In this document: in pieces, positions 1 through 64,000 of the stretch
Position numbering within the stretch: position 1 is the stretch's first letter
How the letters are laid out: each line of letters begins with the position of its first letter
DNA from: Octopus vulgaris
Lineage: Eukaryota
Assembly: GCA_951406725.2 (NCBI GenBank)
Contig: OX597832.1
Coordinates: forward strand, 13,268,001 to 13,332,000
Length of the DNA stretch: 64,000 nt
Direction: 5' to 3'
The notes under the pieces: model-generated
Databases searched by the model: none
What the model was told of the DNA's origin: nothing
The model's input: the letters and a program-made list of their open reading frames with translations, nothing else
Position numbers and translations under genes: made by a program

Positions 1-277
1 TCTGAAAAGTCATTAGTTTAACTATTAGTCCACTTGCATTCTGGAGGGTATCAGAGGGTCTGAGTAAATTTAGACCCCAACAAATGTCCATACATCAAAT
101 ACATCTATCTGGGCCACGAACGTGGCCTGTCGACCTGTGCCTGATGTCCCCGATCGTAGCCCATCGCGCTTTATGTTTTAACATTTTTATATTAATTATA
201 AAATAAACTCGCAAACCCGGGGCTCCGTTCGTAAAGCGGGTTTTCTTACAGTGAAGTATTACTGTATATCATTTATC

Positions 278-721
278 GTTTACTTGTTTCAATCATTAGA
301 CTGCAGCCACACTGGAGCACCACCTTGAAGATCGTTTAGTCGAATTTATGGACCCCAGTACCTATTATCTTTTTAAGCCCGGTACATATCCCTTTGGTTT
401 CTTCCGTCGAACCGCTAATTTACGGGGACGTAAACAAACCAATACATGTTGCCAAGCGATAGTGGGGTCAACACATACACAAAGGCGCACGCACACACCC
501 ACATGCACACACGCACAGACACATACACACACACACTCGCAGGTACGCACACACACATATAGAGGATGGCCTTCCGTCTAGCAAATCCACTTTGCCTTTC
601 ATCCTTAGTCGGGCTGAGGATATAATAAAATACACTTGCCCAAGATACCATGCAGTGAGGCTGGAACTGGAACCATATGGTTGGGCAGCAAACCTCGTAT
701 CACACAGCTACACCTGCATCT
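278..721 (-). mobile_element. tRNA-derived SINE family A (internal CA/TA microsatellite), diverged copy
   Basis: Reverse complement matches the family seen at 29305-29711 and 48168-48568 (tRNA-like head, CTTGGGCAAGT box, tail ...GAAACAAGTAAA). Confidence 0.8.
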
Positions 722-791
722 ATGTTATATATTAAACATCTCCATTTACACTGTGACATTACTAGGAGCTTGCATTCTATTCTTTCATCTA

Positions 792-1177
792 TCTCTCTCT
801 ATATAAACGGCAGTTTGTCTGTGCGTGTTTCTGTGTGTCTGTTTGCTTGTACCCTCACCCTGACCACGGCTTTCAACCGATTCTGATGAAACTTGACACA
901 CACATAGCCCAATGTCATAATTCAAAACTAACGCAGCGAAAATTTTGAAAAGTTCTCCCAGTTCTGAAAAAAATCGATAAATTCGACATGGGGTCGAGAA
1001 TCAGAAACACAAACAACACACCGTCTAGGGGGCGCAACTCCACCTTCTTTAACTCTCAAAAAAAAATTTACCATCATTTTTTTTCCATTTTTTTGCTATT
1101 TTTTGGCTATAACTCTTTAAAAATGCTTTATAGTTATTTCCCTTACAAACCTGAGCAACGCCGGGCGATACTGCTAG
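792..1177 (+). mobile_element. Non-autonomous Helitron-like element, copy 1
   Basis: 5' TC, 3' CTAG preceded by a GC-rich subterminal hairpin (CCTGAGCAACGCCGGG), inserted between A and T with no TSD; near-identical copy at 57396-57762. Confidence 0.8.
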
Positions 1178-1307
1178 TCTTTTCATAAAACGGAGTTGAG
1201 ACAGCGAGCGATCCTTTATGTACTTGAATCCCTTGCCAGAAAAAAACAAGTAAATTTCCTGCTGAATCAACCCTGCCATCTTCAGAAATGAAAGAGCTTG
1301 TGTAAAT

Positions 1308-1745
1308 AAGGCGGCGAGCTGGAAGAAACGTTAGCACGTTGGGCGAAATTCTTAGCGGTATTTCGTCTGCCGCTACGTTCTTAGTTCAAATTCCGCCGTG
1401 GTCGACTTTGCCTTTCATCCTTTTGGGATCGATTAAATAAGTACCAGTTACGCACTGTGGTCGATATAATCGACTTATTGCGTTTATCTGTCCTTGTTTG
1501 TCCCCTCTGTGTGTAGCCCCTGGTGGGCAGTAAAGACATAGGAAACGTTGGCACGCCGGGTGAAATGCTTAGCGGGTTTTTAGTCTCTCTTTATGTTCTG
1601 CGTTCAAATGCCGCTGAGGTCGACTTTGCTTTTCATCCTCTCGGGGTCGATAGATTAAGTACCAGTTGCGTACTGTGGTCGATCTAATCGACTGGCCCCC
1701 TCCCATAATATTTCGGGCCTTGTGCCCAGAGTACAAAAGCATATT
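1308..1745 (+). mobile_element. SINE family B (Nin/Deu-like central domain), dimer
   Basis: Head AAGGCGGCGAGCTGG, core GTCGACTTTGCCTTTCATCC..GGGTCGAT..AAGTACCAG present twice; flanked by direct repeat TTGTGTAAAT (1298-1307, 1746-1755). Confidence 0.85.
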
Positions 1746-1883
1746 TTGTGTAAATTAATCATAGATGTATGAAAATGAAAGGCTGCGGAATGACAGTTGT
1801 GATGTATTTAATCATAGGTTTGAGCTAAGTTAGAGCTACTGAATAATATCAACTATAGTAAGAACATTGAGAACCTTTTAAAA

Positions 1884-2204
1884 GACTCCGCCGGTTACGA
1901 CGACGAGGGTCCCAGCTGATACGATCAACGGAACAGCTTGCTCGTGAAATTAACGTGCAAATGGCTGAGCATTCCACAGACATGTGTACCCTTAACGTAG
2001 TTCTCGGGGATAATCAGCGTGACACAGAGAGTGACAAGGCTGACCCTTTGAAATACAAGTACAACTCATTTTTGCCAGCTGAGTGGACTGGAGCAACGTG
2101 AAATAAAGTGTCTTGCTCAGGGACACAACGCGTCGCCGGGAATCGAACTCACAACCTTATGATCATGAGCCGAATGCCCTAACCACTAAGCCACGCGCCT
2201 CCAC
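1884..2204 (-). mobile_element. tRNA-derived SINE family C
   Basis: Minus strand starts GTGGAGGCGCGTGGCTTAGTGGTTAGG (A box) ... GTTCGATTCCC (B box), CCTGAGCAAGACACTT; imperfect TSD ACATT(G/C)AGAACC at 1864-1875 and 2206-2217. Confidence 0.85.
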
Positions 2205-2825
2205 TACATTCAGAACCAACGCCTTGCAAAATACCTTGGGTTATTTTCTGTTAAAACAGAGGCTGGTCGCAACGCGATCAACTATATTTACACTCTGGTG
2301 TTTGTTACTCATTTTAAGGATTTCTTTCTTAATTTTTTTTAAATTAACGTCTTTCCTGTGAGGTATTTTCAAAAGATAGTATCTTTAAAGAGAAGAATGG
2401 AGCTAATGGTGATACGAATATTACTCCTTGAGAATTCGACTAGAAAACTTATAGCGTAATTTAGTTTCGTATAAGTAAGCCGGGGAGAGTCAGCTGAGAT
2501 ATATTTGTATAGGAATAAATTATGTTTTGAGTGCTTAGAACATCATAGCCGATTTCAACAATCCATATTTATGAAATGCAGTCTTGTTTACATATCCGTT
2601 AAAATTATGAGTGATGTATGTGGGAAGAAAGCGTTGCGTCCATGGTTGCAGGCTTTGATAGGCTTGAAGAAATATTCTTCTTAAAGTTATCATCTTCATA
2701 TGCTTTATATTCTTCACTTATCTCATATGCCTTATGTATTCCTTAGACAGCAGTAATTTACATCAGCATGAAACAATACAAACATAAGCAAAGAAGGAAT
2801 GACAAAAATAATATTGTTATACTAT

Positions 2826-3215
2826 TTTACTTGTTTCAGTCATTTGACTGCGGCCATGCTGGAGCACCGCCGTTAGTCGACCAAATCGACCCCAGGACTT
2901 ATTCTTTGTAAGCCTAGTACTTATTGTATCGGGCTCTTTTGCCGAACCGCTAAGTTACGGGGACATAAACACACCAGCATCGGTTGTCAAGCGATGTTGG
3001 GGTGAGAAACACAGACACAAACATGTACATACACACACATATATATATATACAACGGGCTTCTTTCAGTTTCCGTCTACCAAATCCACTCACAAGGCTTT
3101 GGTCGGCCCGAGGCTATGGTAGAAAACACTTGCCGGAGATGCCACGCGGTGGGACTGAACCCGGAACCATGTGGCTGGTAAGCAAGCTACTTACAGCAAA
3201 ACCACTCCTACGCCT
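2826..3215 (-). mobile_element. SINE family A, full length
   Basis: Complete head-to-tail match to the other family A copies. Confidence 0.9.
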
Positions 3216-4689
3216 ACTGTTAAGCCTAATGTTGATTCGGGCGGGAAAAAATAGTTATGACGCAAAATGTACTTAATCTTAATAAGAAGCGTAGTGTACC
3301 TGCGAGAGAAAAGGTGTTTTAAAAATGTAATCGCTTTATAGCTCTTAGGTTTACTTTTACAAACAGTAAATAACAACTCGTTGCCAGAGTATAGCGATCT
3401 ATTGATAGAGAGAATTTATATCTGATTCACTTAACACTGCGTAATATAAAATTTACTCGAATCTGTGAGAACGGTTTAGGTATGCAACAGATGTATATAT
3501 TTATACCCACAACAATACTATAAAACTAAATGCACTCACCAATGTTTTAAATATTAACATAAAACATCAGTAAAAAAATACTTAAGTTAATAGCATACGA
3601 CACTGTACTGTACCACAAAAGCATGACATTGTAGTAAAAAAAAAAAAAAAATTCAAAAATTGAATGAAAAAAAGAAAGAAAGTAATATCAGAATTGAATT
3701 GCAACAAAATAAATAAATAAACGATTAATAATAAACAAATAAATAAATAAATATACACCGCTTTTACTCCAAATGATACTCACATCAGATAATATACACA
3801 CGTTTCACTGCAAAAAAATAAATGAATTTTCCTTATAAAACTAACGAACATGTTCTAAAGAAGATAATCAAATAAAATGTTCACACTTCACCATCCTTAT
3901 TGACATTTAACATTCGTTATATACAAAATAAATTCTGAAAGATAGGAACATTTCTTTCAAATAACAGACATATATCTCCGCAACCAACGCAGCAGAGTTA
4001 TAAGAAATAACACATTAAACAACATCACACACTCATAGAAAATGTATCTAACATTAAGATAGAATCAGTGTATTGAATATTTAAATCGATACAAATAGGA
4101 AATGCTTTAGAATTAATAGTATGATTAGGAGGCAAATACATGACGCTTGATTGTGAACCGATAGTTCTAATTTATTTAGAAAGCAGAATTCTGTTATAGT
4201 TAAATCCCTTGATTTTATCAGAAACAGTTTTTGCTAAGTGTTTTGAGGTTGTTGAATATGTATCCACATGAAATTTGTGATGTGGAGAGGAAAAACATTT
4301 ACTGTTCTTTCGTTCTATTAACATTCGATCGAAAGAAACTCAATTTAATGTTCCATCTACAATGCAATACATTCAGCCATTTATATAATACACTTAAATA
4401 CACTAACACTGATAGAAAATGTATTTCCGCTGAATATGTGTATGTAAATTATAAATTAGTTTGCTAAGTATTCGAGACTGGCAAAAATTTCTGCCTTGAT
4501 TTGGCGATACTGAATACAGAGGCAATAAAATTGGATTAAACTTATAAACTATTTCTAATTTCATAAATGTAATTTACGAGGCCATCACCGCGAATAGGCA
4601 ATTTGTGCTTTTTGCGAGAAATTGATATTCATTGTATATCTCATTATATTACTGTAGCGACTCATTAGCAAACTTGACTAGATACGCAG

Positions 4690-7045
4690 CTGCATTTCTT
4701 CAGCTGTTTTCCAATGCCTCTGAGGTCGATATTCTTTTTCATCCTTTCTAGGTCGATGAAATCAGTACCAGATGAGCACTGGGTTCATTGCATTCTACTA
4801 GCTTCTTCCCCCAAAATGATTTGCTTTCTGACTATAGCTGAAAGGATTATACTCCAGGTTTCAAAAAATTTATCAAAAAGGCTAACAATTGAGGAGAAGG
4901 TTGCAGCTCGATTGCATCGACCACAGTTTCTAATTGGTATTTATTTTTTGAGGACAATCAACTTAGGCGGAATTTTATCACAGAAAATAAAGACGGACGA
5001 AAAGCTTCTAAGCATTTCCCCCAGCGTGCTAACCATTCTGAAACTTAGTTGTCTTAAAGGATAATATTACTGATTTCTAGGCAGAAGGAGGGAGCCAGTT
5101 GATTAGTTCAATCCCAGTACGCAACTGGCACTTAATTTATCGACCCCAAAAGGAAGAAAAGCAAAGTCGACCTCGGCAGTATTTGAACTCAAGACGTAAA
5201 TTTTTAGACGAAATACCACTAAGCATTTCGCCCGGCGTTCTAACGTTTTTGCCAGCTCGCTGCCTTCTGGTACTTCTTTTATTGACACTGAAAATAATCA
5301 AAGACAAAGCTGACCTCGGCCTAATTTGATCTGAAAATGTAAAGACGAACGTAGCCAGTTTGGATTATTGAACGGCGTTGATCACTCATTGATGCCTGTC
5401 AAAAGAGACGAAGCTTTAATTTTTTTCCAAATTTATTAGGCCAACTTCCATGAATAAATATTTCTCATATAACTCAAAATAGGGCGGCGTTCTGGCAAAA
5501 TATTTAGCACGACAGACAAAAAAAATGCTTGGATGCATTTTTTTCCAAATTACATTCCGGGATCAAATGTCGTGAAGGTACTGTTTACATTTCATCATTT
5601 CGGGGTTAATAAAATAAGTATCAGCTGAGCACAGGGATCGATGTAACTGCCATACTCTTCCTGATAAAAAAAATTGCTGGCATTTTCCAAATTATTGAAG
5701 GAATATTACTGAAGCTAACAATCTTGCTTTAAATTGTTGATTCCAGATCAGATCTTGTATTTTCATGATAAAGATTCTTATTTCTTTACTGCCCCCAAGG
5801 TGCTACACACAGAGGGGACAAACACGGACAGACAAACAGATTAAATCGATTATATCGACCCAAGTGCTTAACTGGTACTTATTTAATCGACCCTGAAAGG
5901 ATGAAAGGCAAAGTCGATCTCGGCGGAATTTGAACTCAGAACGTAGCGGCAGACGAAATACCTATTTCTTTATTACCCACAAGGGGCTAAACACAGAGGG
6001 GACAAACAAAGACAGACATAGGTATTAAGTCGATTATATCGACCCAAGTGCTTAACTGGTACTTATTTAATCGACCCTGAAAGGATGAAAGGCAAAGTCG
6101 ACCTCGGCGGAATTTGAACTCAGAACGTAGTGGCAGACGAAATACCGCTAAGCATTTCGTCCGGCGTGCTAACGGTTCTGCCAGATCACCGCCTTAGTGT
6201 GGGCATTTATATTGGTTTCAGATTTTGGCTCAAGGCTAGCACATTTGATGGAGGGTAAGCAGATTACATTGACCCTAGTGCAGAACTGGTACTTATTTTA
6301 TCGACCCCAAAGCGGTGAAAAACAATATGGACCTAGACAGAATTTGAATTCCGAACATCAAGACTGATGAAAAATGCCTCTAAGCATTTCGCCAAGCCTG
6401 CTAACGAATCTATCAGCTCACCGTATTAATGTGGTCAGAAATATTCCTTTCTGCTCTAGGCACAAGGCCCGAAATTTTGGGGGAGTGGGGGACAGTGGAT
6501 TAGATCGACTCCCGTATGCAACTGGTATTTGATTTATCGACTCCGAAGGATGAAAGGCAAAGTCGACCTCGGCAGAATATAAATTCAGAATGTAAAGACA
6601 GACGAAATACCACTAAGAATTTCGCCCGGCGTGCTGTCGTTTCTTATTTCTTTATTGCCCACAAGGGGCTAAACATAGAGGGGATAAACAAGGTCAGACA
6701 AAGGGATTAATCCGATTACATTGACACCAGTGCATAACTGGTACTTAATTTATCGACCCCCAAAGGATGAAAGGCAATGTTGACCTCGGCAGAATTTGAA
6801 CTCAAAACGTAAAGACAGACGAAATATCTATTTCTTTACTACCCACAAGGGGCTAAACACAGAGAAGACAAACAAGGACCGACAAACTGATTAAGTTGAT
6901 TATATCGACTCCAGTGCGTAACTAGTACTTATTTAATCGACTCCGAAAGGATGAAAGGCAGGATTTGAACTCAGAACGTAGCGGCAGACGAAATACCGCA
7001 AAGCTTTTCGCCCGGCGTGCTAACGAATCTGCCAGCTCGCCGCCT
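4690..7045. mobile_element. Cluster of SINE family B copies (degenerate monomers plus minus-strand multimers at ~5778-6195 and ~6445-7045)
   Basis: Repeated ACTGGTACTTATTTAATCGACCC..GGATGAAAGGCAAAGTCGACCTCGGC..ATTTGAACTCAGAACG motifs. Confidence 0.85.
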
Positions 7046-7367
7046 TTCTGGACAAAAATATTGCAATATACTAGATACCGTTAGAACAGTAGCAGCCTAA
7101 ACATGTATGATGTTGTTGATATGGACGGCGTCTTCATAGTACGTATGTGAAAATAATGTTTCCTAGTTTATATTTGCTTGAAATATTGATAGCTCTTATG
7201 CCCGCTTCCTATATCGATTAGAAATAGTCGCTTGCTGCACGACAAGCGGCCAACCTCTATGCTGGAACTACCTCTATTTCTGTTCTACATTTAAGAAATG
7301 AGGAATTATTTACGTTATTTACATTATTTACATTCGACGGATATTTGTTCTCGTCTTGTTTGTTGCT

Positions 7368-7413
7368 AACACAACGTTTCGGCTCATATAGCCGCCAGGC
7401 TACATCAGATGTC
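7368..7413 (-). ncRNA. Degenerate minimal type I hammerhead ribozyme
   Basis: Minus strand: GACAT CTGATGT A GCCTG..GAGCC GAAA CG TT GTGTT; A9 mutated and stem II damaged. Confidence 0.5.
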
Positions 7414-7540
7414 TTGGGGACAATTCGAACCTGGGTTCTCATTCCTGGGTTCTCATTCACATTCTCATTCTTCATTCTCTGACCTTCGAGTTTCTCACAG
7501 GTCGTTGGCGGATGGGAACCCAGGTTCGAAATTTCTCCAA

Positions 7541-7587
7541 GACACCTGAAGAAGGCTGTGGGGGTATATCAGCCGAAACGTTGTGTT
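7541..7587 (+). ncRNA. Minimal type I hammerhead ribozyme (palindromic AACGTT stem III)
   Basis: GACAC CTGAAGA A GGCTG..CAGCC GAAA CG TT GTGTT; stems I and II pair and the core is intact. Confidence 0.8.
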
Positions 7588-9072
7588 AACAACAAACCGA
7601 GGTGAGGACAAATATCCGTCAAATGTAAATAATGTAAATAATGTAGCTCTATTTCTGTTTGATATTAATTTTTTTTTGTTCTATCAGTCCCATGTTTCAA
7701 TCAGCTTGATCCGCTGGAGGCATAGTTTCTCTATATAAAGCTGCATTCGAAAAACAGTAACTCTATGAGGATATGTTGTTTAGTTGTGTTGCTAAATCTT
7801 GTGGTATACCTGTAGGACTTTGATAAATTTAGAAGTAGCTTTCTCTATGCTGTTATCAGTTCCCTTCAAGCTATTCTTATATCAAGATTTCGAGAAGAAT
7901 AAGTTGAACAATTCACATTTGCTTACTGCACACACCATTGACACTTCAGTGCAACCGCATCATTTACATCTAATCCATGCTGTTTGAGTATGAAATATTC
8001 ATGGAGAATTTATTCAGGCTGCCGTCTAAAGCACGATATTCAAAATATTGTAGCTATTTCGGTTAGTTTCTGATTAGTTACTGATTTAAATATCGATCGC
8101 AATCAAAATTGTCTTCGAATGCAGAAGGTTAAATGGTGTTTATCATTTGACCAGCGATCAACTAACTATGAAACATGTCAAGATAATCTTAATTTTGTGT
8201 GTGCAATGGGTAAAACAATGGTATATTTTCACTTTCTACAGACTAGGCGTTAAAAACTCTACGCTAAATGCTTTGTATGTGTGTGTACTTATGTGTGTTC
8301 GTGTAAGAGTGTGTGTGTGTGCATATGCGTGTGTGTGTGTGTGTGTGTGTGTTGTGTTGTGTGTGTTAAGGACAGGATCATATAGGCATTGTTCTGTTTC
8401 TTCTATCTTCTGTATTATAACACGTAATATAGATTTTAAATGATTAGGTATTCATACTCAGGATTTACTTCAAAACACGTTTGAAAAGAAATCCATAGTG
8501 ATTTAGTCCTTAAAGCGAGTAAGGAAACGGTTTATTTTTCACATGTTCAGCGTCCGTTTAACATTTTATAATATCTGGATGTTTATATGGATGTAAAAGC
8601 ATTAAGTTATGGAGTACATAACTGCTTCAACATAAGGAAGTGTCAGACTATATTTTGCGCTAACTCTGTCGTTATACTACAACACAAAATGCCTGTTCCA
8701 TTTACCTCAGGAAGAAGAAGTCTAATTTTTAAAAATATTACTTTTCTGCATTGGATCGTATTGTATAGTTAAAACACACGAACTTTCTCACAAACACATT
8801 CACACAGGAAGGCATACACACTCATCTCCTTAAGTATTCAACGACTGTTTAGCCAGTTTTGGTTCTGTGAACATTATGTTCTGTATAACCCCATAAAAAT
8901 ATCTGGCGATATGAGGTCCGATGAAAGTGCTGAATCTCGTTATCAAATTTACCAGTTTTTCAAAAGCTCATCAAAAATTAGGGCTTTACATTTTTATGAT
9001 ATTATGGAGATGCCTCATTTTGCAGGAAATAAAGTACCACAAGATCTAAGTTGCCTTGAATGTTTGACTTGC

Positions 9073-9185
9073 TTTCCCCAAGACACTAATGTAGCTCTAT
9101 TTCTGTTTGATATTAATTTTTTTTTGTTCTATCAGTCCCATGTTTCTATCAGCTTGATCCGCTGGAAGCATAGTTTCTCTATATA
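9073..9185 (+). repeat. Local duplication of 7639-7737, preceded by a 14-nt pLTR stub
   Basis: 9087-9185 matches 7639-7737 with about 2 mismatches; TTTCCCCAAGACAC (9073-9086) matches 7532-7545. Confidence 0.85.
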
Positions 9186-10249
9186 TACCCACTTCCCTGA
9201 AATTGCTGGCCAAAATTTGAAACCGATATTTTGGTCAATCTTATGGCGGCGAGCTGGCAGAATTGGTAAATGCTTAGTGGTATTTCGCCTGCCTTTACGT
9301 TCCGTGTTTCAACTTCACTAATGTCGACTTTGTCTTTCGTCATTTAGGGGTCGATAGAAGTAACAGTTGAGTATTGGTTTCGATGTAATCCACTTACAAC
9401 TTCTCCTGAACTTGCTGGCCTTATACTAACATTTGAAATTAATATTCTGATGAATCTTGTACATCAGCGTGTTACCTTAAATATATTTCTGATGAAGAGA
9501 AATCCAGTTAAATTTTGCAAGGGAATTGTAATGATGATTCACGTGATTTTTTAATTAGCAGAGTCTAATTCTTCTAACCTCTACTTGTTACTATTTAATA
9601 TTATTTTTCTCGATTCTGGCAAAACGTTAATTTTTTAGCCTTCAAATTGAACCGCTGATTCATATTTCGTTTCAGAAACATTTTTTTCTTTTTATATTCT
9701 GCAGTTTTCATAATTCAACTGATTACAGCTTAGATGTCCTCAAGCATGTGATATTTTAATTAAAACGCTATCCTACGTTACATATATGTGTGCGTGTATT
9801 TCAGTGTGTGTGTGTGTATGTGTTTGTGTCTGTGTGTATGTTCAGTGTGTTGTAACTGTTTTTCTTATGTTTCAGGAATGTATAAACTGCATTATCTGAA
9901 ATGAACTGTATCCAACACCATCCTAATTTTCAGTTATGTCAGTAGAAAATTTTAATATTTAATACTGTTTTATGGTAAAAGATTTTCGTTTTCAAGAATT
10001 AATTTTCAACATATTTTCGTTGCACGACGTACTTATACCATATATTTTTTATTCTTTGGGTAATCAAATATTTCTCGGAACATGTGACAGCCACATTCGA
10101 AACGTTGTGTAACTCAATAGAATCAGCGTACGTGTCTCTATACATTGGGTGTCTTTGAAATAAATTACACTTTGTTTATCTAAGGTATAATATCTTTCAT
10201 TATTATAACGATATTTAATATAGTTAACACCATGGGAATATTAATCTTA

Positions 10250-11100
10250 AAGACTTCCTACAGGGAAGGTTTACCATAGCAAACGTTTTGTGCTATGTGA
10301 ATATATGAATTGTGTCTCAGATAGAATATGGAATCTAAATAATCTAATCCACTTTATATACAGAATTTTGCTAGAGTATTTGAAATGATAGCAATCGCTA
10401 CATTGATTTTCTGCTGCTATTTGATGATCAGAAAGGATAGAGATAGTGTGTAATGCTTTGAGTGCCATATTTTGCGCTCTTGCTGACACTTAGATTAAAG
10501 TGGAGAGTTCTATAAAGCATTGATAATCTATTATGCTAATCTTATCTTCAACTGTCTAAGCAAACATATTAATAGAATGTTGTCAAAATCAGCAGCCTTT
10601 CTAAGTGTGATAACGCATTCTATTCCCTTTCACATCAATTCTATTATTGATATAAAAGGGAAAAAGAATGCGTTACTAAGAATTTGTTATCAAGAATAAA
10701 AGATTCTATTTGTTGCTTTAATCGGTTTCTGCGCTCGCATGTGTGGCATGTTTAAACACACAGCAACCATGATCACTTATCACTCATGAATGAATTAATT
10801 CTGTTCAGCTGTATAACTTCATCACGTTTCAAACCTGTGTTATCAGTTGATTTTTCTAACAGTTTTTAACCCGGCAGGAAATGATGTTAGAATATCGTGT
10901 CTTTATATGCAATGCCTATTAAAATTTAGAGGGAGAAAAATTGTTCCCGATGTTTGCCACCTTCCAAATGCATCACTGATCCCAAAGCGTAGGAAATGAA
11001 AACTGATCTCATCGAGATTTGAACTAAGAAAATAAGGTGACAAATATAACCCCTACCAAGCATTTTATATGCGCCTTTACTGTTTCTGCAATCGACATGT
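10250..11100 (-). pseudogene. Highly decayed APE endonuclease region of a CR1/L2-like LINE
   Basis: Scattered minus-strand motifs in the expected order: LSSNLDEISFH..GISD, HGCCVF, AADFD (GDFN-like), ILSDH. Confidence 0.3.
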
Positions 11101-12789
11101 TTACTAATATCTACTAGATAGGAGAGATGAAAGATAAGGTGAAGAAGAGTGAAAAGGAGGAAATATTCTAAGAGTCCTGCAGAATGGTTAGGAGGGCGCA
11201 TGAAAGAAACAGGTGTTAATAGCATCAATGTAATCAACACATGAATCATGATAGTCTTCCTCTATGCCTATCTCTCCCAATGGAGAGTAGACTATCGGCA
11301 ACTTTTCTCCACTGTCCTATACTACGAGTCCCCTTTTCTGCTTTTTGTGCAAGGTCTTGTTTGTTTTGAGTTGTTATCAAAACTTCCGTAACTAATTTCC
11401 TGGTATGTGTATTTGCCCCACACAAACACAATTTTACATCTAGGAAGAAGTCATCTTTAATCTGACCGCTATCATTTGAGCTATCCAGTATGAGAGGTCT
11501 AAAGAGAATCTTATGCTCTGCTGGTGTAGCTCTCACGTTCAGTAAATGATACAAGCCATCACACTGCTACGAGGACCGGATCTTGCATTGGAAGTGGGCT
11601 AAGCTAATATTCAAATATTCTGTTCCTATCTACAGTGGTCAGATACGAAGATAGAACAGCTAAAAGTGTATGGCACACATCATCCTAAAAGTAATATAGG
11701 CAGTTATTATTTAGTATGTAAGTAAAAAGAACATGATTTCTTAAATGTAGTACGCATTCAGCGACGAGATTTGGAAATGAAAACCTATGTTTAGCATAGT
11801 AAGGTAATACTGCTTCTCCAGTTAAATATATCGAAGAAATCAGTGAAGGATAACGGTTTTCAATAAAAACAGAGCAGGAATATAAAACCAGATGCTAATG
11901 AACTAGAACATGGCCAAATCATGCAAAGTTACGTTTTTGGAAGTGATGAATGCTAGTTCATCAGAAATGGAGTCATTAAATGAGAAATGGAATTGGTAAT
12001 GAAAACTGACCTGGAAAAAAACCACCAGAACGAATATGATTGAAACAGAGATAAAACTCATTGGAAGAAAAAAATCGCAGATTAAGTAGAAAAGGAATCA
12101 TGAGTTTTGAATATCTCTGAATTGTGCGTTGTAAACTAACAACCAAAGAGTATAAGTACAGGGTGATTGTACTGGGAAAAGGGGACATTGAAATGTTAGC
12201 CAAGTCTTTGTGATTGAATAAATGAAAAAGGTATTGACACGAGTCGAAAGGGTAAATTAAAATTCATAATTAAAGGAGTTCATGGGACTTCTTAAAAAAG
12301 AATAATTATACTAGGTAGAAGGAAACTATATTTCATAGTTGGAAACTGAAGGAAGGAACAAAACACGTAAGATTATTGATGTGCAGTCTCAGATAATAGG
12401 AGGGTGGGTATCAAGGAAACAAGATTCAAAATATACGAAGCTAAAAATGGAATGATATGATTGGCACCTTTGTTTCTGTTGAACAAATAGTGAATATCGA
12501 GGGTAGTACCAGGTGTGGGATTTCTAGAAATTACGCTTTGATCGTGGCCTGGTAAAGGTTGGGGACTGTCTGATAAGCTGCTATTCACCGACGACTATAA
12601 ATTTCCCGAGAATAGCATGAGATTTTGTTCGTCAGTAATCCTCTACGGAATGACGATGCCGTAAAACCAGGTGCCCTACGACGAGGTAGAGTTGTGGCAA
12701 AGTGAAGAGCTGTACAGAACGCATAACAATGAATGTTAAGACACGTGATTATTTACCTCAACCAATAAACTGATATCCCTGTACATTAT

Positions 12790-13200
12790 GGCATCAGTCA
12801 TCTGAAAATGCGAACGAAACCTAATAATTGCCATCCGATACCCGTGATCGCTGCTATCGAAATATTTCTATTGAGCAGAGCTGATCAAATTTTCTCGGAA
12901 GCATCATTCTCTTTCTCTATGCTTGCTTACATTCTCAAGTGCAATTTGGAAAAGTTGATATCTTGGTCAAAGAAAAAGGTATCTATATTCAATAATTGCA
13001 GTTATGTTTACCAATACAACCCCTTTTTTCCAAAGCTACCAAAGGATAATGACACCCTGTCCTTCACGGTGTAGCAGAAAGCAACGTGAAGCTTTCACAG
13101 TGAATACAATTAACAGCAGAATCCTGTAATTATCAGGAACTAGGTGAGTACGTCCAAGTCCATAATGATTACGTCTCTCATTACGAATCTCGTATGCACA
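12790..13200 (+). pseudogene. Decayed LINE RT fragments (CR1/L2-like)
   Basis: PNNCHPIPVIAAIEIF (NYRPI-like) and NLEKLISWSKKKVSIFN (DL..I..W...FN-like) in ORF 12808-13074. Confidence 0.35.
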
Positions 13201-13670
13201 TGAATGGGAACGTTGTCTATATGTAAACATTGTCTATCGCGAACCAGCATTGAAATCTGGTAGCAAAGCGGGCCTGAAATACACCGAAGAAGTCTATCTA
13301 GTCAGATACACTAATAGTGGTGTAGTCCTCTGGTGTCGAAAAATAAATTCTAAATCCTCGTTCACATGTAGTGCTCTTCAATGTCTGCATTTTCCGTAAT
13401 AGGGGCCCTGAAAATACACAGTGAAGTGACGAGATCAGACAAATTTTTATGATTCTATCGGGTCCAGTATTTCATCGACATGGAAAACATGAAAACCAAT
13501 GATACTCTTGACGCGTTTTGAACTGAAAACATAAACAGCCATATGATTTATCACATGCTGTTTTGTCCGACTCTCTACCGATCCGATTCACCAATAAATA
13601 TGACATCGACAACAACATCACTACCAACTATGGCACCACCAAAAACAACAACAACAACAACATCAATAAT

Positions 13671-14083
13671 GGATCTTTTCGGTTTGAACGGCAGTTTTTA
13701 ACATAATTTCTAAGTAACTAAAAATTTTAAACTTCGTATACTGGTAGAATGTGTTTATAAAACATCTTTTTATCTTGGCTTTATTCAGAAAATTCTATAG
13801 TTTCAAAAATATTTGTTGTTTTTTTTTCTTTAATTTCTGCAATTTCAAACAATCAATGACGTCTATTGAGTTAAAAAGCAGTCTGTGCCGTATGAATATG
13901 GCCCTTGTTTTAGAAACAGATTGGGTCTATTTACATTTGTGCAGAAAAAATACCCTTCCCCCACCCCTAACCCTAACCCTAAAAGAGATTGAAATGCAAT
14001 AGATCGATTCTAGGGTCATAATTATGGGTGACAATTTCATATGACACCGCTAGACAAAACTGCCGCTCAAACCGAAAAGATCC
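13671..14083. mobile_element. MITE / non-autonomous DNA transposon
   Basis: ~28-bp TIRs GGATCTTTTCGGTTTGAACGGCAGTTTT / AAAACTGCCGCTCAAACCGAAAAGATCC; internal (CCCTAA)3; related partial copy at ~53065-53330. Confidence 0.85.
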
Positions 14084-17000
14084 TAAATAGTAATAAATCA
14101 TTTTGCTATAGGAAAAAATCTTGAAGTTTTAGGATACAGGGCTAGTCAATTGCATCAGTCCATTTGGTCTACTGGTACTTTATTTCATCAACCCCGTAAG
14201 GCCAAGTAAAGTCAAGCTCTGCAAAACTGGAATTCAGAACTTAAAGACGAATGAAATACCACTAAGTATTTTGTCCGGTGCGCTAAAGGTTTTGGCAGCT
14301 CTCCTCCCTCTTAAGAACAAAACAACAACAACGGGGAAGATGATGATAATGATGGTTTCTAATTAAGGTACAATGCAACATTCTACAAGTCAATATTATC
14401 GACTTCCGAAATATTTTACTGGTATTTTATGTTATCGATCTCTGTGGTATGAAAGGAAAAGTTTCCTTCCGCAAGTAAGATCCCAAAATTTTCTGTGAAG
14501 TGCTACCGGATAACAATATGGATGTGAATGCCTACGACTTGTGGTTGACTCACAAATAACACCTACTTCAGTCTGAAAATTCCACAAACGTTCTATAGTA
14601 TACAATTTCTTTCTCGATATTTAATTCGGTTTTAATTTTTATTAATCAAATGTTGGAACATGTATCCCAAAATCATTTCCAGATCTATTTGAGAGCAAAT
14701 TGGAAAGAGATAGTGCATTATACTATTCACTACTGAAATTTATTCTAATTTTCATACATATTTCTTCCAAACTGGACGTTTATATTTAAGCTGTAATCTT
14801 GCTAAGTATACTTGGACTTTGAAACCGCTATAGTTCCACGAGGGCTTAAAATTCTATATACAAACAATGGTCCAATCCTACATAGAAACTTACGTCAGCA
14901 CTTTAGTCTTTTCTCTAGAGACACGATATAGTAACTATAATACTTGATGAAGCAGTCAAGCATTTTATCAACTTGTAGTTTACTACTAAAACTTGATTAA
15001 TGAGAAAGGGGAATAGACGTGACAAAACTTTAAAACGTATGACCTAACACATAAAAGTTTTTGCCTATCTTAAAAATAAGAAAACGTGTATCCATTAAGT
15101 AGCAACAGCATTTTCCCTTGATATTTGTTTTTCTTTGAGAATTATTACCTCCTCAACTCTTATATATTCAATAAAAACACTAAATGCTTATTGATACTCG
15201 CGGACAGTATGATGTTTATTAATTCTGAAGCATTAGGTTCTATAACATTCCCATAACATAATTACACACGTCACGTAATCATTTCGTATTATCTGTAAGA
15301 GGTATTCTCTCATAATGACAGTTACTGCATTCAATAACTTTCAGATATATTTCATCAAATTTGCGAATGTAATTATTTGGATAAACGTAAAGAACTGTAA
15401 GTTGGCAGAATTTGTGGAAAGTTAGGCTAAATCTCATACATTTATTTACTTTCATCCCTCTACAGTCACATTGCAAATCCTGCCTGGCTGGACTTTGACA
15501 TACACTCTTCTGAGGTTCATACGCTAATTAGCAGGCATGTAGTAGGTCGACTTATTTGATTTTGGACATTCACTGCAAAATCTGAAGCCAAGGCGAATGT
15601 GATAAATCATTGTACAGAGAGAAGCGAAAGAACAAATTTTAACTATAGTAATATTAAAAAAGAATACAAAAAATATAAAAGATTGCCTGACTAAAAGCAA
15701 ACTATTATTAGATTCATCCATTTACTGCTGAGTTCAAATGTCGCTTAAGTCGTATTCACTTTTTCAACGACCTTCTTTCCATGTAGGAAATCAATAAAAC
15801 TGTTCGAGTCACAATGCATTGACAAAATATGTACAACGCCTATCATTGTTCTCAATATACATTTCCATTTTTTAATTTCTAACTCTTAATGCTGAGATTG
15901 TTGATCATAAACTTTGTAATTCCGAAGGCAGGAATATAATCTACAGCTAATGAGAGACATTTAATTTGCCGTACTCGCTCAGAGTTGCTGTGTGTCATAG
16001 CTGGTAAACTACCCGATTTTAGTTATGAACTTTTTGAGAAATGCACTCACCGAAATTAGGTTTCTCTTCCAATTTTCTGGGCGTCGTTATGACAAATACT
16101 ATCATAGTATTTGATTAAATTGACACACACCAGATAAAAGTTTGTTGCAGTCAACTTACGCGTGAAATCTATACAGCAACAAAACAGTTGTAATGATTTA
16201 CAGTATTGAAAACATAAACGCAGCCACTGTTACATAAATTGCAGCTCTGTCTCTCTAAGAAATGCACACTTCCATTTTAGAAATGGTTACAAAATATTAG
16301 ATAATAAATCCTATGCATATATCATGTCCAGCAGGGATGGTCACGGCTGGAATAGCTTTGATCATACCTCTGCTAAGAGAGCCAATCACATGAGGCTAAG
16401 CAGATGAAAACAAGAATAGCTTATGACAACTGATTACACCACCATCACATTCTGCTTTTCGTGTCCTTGAAAGGTTAATTTCTGCTTTGATTTTATTCAA
16501 ATCGTGTTTGATAAGATCAGTACCTGTAATATACTAGGAGACAGAATTATTATTTGCTCTATTTTCCTCACAAATGTGTGTCTTTATGCCATTCTCAGAA
16601 ATCAATATTAGTATTATTAAACTGTTTTCTGAACACAAAGTTTTCATTTTATGACAAGCGTTTAAAACATAAAACGCTAAAGGGAGGGATTATAATTACG
16701 TTTCTATTTGGATGACTGTTCAAATTACATGATTAACATAGTTCGTTCGTATTTATGGCTTTTAAAAACCTCATTAGCAATGTTACTAAAAAAGATGGAG
16801 GTCAGCCAGGTGAACTTAAGAACGCTCTAGTGCATGACAACCAGATCCTGTAGTAACTAACTATACTAAAATGTTTAATCTCTAGTCACACGTGTAAACC
16901 TTTCCCGCCTTTGATACAAACGACATTTGTACGGTTATTGCAGGCGTTATTTTAGTGGCAATGATTAAAATTCTATTGAAATTACATGAAATTTGTTTTC

Positions 17001-18011
17001 TGACAAATAGAAGGGAAACAGCCATTTGACATTTTCGTTGTTGCGAAAAACATAATACAGACGTTAATTCTTTGAAAATAATATCATTACTGAACACGGC
17101 AAGCATCTAAGAGAGATCATTGAATGAATTTGTATAAACCATGATTAAATGCTTAGAATTTTAAAGACTAAATGAGGTGAACATAATGTCCTTTCGAGGT
17201 GCGTATATTTGTGCAGCATCGTGAATTTCACACGTCATGGCTGTTTGTACAAGTCATGGTTGTTTGTCAATTGTAACTAAATAGTAAAGAAAAGAATGAT
17301 ATTAACGTCTTGGTGATTTGCATTCACTCTAATGAGGTATAGAGTTCTTCAACCAAATTCAATAAAGAGAAACTTTTAACTTCTCAAATGTTTTCATCTC
17401 TGAGTATGACCAAGACACTGGAATCATATTATCATAGACATTTGAAGTATTGAGTTAACAAACAATTTAGGAGTAATGTAAAATTTCTCATTTCTTCACT
17501 GTCTAAATTTCTCACAAGTTAATGTGAAATTTTACACTTGATTTTTATTCAATTGTAAAAGCAGTGACCTATTTTAAGAAACTTGGTTCATATTAATAAC
17601 TTCGGAAATATGAATAAAGTAGGTTAATTGCTCTGCTGTTTCGTTTCAAAAATTAAATGAGATTTCATGTAATAGATTTTGTTATTTAGCTCCAAGTTAA
17701 TCATGACCGAGTAAACCTATGATCAGAAGCATTCCCGCCATGACCACTTCATCATTTTACTTTTCAGACAGACAATATTTATTACTGAGAACGGTATTGT
17801 TTAATTTGAAGATAATTTGACTGGTTTTATTCTCTCGAGTTAAAAGTGTGGAAGAACCAGCGTTAAAACATAAGCAGTAGTTATAGTATTATATATAGTT
17901 TTACACTTAAATGAATTGTCCGAAGCAGCGCACATATTCTTCTCATATATTAGCTATTTCGAGGAGAAGGAAATTCGTGTTGAACACATATTCCAATAAT
18001 ATAAAGCTCGT

Positions 18012-18700
18012 CAAGGCGGCAAGCTGGCAGAATCATTAACATGTCGGACGAAATGCCGCTAAGCATTTCGTCCGTCTTACGTTCTGATTTCGATATCCTC
18101 CAAAGTCACCTTTTAATTTGATCCTTTCGGGGTTGATAATATAAATACCGGTTGAATACTGGGATCAATGTAGTCGACTCGCCACCTTCCTCGTGCTTGC
18201 TGACTTTGTGACACAATTGCAAATCAATATTATACAACACATTAAGGCAGTAAACAGGCAGAATCGTTAGCACGCCTGGCAAAATGCTTAGCGGCAAAAT
18301 GCTTAGCGGCAAAATGCTTAGCGAGCTGGCAGAAACGTTAGCACACCGGGTGAAATGCGTAGCCGTATTTCGTCTACCGTTACGTTCTGAATTCAAATTC
18401 CGCCGAGGTCGACTTTGCCTTTCATACTTTCGGAGTCGATAAATTAAGCACCAGTTACGCACTGGAGTCGATACAATCGACTTAATCCGTTTGTCTGTCC
18501 TTGTTTGTCCTCTCTGTGTTTAGCACCTTGTGGGTAGTGAAGAAATAGGCATTTCGTTCGTCTTTATGCTCTGAGTTCAAATTCAACCAAGGTCGACTTT
18601 GCCTTTCATTCTTTCAGAATTGATGTGAGCTAGTATCGATGTAATCAATTTACTCCCCTGCCCAAAAATTGTTTGCCTTGTGACAAAATTAAAAATGATT
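18012..18700 (+). mobile_element. SINE family B cluster with a 15-bp triplication (GGCAAAATGCTTAGC, ~18278-18322)
   Basis: Family B head and core motifs repeated. Confidence 0.8.
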
Positions 18701-19328
18701 ATTACACAAATCTTCCGGTTTTTGAAGGAAGTAAAATGTTAAAAAAAATGAGACATCCACAGGAAAACAAGTCTGTTTGAAACGGTTTTAGATGTACCTG
18801 ATATTTCCTGTCAAATCACAAGATATTATAAAAGCTATTTGTTTTTGCTTTTTTAATAAATTTTTGTAAAACTATTAAAATCTAGACACTGTATATCTTA
18901 GAAGATACACAGGCTCGATCTGTTACTATTTATTTCCCAGTCACAACCAATTACAGTAAACACATGTTTATCTAACTCTCCAACTCTTTTCCGTAGGCTT
19001 AAAAAGGGAAAAAGAGCAGCAACCGGGAAAAGAGGGAAATTGAAGTGCCAACCGAAAGTGAAAGGAATGACGTAGTTAAACACACACACACACACGCACA
19101 CACACACATATCTTTGTACATATGTATGTATGTATATAAATGATGTTCTGTTTTCAGTTTCTGCATACCAAATGTACTCATAACGCTTGTGTCAGCCTGA
19201 GGCTATCGTAGGGAACACGTGTACGATGTACCACGCTGCAGAACTGAACCCGCAACCGTATAATTGTTTTTTACAACACAGACACGCCTGCAGAAATTTA
19301 TAATTTAATGTATACTATTACCCATTAC

Positions 19329-19590
19329 GTGGAGACGCGTGGCTTAGTGGTTAGGGTGTCAGCACCATGAACGTAAGATTGTGGTTTCGATTCCTGGACC
19401 GGGTGACGCGTTGTGTTCTTGAGCAAAACACTTCATTTCACGGTTCTCCAGTCCACTCAGTTAGCATAAATAAGTAACGCTGCGACGGACTGGCATCCCG
19501 TCTAGCTGGGGAATACATACGCCATAGAAAGCGGGAAACCGGGCCCATGACCCTGGCTAGGCTTTAAAAGGGCGCGAAGGAAGAAAAAAG
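19329..19590 (+). mobile_element. tRNA-derived SINE, family C head with an alternative tail
   Basis: GTGGAGACGCGTGGCTTAGTGGTTAGG..TTCGATTCC; TSD TTACCCATTA at 19318-19327 and 19591-19600. Confidence 0.85.
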
Positions 19591-21141
19591 TTACCCATTA
19601 TATCATCTCTTGATTTAAGCAATCATTTGTTTTTGCAATTACATGTAGTTCTTAATCACTCTGAATGAAAAATTACCATTATTGTTGGAGATCACTAATG
19701 CTGCAGCCCCAGTGAAAGGGTAGAATTTCTCCTGGTAATTAACAACACTGTACTCGCAGTGTAGAATTATATATGGACACATAAATATCGTCATAACATT
19801 GTGTGAGAAAGTATGATGAAATTTAGTCTCAGATAATGCTCGTATGTGAATGCCAACTCATATCAACCCTAATAGCCAATATGTTTTCTATACAATGTAG
19901 ATAATCTAAAGAACAACTAATATAATTTTTGCATTTCTAGATAACTATGTTATATTTCATGTATTGTTGACACAAATACCAACTAAACTAAATGTAATGC
20001 TGCAAGTTAACTTCATGATTTTAAATGATATTTCCTACTCACAAAATATCTATTCCACAACGCTGACATGGTAATACTAGGGTAAATAGTCGAAGATTCC
20101 TATCATAACTAAAACGTGAGTTATGTTAAGCATTCATAAATTATGACTTCAGTTACAAATCCTCATTCACCAAAATGTTAAACTCTGGTTTAGAAGTAAT
20201 ACCAAGTATCCCAGATTCTACACAATGACCATTAAATATACTGAAAAATTAATATTTTGTGTTAGATGCAAGATATGTAGTCGATAACATCAGCTCTTTT
20301 TTTGTCTAAATCTTAACTGAAATTTTATTCTATAAACTTGGAAAGAAATATAGTTTTTGCCATACGAGGCCTAATTAGACATTGTTATAAAAAAAATAAT
20401 AATACCTACGTACAATGAGCAATTGATTTTGTATTAAACCGGAAGGATGAGTCACAGTTAACGCGGTATTTTGTCAAGTAGACCTGCTGAAACTATATCA
20501 TACATATTTTATATTATGCAAACGGAAGATAGTATACAGTAAAATCAATTCCAATCAGTAGATTTGCTAACAAGTTAATCGATGAAATCTATTATGAATT
20601 TTGTATTGTGTATGAATTTTGTATTTTCAAATCAATGCACGTTAAAAGTATGACATGCAAGAATTCAACAGCTGTAATTGCATAACAGGACTCGCATATC
20701 TGATGAGACGTGTATTTGTTTATCTCAATCTCTTTTCGTATGCATCTCGTTTTATATGTGCTTCCATAAGTATATGCTTACACACACGCTGACATACACA
20801 TACACACAGAGTCACACACTGGTATGTATGTATATATACACACTCACTCACACACACACGCATATACGCACATAAGCACGCGCGTGCACACACAGAGGCA
20901 TATACATATACATTATGCATATATCTATAACTAAAATTAAATATGCATATATTCGTGTGTGTTTTAGCAAGTGAGATTGTGAAATAAGTTAGCTGAATAT
21001 GTCTTGTAGAGAACGTTCATTAAATTATTGGCTTTTATTAACTTCGCACTACCGCAAGATTTTTTTTTTGTTTTTGCTAAGAAACATCTCGTTAGATTAA
21101 CATAACAACAGAATAAGATCTAGAATTCTAAATTATTTGTT

Positions 21142-21215
21142 GATGAGGTTCAGTACCTCATTAAGTCAGCGAGGTTCAGTGCCTCATTGAGCGATGAGGT
21201 TCAGTGCCTCATTAA
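21142..21215. repeat. Three tandem copies of the hairpin motif GAGGTTCAGT(A/G)CCTCATT
   Basis: Read directly from the sequence. Confidence 0.8.
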
Positions 21216-21429
21216 GGTGGAGAGCTTGCACAGTCTTTACCACTCCTGGCAAAATAGCATTTCCTCTGTCTCTACGTTCTGAGTTCAAATTCCACCGAGG
21301 TCATCTTTACCTTTAATCTATCTGGGATCGATAAAATAAGTATCTGTTCAGCACTGCAGTGAGTCGATATACTCGACGTATATCGAAAAGTACTTTAGGA
21401 ATGAAGATCGAGGTTCGAAATTTTCCCAA

Positions 21430-21475
21430 GACACCTGATGAAGGCTGGAGGATATATCAGCCGAAACGTTGTGTT
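21430..21475 (+). ncRNA. Minimal type I hammerhead ribozyme (same family as 7541-7587), within pLTR fragment ~21396-21525
   Basis: GACAC CTGATGA A GGCTG..CAGCC GAAA CG TT GTGTT. Confidence 0.8.
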
Positions 21476-22020
21476 AACAACAAACAAGATAAGTACAAAT
21501 ATCCGTCAAAAGTAAATAATGTGCATCTTTTAAGTAACAAAGCAATTTCAATATTTGCTGAAGCTGTATAAAATTGCTCTTCCATATAGAAGGGAATAAA
21601 TGTTAAAATACCAGTCAACATCAATTTGAAGATCCGAATGTTAAACCGGGATACGATATGCCTTTTCTCTTAAAGATAAATTACAAGATGTCTACGCAGA
21701 TTATGTGAAAGGATAATCTCATATTTCTGTTCATTAGGGAATATTTAAGTAATTTTTAAGTAATGGAAAAATAGAAATGACATTGTGACCATCTGGGGCC
21801 ATACAGTCTATCAATTACCGGTGCTGTCTCCAAAGAGGAAATTTCTCATCTACCATTTTGGTGTCACAATCAAATCGACGACAAATTTGAAAGACTGAAC
21901 TAAACATATCTATATTCAAAATGTTGTATAAACGCAACTCTATCACCGAAATGTCTTATTCATGATGTCTGGCACTCAAAAACTGCAGACCTAAAGATTT
22001 CTGTATACTGTCTTGAGTAA

Positions 22021-22185
22021 AGGCGTAGGAGCGGTTGTATGTTAAGTAGCTTGCTTGCCAACCACATGGTTCCTGGTTCAGTCTGCCTGCGGGACAACTT
22101 GGGTAAGTGTCTTTCCACTATAGCCTCGGGCCGACCAAATCCTTGTGAGTGGATTTGGTAGACGGAACCTAATAGAAGCCTGTCG

Positions 22186-22278
<93 letters not shown>

Positions 22279-22468
22279 GCGTGTATGTGTTTGTGTGTCT
22301 GTGTTTGTCCTCCCCCAACATCACTTGACAACTGATGCTGTTCTGTTTATGTCCCCGTAACTTAGCGGTTCCACAAAAGTGACCGATAGAATATCACTAG
22401 GCTTACAAAGAATAAGTCCTGGGGTTCGATTCCCTCGACTAACAAGTAAAAGAGTAAAAGAGAGTAAA
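22021..22468 (+). mobile_element. SINE family A with expanded internal (TA)n(TG)n
   Basis: Head AGGCGTAGGAGCGGTTG, tail AAGTAAAAGAGTAAAAGAG. Confidence 0.9.
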
Positions 22469-23243
22469 GGATTGAAATATTGTTCTACCATTGAAGACAG
22501 AATTACTTAAAATACGAATACCTTAAAAACATTGATTTTCATATCATGGACATAAATTCAATATATACCCAGATTAAGGACAATAACACAACTTTGACCA
22601 ATAATATTTGCAGCTTCAGGCAACTTTACTTCCAAAATTAAAAGGAAAGATTTTCTCATCAGTAACGATAAACTTCCTACATTTCCAACATATTATAAAA
22701 CAAACATGGAACCAGTCTTAAAATGACACCCGTTATATTAAAGGTTATCAGCCCACTCTATAAAATGTCCTTGATTCTGTTTCTTCAACATCTTTTAAAC
22801 AATTTTTATATTCTTTTACTGGTTATGTCGCCAGCTTAGACGTGGTAAAAGAGACACTATACTGGTTTCCTTCGGAGGCGTACGATCACAATATGTCTAC
22901 TTTCACTTTTGATGTAGTATTTCCTTACAGCTATGCAGCTATCATCGCATTTGTGACCAAATAACCGACTAAACTATCTATTAAATTCTCTACTCGCTAC
23001 GGTCACTCTGACACAGACATTCAGCAATTCACTAAATCCTTACCATCATTCTCGCAAAAACAACGTTTCAAATTTATTGAACATATTTACAAACAAACCG
23101 TAGTATCTAGTCTGTGATGCCAGCTTGTCTAACTTTCAAAAGCTACGTTGGTGACACACTTATACTCGCTTACTTCTTCGCTGAGGATAATTTTAACTTT
23201 CTTACATTGAATAATATTGATTCTTTACTGAGTTATTCTTTTC

Positions 23244-23510
23244 TTTGTTTAAGCCATTTGACTGCAGCCATGCTTGAGCACCGTCTTGGAGGGTTTTAGT
23301 CGAAGAAATCAACACTAGGACGTATTTATTTTAAGACTGGTTCTTATAATATAGGACTATTTTTGACGAATCTCTAAGTTGCCGGGATGTAAATGCACAA
23401 ATACCGGTTGTCAATCAGAGATGGGGGGTATAAAGACAGGCACGAAAATATACACACACACACATACATACGCATACATACACACGCATACATACACACA
23501 TACACACACA
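23244..23510 (-). mobile_element. SINE family A, 3' half, diverged
   Basis: CATTTGACTGCAGCCATGCTTGAGCACC..., followed by a CA-rich tract. Confidence 0.65.
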
Positions 23511-23771
23511 TTGAAATAATAATAGTAATTCTTGGACGGAATTTATAAATCACTACACGCATTTCCACAAGTCACATGTCTCTTAAGATCGCGGTCCGGA
23601 TTGCTGGGATGATTACAAAACCCATAAAATTGGTTTACGAGTCGGCATCATTAGACTGTGACCGCTATAATAGAATGAGATTTTCTATTTATATATTCAG
23701 AACCTTTGCCCCACCAAAATTTAAACGATACATACATACATATACATATACATGCATACATGTATATGCAT

Positions 23772-23846
23772 GAAGAAGAAGAAGAAGAAGAAGAAGAAGA
23801 AGAAGAAGAAGAAGAAGAAGAAGAAGAAGAAGAAGAAAAAGAAGAA
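23772..23846. repeat. (GAA)n microsatellite
   Basis: Read directly from the sequence. Confidence 0.95.
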
Positions 23847-24089
23847 GTACCACAATAACAAACGGAAGGAAGAAAGAAGGCGAAGGAAGAAAAGGGGAGA
23901 ATGACAAGAAAGTAAATGAAATCACGAAAATATAAATGTATAAATAAGAATTAATAATTAAAATTAAGACTAATATTAACATGAAAACAGTGTGGGGAAG
24001 ATTTAGGTCCATCAGTCATTGCTTGGCTGGTGTCTTCCTGTGGATTGTTGGGATGCCAGTTCCGGTGGTTTTGGTTTTAACTTTTTGTT

Positions 24090-24357
24090 CAGTTTCATTG
24101 AGTAGCTTAAAGAAAGGGAATATTTAAACTTTTCTCGCCTCACATCTTTCGAAATGATCACTGGACGTTGTGTTTCGAACGGAGGTGGGGGGCAGTGATT
24201 TGTTGCTTATGGACCCTTACTCTCTCATATAGTCCAATACCCGTTTCGCCACTGTAGCATTCTTTGCATTCGGGACATGTCACACAGAAGGTTAGGTTTC
24301 TGGATTTCTAATTCATATGTGCATTTATTTTAAAAGTGTTGCTGTCTTTGAACGTAA
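24090..24357 (-). pseudogene. PLE GIY-YIG endonuclease remnant
   Basis: Minus-strand translation SRNLTFCVTCPECKECYSGETGIGLYERVRVHKQQI...SDHFERC...IFPFFKL, with a stop and frameshifts; typical Penelope-type CxxC..Y.GET..R..H signature. Confidence 0.85.
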
Positions 24358-24480
24358 TATGTATATGTGTAGGTACACATACGTGTATGTAGGTATGCAT
24401 ATATAGGTGTGTACAAGCAAAGGTATAAAAGTCAAGAGACGTATATGTTTATTAGTTGTGTGTGTGTCTGTTTGTGTGTG

Positions 24481-24527
<47 letters not shown>

Positions 24528-24749
24528 CATCCCACCTGAGAGAACTGAACAGGTGACACAATAATAACCATTACTAAATTTTCCATTTGGTTATTCTGGA
24601 TAGACTTAAAATTCCCCTCACTGTTCTCTATTGCTATTAATCTTATTTTAAAATTGTTTGTTATTTATATATTTAGTTTTCCTTAATTTTGTTTATATTT
24701 TTGTTCTCCTTGCCTTTTATTACATTCTTTCTTTCTTTTGTTGTTATTG

Positions 24750-24840
24750 TTCTTCTTCTTCTTCTTCTTCTTCTTCTTCTTCTTCTTCTTCTTCTTCTTC
24801 TTCTTCTTCTTCTTCTTCTTCTTCTTCTTCTTCTTCTTCT
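24750..24840. repeat. (TTC)n microsatellite
   Basis: Read directly from the sequence. Confidence 0.95.
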
Positions 24841-26083
24841 CCTTCTCCTTTTTCTTCGTCTCCTTCATCTTCATCATCTACCTCTTATATATATATCAAA
24901 GGGATGTTTTATAATACTATTCCGCAGCTATATCAACAATCCAAAAATACTATTCCACATATATAAAACCAACCAAACCAACAACCCATTATGCCTCCAT
25001 CATCAGCTGCTCCGCGGATGTCACTATAGTTTCGAAATCTGGGCCGTACCATTCAAATCCGGCGTTGTCAACAGCACTAAAATGTTGTTTGGGAACAAGT
25101 AAACCAAAGAAACCATAACTTTCAAACACATTTACCCTATGTACAACAATATCGATATATAAATTCGCTAAGTAAATTACAACCACTCGTAAATAACAGC
25201 TACTCCTAAATGCGTAGCTGAACAGCGACAACTCTATTGAATCATACAAAAATTATAATCCCTATCGTCTTCCGTAGTGTAATATAAAAGTTAAAGCTTA
25301 ATAACCACATTATTTCAATCAATCAATATATAGGCAGGATTAAATATTAACTATAATAAAACTACAACAAGAGACATATAAACCAATGTACATTGTATTG
25401 GTATTGCTAGTAAAATGCAATAACTAAATTATATGCTAAATTGTGATCAATCTTTAAGTCCATATAAATAATAATCCCACCGGTCTTCCATAGATATTGC
25501 TATAATGAAAGTTCAAGCCTTATAAAATTTTTCCAAAGCAAATCACGATTGAAATTAATTTAACTAATATTATTATGAGTGAAATACATTATTTCATCAT
25601 TCCAAAGTTAATAATGGAACACTACATGCTCATTAATATATCGCCACTACAAGTTATACTATTAAATTGCCAGTGACCAATATTAGACTTAAATTTCATT
25701 AAATAGGAGCTAATAAAATACTTGTTATAAACCTTGTAATAAACTGATCAAATTGTTTAAAAGACAATAAAATCACAAATATTAAAACTACTAGTATTAA
25801 ATTTTACGTTTAATAAGACACGCGGTTACATCACCAACAGTTTAAAGGGCCAACTAAATATTTATGACGTAGTGCATAATTACCACGTTCTCAAATGTCT
25901 CAACATTGGTGAGGTAGTAATTAAATAACTCGAATCGTAAACCTTCAAATCCTTAGAAATATTTGCTTAGATGAAAACTAGACATTACCCCATATTTATT
26001 TAAAATTTCAAGATTTACACCTGAACAGCGGTTAAAAGTGTTAACCAACTTATCATATTTATACCCTTGTTTTACTAAATGTC

Positions 26084-26300
26084 TTAGCAGCTTTTTTTTC
26101 TTTCCAAATATTTATTACCATCATCAATAATAGTATTATATCTAAAGATTTGCCGAGCAAAAACTCCATAACCAATAAAAGAAGGAACTTTATTGCTGAA
26201 CCATGGCATTGAAGCCACTTGGGAACCGTAATTAGGAATAAATATATAAACTGTGAAACTGCAGCATCCATCAAGTTGTTTAAGCAAATCTGTCTTTTAC
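26084..26300 (-). pseudogene. PLE reverse transcriptase C-terminal (thumb) remnant
   Basis: SMPWFSNKVPSFIGYGVFARQIFRY resembles the PLE motif FP..SNIP....YGV..SQLIRY. Confidence 0.55.
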
Positions 26301-26324
26301 CCTAGCACGTAGGTCTTTATTGTT

Positions 26325-26368
<44 letters not shown>

Positions 26369-26587
26369 TATATTGTCCTGTACTCCATTTTTTTGTTGTT
26401 TTTAAAAAATGTCCAGTTCCTTTGGTTTGTGTCTATGTTTTCGTTTCTCTTTGTGTTCGACGTCCCTTTGGTGTCCTGTACTCATATGTGCGTGTATATG
26501 TACATGTAGAGGTAGGTACGTACATATATGTTTATATATATGCATATGTTTTATTTCATTTATTTATATATATATATGTGTGGACGT

Positions 26588-26892
26588 GCTGGAATATATA
26601 TATATATATATAATATATATATGTGGACGTGCTGGAATACCGCCTTTAGTCGAGCAAATCGACCCCAGGACTTATTCTTTGTAAGCCTAGTACTTATTCT
26701 ATCGGTCTCTTTTGCCGAACCGCTAATTTACGGAGAAATGAACAGACCAGCATCAGTTGTCAAGCGATGTTGGGGAGGACAAACACAGACACACAAACAT
26801 ACACACATAGATACATATATACAGTTGGACTAAACCCGGATCCATGTGGTAGATTAGCAAGCTACTTACACACAGCCATTCCTCTATATATA

Positions 26893-26946
<54 letters not shown>

Positions 26947-27212
26947 CAATTTTATTTATATTTTTTATATATTTCTTTATATTCTTTTCTAATTTTCTCT
27001 CTATATATATTTTAAATCTATGATTGTAAAAATAAATATTTTACTATTTAAGAAACCAATAAGACCCACATTTTTCAGTTTCCACGTACCAAATCTCCTC
27101 ACAAGCATTTCGTCGGCTCCAGGTTATAGTAGAAGACACCTGTCCACAGTGCTATGCACTGGGACTGAATACGGAGCCATTTGTTTAGGAAGCAGTCTTC
27201 TTACGCCCGAGC
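26588..27212 (-). mobile_element. Fragmented SINE family A pieces
   Basis: 3' part at ~26630-26885 with an internal deletion; separate 5' part at ~27070-27212. Confidence 0.75.
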
Positions 27213-28065
27213 CTTTGATAATCATAAACATTTCGTGTTTGGCCAGCCTAGTGATGCAGCTCTCTCACTATTTGGATTTACCCTCAACATTTCAAGAGAA
27301 GGAGTTATCGCCCCATAGTTATATATGAAAATGTATGACAGCAATAAGGTGTATGCATTTTAAGTCAACTTTCCCCAAATGCGACTATCAAAATACAAAT
27401 TAAGTACACCCAGCGTATCTTTGCTTGCCATTCTTAGCAGATGGAGCAAATCGATCGAGCAAACCAATTATGCTTCACATCCGTCCACCAGCCCTAACAA
27501 TTTCCACTATACAGAATATCAAACAAATATTGCCAGAAAATTTGTATCTCAAAAATAAAAACACATCTTAGCAAGACTACTACCACTGCTGCTCAAAATG
27601 GGATATGCAGAGAAGCACTTGACACGTCTGTCCGGTAAAGGATCATCGTAACATTGAGTTCTAGCCAAATAAGAAACACTCTTCCCCAGCATATTCATGA
27701 TACCAAATTACCCTATCCATGATATAAACGTATATTTATGTATATAAGCTGTGCATTAGATAACATGCAATAAATTCAAGAGATTGGTGTGACCGAAACA
27801 CGATCTGAAAATTCCATACCTGGTTTAAATAACACAAAGCTACAGAAATTCTTCCTTTAAAAAACACCTCCACATATGCTTGGTGTACAAATGTTCCTTT
27901 TGGCGAATATGAGCATATTTGTAACTTTAGAAGTGTATACTCTTTAAATAATAGAAACCAACAATCACCAAAGAATCTGATTTACAAGAACTGCTCTTTT
28001 AAACCTCTAGATTTAATTATCTTTAATCTGTTCTCGTTTTTCTCACATTTTTGGTATTTCATTAC

Positions 28066-28137
<72 letters not shown>

Positions 28138-28153
28138 GTATATATATGTATAA

Positions 28154-28241
<88 letters not shown>

Positions 28242-28377
28242 GGCTGGTGACACAAACTTTCATTCACACTTTGAATTTCGTGGTACTGGTAATGCTTTGG
28301 CTCGCTCTGACACTGAGTTGAGATGATGCCTTCTAGTATCCCAAAATTTAATATACAATTATTCATAATTGTAGTAT

Positions 28378-28469
28378 CCTACGCTGATGAGAAAAGAAGT
28401 TTGGGTAAGGTAGAATTATCTAATTCTTATGCTTTCCTAAAACTTGATTTCGAAATGTACGTCCGTAGG
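28378..28469 (+). ncRNA. Type I hammerhead ribozyme, long stem II, predicted GUC cleavage after 28463
   Basis: CCTACG CTGATGA GAAA..(AAGTTT/AAACTT, AGAATTA/TAATTCT hairpin)..TTTC GAAA TGTACG TC CGTAGG. Confidence 0.85.
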
Positions 28470-28960
28470 TGACTTAAAATTATATGATAGATTGCCGTCA
28501 TTTCATTCTCTCTTACCTGTCTGTGTTTGCCATTCAAGTGCTGTATTTTTACTGAGATCTCCATCTTAGTAGAAAGAATAGCTACAACTCTTTGACTGCT
28601 ATTTCTAAATTCGGTGTGTGGTGAGGCAATTCGTTGCTAAACCCTTAATTGCTTAGTATTACTTAAATTTTCCTCGAATGAGGCTTTTACATGCCGAAAT
28701 CTACTTGGTGTAATTAATAATTATTCCAAATTAATTAATTTCACCCTTTATTGTTACTGATAACCATATTTTATCCCAGTAAATGACCACAGCATCTTGT
28801 CTTGGCTACACGCGGGTGGAAAGGGGCTGGTGACACAAACTTTCATTCACACTTTTAATTTCGTGGTACTGGTAATGCTTTGGCTCGCTCTGACACTGAG
28901 TTGAGATGACGCCTTCTTGCATCTCAAAATTTAATATACAATTATTCATAATTGTAGTAT

Positions 28961-29052
28961 CCTACGCTGATGAGAAAAGAAGTTTGGGTAAGGTAGAATT
29001 ATCTAATTCTTATGCTTTCCTAAAACTTGATTTCGAAACGTACTACCGTAGG
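28961..29052 (+). ncRNA. Second hammerhead copy with a mutated cleavage triplet
   Basis: Identical core and stems, but GAAACGTACTAC in place of the consensus GAAACGTACGTC. Confidence 0.7.
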
Positions 29053-29244
29053 TGACTTAAAATTATATGATAGATTGCCGTCATTTCATCCTCTCTTACC
29101 TGTCTGTGTTTGCCATTCAAGTGCTGTATTTTTACTGAGATCTCCATTTTAGTAGAAAGAATAGCTATAACTCTTTGACTGCTATTTCTAAATTCGGTGT
29201 GTGGTGAGGCAATTCGTTGCTAAACCCTTAATTGCTTAGTATTA

Positions 29245-29304
<60 letters not shown>

Positions 29305-29308
<4 letters not shown>

Positions 29309-29711
29309 CGCAGGAGTGGCTGTGTGGTAAGTAGCTTGCTAACCGGTCGCATGGTTCCGGGTTCAGTCCCACTTCGTGACATCTTGGGCAAGTGTCTTCT
29401 GCTATAGCCCCGGGCCGACCAATGCCTTGTGAGTGGATTTGGTAGACGGAAACTGAAAGAAGCCTGTCGTATATATGTATATGCATGTATGTGTTTGTGT
29501 GTCTGTGTTTGTACCCCTAGCATTGCTTGACAACCGATGCTGGTGTGTTTACGTCCCTGTCACATAGCGGTTCGGCAAAAGAGACCGATAGAATAAGTAC
29601 TGGGCTTACAAAGTATAAGTCCCGTGGTCGATTTGCTCGACTAAAGGCGGTCCTCCAGCATGGCCACAGTCAAATGATTGAAACATGTAAAAGAATAAAA
29701 GAATAAAAGAA
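29305..29711 (+). mobile_element. SINE family A, full length
   Basis: AGGCGCAGGAGTGGCTGTGTGGTAAG...GGTTCAGTCCC...tail (TAAAAGAA)n. Confidence 0.9.
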
Positions 29712-29836
29712 TATATATATATATTTATATATAATTAATCAATATAGGGTGGCAAAAAACATTTTGTAGAATTCCTTTGCCACCAGCGGCCTAGTGGGAA
29801 AAAATTAAATAGTCATAGACCATTTTTAAGTTCAAC

Positions 29837-30218
29837 ATCAACAATCAAGGAACGGCCATAATAGGCCATTCACCCACTAGAAATAACAGCCAAAGCTTCA
29901 ACCGCAAATAAAAATTAATTCCGTAAACCAGGAGAAAATTTAAAAAATTTAAAAAATTTAAAAAATTTAAAAAATTTAAAAAATTTAAAAAATTTAAAAA
30001 AATTTTAAAAATTTAAAAAATTTAAAAAATTTAAAAAATTTAAAAAACCAGGAGAAAATTTAAAAAATTAAAAAAAAACAAGGAAAAAATTTAAAAAAAG
30101 GTAAATGTTTTTTAAATTTTCTCCTGGTTTACGGAATTAATTTTTATTTGCGGTTGAAGCTTTGGCTGTTATTTCTAGTGGGTGAATGGCCTATTATGGC
30201 CGTTCCTTGATTGTTGAT
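29837..30218. repeat. 111-bp inverted repeat around a 9-bp minisatellite (TTTAAAAAA)n, part of a (TA)n-embedded element ~29730-30218
   Basis: 29837-29947 is the reverse complement of 30108-30218. Confidence 0.9.
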
Positions 30219-30877
30219 ATATATTTATATATATATACATATTTACTTCACTACGGCAAGTTTTATGATGCTCCACACGCATTGAGGGATATTGCAGTTT
30301 GATGGATTATGTGTTAGACTTTAGGTTGTGAATTACGCATATTGTAGTGAGAGGATATGTTCGGTATGACCATTTTGTTGATGCCAACTCAAAAATGATT
30401 TTACAGCATCAGCTTTGGTTACTCCACATAAATACGGCAGTAACTGATGTGTCGTTACTCCATTGAAGGATGGCTGACCACTAACTTATGCCGAAACCTG
30501 ACCATTAACCTCCCATATCCACTACGTGCAGTATCCAATCAAAGGAATTTATGTCACTAGTATACGATGTCGCAGCTCTCCGCCAAAGAAGGGCGAGCAC
30601 TCAGCCATTAACCTCTCCGGAAACGGTTCATAGGAAATAAAAAAAAAAATAGAAAAAAACTGCTGGTGTCTTCGTGACAGTATTCATACTACATGAACTG
30701 AAGTGACCAACGGAAACCTAATAAGTAACTGGAATTCTCCTCAACCATTTCCATACTTATTACATCTGAGGTGATAGTTGTGTATTGGTAGGAAAGAAAT
30801 CAAATTCATATTATAAGCAACCATAAAAACATTTTAACTGCCTCCTTAACTGAATGTCTAAATGTGTCTCTCTCCCA

Positions 30878-30887
30878 ATCTATCTAA

Positions 30888-30970
<83 letters not shown>

Positions 30971-30995
30971 ATTATCTATATCTATTTATCTATAT
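30878..30995. repeat. (TATC)n microsatellite
   Basis: Read directly from the sequence. Confidence 0.95.
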
Positions 30996-31590
30996 ATATA
31001 TATATATCTATATATGTATATATACAGAGATAGATAGATATACATACATATATATGTATATAGGTGTGTGCGTACGTGTGTGTGTACGTGTGCATTTAAG
31101 ATTATATATGTGCATATATGTTCTATATGGAAATATTGACAATTTTCTCTTCTAAATCATTTCTTTTCTAAGACTCAACCCATTTTATTCCTGAATATCA
31201 TTTACCAAAGTACGTGACTGGCGAATAAACATTTGAACCGCAATTATTTTGAAGAACCACTGGAGATTATATATAGGTCAACATATAGCATATGAATGCG
31301 ATTTGCGAAATATTTTCCCCTTATTAAAGATGGAAGAAAAAAGCAGCAATTACAAAGGCAAATAGTTATGGCTCTGCATCGATATATATTATATACATAT
31401 ACATACATATACATCCACGTACATGCGCACACGAACCCAATTAAATAAGCATATACACATTAACACACATATATGCATACGTTTGTGTGTGTGTATATGT
31501 ATATACATATAGATATGATCATGCATGTATTATACATAGTATGCATATATATGCACATATAGATACGATAATCTACTTATACACAAATAG

Positions 31591-31626
<36 letters not shown>

Positions 31627-32579
31627 GTATAGACATATAAATATATAGACATATATATATACTTATATATATACACATACATATACACATACATATATAT
31701 ATATATACACACACACATATATATATATATGTGTATGTGTGTGTGTGGGTGTGTATATAAATATACACATAATTACATATGCACATACATGCAATCTGTC
31801 CTTCGCTTTGTAACATCGAAACAGCCGAAATACGTATGTGTATCTTTTCTGTGCCTTTAAAACTAGTCCTTCTCCATCATTATTGAGCATATAAATTGGT
31901 ATTATAATTTTCTTAAGAGAGAAATATTGCAACCGGTGCTCTGTCACATTATTATTAAATATATATATCTCGTGTAGATGTTGTTATATGTAATACGATA
32001 TGCCATAAGCCTGCAATACAATTTCGACAATCCCGATAAATTATAGGAATTCTAATAAACTACAAGCTAATATATACGGTAAAAGGTACTGTAAACCTCG
32101 AAGATATTCTGGTAATATATAACAATTCGAAGTGATTCTGTTAATATGTGACAAATTTCAAATTCTTGCTTGTTATTCCCTTTTTGCCAACGTATCAAAT
32201 TATCTTACAAAAAGTTAGCTTTGTTAAAGAATTGTAACCATTCCTGCTTTATTTCTGACAATATTGTTTCTCCCTCCCTTTGGGCTATCGGATATCCTAT
32301 AAAGAGTTATATATCTTCACACAACGGTAGGAAGTAGTTCTACGGTATTTCTTGACTTATTGCTTTCGCTTTATTGTAATTTTCAGACAAATTTTACCTT
32401 CTAAACGTACAAAAGAAATTATTATTTTAAGTAAATCCATGTAAATAGCAATTAGTAATATTAGAATGGTAATATGGTATAATATGACATGTACATTAGG
32501 CTACATGCATATACTTCAATATCAGTAACGATTATGCGAGAATATAAAGCGAATAGACTGACGGAAGTAAAAAACTGTG

Positions 32580-32624
<45 letters not shown>

Positions 32625-32726
32625 ATAAAACGGTAAGATAACAAAAGAAAGAAAGAGACCTCAATATTATGTAAATAGAGGAAATTTATCTATACAATAT
32701 GTTACATTACTCGGTAGTAATGTAAC

Positions 32727-32791
<65 letters not shown>

Positions 32792-32823
32792 TTTATTTAA
32801 AAGCAGCTGAAATATAACAAAAG

Positions 32824-32861
32824 CTGTTACTCGGAGTTTCACATTTCCGTTCGTCGGACAG
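32824..32861 (-). ncRNA. Minimal type I hammerhead, U4C core variant (inverted copy)
   Basis: Minus strand: CTGT CCGACGA ACG GAAA TGT GAAA CTCCGAG TA ACAG. Confidence 0.65.
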
Positions 32862-32878
32862 TTTTATTTTTAACAAAA

Positions 32879-32916
32879 CCGTCCGACGAACGGGAACGTG
32901 AAACTCCGAGTAACAG
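32879..32916 (+). ncRNA. Minimal type I hammerhead, U4C core variant
   Basis: CCGT CCGACGA ACG GGAA CGT GAAA CTC C GAG TA ACAG; lies within the inverted repeat 32791-32949. Confidence 0.65.
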
Positions 32917-33042
32917 CTTTTGTTATATCTATGCTGCTTTTAAATAAAGCATATTGCTCTGCCTGTGGAATTTGAGTATTCTTTTTTCCACCTTGTTTCA
33001 CATTTATGTGCTTACACCGGTATATATATATATATATATATA

Positions 33043-33078
33043 TTGAAAAAGGGCAAATACCCTGAAACATGTCAGCAG
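33043..33078 (+). ncRNA. Degenerate, 5'-truncated hammerhead
   Basis: TTGAAAA (vs CTGAAGA) AGGG CAAATA CCCT GAAA CATG TC; the 5' strand of stem I is replaced by (TA)n. Confidence 0.45.
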
Positions 33079-33308
33079 ATGTCTGACCAGCAACGGGAAG
33101 CGGCTGACCTCCACTGTTCGGAGGTTATAATGGACACAATTTCGTGTGTCATATAGCTAGCTAGAGGCGATAGCCTGTTGGAGCTAATCAACGGTAGCTT
33201 ATGCCTTATATTTATGGACTTCCATATTAGCTTGGCGATAACTATATATATATATATATATATACATGTATGCATACATACATACAAACATGCATAATAC
33301 ATACATAT

Positions 33309-33679
33309 TTAAGTGGCACTCTATCGGTTACAACAACGCGTGTTCCAGTTGATCTGATCAACAGAACAGTCTGCTCATGAAATTAACGTGTAAGTGGCTG
33401 AGCACTCCATAGACACGTGTGCTCCTAACTTAATTCTCAGGGAGATTCAGCGTGACACATAGTATGACAAGCTGGCCCTTTGAAATACATGTACAACAGA
33501 AAGTGGAATAAAGTGTGAGAGAAAGTTGTGGTGAAAGGTTCACCCCAGCTGCCAGAGCCTCGTGGAAGTTTAGGTATTTTTCGCTCAACAAACACTCACA
33601 AGGCCCTGTCTGTTAATCGAAATCGCGATTCTAAGACCGCAAATCTGCTGCCCTAACCACTGGGCAATTTCGCCTCCAC
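33309..33679 (-). mobile_element. tRNA-derived SINE sharing the family C tail but with a different body
   Basis: Tail homologous to ~1890-2060; head GTGGAGGCGAAATTGCCCAGTGGTTAGG; TSD ACATACATAT (33299-33308, 33680-33689). Confidence 0.8.
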
Positions 33680-33957
33680 ACATACATATACAGAGAATAC
33701 AAGAATAGTGAGAGTTTGACGATCAAATTTACACTGTAATGACTTATTCACCAAATGTATTGTTTATTGAGAGATAATATTCATGATATATGTTTAACAC
33801 ATTGGAGGCTAAAGTAAAAGAGAGAGGTGTTGTTTTCTGCCCACATCTTGTTATTATCACACAGTTTTCGGTTGAGTATAATCATTCGTAGTCCATTTTA
33901 TGCATATTGTAATATATCATGTGACGGACTGAATATCAGCGATATTAAGACCTTGTA

Positions 33958-34547
33958 AGACGGCGAACTGGCAGAAACGTTAGCACGCCGGGCGAAATGC
34001 TTAGTAGTATTTCGTTTGCCGCTACGCTCTGAGTTCAAATTCCGCCGAGGTCGACTTTGCTTTCATCCTTTCGGGGTCGATAAATTAAGTACCAGTTACG
34101 ATATAATCGACTTAATCTCTTTGTCTGTCCTTGTTTGTCCCCTCTGTGTTTATCCGCTTGTGGGTAGTAAAAGAAATAGGTATTTCGTTTGCCGCTACAT
34201 TCTGAGTTCAAATTCTGCCGAAGTCGATTTTGCATTTCATCCTTTCGGGGTCGATAAATTAAGTACCAGTTACGCACTGGGGTCGATGTAATCGACTTAA
34301 TCCCTTTGTCTGTCCTTGTTTTTCCCCTCTGTGTTTATCCCCTTGTGGGTAGTAAAAGAAATAGATATTTCGTCTGCCGCTACGTTCTGAGTTCAAATTC
34401 CGCTGAGGTCGACTTTGCCATTCATCCTTTCGGGGTCGATAAATTAAGTACCAGTTACTCACTGGGGTCGATGTAATCGACTTAATCAGTTTGTCTATCC
34501 TTGTTTGTCCTCTCTGTGTTTAGCCTCTTGTGGGTAATAAAGAAATA
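33958..34547 (+). mobile_element. SINE family B trimer within one 17-bp TSD
   Basis: Units start at 34007, 34180 and 34365; GATATTAAGACCTTGTA at 33941-33957 and 34548-34564. Confidence 0.9.
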
Positions 34548-35209
34548 GATATTAAGACCTTGTACTGATGCATATCATATTTTCAACTGTTGAAATTTTG
34601 GAATACATTATGCAACACATATTGTCATTCGTTTTTACAAGGTATGTCATTCAAAATATATATGAATGACATTTATCTCCAATCAAACGCTCACGTTACA
34701 ACCAGCTAGTTTGCATATATAATTAAGCACGCAATGACAGGCAAATTATCTGAGCAGGTAACTCGCATGGAAAATAATTAGTTAATGCTAACAAATTCAA
34801 ATCATTCAGTAAAGCAAATGTAATTGAACAAATCTATTTCTACTGTGAGAAGAGGATTACATTAACCCAATCGTTCAACCTGAATCAGGTCAGGTTGAGG
34901 ACACAACTCTATAATGTCAATTAATTATAATTAGAATTACGCATGCAGTTCAGAGAAGGACGTAACACCACATGTTTTGGTATTTAGTGTTCCCAACAGC
35001 AAGTGAGGAAAACAATTTATTACAATTACATAGTAAGATTATGCAGTATCAAAATCTCCTGTGAGAGCAATTCTAAACTTGCCATTCTTTCTATTATTCC
35101 ACGCTTATATGTCTCCACCCATCTCTATGCATCTATCTCTCTGGCTATGTAACTCCCTCCCTCGCTGTCTCCTTCTCTCTCTTTTTCCTATATATATACA
35201 CACATATAT

Positions 35210-35268
<59 letters not shown>

Positions 35269-35278
35269 CATACATACG

Positions 35279-35319
<41 letters not shown>

Positions 35320-35399
35320 TTTATACTTATGTATATATATATATATATATAATGATGTCATCATTCAGTGAAAACATATCTTGATTCGAACGAATAAAT

Positions 35400-36065
35400 A
35401 GACTGTTATTTCGAAGAAAAACAGAGATGTCTAATAATTTGAAACGCACTGTATTAGCAAATTGACAATATGTGCGGGCGGGTAACCAGATGGATGTTGA
35501 GATCATGCCGAAAAAGAAAGAAGGTTACCATGTTACTCCAATGGAGAAACTTCGTTTTCAGTTGTCTAGGTTACTGTTCCCGCAATGTGTCAAAATGGTC
35601 GTGGAACGTGAGACAATTCAGCGTCACTACACAAAGAAGATTGATTCGATCCAAGAGTAGAGCTACTGGGAGAGTTTAAAGGAAGTAAATCTCTATGCTC
35701 TAGAGAGAAGGGTTGAAAGATATACAGTGGTATACATATCGAAGATTCTCTTTATAATTTTGGACGATACTATGTGTCTAAGCTCCTGCCTTTTGCATCT
35801 AGAATGAGGAAACACTAATGTAACAGATTGAGTTTCTTACGTCCACAATTCTCACTACTCTGCTAAACAACTTCAGATATTTGCATGGTGTAGATGCAGA
35901 TGTCTTCAAAAGAATATCTGCATAAATTTCTATCTCAGATAACAGATCAACCCATACGCGGTAGAGGCACACAGTAAAACAAATCTGTCTAAGTTGTTAC
36001 TTCATGAGAAACAATACAGAAAAGAAATCCAATCACGTATGGCCTCAGCTTATTGATGAAACTAT
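35400..36065 (+). pseudogene. CR1-like LINE 3' end (RT C-terminus)
   Basis: MLLQWRNFVFSCLGYCS..ETIQRHYTKKIDSIQE*SYWESLKEVNLYALERRVERYTVVYISKIL. Confidence 0.75.
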
Positions 36066-36980
36066 ATCACTCTCAATGCAAAGGTTTCAATGAGGAAAGG
36101 CTATCATCTGAATCTTCAATATTTCAAATGTTTACTTAAATTCCGGTTTAATTTTTGTTGATGCTGGTGGTTTAAAGCTCACAGTGATCTGTAAATGTTC
36201 AGCTTTCTTACGATGTAAGTAAAAGGCTCGCGATATTTGCTTATAGAAGTGTGTTAATAAAGACATGACTGAATGTCTGGTGACATATACTGGATATGTT
36301 TATCATAATTGTAACATAGTTTAATGGTGCTTAGAATTTTCATAGCTTCCGACGTTTTGACCATTGTATTTTCAACGTACGTATATTGTTTTCATTTGTT
36401 ATCGAACCAATTGTTTTCTCAAGACAATATTTTTGTTATATTTGAGAATTGTGTTCTCTATTATTGTTATGACAGAGAGAAAGAGAGAGAGAGAGAGAGA
36501 CTGTGTATGTGTGTGTGAAAGGGAGATAGAGAGAGAAAGAGGAAGAAGAGACGGAGTGAGAGAGTGCAGCTTTAATAAGCGTGTTTTTTCAAGAACCTAA
36601 AATTGATACATGTTTAATAATGCATTTTGAAATGTTGACATCGAAGCCAAGAATCCTCTAAACAGTTATGAATAACAATATTTGTTATTTCTATTTGAAT
36701 GTCGCATCAAGTAAATCCTTATCAGTGTCAAATATTTGATCTTCATTTGGTGTTTACTAATTGATTTGCTTTCTTTTACATTCTTCACATTTTCTTGTCT
36801 GAAATTACAAGGAAACAAACAAACATAGCTTTGTATTTGTTAAATGTAAAAGTAAAAATAATAATAGCTGGATATAATCGCAAATAGAATATAATAATGG
36901 ATGTAAGTTGTTCTTGCACCGAGATTTCCCGGCTTGTGTCTAAAGGTTTGTATTTGATTTTATTTTGGGCGCTGATTCTA

Positions 36981-37539
36981 TTGGGTTGTTCGGAAAGTCA
37001 GTGCCGATTTATAGTAACTTATCTTTCGAATTATTTTACAACATGGTCGAGACCATAAAATAGGACTTGACTACACCTCCATTTACAGCACAGTTTAAGC
37101 TATCATTTCGTAGAAGGTTTATGATCTTGTAATCTGTGTTAATTCTGTAACCCTTAAAAGTGGAAGATAAGAAAGTTCATGTTCGACACTTGATGCTTTG
37201 GGAACCAGGCAAAAATTGTTGCAGCTCGGCTGGAATGTGTTACCCCACCCTCCATATTCACCAGATATTGCTTATTCGGATTTCCACCTATACATGTCTC
37301 TGCAGAATAGTCTTAATGTTTATAATTTCAATACCCTGGATTATGTAAAAAGATACCTTGATGAATTCTTTGCCATGAAACCACCTCAATTCTGGGAAGA
37401 GGGTATTTTCAAGTTAAAGGAAAGATGGAGACGCATTGTGCAACAAAATAGTTCATATTTCGTTGATTCAAAATGTAATATTATTAATTGACCTTTTTCT
37501 TCCCTTTAAAAATCAGCATGAACTTTCCGGACAATCCAA
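36981..37539 (+). mobile_element. Internally deleted mariner element
   Basis: TIRs TTGGGTTGTTCGGAAAGT / ACTTTCCGGACAATCCAA, TA flanks; transposase N-terminus VEDKKVHVRHLMLWE joined to C-terminus LGWNVLPHPPYSPDIAYSDFHL. Confidence 0.9.
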
Positions 37540-38123
37540 TAATAATGCAATATTGCCGCTCTACCAACCGACCTTATATAGACTGAGATTGCAAGCAACA
37601 AAAATAGCTGCAGGTCTTTAGAACAAGCTTACATGTCTTCGGTCGGTAATTGTTGTTGGCATTCACTTTGAATACTTTAATCCTCCTTTGGGTACTTTCG
37701 ATGAGTCTAAGCTGATGCAGTAATTTCAAATAATATCCGTTTAATTATATTACCCGTATTGTCAGAAATCCTGCAGGATATTGTTGTGTGTTCTACTATC
37801 ATTTCTTACTAAACCATAATATTAACTATAAATAAGGGTTACTCCCTAAGGAATCTGTTGATATTTTTATTATAATTTCCGGAATATCAACGCATGAGTA
37901 ACAGGATTACAACAAATAACACAGGACCAACAGAAAATTGTTTCTAAAGATTTGCATGCGTTGCATGTAAATGGCTACCTCGATATTTCATAATTATCAG
38001 AAATTTAACCAATTTCATATTGTATTTCTAAGTAAAATACGCTACAGCGTGTTGCAAATAACTTCTCAAAGAACCTTCCAATTTGTCACATTTTAGAATA
38101 ACAACAGTTATATTAGTGGCTAA

Positions 38124-38445
38124 TAGTCGTAGGATTGGCTGTGTGGTAAGTAGCTTGATTACGAACCGCATGGTTCTGGTTTCAGTCTCACTGCGTGGAA
38201 CCTTGGGCAAGTATCTTCTACTAGAGCGTAGGGCCGACCGAAACTTTGTGAGTGGATTTGGTAGACGGAAATAGAGATCCCGTCGTATATATATATATAT
38301 GCATGTGTGTGTGTATATGTTTGTGTGTCTGTGCTTATCCTCTCAACATCGCTTGACAGTGGTGGTGTGTTTACGTCCCCCATAACTTAGCGGATATAAT
38401 AAGTACTTGGCTTACAAAGAATAAGTCCTGGAGTCGATTTCCTCG
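38124..38445 (+). mobile_element. SINE family A, 3'-truncated
   Basis: Head, body and internal microsatellite match the family. Confidence 0.85.
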
Positions 38446-38620
38446 GCGCATTTGAACGAGACACCTACAATACTCCTTGTAACACCAAAAAGGAACTGAA
38501 GGCTACTTAAAGAGTTGCAGTAGATTCCGAAGTCGTCTGGAGGCCGAGATTGAAGCCGATGGCGATTTTCTTGATTAAATTTACACTTTAGTATTTTAAG
38601 ATATTTTTATGTAATTCAGA
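38446..38620 (+). pseudogene. Tc1/mariner-superfamily transposase C-terminal remnant
   Basis: GAFERDTYNTPCNTKKELKA...CSRFRSRLEAEIEADGDFLD*. Confidence 0.65.
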
Positions 38621-38677
38621 CGGCAGTTTGTTCACTGCACGCTGTATATATATATATATAAATATATATATATATAA

Positions 38678-38795
<118 letters not shown>

Positions 38796-40863
38796 GATGT
38801 GTGCGTGTGTGTGTATGTATATATTAGGATAAGGTAAGCTGATCATTATATGACCTGCTGAAACTACGACTAATTCGTCCGCCTACTCCATGTTTCACCA
38901 TACGCACTAGGAAAACTATATTTTTACCCGGTGCAGTAAAATCGAGGAAGACAGAAAATCGTTATTCATTTCCAAAAATAAAAAGGAAGATGAAGAGAAA
39001 TAATCGGTTGAGGTAGGTACTTGAAGAGTGTCACGCTGCTTGTTATGACTTGCATCTTGTTTTGACGTCTAACATTTCAAATTTTTTCCAGTAACAGACT
39101 TAGTTTATAATATACTCGTTCATAAAAATATCAATTTTCTGTTGACATGTTAAGTATCGATATTTGACTATCTTTTCTAGGTATTTTAGTCGTTAAGATC
39201 GAGGGGAAGCTTTCAAGGAAGGAAACCTCATTATGGGGTGGCACATTCTGTAGGACTGGACAAAGCTCTAAATTTTCTAATGCTGGTCGTTCTCTTTTCT
39301 CTTTGTCTTCATTTAGACTGAGCGATTAGTCTCTTCAGTTGTTAAATAGAATAAATGCATTGAAATAAACGAACGTAATAGACAATGGATTTTCAGTCAC
39401 CTGAAGAATTTACTCTCATTTGGTTTTTAAATAATTTACATTTAATGTGCTTTAAAATACATCTCCTCCACAATTTGTGGATATCGTTGCTTTCAGGAAC
39501 TTCATTTAACCGGTGGGAAACTAATACGAAATCTAAGTTCAACAAATGTTATGAATAATTTACTTTAATATTAACTGTATAGAAAAATCTTTGAAATCAT
39601 GATTCGTCATCACAATCTGAAGCCTATATTTCTTTAAATTATCCAAAACTTACTACACATACATACATTCATACATAAATGCATACATAGAAACAAAAAC
39701 ACACGTGAACACGCACATACATATATGCATATTTATACATGTACATGCGTGTATACATGCATGCATATATTTATGCATATTATAAGTTCATCATACTGTT
39801 ACCCTTCAAAATATATTACACTCATATTCACACACACACAGACACATACACAGACAAAGAGACACACACACAGACGTACACACGCACGCCACCTCAATCA
39901 CCTTTTAAAATATTGGTTGGCGTACATAAAGTGTTTATCTAATGAAATCATGACGAACTGTTACTAAAGCACAAAGGACATTTTCATCAAGATTTTAATT
40001 TAGATATAAATTTGAAAATGGCTGGCAGCATCGGATGGGTTTGTAAATATAAAGTTGAGTGCAGTTTTGAAAATGAAATTCTTGAGGAGAAGCATTTATT
40101 ATATTAGTTTCAGAATATTCATAAATATATTGTATGTTTTTAGGCTGTATGAAGTAGAGTGTTAGTGAGTAAAATGGATGTTTGAAACATTTAAGATGTA
40201 TAGCTCCCGTTGATATTAATAGTTTGAAATTGTCATTCATTTTTTATATGCAATTCAAGTGTTTCTTTACAATTTACATTCTCTTATATGCTTCAGAATG
40301 AATAAATATGATTAAAACGGATTTGAAATACCATCGATCAGTGATACTTATGTATACTTATGTATACTTATGTGTAGAGTCATACTTATGAGTGATACTT
40401 ATGTACAGATTTGTTGAGCTTCAGCTTCATATGTTATGGATTGTGATTTATAGGATCCTTTCGGTATGGAAGCGATGGTGAGGTTAAATTAAATAAATTC
40501 TGCAAAATTAGCTATATTAAGCTTATGGTATAAAATAGTAGAAAAATCAAGGCTTTAGAAAAATGGCAGCCAGAGATATGACCTGTGGACTGCAGAGTAA
40601 ATATTGATCTTCAAATAGATTACTTCAACATTTATATCTAAACAGTAAATCTGAAATTTTGGAGAAATACAAAGTTCGAGGATTGAAAAGATCAATTAAA
40701 TATCTGTAGATATATTCATGTTACTTAGTTGAGCAACGACCGATGGAATTTGTTATTGTATGAAATGTAGTATTATAATGTCTATGCGGAGTTGTATGTA
40801 TGCAGATGAACATTTTGTAAAAAGGTTTGAGAAAATTTTAGATATTCTTTACTATGTACTCTG

Positions 40864-41300
40864 TTACTTGTTTCAGTCATTTGACAGCGGCCATGCTGAA
40901 GCACCACCTTTAATCGAGAAACCTGACCCCAAGACTTATTCTTTGTAAGCCTAGTACTTATTCTATCAGTCTCTATTCTGAAACACTAAGTTACGGGGAC
41001 GCAAGCACACCGCCATCGGTTATCACGCGATGTTGGAGCGGGGGGGGGGCAGACTAAGACATACAAACATATACACGCACGTACACACACACACACACAC
41101 ACACATATATAAATATATATATACATATATACGACTGGATCCTTTTCAGTTTTCGTCTACCAAATTCACTCACAAGGATTTGGTCGGCCCGAGGCTATAG
41201 TTGAAGGCACTTGCTCAATGTGCCACGCAGTGGGAATGAACCCGGAACCATGTGGATGGTAATCAAGTTAGGTACCACACACCCATTCCTCCTGCGCCTA
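40864..41300 (-). mobile_element. SINE family A, full length
   Basis: Match to the family. Confidence 0.9.
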
Positions 41301-42446
41301 TATTCTACTATATCTCAAACGTTTCAGTGCCGTTAGATATTCGGGTTATACATTACCGAGAGTTTCGCACAAACGTGTGAAAATCTGGAACCGTTACACT
41401 TGGAATTTGCATAATTCACTCTATATATATTATTGCCAAAAAGAAAAAAAATACCATTTAGAAAGAATTATTAATAGGATTTTAAGAGAATTATAAAACA
41501 AATTCTCCTGTAATCTCAAACTGATAGAGTAAAGGAAGATAATACATCCCCTTATTATGTATAAAATTATCCGATCCAGCTGGTAAGTTGCCGGTCTTTT
41601 GGGCGTAATATCCTTCAGGTTATAAATTTAAAAAAAAATTCATGTTTAATCGTTCTACAATTATACTGTTTTTCATCTAAACTATACTGCAATGACTTGG
41701 AAAGATGACATTCAGATGCAAATATGATCAGTACAGAATGGAGGATGGGGTAAAATGGGTCTGTTTAGTACAATAAACTTTCCTGTGTGACTTGGGCAAT
41801 TGGCATTAAGATCATCATCTAGTTGTGATTGACCAATGACGGGCGTTTACCTACAACTCTTCCTGACATGCGTATAGCTGGAGAGAATAATTCTTCGTAG
41901 CACGTTTTGTTTTAATTTATCACATCATGGTGTAAGATAAACTTCAAATCCCACAAAACCCAGACATAAATTTATTCGAATTTTGCTTTGTTGATAACTA
42001 ACGTCATTTTCTTTGGATATGATTATAGAGAAAGCACTTTTCATCATATGCAATCTTGTAACGAGTCCGCCCAAGAAAAGGTTCGGTACTTCACTCTTCA
42101 ATGACAAGCCTTTAGCAACTACTTGATTTATCTGAAAAGCGGTAAGATGTTAACGGACCCAACCACAAAGTTAAAACGTTTCTCGTTGTTTACGAATGTA
42201 ATTTACGACGGAGGTCGCAATGTGACGTGAATTGAAATGTTTTGCTAATTCTTATCCATTTTTCTGTGGTGTTTACTCAATGAAGAATTTCAGGAGCTTA
42301 CTATGCGGAGATCTTGGTCGTGCAGATGGGGAGAGAAGTCCCTTGCAAAATTGCTTAACATATCGTGGGAACGTCCGATCAACAAAGTTTCATTTCCATG
42401 CAGAGAACAAATATTTCTCTGTGTGTATTTGTGTATGCGTGTGTGT

Positions 42447-42496
<50 letters not shown>

Positions 42497-42497
42497 T

Positions 42498-42563
<66 letters not shown>

Positions 42564-42809
42564 GTATATATATATGTATATATATATATGCATATATATA
42601 TTTAATATATATATACATTTACATAAATATATACATAATTATATATATATATATACTATATACATGCATTTATGCACATGTTTACATATATGTGAATATA
42701 TATATATACATATATACACTCACATACACACATACAGAGACACATATAACTTACATATGTGTGTGTGAACGTATGTGTGTGTGTGGGTGTATGTGTGTTT
42801 ATATATATG

Positions 42810-43015
42810 TTGTTCAAACATTTCAAGTAAGCCTATATTTTCAACGAAAGGAAATCCTTCTGACTTTGGATTGTTTATCATACTGGTGCCGACTACCTTG
42901 AAATGTCTAAACCAGTTTTGGGCTACATGTTCGTTTAGACAGATTAGACCGTCCATAGCAAGTTGCCAAAATTCATCAATGAAATTCCTAAATACATTTT
43001 TTACTCAATCCGATA
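42810..43015 (-). pseudogene. Mariner transposase N-terminal HTH remnant
   Basis: [28 protein letters not shown] (cf. WFxRFxxGxxSLEDxPRSGRP). Confidence 0.6.
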
Positions 43016-43124
43016 TGTGTATATACATAGAATACGTCTGCAGCCATTTATGCATTTCTGTATGACTGCTGATTTGGCATTCAAGTGTTACACATCACTA
43101 GAAACAATGCACTTTTGCATTGTT

Positions 43125-43160
<36 letters not shown>

Positions 43161-43162
<2 letters not shown>

Positions 43163-44576
43163 TTCAGATGAATATGGTGCTTAAGTTGGGGCACCAGAAA
43201 GAAGTGCGGTATGATCCATACAATTTGAAAATAAGGGGATTAAAATCAAAATAAGCAACAAGGATATCGAGAGGTAATGCAGTACGATCATTTCATGCAA
43301 CTCCATTTAATTGAACAATTCAATCATAACATCAATTTAAATGCAGAACAATCCTCAGCTGCAGAAAGACATAGGATTTAGTTAAATTACAACAGATGGA
43401 CACATTAGTATAAGTTTACCTAAAATCTCCAAGAAGTTAGACAAGGAAAATGCCGCTTTAACTTCAGCTTAGAAGCTACTAAGGTATTAGTAAGAAAGAT
43501 TTGCTACGGATTTTGCTTGTCACGCTTTTATGGGTCAGCTTTAATTGATATACTAGTTTTATCAAATCCTTGTATATCTAAGGCCGTGAGAACAGGGGGC
43601 AGTGTCTGTTAGGGATACAGCTGAGGGAGTCGACAGCATTCATAACGGGTATAGTCATAAGAAAATCAACATTTATTAGAAGCTGTATCATGTTATTTGG
43701 TAAAGGAAAATTTAATTCAAGGTGTTAGCTGAAAATTAAGGTGGCCGGTCACTAGCAGATTATTGATAATGAAACGGGGGAAATCTTATCGTGTAGTACT
43801 ATAGTTAAATATTTTAAACAATATTGCAATATTGTATAAAGTAAAACTTCAGGGTTATTCAGAGGATTATTAAGAAGAATATTATAACAAAAGGATAAAG
43901 AGTTCTTTGAATACTTTTGAGTATATACCAAACTTTTACCGCCATATAGGGAGGAAAAGAAATTATCTAGAAGTAGTTTAATATTTATACATATTATATA
44001 CCTAAATATTAACTTAAACAGATGGTATCTGTGAATATTGATCAATCGGTATATACTGGTATTTAATAAAGGAGTATTGAGGTAAAAGAACATGCTAAAT
44101 ATATATTAATTAAATTGTAATCTAAGCAGTTTTATAAATATACCAGCATTGTTTTATATAAGCTAGAGGTGCAAAAATTAGATTTATTCTATAAATAAAT
44201 AAAGACTATTATAAAATAATAAATAAATAAAATAATCAGCTCGAGCAGAACACCATAGAAAAGGAATAAAATAGAATAATCACTAAAAACATGATTATGT
44301 ATATGTAGCTTATTAACAATAATAGAGACGATTTATAGAAAATGTACAATAATTCAAAGTATACTAAACTAAAAATTATATATTTTCTTATTTAGCTACT
44401 ATCAATATAGACTGATACCTGGTATTATCTAAAGGAGTATTGATCTTATAGGACATTCTAATTTTAAACTAATTTTTAAAAAAAATATGGTTATAATATA
44501 GGTTTTAGAAGCTATTAGTGTTACTTCATACATGATACTTATAGTTTCTTTGGGGTACTTAATTAGAATGGCTACT
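43161..44576 (-). mobile_element. Putative non-coding PLE-type element bounded by (TA)n, with a hammerhead near its 3' end
   Basis: (TA)n on both flanks; HHR at 43278-43363. Confidence 0.5.
43278..43363 (-). ncRNA. Type I hammerhead ribozyme, long stem II, GUA cleavage site
   Basis: Minus strand: TGCAG CTGAGGA [..CATTTAAATTGA / TCAATTAAATG..] GAAA TGATCG TA CTGCA. Confidence 0.75.
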
Positions 44577-44645
44577 TATATATATATATATATCGTTAGG
44601 CACTACACACATCTCCTTGTTTCTCTCCTTGTTTTTTCTGTGTCC

Positions 44646-44681
44646 ATTTCTGTAGAAGAGCGTAGGCTCGAAACGTAAAAT
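44646..44681 (+). ncRNA. Hammerhead-like variant (A6U), within pLTR-like fragment ~44595-44765
   Basis: ATTT CTGTAGA A GAGC GTAG GCTC GAAA CG TA AAAT. Confidence 0.4.
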
Positions 44682-45442
44682 ACTTTTTTCTATTCCTGAG
44701 CGTTATACTAATACATCTGATTGTTTTGTACACCACCTGTCTTCGTCTTCTGTTTTTTTTTTTACGTAAACTCTCCCGATACATATGTTGGTATCTATAT
44801 ATACATATATACACGTACATATATACATGCATATATGTATATGCGTGTGTGTACGAACGTGTATGAGGTGGTAGGTGTATGCATACATCTATATGTATAT
44901 ATGTATATTTACATGTGTTAATCCAATTATTTTCAGTAGTGCACATCAAGTATTAGGGTATTATAAAACATTGCAACTTAGTTTAGACTGAATTTGAACG
45001 CTGACAAAAAGCATGTGTTTCCCATATATCTATTGTTGATCGACCTATCGGTTGGTTCAATTAAGATATTTCTATGTATACACTCGAGCCACAAAATCAT
45101 CGTAGACAGTGGAGAAAGTTCTACAAATTTCACACTAGCCATTTTGCCATTCTTCAAAGCATAATTTTCAACGTGAAATAAAACTGAAAGCTTTCTAAAA
45201 TAGAAATACTAAAATAGATTTTCGAAACCAAACAAAAGTTTCCGTCTGTTTTTATCCTTCTGTCTTGTAAAGAATCCAATAATGGTATCGACATTATAGC
45301 TGATGCAATAATTCTTCAGTAAACTGAATCTGTCAATGCAGATATACTGCCTGAAATAGAGAAGTACGAACACGAAAAAGAACGTCTATTTGTTTGGTCT
45401 GTAGAGATTAAAGATGCGATGAGATTAAGTGTGTGTATATAC

Positions 45443-45496
<54 letters not shown>

Positions 45497-45654
45497 AGGT
45501 ATTATATATATATATGTATGTATGTATATATATATATATATATATATATACATACATATACATGTGTATATATAAATATGTACATATATATGTACATGTA
45601 TATATGTATATGTATATATATATATATAAGTATATATATGTATATATATATATG

Positions 45655-45688
<34 letters not shown>

Positions 45689-45822
45689 CAAGAAAAAACA
45701 CAAAGGCCCTTACATATATGTATTGATAGATAGAGAGTTAGACTTATAATTATAAATGCGAATATATATATATGTATATATATGTGTGTACATATGAAAA
45801 TATACATACATATATATAATCA

Positions 45823-45883
<61 letters not shown>

Positions 45884-46206
45884 ACATACATATTCCTCTG
45901 TGTATATGTATATATGTGTGTATATATATATAAGTATATATATATTTTAGTATAGACATACGCACAAAAACACCTTCATACACACATATAGACACACATT
46001 CTCAAACACACACGGTATATATTATCCTGTAACATAAAGTAGGCTTCGACAAATATCTTTCCAGTACTATCGCAATATATATACATCATGTACACAGAAA
46101 CGTTTACCGTCGCAGAATTACACATACAATATGTTTGATATTAGTGGTATGGAAAAAAGCTACATACTCATATATACATCTAAAATCATATAAACCTACA
46201 CACATT

Positions 46207-46264
<58 letters not shown>

Positions 46265-46293
46265 CACACACATGCAGCCACGAACACACACAT

Positions 46294-46325
<32 letters not shown>

Positions 46326-46810
46326 GCACATGAATATATGTTTATATATAAATATATATACATATATATATATATACATATATGTATATGAATATATATA
46401 TACACACAGAGTGACATCTATTCGTGTTTATATGTGTATGTATGTCTGTGCATGTCTGTGTGTGTATGTATATGTAAGTATTTATGTTTATGATGCCTGA
46501 GAGAAACCTATACTACAAGAGAGAAATTTAATACGGACGTACATAGAATATACGTCTATACATATGTATATATTTATCCATTTATACATTACTCTGTTCA
46601 AACAATACGGGTGCAAACAAATATGAAGAAATTGTTATGCATACATTGATATTTATATACAGAGACATGAAAGACGCGATGTAATCGCTGCTATATCTAA
46701 ATAGATCGGGAGATATATTAATGCCTGCGATACTTTTGAGATTTATGCCTCATGTGATGTTGTGATCTGAAGTGTATGGAGGCGAAATTTGAAAGCAATC
46801 CGCGCGTAAA

Positions 46811-46902
<92 letters not shown>

Positions 46903-46996
46903 CATATGAATATACACACGGGCGCACACACATATACACATACATGCAAACACACACGCACACACAGACATACATACAGACTCACACACACATTTA

Positions 46997-47028
<32 letters not shown>

Positions 47029-47099
47029 CATATATGTTTCCATCGTCGATATAGAGATGGTGGCTTCCACAATTTTGAAAGTTTTCTCAAAAGGCATTT

Positions 47100-49750
47100 G
47101 TTTCAAATAAAATCTGACAACCAAGTCCAGCTCCTGGTCAATGTGTAGATGTTAGACAGGTGAAACCATTTCATATTGACAGAAAAAAAGGGCAAGTGTG
47201 ACCTACAGACGCCCAAACTCAGTCGCGTAGTGATAGATCAATTCCCTGAACATGAAATTAAATCTGTCTAGCAGAAGGAAATTTCTATATAAAATCATCG
47301 CTGACAAGCAGGCTGGCACGAACAAGGCTCATCTCGATTATATTTGAAACATCCAGCAGCCCTCATCAACTATTTTAACCCGACCCACCATGACACTAAT
47401 CCCAATGGTCCCACTTTTGAAGGCGCGTGGGCCTTGTGATCGCAACACATGGTCCACCCTAAACAAAATCCTGCGAAGACTATATAAGGCTTGAATAACG
47501 GGCCTTTCCCCCCTTTTTCCCTAAGTCCAGTATTGATGGCAAACCGGATGACGGGAGCAGGGTTGTTCAACTGCAAAACCCTTTTCTCACGTGAAAGACA
47601 TCCTATTTATGAAGTTTGTTGTGAGAGTTCGGTAGCTACAGTATGCGACTGAGCTGGCCTATTTAGCATCACTGTCGCCCACCCCGTACGGGAAAACCCC
47701 TAGAAAATGTCGGGTAAATAACAGAAACTGCTCTTTCTTCTGATTAGCTTCGTGAACGACTACAGCGGTAGTAAAAGCAATAAAAACAAAAAATTTAGCT
47801 TATTGAGGAAACCTGGATTGTGCAGACGCTCCTAAACCTATATGAAACGGAATGACCCCACTGGTTAGCAGGGTGCTGAATTATTACAATGCGGACATCG
47901 TAGCCCTATCCAAAACCAAACTTGCTGGATAGAGCAGTTTTTTGTGAAGAATAAGGGAATTACATCTTCAGGAAAGTCTAAGAGCTTACGGAGCGGTGAT
48001 TACATTGTGTTTCTTTCGCGATGAAAACTTCAATATTGAGCACATATTATATGGTACCCACATTTGTCAGTGAGCGTCTCATTTCCTTGCCTTTCCTATC
48101 TCAACATCAATTACCTTACCTTGATCTCAGCTTACTACCCTGCCCTCGATCCAGGTGATGTGATCATTCTCTTTCTCTTTTACTTGTTTCAGTCATTTGA
48201 CTGCGGCCATGCTGGAGCACCACCTTTAATCGAGCAACTCGACCCCGGGACTTATTCTTTGTAAGCCCAGTACTTATTCTATCGGTCTCTTTTTTGCCGA
48301 ACCGCTAGGTGACGGGGACGTAAACACACCAGCATCGATTGTCAAGCGATGCTAGGGGGACAAACACAGACACACAAACACACACATATATATATATATA
48401 TACGACAGGCTTCTTTCAGTTTCCGTCTACCAAATCCACTCACAAGGCATTGGTCGGCCCGGGGCTATAGCAGAAGACACTTGCCCAAGATGCCACGCAG
48501 TGGGACTGAACCCGGAACCATGTGGTTGGTTAGCAAGCTACTTACCACACAGCCATTCCTGCGCCTATGATCATGTTTACTTTCTGTTCATGTTTCAGCA
48601 GGACCATTCAGTTCGTGCAAAGAAGAGACAAATTCGTCGTTTTGAGACATTTCAACGCCACATTGAGACGAGTTATAGACCTCAGGTAAATCTGGAAACG
48701 TGGGGTTTGGGTAGCTTCAACTCGTATCGAATACTTTTTCTTCGCTTGTGCACTAAGAATGAGCTGGTGATTACTAACATCATCTCCTCTTTTCCAAACT
48801 GACACAAAATCAGGTAGAATTAAGCGAGAGCAGATCATTGGCACATCCTGGTCTACGTCCTTACTAGATCCTGTGACAGAAGTACGCGTAACCCTCCGCC
48901 TCCACAGTGCAGATAGATGCTCATTTCCCCTTTCAGGATCTGGCTCCTAAACATTCACTGTTACAGTAAATCTGCGAAGTCATCAAGCCGAGTTGATGCA
49001 CTACATTGAAGGCCTACGCAATCGAGCGTGATTCCTCGCCTCGCCTCATGGAACTTCAACTGCAAGTACCACCATCATGAAGCTGGGCAGTCTAGAAGCA
49101 GATAATTGTTCATCCTACTTAAACCAAACACCAAGCGACAGTGGAAGTAAGTGGCTTTTAGATACATGCCCATCAAGACTGGTTTGATCGAAATGATGAC
49201 CAGATTACAAACTTGACGTCCACTTGCGGGAAACCAAGCATCAATGCCATTGTAGGTATCGTGAATTTCAGAATCTATGGCGGCAAGCAAAATCAGCTGC
49301 ATACAGTCGTTTGCGGACAACAGGGAACATAGTCATTTCTAAAAGAAATCCTTGGTCTTGTTACAAAGTAACTAATACACTCAAATCTACTTGTAGCTTA
49401 ATCTATTTTACAGATGATGAAAACTTACTTGGAAGAAACACTTTCAACTATCGTCAACGGACGACCTACCGCACTTGGTGAAATCCGAAACGTCGCGCCT
49501 AATATCCCACCCGACGCTGAATGTGACTTCCTCCAAACTAACTTGAGTTTGAAATGGTCCTACAAAGCATGAAGGTATGGAAAGCACCTTGTCCCAAAAA
49601 TATATATCTGGAGCTCTTGTCTCATATCTACTGTGGTCACACCGTGGATATCAGCCTATCTAATGTATGTGGAAGGCAGAGGCTTCTCCTGCAGGCGTTA
49701 AAGACGGGACCATCATTATCTTTAAGAGGGCGTACTGGACACTCCGGGGA
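47100..49750 (+). mobile_element. Decayed RTE-clade LINE (5' UTR, APE, start of RT), interrupted by a SINE
   Basis: TWIVQTLL; YNADIVALSKTKLAG; LTLISAYYPAL; WGLGSFNSYRILFLRLCTKNELVITN; HWHILVYVLTR; MKVWKAPCPKNIYLELL. Confidence 0.8.
48168..48568 (-). mobile_element. SINE family A inserted in the RTE APE region
   Basis: Full-length match; TGATCAT occurs on both sides (probable TSD). Confidence 0.9.
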
Positions 49751-49780
49751 AACACAAACACACACACACACACACACACT

Positions 49781-50130
49781 TGTATAAGAATCATTTTGAC
49801 ATCCTAATCAAAACATCAAAATGTTCTAGATATGCTGAGCCGGCTTCAAAATCAATGGAGAATGTAGAGACATCCCTGATATCCTTTGACGTTCTCAATC
49901 TGAATGCTAATATCTCTCCCGAGTATGCAATAGAAGGATCAAGTACTGGTTGGAAAACTATCCAGAAGAAATACAAGGATTCGTCAACAAGGAATTTGTA
50001 ATTGAAGCATTAAAATGTATAAGTACAACATCTTTGATATGAATTCCCACCGAGAGAGTGTGGAATTGCTATGGGGACAAAATCAGTACCAGTCGCTGCA
50101 AATGTAGTAATGGGGTATTTGGAATTGAAT
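49781..50130 (+). pseudogene. PLE reverse transcriptase remnant
   Basis: LISFDVLNLNANISPEYAIEG/KYWLENYPEEI..NKEFVIEALK..CGIAMGTKSVPVAANVVMGYLE. Confidence 0.85.
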
Positions 50131-50721
50131 CAAATTCCGCCCACTCACACTTTTATTAAAAGTAATATACAACCAAGTCCACTAATGATAATACTGATAG
50201 ATGCAAGATTATTTCCAAGCAACTACGGAACCACGAGTTAAAAATATTGGATGACCCAACTGAGAAATATGTCACAATTTACTGAGAGAATTGCTGCTCC
50301 ATTTTAAGCATGACGATTCAAAGTTTATCTATATATGATGTAGATTAATCTTTTAAGATAATTTTGTTCAGGGTGTGGACACAGCCATAGAGGGCAAAGA
50401 AGTATATATCCGAGACGGAGAATACTACTATATAGAAAACAAATCATTTACCCAAGATATAAACTAATACCATTACGTTGATAACAACTGTTAGAAGAGA
50501 ATAATTAATGACAATATCACGAAAAATATATTAAGTTGTACATTACATGTATATGTACAAAAAGCTATTATTTCAATGAAAAATATTTTCGAAATATTTG
50601 CCAAAAAGAAAACATGATTATTAATTTGCGTAATATGTATATGTTTTAATAAAATATATACATACGTGTTTTATGTTTAACACACGGACATGCAAACACA
50701 AGGACACATACCTATACACTA

Positions 50722-50769
<48 letters not shown>

Positions 50770-50868
50770 CAATGTATACATACATTTACATATTTATATG
50801 TCCCTGTGTGCATGCATTTTTATGTGTATATATATGCGTGTATATGTATACTAATGCGTATATATATA

Positions 50869-50922
<54 letters not shown>

Positions 50923-51451
50923 CACAGAGACACACACAAACACGGACAAACACAGGCACGCGCACACATATATATATATTTCACATCGCTATTCATTTTT
51001 TAATTATTTATTTGTAAGTACGCATATACCGTAATACGTGTGTTTCTCGGTCTGTCTAATGACCGTATACCTTAATACGCCTTGATGTGTATGCTATGTG
51101 TACGTTTGGTGTGTATTTGATAGAATACACAATAAACTAACATACAAATTAATAAGTCCATATAAGAACAGCACAACATCTCATAAGAAATGTCCTCACG
51201 TAAGACAAGAACAACAGATTTTTTTTCCTTCATACATTTTAATATTATTACAGCAAAACCTTTTCTTCTCTTCATTTTTTAATTCTAATCTATTTTCTTA
51301 CACATTCAATATTTCAACAACAGAATATTTAATGAATTTGTAAACAAATATTTTCTGTGATATTTATTGATATTAGTATACCTTTCATTACTTTTTAGAA
51401 TATTAGTTCATTGCAACAGATTTCACGTATGTATGTATGTATGTATGTATG

Positions 51452-51565
<114 letters not shown>

Positions 51566-51685
51566 TGTATGTATTTATATGTATGCATATACATATAAAC
51601 ACACATATATATTTATGCGTGTATAAATGTGTATGCATGAATATATATATAAATATGTATATGATGAGTAACTATATATATATAG

Positions 51686-51720
<35 letters not shown>

Positions 51721-51843
51721 GATATATATGTAAATATAAATACATGTATGTACACGAACATAAACACATATACATATATATATGTATATATTTAAATGCT
51801 TGTGTATATGTGTGTATATAGGTGTGCACATTTATATATGCAT

Positions 51844-51875
<32 letters not shown>

Positions 51876-52335
51876 CTGTGTGTGTGTATGTTCGTTTTTA
51901 TTTGTGTATTTGTATACCATTTAATTTTAATGTTATGCGGTTTTAATTCACTTTGCGTTATTCTTGTTTGTTATGTTCGATTACTTGTGTAATTTTCATT
52001 AGATTTCAAATCATATTAGCATTATTATCGCTTTTTATTTACACATAACTCAGCAGTTTATTTTCTTACCCATAACCATTAGAAATATTTCTCTTCCAGC
52101 ACATGAGCTACCGCATCGTGAATAATGTATGCTTGTACGTACGCAGGTATATGTGTATGCAAATATGTATATATGCCTATGTGTATATGTGTGTCTGTGT
52201 CCGTGTGTGCTGTCGTATACACACCCATATATACATATGTATCTACATATATATACACACAAATGTATATATATACATGCATATATACACATACCCACAC
52301 ATATATATATATATATACACACACGCATATATATA

Positions 52336-52465
<130 letters not shown>

Positions 52466-53339
52466 TGTATGTAGGAATTTGATTGTGCATCTGTATGTGT
52501 GTATGTATGTGTGTCTAATTTCTTTCTATATGTGACTCACTCTTTAGTCTGTGTTATTGTTTTCTCTCTCTATTTTCATTTTGTTATTGTTTTTCATTGT
52601 CTGCTGTGCTGTTATTGCGGAAGACGTATTTTACATTAATTAAATTTAGGTTTTCTGTTTTTATCACTGTCTTAAGAAAAAAGTGTACGCTATAAAAATG
52701 ATTATAAAAATATTGCTATCTTCTATCGGTACAAACCAGATACTAACTGGTGTTATATAATATCGGATACTATCCAGGTAAAGAGTATCCTGAATTATTT
52801 TGACGTTTGATGTCCCTCAAAGTTATTGCAACGAAAATTCGAAGTAGGAACTGCAATAGTAACTATGATAATGACGCTATGTAACGTATTTCGTACTCCT
52901 ATCCATTTTTTTCAACGGTTAGTTACGATAATAACAACAGCATCACCTAACTAGTTCCTCGGACATTAAATTCAATCTTTTCGACTTTTCTGGAACAAAA
53001 CAAGCTCAAATCTCTCTGCGCCTCCTCGAAGAAAGGACTATCTTGGGTTCTTTCCCTTTTCATGGGCAGCTCGATTTCTATAACTAAATACTTTGAAACG
53101 TCGTTTACTGGTAGAATGTGCCATATAGAACGTCTTTTACTCTTAGCGTTGCTGAGAAAAGTTTCTATTTGCGAAGCTATTTCGTGTTAAAGTTGTCGTG
53201 TTTCTGTAATTTCAACCAATCAATGATGTGTATCCAGCTGAATAAAATTACTGCTGTTTTTTGTCAATAACAACTTTCGGCGGTGCATATTTCGTTTGTC
53301 ACTGTTATTTTTGACATCGTTCGTACTGGTTTTAGCTCC

Positions 53340-53472
53340 GTGAGTAACTGGTACTCTATTTATCGACGCCGAAACGATCAAAAGCAAAGTCGACCTCGGC
53401 GGAATTTGAACTCAGAACGTAACCGCAATGCATTTTGCCCGGCGTGCTAACGTTTCTGCCAGCTCGCCGCTT
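53340..53472 (-). mobile_element. SINE family B, 5' part
   Basis: Core and head motifs present. Confidence 0.8.
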
Positions 53473-55290
53473 TACACAGCAACAATAATTATAATAAATA
53501 TGATTCACATTTAGAGCCTATAACATTTTAATATTACTCGGAGCACAGTGGAGCCGTTCGAAGAATAAAATGACAAATTTCGATACGGATTTTAAACAGT
53601 ATTTCTACACGACTCTCACCTATCGAGCATCTAAGTACAAAGGTCAGGACAGAAACGATTCGAGAAGCAATAACGGTATACCATTCACGCCGTATTAGGG
53701 TCGTCTTTGCAACAACAGATCTAAATTATGGAATGGTATCACGTTTTAACACTAAGTGTATAAAGACCATCAGCGTTCTTTGTCTGTTATTTTACTGATT
53801 CCGCATATCAAATGATGTTCTTACGAATATTAATGTGAGGTACATCTCCAGGGATGGTTGCAGATAGTTGAAGTAATCAGTTTTGTCAACTGCTGCTTTA
53901 TCAATTTTTAGAAGCTAATAGCTTCAATAAGCATGCTTCACGGTTATTCACGACCAACTTATTTATAGATGTTTCTTATAAACTGTTTTATGTATATATT
54001 CGAATATCAAATATGTAATTCATACACCTTGTAGTACATGAAACTCTTCAATTTTCTATGGTCAGTTTTGAATCTAGTGACATCCTCTTCGAAGCATCGA
54101 GCTGAGTCCTGCAACTGATGCTTATTGAGATAAAGCAAATAAGAAACATTCATTTCAGATTTTTAAAAGGACACGAGATTGTGGTTTAAACCTCGCGCAC
54201 ACTAAATCAAGTAATCTTTCGATCAGGCAATTTGCAGATCAAATCAATTTCATACTTGATATACTTTCATATTTATAACTCGATCTTTCGCCTCACGACT
54301 GTGGTTTTTCATGTGTTCCTTTCTTAAAAACCAGAAAATGTTTTGAATGTATCAATATAATAACGATGAACCTTTTAATAACTTCGAATACTATTCATTT
54401 TCCTTTGCTATTGACTTAATTTTGCACAACGTTTTTCACATGCAACACAATGACAGTGAACACGCTTTCTAAACATGACTAAACTTTACTATAGACATCA
54501 TTGAAGAAAGGTGTCAAAGCTAAAAATATTCGCCCGAGAAAATAAATGGAAATGTCGTGGGCTCACTACTTTATGGAATTAATAGGAAACTGAACTTTCC
54601 AACATAGAATATAAATAGAGAAGATTTTTAAAATATTGATGCTTTTAGTATTGATGCTTTTACCACAAACTGCTATTAACGTACCCAAAGGCATCCTTCG
54701 CTTCTTAGTGAAAACTTTCAATTATAGCCTTCTGTCCACGGTTAATTCGGGAAGCCTAATTAAGCTGCAGTAAACTCTGCTGGTATTTAATCCAGCTATC
54801 TATATATTAACTGATTCAAAAGTTGTTTGATAATAAAGATATTATTTGTCACACCAAAGAAGATTAAAGGACACACTAAAAGTGTTGCAATATTCCACAC
54901 AATAACTATTTATATAAAAAATGAAGTGTAAGGCCATTACACTTTCCAGCAATACAACACACACACGCACACCTGTTGTGCGATTCTTTAGCGAGTTTGC
55001 TGAGAAGATACTGATAGCAAATTAATTCATTAGGTTTGTAATAGTGAAACTCGAGCATAGGATTGACTAATTTTTTATTCACACTGGTGCCTATTAGCAG
55101 CGTGATTTAAGAATTCCTTTTTTTGTAGCAGTATGGTAAGGAGCTGGTTCCCGAACCACAATGGTTCAGGGATCAGTCCCACTGTTTGGTACCTTTGACA
55201 AGTGTCTTCTTATATAGCACGGGACTGATCAAAGCCTTGGAAGTACGTCGTATACATACATACATACATACATACATACTACATACATAC

Positions 55291-55392
<102 letters not shown>

Positions 55393-55599
55393 AGAATTCC
55401 ATTTTTCGTGGTTTGGGTTTAACTGCCCTATTTAGAATGTGAGAAGTCCTGTCAAAGTACTCCTCTCTGTGTATAAATATTTATACTCTCTTATATACTT
55501 TATTGTACGTCTTATGATTCTTAATAAGCTTGCGAACCGCTGGTAATAATTTTTTATTTTTTTCTAAACATATGCAGTAAAATTTTTCAATTCTGAGAG

Positions 55600-57245
55600 A
55601 ATGAAGTACACATATGTCTTGCAAACAACTTGTACATGCAAGTGCTACCAGTCAAAAACTCCGCATACCGGAGGCCAGCGAGTGTATGTGGTCATCAGGA
55701 GAGAATGCGCGCCGTTTCGAAACCTACCTCTCGACGGCACCAATGCGCACCGGCCCCCCTCACTGATATGAGGCCCGTTTGCTAGATCAGCTGGTTATGA
55801 AGTTAAGCTCAATATCCTTCTAGCCATCGCTCATCGTCACTTTTGAACCAAATCCAGTGGTTAGCCTTCTCCACTGTAGATTGGATATCGGTCATGGCGG
55901 TATTTACTTTACGATGACTTAGACCTAGTGATAACAACAGTCGTCTCAAACTGTGTCCAACGAACCCTCTACACCCGACTTCGATTGGAAAATGTTCTGC
56001 TTTCCAGCCTGCATCTTCACATTCCTCGAGGAGGTTCATATAATGGTTAAAGTTTCGAGCCCGAGCGGCGTCCATATTATATTCAGGAGGAACCGTTAAT
56101 TCGACTATATTTACAACTTTCCTTCTTTCACACCACATCAAAATATCTGGATTTTTCGTAATTGGGATGGGAAAGAATCCCTGGCACCCAGGTAAATCTG
56201 CAGTCACCTCCCATTAGCCGTTCCACTTTTAATTTTTCGCAGGAAGTTTCTTGGTCTTCTTCTTGAAACGGATCTGCTGACCGGGTCGCACGAAGGTAAC
56301 GAAATCTCTAGATAGTACTTTTAACGGTTTTTTTCTCAGTGTTGTTGAGATGAATTTGGTTCTTTATAGCATTGAAGATAACCTTAAGGACCAAGTTGTG
56401 TCTCCATGTATACCTGTTCAATGCTAATGAAGAGTTGGAAAGAATATGTTTCAGTGTTCCGACCCTGCCACATTTGCAGATGTCATTCTCTGAGACTTTC
56501 CATCTTACTAGATTCGTAGGTGATGGCAAGACATCATAAGATGAACGAATCAGGAAACTCAGCCGAGATGTCATCCACCTCCATATCTCATCCCAACTTA
56601 TTTTCCTCTCAACATGTTCTTTCCATCTCGTCATCTTACCTTGATGAAAACATCGGATCAAATGAAGCTCTCTTCTCTCTGCTTCTCTCGTTTTGACGCC
56701 GTTGCTAATAACATATCTGCGTTCACTCCGTATCATGCTTGCAAACGGTCTGAACTGATCTGCGCCAAAACCAAGTCCTTTCCGATGGTTCTGCGTTGCA
56801 CCCGCTATATATCTGTTTATAAGACAATACAAGATGTCGTCAGTTTCTGCTTCTGCTTTCACTTCCTGGCTGTTTTCACCTCTGGAGGGTTACGCCTGAT
56901 TTCCATATTCTTCGATTCTCTCAGCATCATCATCGTCCGTATCTTCCCTAGTTTATATATTTCGACTATTGACGCTAGTGGTAGCTGCAACGAACCTCTT
57001 TTACGATAAAGAACTGAACTCTTCAACATATGAGGTAGGCCTAGTCACTTACTAATGAACGCATTACAGTTTTGCTCAATGATGTGAACTCGTGATAAGG
57101 CCACCTCGTATATTAAAAGTGACCACACAAGTCGCGGGTACAAGCCGAACTGCAAGCACCAAATTTTATAGTTACCTGGTAACTTCGAGTGATCAATCGC
57201 TGATAATCCAGCCTCGGCCTGTTTCATAATTTCAATCTTCTGTCT
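55600..57245 (-). mobile_element. 5'-truncated HERO-type (NeSL/R2 group) non-LTR retrotransposon: RT C-terminus, Zn knuckle, restriction-like endonuclease, 3' UTR
   Basis: IDHSKLPGNYKIWCLQFGLYPRLVW; RSSYDVLPSPTNLVRW..CKCGRVGTLKHILS..RYTWRHN; PDILMW..IVELTVP..PIEVGCRGF; frameshifted. The 3' boundary is approximate. Confidence 0.9.
55688..55750 (-). ncRNA. Non-circularly permuted hammerhead-like motif in the LINE 3' UTR
   Basis: Minus strand: GTGCCG TC GAGAG gtaggtttc GAAA CGGCGC gcatt CTCTC CTGATGA CCAC. Confidence 0.65.
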
Positions 57246-57395
57246 GGAAATTTACGGCTGAGGTATTTTGACTATCCTCACGAACTAAGATTGAATCCAA
57301 AATGTGTAGAGATGGAGCTATCTCGTTCAAATGATTGAAACTACACTCATCCCAAACAAACAGCAGCTAGAGATGCTAAAACTGTCGACAGAATA

Positions 57396-57762
57396 TCTCT
57401 CTCTATATAAACGGCAGTTTGTCTGTGCGTGTTTCTGTGTGTCTGTTTGCTTGTACCCTCACCCTGACCACGGCTTTCAACCGATTCTGATGAAACTTGA
57501 CACACACATAGCCCAATGTCATAATTCAAAACTAACGCAGCGAAAATTTTGAAAAGTTCCCCCAGTTCTGAAAAAAAATCGATAAATTCGACATGGGGTC
57601 GAGAATCAGAAACACAAACCGTCTAGGTGACGCAACTCCACCTTTTTTTACTCTCAAAAAAAATTTACCATCATTTTTTTCCATTTTTTGGCTATAACTC
57701 TCTAAAAATGCTTTATAGTTATTTCCCTTACAAACCTGAGCAACGCCGGGCGATACTGCTAG
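57396..57762 (+). mobile_element. Non-autonomous Helitron-like element, copy 2
   Basis: Near-identical to 792-1177; A|TC ... CTAG|T. Confidence 0.8.
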
Positions 57763-58147
57763 TATCTAATAAGTCTAATTGCGTACATGCAAAGAACCGA
57801 ATATTTGCGGTTTTACAATACCAGTGTATGTGACGCCTTAGATTTTTAATGTATGTAAATGTTTTCCGACCTTGAAAATATGAAGCCAGAGGCAGTAGTA
57901 GCGATTCTGCTGTGAGGCCGCATTGCGAGACTACATCAAAGCTCTGATCAAAATATCATGCGCTGCAACTCTCGTGCTTGAGATGATGGTCTATGCGTTC
58001 ATAGATTTAAGACAAGTGAAGGCGACGAACTAGCAGATTCGTTACCAAGTTGGACAAGTTGTTTTACTTTCAAAGTTCAAATTCCGCTGCGTTGAACATT
58101 GCTGTAATCGACTCCTCGCTTCTCTCAAAATACCTGGCACTCTTTTG

Positions 58148-58295
58148 CTCTTTTACTCTTTTACTTGTTTCAGTCATTTGACTGCGGCCATGCTGGAGCA
58201 CTACTTTTAGTCGAGCAAATCGACCCCGGGACTTATTCTTTGTAAGCCCAGTACTTATTCTATCGGTCTCTTTTGCCGAACCGCTAAGTGACGGT
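58148..58295 (-). mobile_element. SINE family A, 3' fragment
   Basis: (CTCTTTTA)n tail and body match the family. Confidence 0.85.
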
Positions 58296-58795
58296 ACTGT
58301 GCAGAAATTACAAAGGATATATATTACACAACTTTCTGGAATGATGTAGCATTCAAAATTTGGTGGATTTTGTCAATTCAGGCCATACACTATGCGAATA
58401 TTATAAATCAAATTTTCCAAAAAAGAATTTGGCTACTGTTTCTCGCATTATATTCAACAACATGACTATGCTCTGCTGGTTTGTTTAAATTGAGGATACT
58501 ACTTTCAAACAAAATTAGGTTATTTGTACTTGTGTTATTATATATTTTTCGTATTATGTGCTTTTTTCTTAGACTCTTTTATAAACTCTAATCCAAATAG
58601 AGTTAAAACTTATATGCTTTCATAAACATTATTGTGTCTATTTCAGCGTTTTCTCCACATATTTAAATTCAATTGTATATCGATTTTTTTGTATTTTCTT
58701 GTTTTCATGGCACTTTTGAGATTTTTATGTTATCTTACTCTTTTTGTTTCTTTGGAGCTTAATATTATCTATGTACCTTACTAAGTATACCAGAT

Positions 58796-58849
<54 letters not shown>

Positions 58850-59370
58850 CCACGCACACACACACACATAAACACACACACATATGTATATTTATATTTA
58901 CGGTCAACAACGAAAATCAAACACTCGTATATTTCCATTAGTATATTCGGTCCATTTTTTCTTTCATATTGTCCAGACGTAAACACGTATCCGCACACAA
59001 TTCTATACACACACACACACATACACATATACACATACAAACACACCCACACTCACACATACACACGCAAAAAATGCACATACACCCATTCTTACGAAAG
59101 TCTTGATGGGAATATGGACGTAGGTAAATAAAAATATTTTGTATGTATACAAATATCTACACATTGACAAGCGTACACATACACATACACAGACACACAC
59201 TAGAACACACGCACATATATACGGAAAGAGAGAAGGTGAGAGAGAGAGTCAGTACGAGAGAGATATAATAACGACGAACTGTGTTCATATATGCAGTTCC
59301 ATACAACACATAGTTATACATATACGCATGCATATATACATCAATATATATATATATATATTTAATTATA

Positions 59371-59458
<88 letters not shown>

Positions 59459-59491
59459 TTTGTATATTTATAAATATATACATATATGTAC

Positions 59492-59531
<40 letters not shown>

Positions 59532-59872
59532 ATTTATATACAGAGACACACAGACACAGACGCGTATAAATAATTATATATACAGTGCACTGTAATAGAT
59601 TTTTCCTATTCTCTCTTTTTTTTCTATTATCTTCTATTCATTTATATATTTTCTTGCGATAATGGCATTACTATAAAAGAAAGTCTCGGCTTAGCTATTC
59701 TTCCAAGCCAATGAGTTTTGTCATTTCGATACCAAGTGTTTCATAAAACGTTTTGTTGATTTCGTAATAGACTAAATTCTCTTCTAATGTTTTGTTAGTT
59801 TTGTTGATGAGGTTATTTTTGGTGTTTCCGCCTGTCATCTTTCGCGTTATATGTTGTAGATTGCCTTCATGC

Positions 59873-59936
<64 letters not shown>

Positions 59937-60034
59937 ATTGTGTATATTTATATATATGTGTGTGTGTGTACATATTTATATATATATATGTATGTATATA
60001 TATATATATATGTGTGTGTATGTGTGTACATATG

Positions 60035-60095
<61 letters not shown>

Positions 60096-60164
60096 ACATA
60101 TACATATGTGCATTTATAAATATATTTATATTCATGTATACATGTGTCGTGTCTATATATATAA

Positions 60165-60224
<60 letters not shown>

Positions 60225-60842
60225 GTATATGGTATTTTTCCGACATGCTCATCAGTTATGGTGTAAATGATACAAACATTATATATTTAATGCGTCTTGT
60301 TTATCCTTCCATGTGTATGTACGTGAAGAGTTCTATATCATTATGCGTACTTGAACGTGCTTGTTTGCTTGTAGGCGTCTATCTCTCTCTCTCTCAACGC
60401 ATATGAGACACTCTGTATACGTATATGTTTTTTCTGTATGTTTACGAATGTGAACGACTCTATGCGTGTGCGTTTGCTTATAAGCCTTACTGTAGGTGAG
60501 TGTCTGTGTATATGTGAGTGTACACGCACGTGCATCTATAGTTTCCGGCTGTAATGTATTCGAAACCTGCAAGATTGAACTGTTGTTCAACTTATTTATT
60601 GACGCTTCGATAACACTATTACAATCGTAGCTCATTTTATTCTTAATTTTCTGCTTTGGTAACTTCACGTCCTTTGTTACTTCTTTTTATTCAACTGTTT
60701 CCACAATGCTTTCTATAACTTTTTACTCATGCATATCTTCTTTTCACTCTTCTTTCTATTATTTTTCTCCTTTTCTTACTCTTCTTACTCTCTCCCTCTC
60801 ATACAGTCGTCTCTTTCACCATTTCCGTGATATATACATATA

Positions 60843-60937
<95 letters not shown>

Positions 60938-62629
60938 GTATATATGTATGTAGGTGTGTATATGCCACTCTATGAAATTTACTCGTTCTCCTTTCCTCAC
61001 TCTCACCGTCTCTATATTTCTCCCTAACTTTTTCCCTTGCGATTCTCTCTTTCATTTTCTCTTTGTCTCTCTGTCTCTAACCGTCTCCTTCCTTCTCTTT
61101 TCCTTATTTCCATTCTCTCTCTCTCTCTCTCCCCCTCTTTCTAAACCAAATATATCTCTCTACTCCAAATTTCTCCACATCCTTAGGTACCTCTGCTCTT
61201 CTCTCTACATGTAATAACATTTGCCCCCACTCTTTTTATTTTTTTTTACTCTATATCTGATTCATGCCCCACTTTTTTAATTCTTTATATAATTCTTTAA
61301 TATGTTTACATCAAGATGTTTTCTTCATGTTTTCGAAATAAAGCAAACAATACTTTTTTACGTTCTTTTCTTGCTTTATTCATCATTTCCTCTAGTCATC
61401 CCCTTCCTACTCTATATCTCATTCTGACTTGTTCATTTTCGTTTTTTCTTCCTCTTCTCTTATCATCTGTCCCGTCTACACATCCATCTCTATCTCTGTT
61501 TACTCTCCGTTTTAACCTTTCATTTGTTTCTCATTTTTCATTCTCTATTCTTTTTTTTTTATCACACACTGATTTGTCGCTATTGTCTTTGTGCATTGAC
61601 TCTCCGTAACGCTATCTTATCCTTTCTACATCTGCCAGTCCGTTTATTTTTTTTAATTAATTTTTTTCTAACTACATTTCTTACTTCCGTCTTTCCTGAG
61701 CTACATTCTTTTTTTAATTTTTTTATGTCTCTTTTTATCATATTTTTTTCCTTTCTCTCTCTTTTTTTTCTTCTTTTGTCTGTGTTTACGAATCGATGAA
61801 AACCATGGAAGGAAATATGAATCTGATAATCGTTTTAGATGGAATTTACAAAATTTAAAACAATTGACATTAAAAGTTAAATAAGTTTCATTATATTTCA
61901 ATAACTTCCATGCTTGGTCAAACTATTTTTTTTTTCATTGAATTTAATATTTTAATTTTATTTAAGTTTTCGCAAATTTTATACAAATAAACGAAGTAAA
62001 TCTTATGTATTTAATTGTTTTAATTCAAAATTTGTGGAGAATTTTATGTGAAATTTTTTTTTTTTTATGCATTAAGTTTAACATTTATTTTTATCTAAAA
62101 CACACAAGGAAAAATATCGCTGTTTTGCTATTTGTCACTCGCCGAGATTTGAAATAAATATACATTTCACAAATCTGTAAAGGAAGAGAGCAAATAAAAC
62201 AATGAAGTCAATTTACGTGCTTCTTAACAATGGTAATTCTATGAAAAGCTTCTTTATAAGTTTTGGTTAACTATGCTCTTTCAGGTAATAACTTAATTTC
62301 GTACAATTAGAATTTAATCCGACACGGCTTAATAAACTGTGCACATCTCATATTTACTTAAGCAAAGAGATTATACATATAAACTTATACTTAACTTTGT
62401 ACACATTGCAAACGATTATAGCATTTAATCAGGATTATGGAATGGTAATAACAATTTTAGACTCAACAATAAAATTACCTTGATAAAATGTAGAAATTAA
62501 CTCAAATATAAAATCAGGCGATTCCTCAGTTTATAATTCTAACATATAGCACTATTAGGCACCGCACACTTACTATGTAAAACACCTTCAATACGGTAAA
62601 TATAAGAGTACAATAAACCAAAGCTCATA

Positions 62630-63283
62630 ATTTTCTACTCTAGGCACAACGCCCGGAAATTTGTATGTATGCATGTATTTGTGTAAGTATGTATGTATGT
62701 ATGTATGTATGTATGTATATGCCACTTTTTTGGAGAGGATGCCAGTCGATTGGATTGAATCCAGTATGCAACTGGTATTTAATCTATCGACCCCGAAATG
62801 ATGAAAGGTAAAATCGACCTCCGCGGAACTTGAACAAAGAATGTGAAGACAGACGAAATACCTATTTCTTTACTACCCACAACGGGCTAAACACAGAGAG
62901 GACAAACAAGGACAGACAAACGGATTAAGTCGATTATATCGACCCCCAGTGCGTAACTGGTACTTAATTTATCGGCCCCGATGGGATGAAAGGTAAAGTC
63001 TACCTCGGCGGAATTTGTACTCAGAGCGTTACGGCAGACGAAATACCTATTTCTTTACTTCCTACAAGGGGTTAAACACAGAGAGGAAAACAAGGACAGA
63101 CAAACGGATTAAGTCGATTATATCGACTCCCAGCGCGTAACTGGTACTTTATTTATCGACCCCGAATGGATGAAAGGCAAAGTCGACCCCGGCGGAATTT
63201 GAACTCAGAACGTAATGGCAAACGAAATACCATTACGCTTTTCGCCCGGACTGCTAACGTTTCTACCAACTTGTTGCCTTAAC
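62630..63283 (-). mobile_element. SINE family B trimer within one 15-bp TSD
   Basis: AAACCAAAGCTCATA at 62615-62629 and 63284-63298; three core units. Confidence 0.9.
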
Positions 63284-63385
63284 AAACCAAAGCTCATACC
63301 CAAGGTACATTGGGTATGTGCTTGGAAGTGCAGTGAAAGCACGTTTTAGAGATAAAACTACTGAACAATAACAACAATGATAATA

Positions 63386-63417
<32 letters not shown>

Positions 63418-63479
63418 AAAAATAACAACAACGACAATAATAATAATTACAACGATGATAATGTTAATAATAATCGATT

Positions 63480-63776
63480 CTACTATAGACACAAGGCCTG
63501 GAACTTGGGGGAGGGGCTAAATTGATTACATCGACACCAGTGTTTCACTGTTACTTTAGTTTAAATTTTATCACAAGTGCAGCAGTTTTTTGGGGGTGGA
63601 GAGAATGAGTAGATTCTATAGACCCTAGTGTTCAACTGGTAATTATTTTATTGATCCCGAAACGATGAAAGGCAAAGTCAGACTTGGCAGAATTTGAACT
63701 CAGAAGATAGCGACGAGCGAAATACCACTAAGCATTTCGTCCAGCGCGCCATCGATTCTGATATCTCGCCGCCTTA
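63480..63776 (-). mobile_element. SINE family B, diverged copies
   Basis: Core and head motifs present. Confidence 0.75.
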
Positions 63777-63947
<171 letters not shown>

Positions 63948-64000
63948 GTTACTTTTTTTGCCGCAAGGGTCCAAGACCTGGAGGACAATATCGAAGGACG

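Follow-up and report, generated by a model that had tools for sequence, protein, structure and literature searches.

A dispersed hammerhead repeat family in (TA)n of the Octopus vulgaris genome with the marks of a retrozyme mobilised by Penelope-like elements

Tandem hammerhead repeats set between two (TA)n runs can be read either as terminal repeats (pLTRs) of a coding Penelope-like element (PLE) or as units of a retrozyme, whose RNA would circularise and be copied by a PLE reverse transcriptase (RT). The second reading was proposed in an earlier note on a 64,000-nt stretch of the Octopus vulgaris genome (hereafter the window), and the structure described there was borne out. An ungapped comparison at an offset of 583, with which the repeat finder agreed, recovered the 428-bp direct repeat (28238-28665 versus 28821-29248) with 11/428 mismatches, and similarity fell to noise on either side of it. 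Both ends abut (TA)n runs (Table 1), and the unit, with a GC content of 209/583 (36%), has no ORF, its longest stop-free frame being 69 codons and its longest ATG frame 49. Unit positions q1-583 are numbered from 28238, and the ribozyme cut is predicted after q226. The neighbours of the insertion are a SINE-like repeat beside the right TA run (29307-29710), very highly repeated among contigs, and a MITE-like inverted-repeat element (29837-30218) with 132-nt arms (92%) around a AAAATTTAA tandem. Elsewhere, three 184-185-bp tandem arrays of related SINE-like sequence were seen (5779-6146, 34099-34553 and 62770-63231). Nine other long frames of the window gave no Pfam match, and no host gene was identified there.

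Table 1. Features of the hammerhead locus, in window coordinates
Feature	Position	Strand	Basis
Left (TA)n microsatellite, target site	28067..28238	.	repeat scan; TA at 125/130 family 3′ ends and at many 5′ ends
Complete 583-bp unit, 5′ turn, family reference	28238..28820	+	unit search and offset comparison
Type I hammerhead, copy 1; intact core, stem III lesion C>T at 28456	28378..28469	+	
Cut-to-cut 583-nt monomer, predicted circle of the ancestor	28464..29046	+	circular folding
Site S1 (q398-435), first fixed 3′ end and putative RT start	28635..28672	+	family ends
Site S2 (q498-535), second fixed 3′ end and putative RT start	28735..28772	+	family ends
Partial 3′ turn (q1-428), ends at S1, final bases overlap the TA run	28821..29248	+	
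Type I hammerhead, copy 2; GT>TA at 29044-29045 removes U16.1, predicted inactive	28961..29052	+	
Right (TA)n microsatellite, target site	29247..29306	.	repeat scan

The two type I hammerheads of the note were likewise recovered, both with the form CCTACG-CTGATGA-(61 nt)-GAAA...-CGTAGG, and MFE folding returned the 6-bp stem I and the long stem II, whose 61-nt length was measured on a family copy. The copies differ in their lesions as described, and the palindromic stem III has the family form ACGTACGT, followed by C. No Rfam model matched at gathering score in the window, and no hammerhead appeared even at E<=10, probably due to the 61-nt stem II; the hammerhead call therefore rests on pattern, fold and covariation. 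The long-stem-II pattern had 3657 exact genomic matches, as compared with 0 for a reversed control, and the family-type pattern had 304, again with 0 for the control; among 100 listed matches to the latter, at least one belongs to another family. At the level of sequence classes, the motif is not due to chance. The strict core was intact in 108/111 full hammerheads from 40 similarity-chosen loci, window copy 2 being one of the three exceptions, and 66/111 had a CCGAUGA core, mostly with an A-to-G wobble in stem I. An underpowered within-family test for selection on the core gave 0.10 versus 0.125 shared alleles per site. Between families, stem I is CCTACG/CGTAGG here and CCCATG/CATGGG in sister family B, a compensatory change, while the palindrome of stem III is retained (ACGTACGT here, ACGCGT there). 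The predicted energy of stem III is -9.8 kcal/mol as a dimer and +2.4 kcal/mol as a hairpin. Self-cleavage of intact family copies is predicted.

A search of the 2.8-Gb genome with the unit returned 2316 candidates, of which 40 were scored, the listed matches being 89-100% identical. An exact 18-mer starting at the cut has 284 genomic copies; this count and the 304 pattern matches are lower bounds that miss subfamilies with variant bases. The family is dispersed and non-coding, with several hundred units in (TA)n, and the higher multimers that the note had suggested looking for reach arrays of about 12 units. Copies lie about 0.5-1.5% from their nearest relatives, and the family is young and polymorphic. 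We analyzed 84 loci, most of them picked by similarity or an intact hammerhead: the window, its 39 best matches, 25 pattern matches on C1-C2 and 19 chosen by hand from the pattern list. Before counting, we discarded BLAST pieces of <80% identity or <20 nt and those lying >40 nt away from the main cluster, trimmed 5-6 columns off either end of each piece, and removed L243, which belongs to another family. L243 (G000:C3:64516322) is an unrelated element between TA runs; its hammerhead has a longer stem II and shares the ACGTACGT stem III. Contigs over the unit from four sequencing runs of presumed RNA origin showed no informative joint.

Two sister families were also seen. Family B (L257-L286, L207-L236) has a non-coding unit of ~591 bp, 68% identical to the 583-bp unit, with the same two end sites and a hammerhead cut triplet that ends in UA. 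Family C (L357-L386, e.g. G000:C6:85976512-85979089) has a period of 545 and 1746 candidates, shares the q317-518 region with the 583-bp unit at 64%, and has copies 99-100% identical; it is probably still active. No ORF link beyond nesting was found in B (60 loci, overlapping sets) or C (30 loci).

We then considered where insertions of the 583-bp family begin and end. Within the 84 loci, 125 of 130 3′ ends lie at TA-rich sequence, and they cluster at two sites, S1 and S2, about 200 and 300 nt downstream of the ribozyme cut. Two-armed, head-to-head loci (n = 46) paired S1 with S2 in 38 cases and had another end in the remaining 8, with no S1+S1 or S2+S2 pair, while the one-armed loci (n = 38) ended at S1 in 27 cases and at S2 in 11. 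Arms longer than one unit made up 69/130 and those longer than two 18/130. No 5′ end fell at the cut (0/130), a count biased by the choice of loci by similarity or intact hammerhead. It is at two internal sites, and not at the ribozyme cut, that insertions start or stop. As the targets are (TA)n, target-site duplications are unreadable. The S1-S2 interval, about 100 nt, corresponds to a PLE-type tail, which according to the accessible part of PMC11167929 lies between two internal RT start sites in vitro, and coding Hydra-type PLE copies (L319, L323) show the same S1-tail-S2 layout and pairing. The features of PLE-mobilised sequences are thus present, comprising partial tandems, an inverted 5′ arm, a tail between two 3′ ends and a microsatellite target, and to judge from such marks the family behaves like a non-autonomous PLE passenger.

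This resemblance could also mean that the repeat is nothing other than an ordinary pLTR of a coding PLE, represented here by 5′-truncated copies. Coding Hydra-type PLEs do carry similar long-stem-II hammerheads in their 3′ ends (listed for 23/30 endonuclease loci), and their end layout is the same. However, beyond S2 the copies return to their own q1, where Hydra elements enter their ORF, and the unit has no sequence homology to the ends of the five coding PLE families tested (the 781-aa, two Hydra-type and the L254 chimera families among them, along with other GIY-YIG loci), the matches seen being nested family copies. The genome is rich in PLEs, among them a 781-aa GIY-YIG family whose ORFs are intact and Hydra-type families of 717 and 896 aa. 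PLE protein matches occurred in 14/84 fetched stretches, and those within 1 kb were separated from the unit by TA except at L042 and L254. Adjacent PLE pieces at L041, L043, L126, L157, L237, L238, L250 and L252 were set aside as insertions nested in TA, and L042 adjoins a decayed element that carries its own hammerhead. An RT plus GIY-YIG ORF flanked by the unit was found at 0/84 sampled loci, L254 being the one chimera. The note's own counter-case, a unit always found as the pLTR of a coding PLE, was therefore not borne out in the sample (0/84), and we regard this explanation as highly improbable. The retrozyme reading gains support from one type I hammerhead per unit, short tandems, dispersed dimers to multimers, low GC, the lack of coding capacity, and a unit that is never a terminal repeat in the 84 loci. 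On these sequence features, the family joins the animal non-LTR retrozymes as a new member.

What, then, was the template? Genome-wide, the 18-mer that begins at the cut is preceded by the 7 exact upstream bases in 264 of its 284 copies, a loss of only 7% over 7 nt, and the cut was read through without indel or untemplated bases in 30/30 fetched loci. Since cDNA begun at S1 or S2 does not stop at the 5′ end of a monomer after 200-300 nt, the template should be uncleaved, circular or precisely re-primed. Haplotypes within insertions were used to separate these possibilities. Among 3712 locus-by-diagnostic-column cells, turns and arms of one insertion disagreed in 34, against a heterozygosity of 0.30, with 55 haplotypes in 78 loci. 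Turn-specific differences recurred in 3 of 141 cases (4.2 ± 1.9 by chance); three recurrent differences involving a family-B piece in L162 disappeared once only contiguous pieces were kept. Conversely, 46 rare variants, in 32/68 loci, were common to all covering turns, and in 20 loci they spanned both arms; such 'private' variants are rare among the 84 sampled loci rather than in the whole family. This uniformity, the chance-level recurrence and the all-turn variants together suggest that every cycle passes through one unit. Comparing within-locus with nearest-locus distance gave no discrimination (23/47).

The base changes themselves provide a further indication. Heavy A-to-I editing is a feature of cephalopods, and A>G accounted for 10/46 shared variants as opposed to 8/179 single-turn variants (Fisher p = 0.0006), or 7/43 after merging three columns seen twice (p = 0.012). 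Such an excess would be expected if a single RNA template had been edited. Single-turn changes were skewed to T>C (32 vs 8 A>G, p = 0.004), possibly due to misreading of U by the RT or to antisense editing, and this skew could bias the A>G comparison. The A>G sites have a predicted pairing of 0.74-1.0, though most of the unit is paired anyway.

These patterns bear on the idea that an uncleaved linear multimer transcript was copied from internal starts, with the hammerhead dispensable for mobility. Such a template would fit the seamless read-through of the cut and the S1/S2 ends equally well; minimal stem III hammerheads are described as weak in the accessible text of PMC4209133, and target-primed reverse transcription (TPRT) by the Poseidon PLE in vitro uses unprocessed RNA with no need of hammerhead cleavage (PMC11167929, as far as accessible), which also counts against a circle. 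But a new mutation or edit in a multimer hits one turn, and daughters should then inherit turn-specific differences, whose recurrence is no more than expected by chance; each of the 55 haplotypes is instead uniform within insertions, and the A>G excess falls in all-turn rather than single-turn variants. We consider this explanation unlikely. Alternatively, an RT may have copied a cleaved linear monomer and, on reaching its 5′ end, made a precise jump to a 3′ end on that RNA or on a different one; a circular cDNA intermediate would be a variant of this scheme. It predicts the same single-unit bottleneck, and template jumping is known for retroelement RTs; moreover, templates can mix, as seen in the L254 chimera and in mosaic loci with at least two discordant diagnostic columns (7/64). 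Against it stand the clean read-through described above, lacking any run-off at the cut, and a resolvable haplotype switch in L034, which lies between q30 and q172 and not at q227, so that we view precise jumping as quite improbable.

A third possibility is that single pLTR-derived monomers inserted and that tandems arose later by satellite-like local duplication and unequal crossover, the model favoured in the accessible part of a recent preprint (Li, Clavereau & Pollet, 10.64898/2026.07.22.740005). Post-insertion amplification has in fact occurred in the two longest arrays. L038 (G000:C8:3133797-3139510), a ten-unit array, has 10 segments in an alternating ABAB two-unit higher-order structure, and the 12-unit array L066 carries an internal variant in 8/13 segments and differs by 0.25% internally versus 1.1% from its nearest outside relative. 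Both grew by local duplication and are satellites in the making. Because of this nested duplication, array length alone is no proof of a rolling circle. However, typical copies of 1-3 turns showed no such amplification: more than half of the arms are longer than one unit, their lengths are non-integer and their 3′ ends fixed, rare variants are common to both inverted arms in 20 loci, and the two turns in the window differ by 2.6%, i.e., they are not homogenised. As a general origin of the tandems, local amplification is very unlikely in our judgment. An RNA circle is the template that we prefer and consider reasonably likely, while noting as a further point against it that 8/9 Xenopus retrozyme dimers did not cleave (10.64898/2026.07.22.740005, in its accessible part). 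The note's proposal that the monomer is copied by a PLE RT is supported in so far as PLE-type insertion marks occur together with the signature of a single-unit template.

The window locus itself is a one-armed insertion of 1.73 turns that is 5′-truncated at TA and terminates in the second copy of S1 (29218-29248). By distance to its relatives it is among the older family copies; its two copies have the q245 and q326 variants in common against the closest haplotype group and carry 4 and 7 variants of their own, respectively, besides these. Hammerhead numbering places the predicted cut of copy 1 after C28463. Since the second site lacks U16.1, sequence and hammerhead rules would allow at best one cut and no monomer, and the locus is probably a decayed insertion from which monomer release is not expected. 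In a double hammerhead, pairing would still be possible between the intact GAAACG strand of copy 2 and the CGUC site of copy 1, likewise intact. When folded as a circle, the 583-nt monomer had an MFE of -140.5, compared with -116.4 ± 5.9 for 40 shuffles.

A possible helper is suggested by L254 (G000:C4:97755500-97761500), where at 2287-4290 a retrozyme arm stands head-to-head with the 3′ end of a young Hydra-like PLE between two TA runs. The retrozyme arm makes two turns and ends at S2; the PLE part, on the opposite strand, comprises the endonuclease end, 3′ UTR, hammerhead and tail. At the joint there is a short rearranged piece with 8 nt of microhomology and no TA between the parts, and both parts appear to end at the distal site, unlike the S1+S2 rule. 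For the PLE family, matches over the full length stand at 96-99%; the retrozyme arm differs from its closest relatives by 0.6-1.0%. With both parts thus about 1% from their own relatives, the two are coeval. The simplest reading would be one event using two RNAs, although two nested insertions with a deletion could have given the same arrangement. We therefore designate this PLE family a candidate helper, on one chimera in 84 loci.

The candidate is 43-86% identical to the 896-aa ORF of L321, in which DKT, CxxC and CxH are present but RWL stands in place of RWK and a clear linker is missing; hence we call the candidate only Hydra-like. By contrast, the 717-aa ORF of L317 contains RWK, DKT, CSCRNKELC, CGLC and CPH and no CCHH, corresponding to the Hydra-clade marks given in the accessible part of PMC8557442 (RWK, DKT, a CxCX5C linker, CxxC, CxH, no CCHH); an alignment to the RT of the 781-aa PLE reached E = 2e-6, and there was no Pfam match. 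L317-L320 represent a young PLE of this kind, in which the ORFs are intact, the hammerhead has CCGAAGA and the tail measures ~68 nt. The 781-aa family (L100-L109, L119) is young and Neptune-like with many intact ORFs; no canonical hammerhead was found in it, and one relative has a variant core, TTGATAA, with a palindromic stem III.

Taken together, we consider it likely that the 583-nt monomer circularises, and likely that an RT-endonuclease of Penelope-like type, probably from the Hydra clade, reverse-transcribes it in trans. A tandem copy would be transcribed, and two of its hammerheads would cut as a dimer via the palindromic stem III, after which the monomer would be ligated into a circle and sometimes A-to-I edited. 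The PLE protein would nick (TA)n on one or both strands and begin cDNA at internal RNA positions, S1 for one strand and S2 for the other. The RT would circle the template for 0.1 to several turns, and the 5′ ends would be joined together or to the target; some arrays would expand later by unequal exchange. The window locus would have been primed at S1 only and have lost its second cut site since. A more far-reaching interpretation, which we offer tentatively and rate at somewhat less than an even chance, is that these insertions are fossils of twin-primed rolling-circle reverse transcription, in which a Hydra-type enzyme used both (TA)n strands and two sites of one 583-nt RNA circle having no sequence in common with the enzyme's own RNA, and in which A-to-I edits became fixed in every turn and drove the evolution of the family.

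The origin of the more-than-unit, head-to-tail and inverted insertions of animal retrozymes and PLEs is under dispute. While the class of elements is known, the youth and polymorphism of this family allow template models to be told apart by haplotypes within insertions, and it gives an unusually sharp genomic test of the disputed mechanism together with exact predictions: cDNA should start at S1 and S2, the circle should measure 583 nt and have a defined junction, and one PLE family is the candidate helper. No published cephalopod retrozyme or within-insertion haplotype test was found in the openly accessible literature searched, and the words hammerhead, ribozyme and retrozyme do not occur in the accessible main text of the Octopus repeat annotation (PMC13282606).

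Compared with the metazoan non-LTR retrozymes, as described in the accessible parts of PMC7229834 and 10.64898/2026.07.22.740005, the family is alike in its dispersed tandem non-coding units with one type I hammerhead each, its low GC, its dimers to multimers, its short palindromic stem III and the presence of PLEs in the genome. Its 583-nt unit compares with 170-400 nt in the former source and 51-972 in the latter. It differs from them in its 61-nt stem II, its strict (TA)n targeting and its two-armed S1/S2 insertions, and the unit has no homology to the sampled pLTRs, whereas 24/57 Xenopus families matched TEs (10.64898/2026.07.22.740005). Published metazoan retrozymes accumulate as linear and circular monomer RNA, while the present family is known from genomic DNA. 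With the Hydra-clade PLEs (Craig et al. 2021, PMC8557442, as far as accessible) it shares (TA)n insertion, a canonical hammerhead, partial tandems, inverted 5′ arms and a one-end tail, but it has no ORF, its tail is longer (about 100 nt vs 30-40) and the whole unit is repeated. The Poseidon PAc element of Anolis (Frangieh et al. 2024, PMC11167929) similarly has two internal RT starts that bound a tail downstream of the hammerhead, and both target strands are cut and extended. PAc is autonomous, its hammerhead cleavage is dispensable in vitro and no circle is reported in the accessible text, whereas the genomic pattern here points to a single-unit template. Short palindromic helices III expected to act as dimers were described for PLE hammerheads by Cervera & de la Pena (2014, PMC4209133, accessible part), who also proposed more-than-unit reverse transcription of a circle, and circle-templated copying by PLEs was proposed for metazoan retrozymes in 2020 (Cervera & de la Pena, PMC7229834, accessible part). 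To the proposal of 2014, the family described here adds within-insertion haplotype evidence that is consistent with the copying of a circle.
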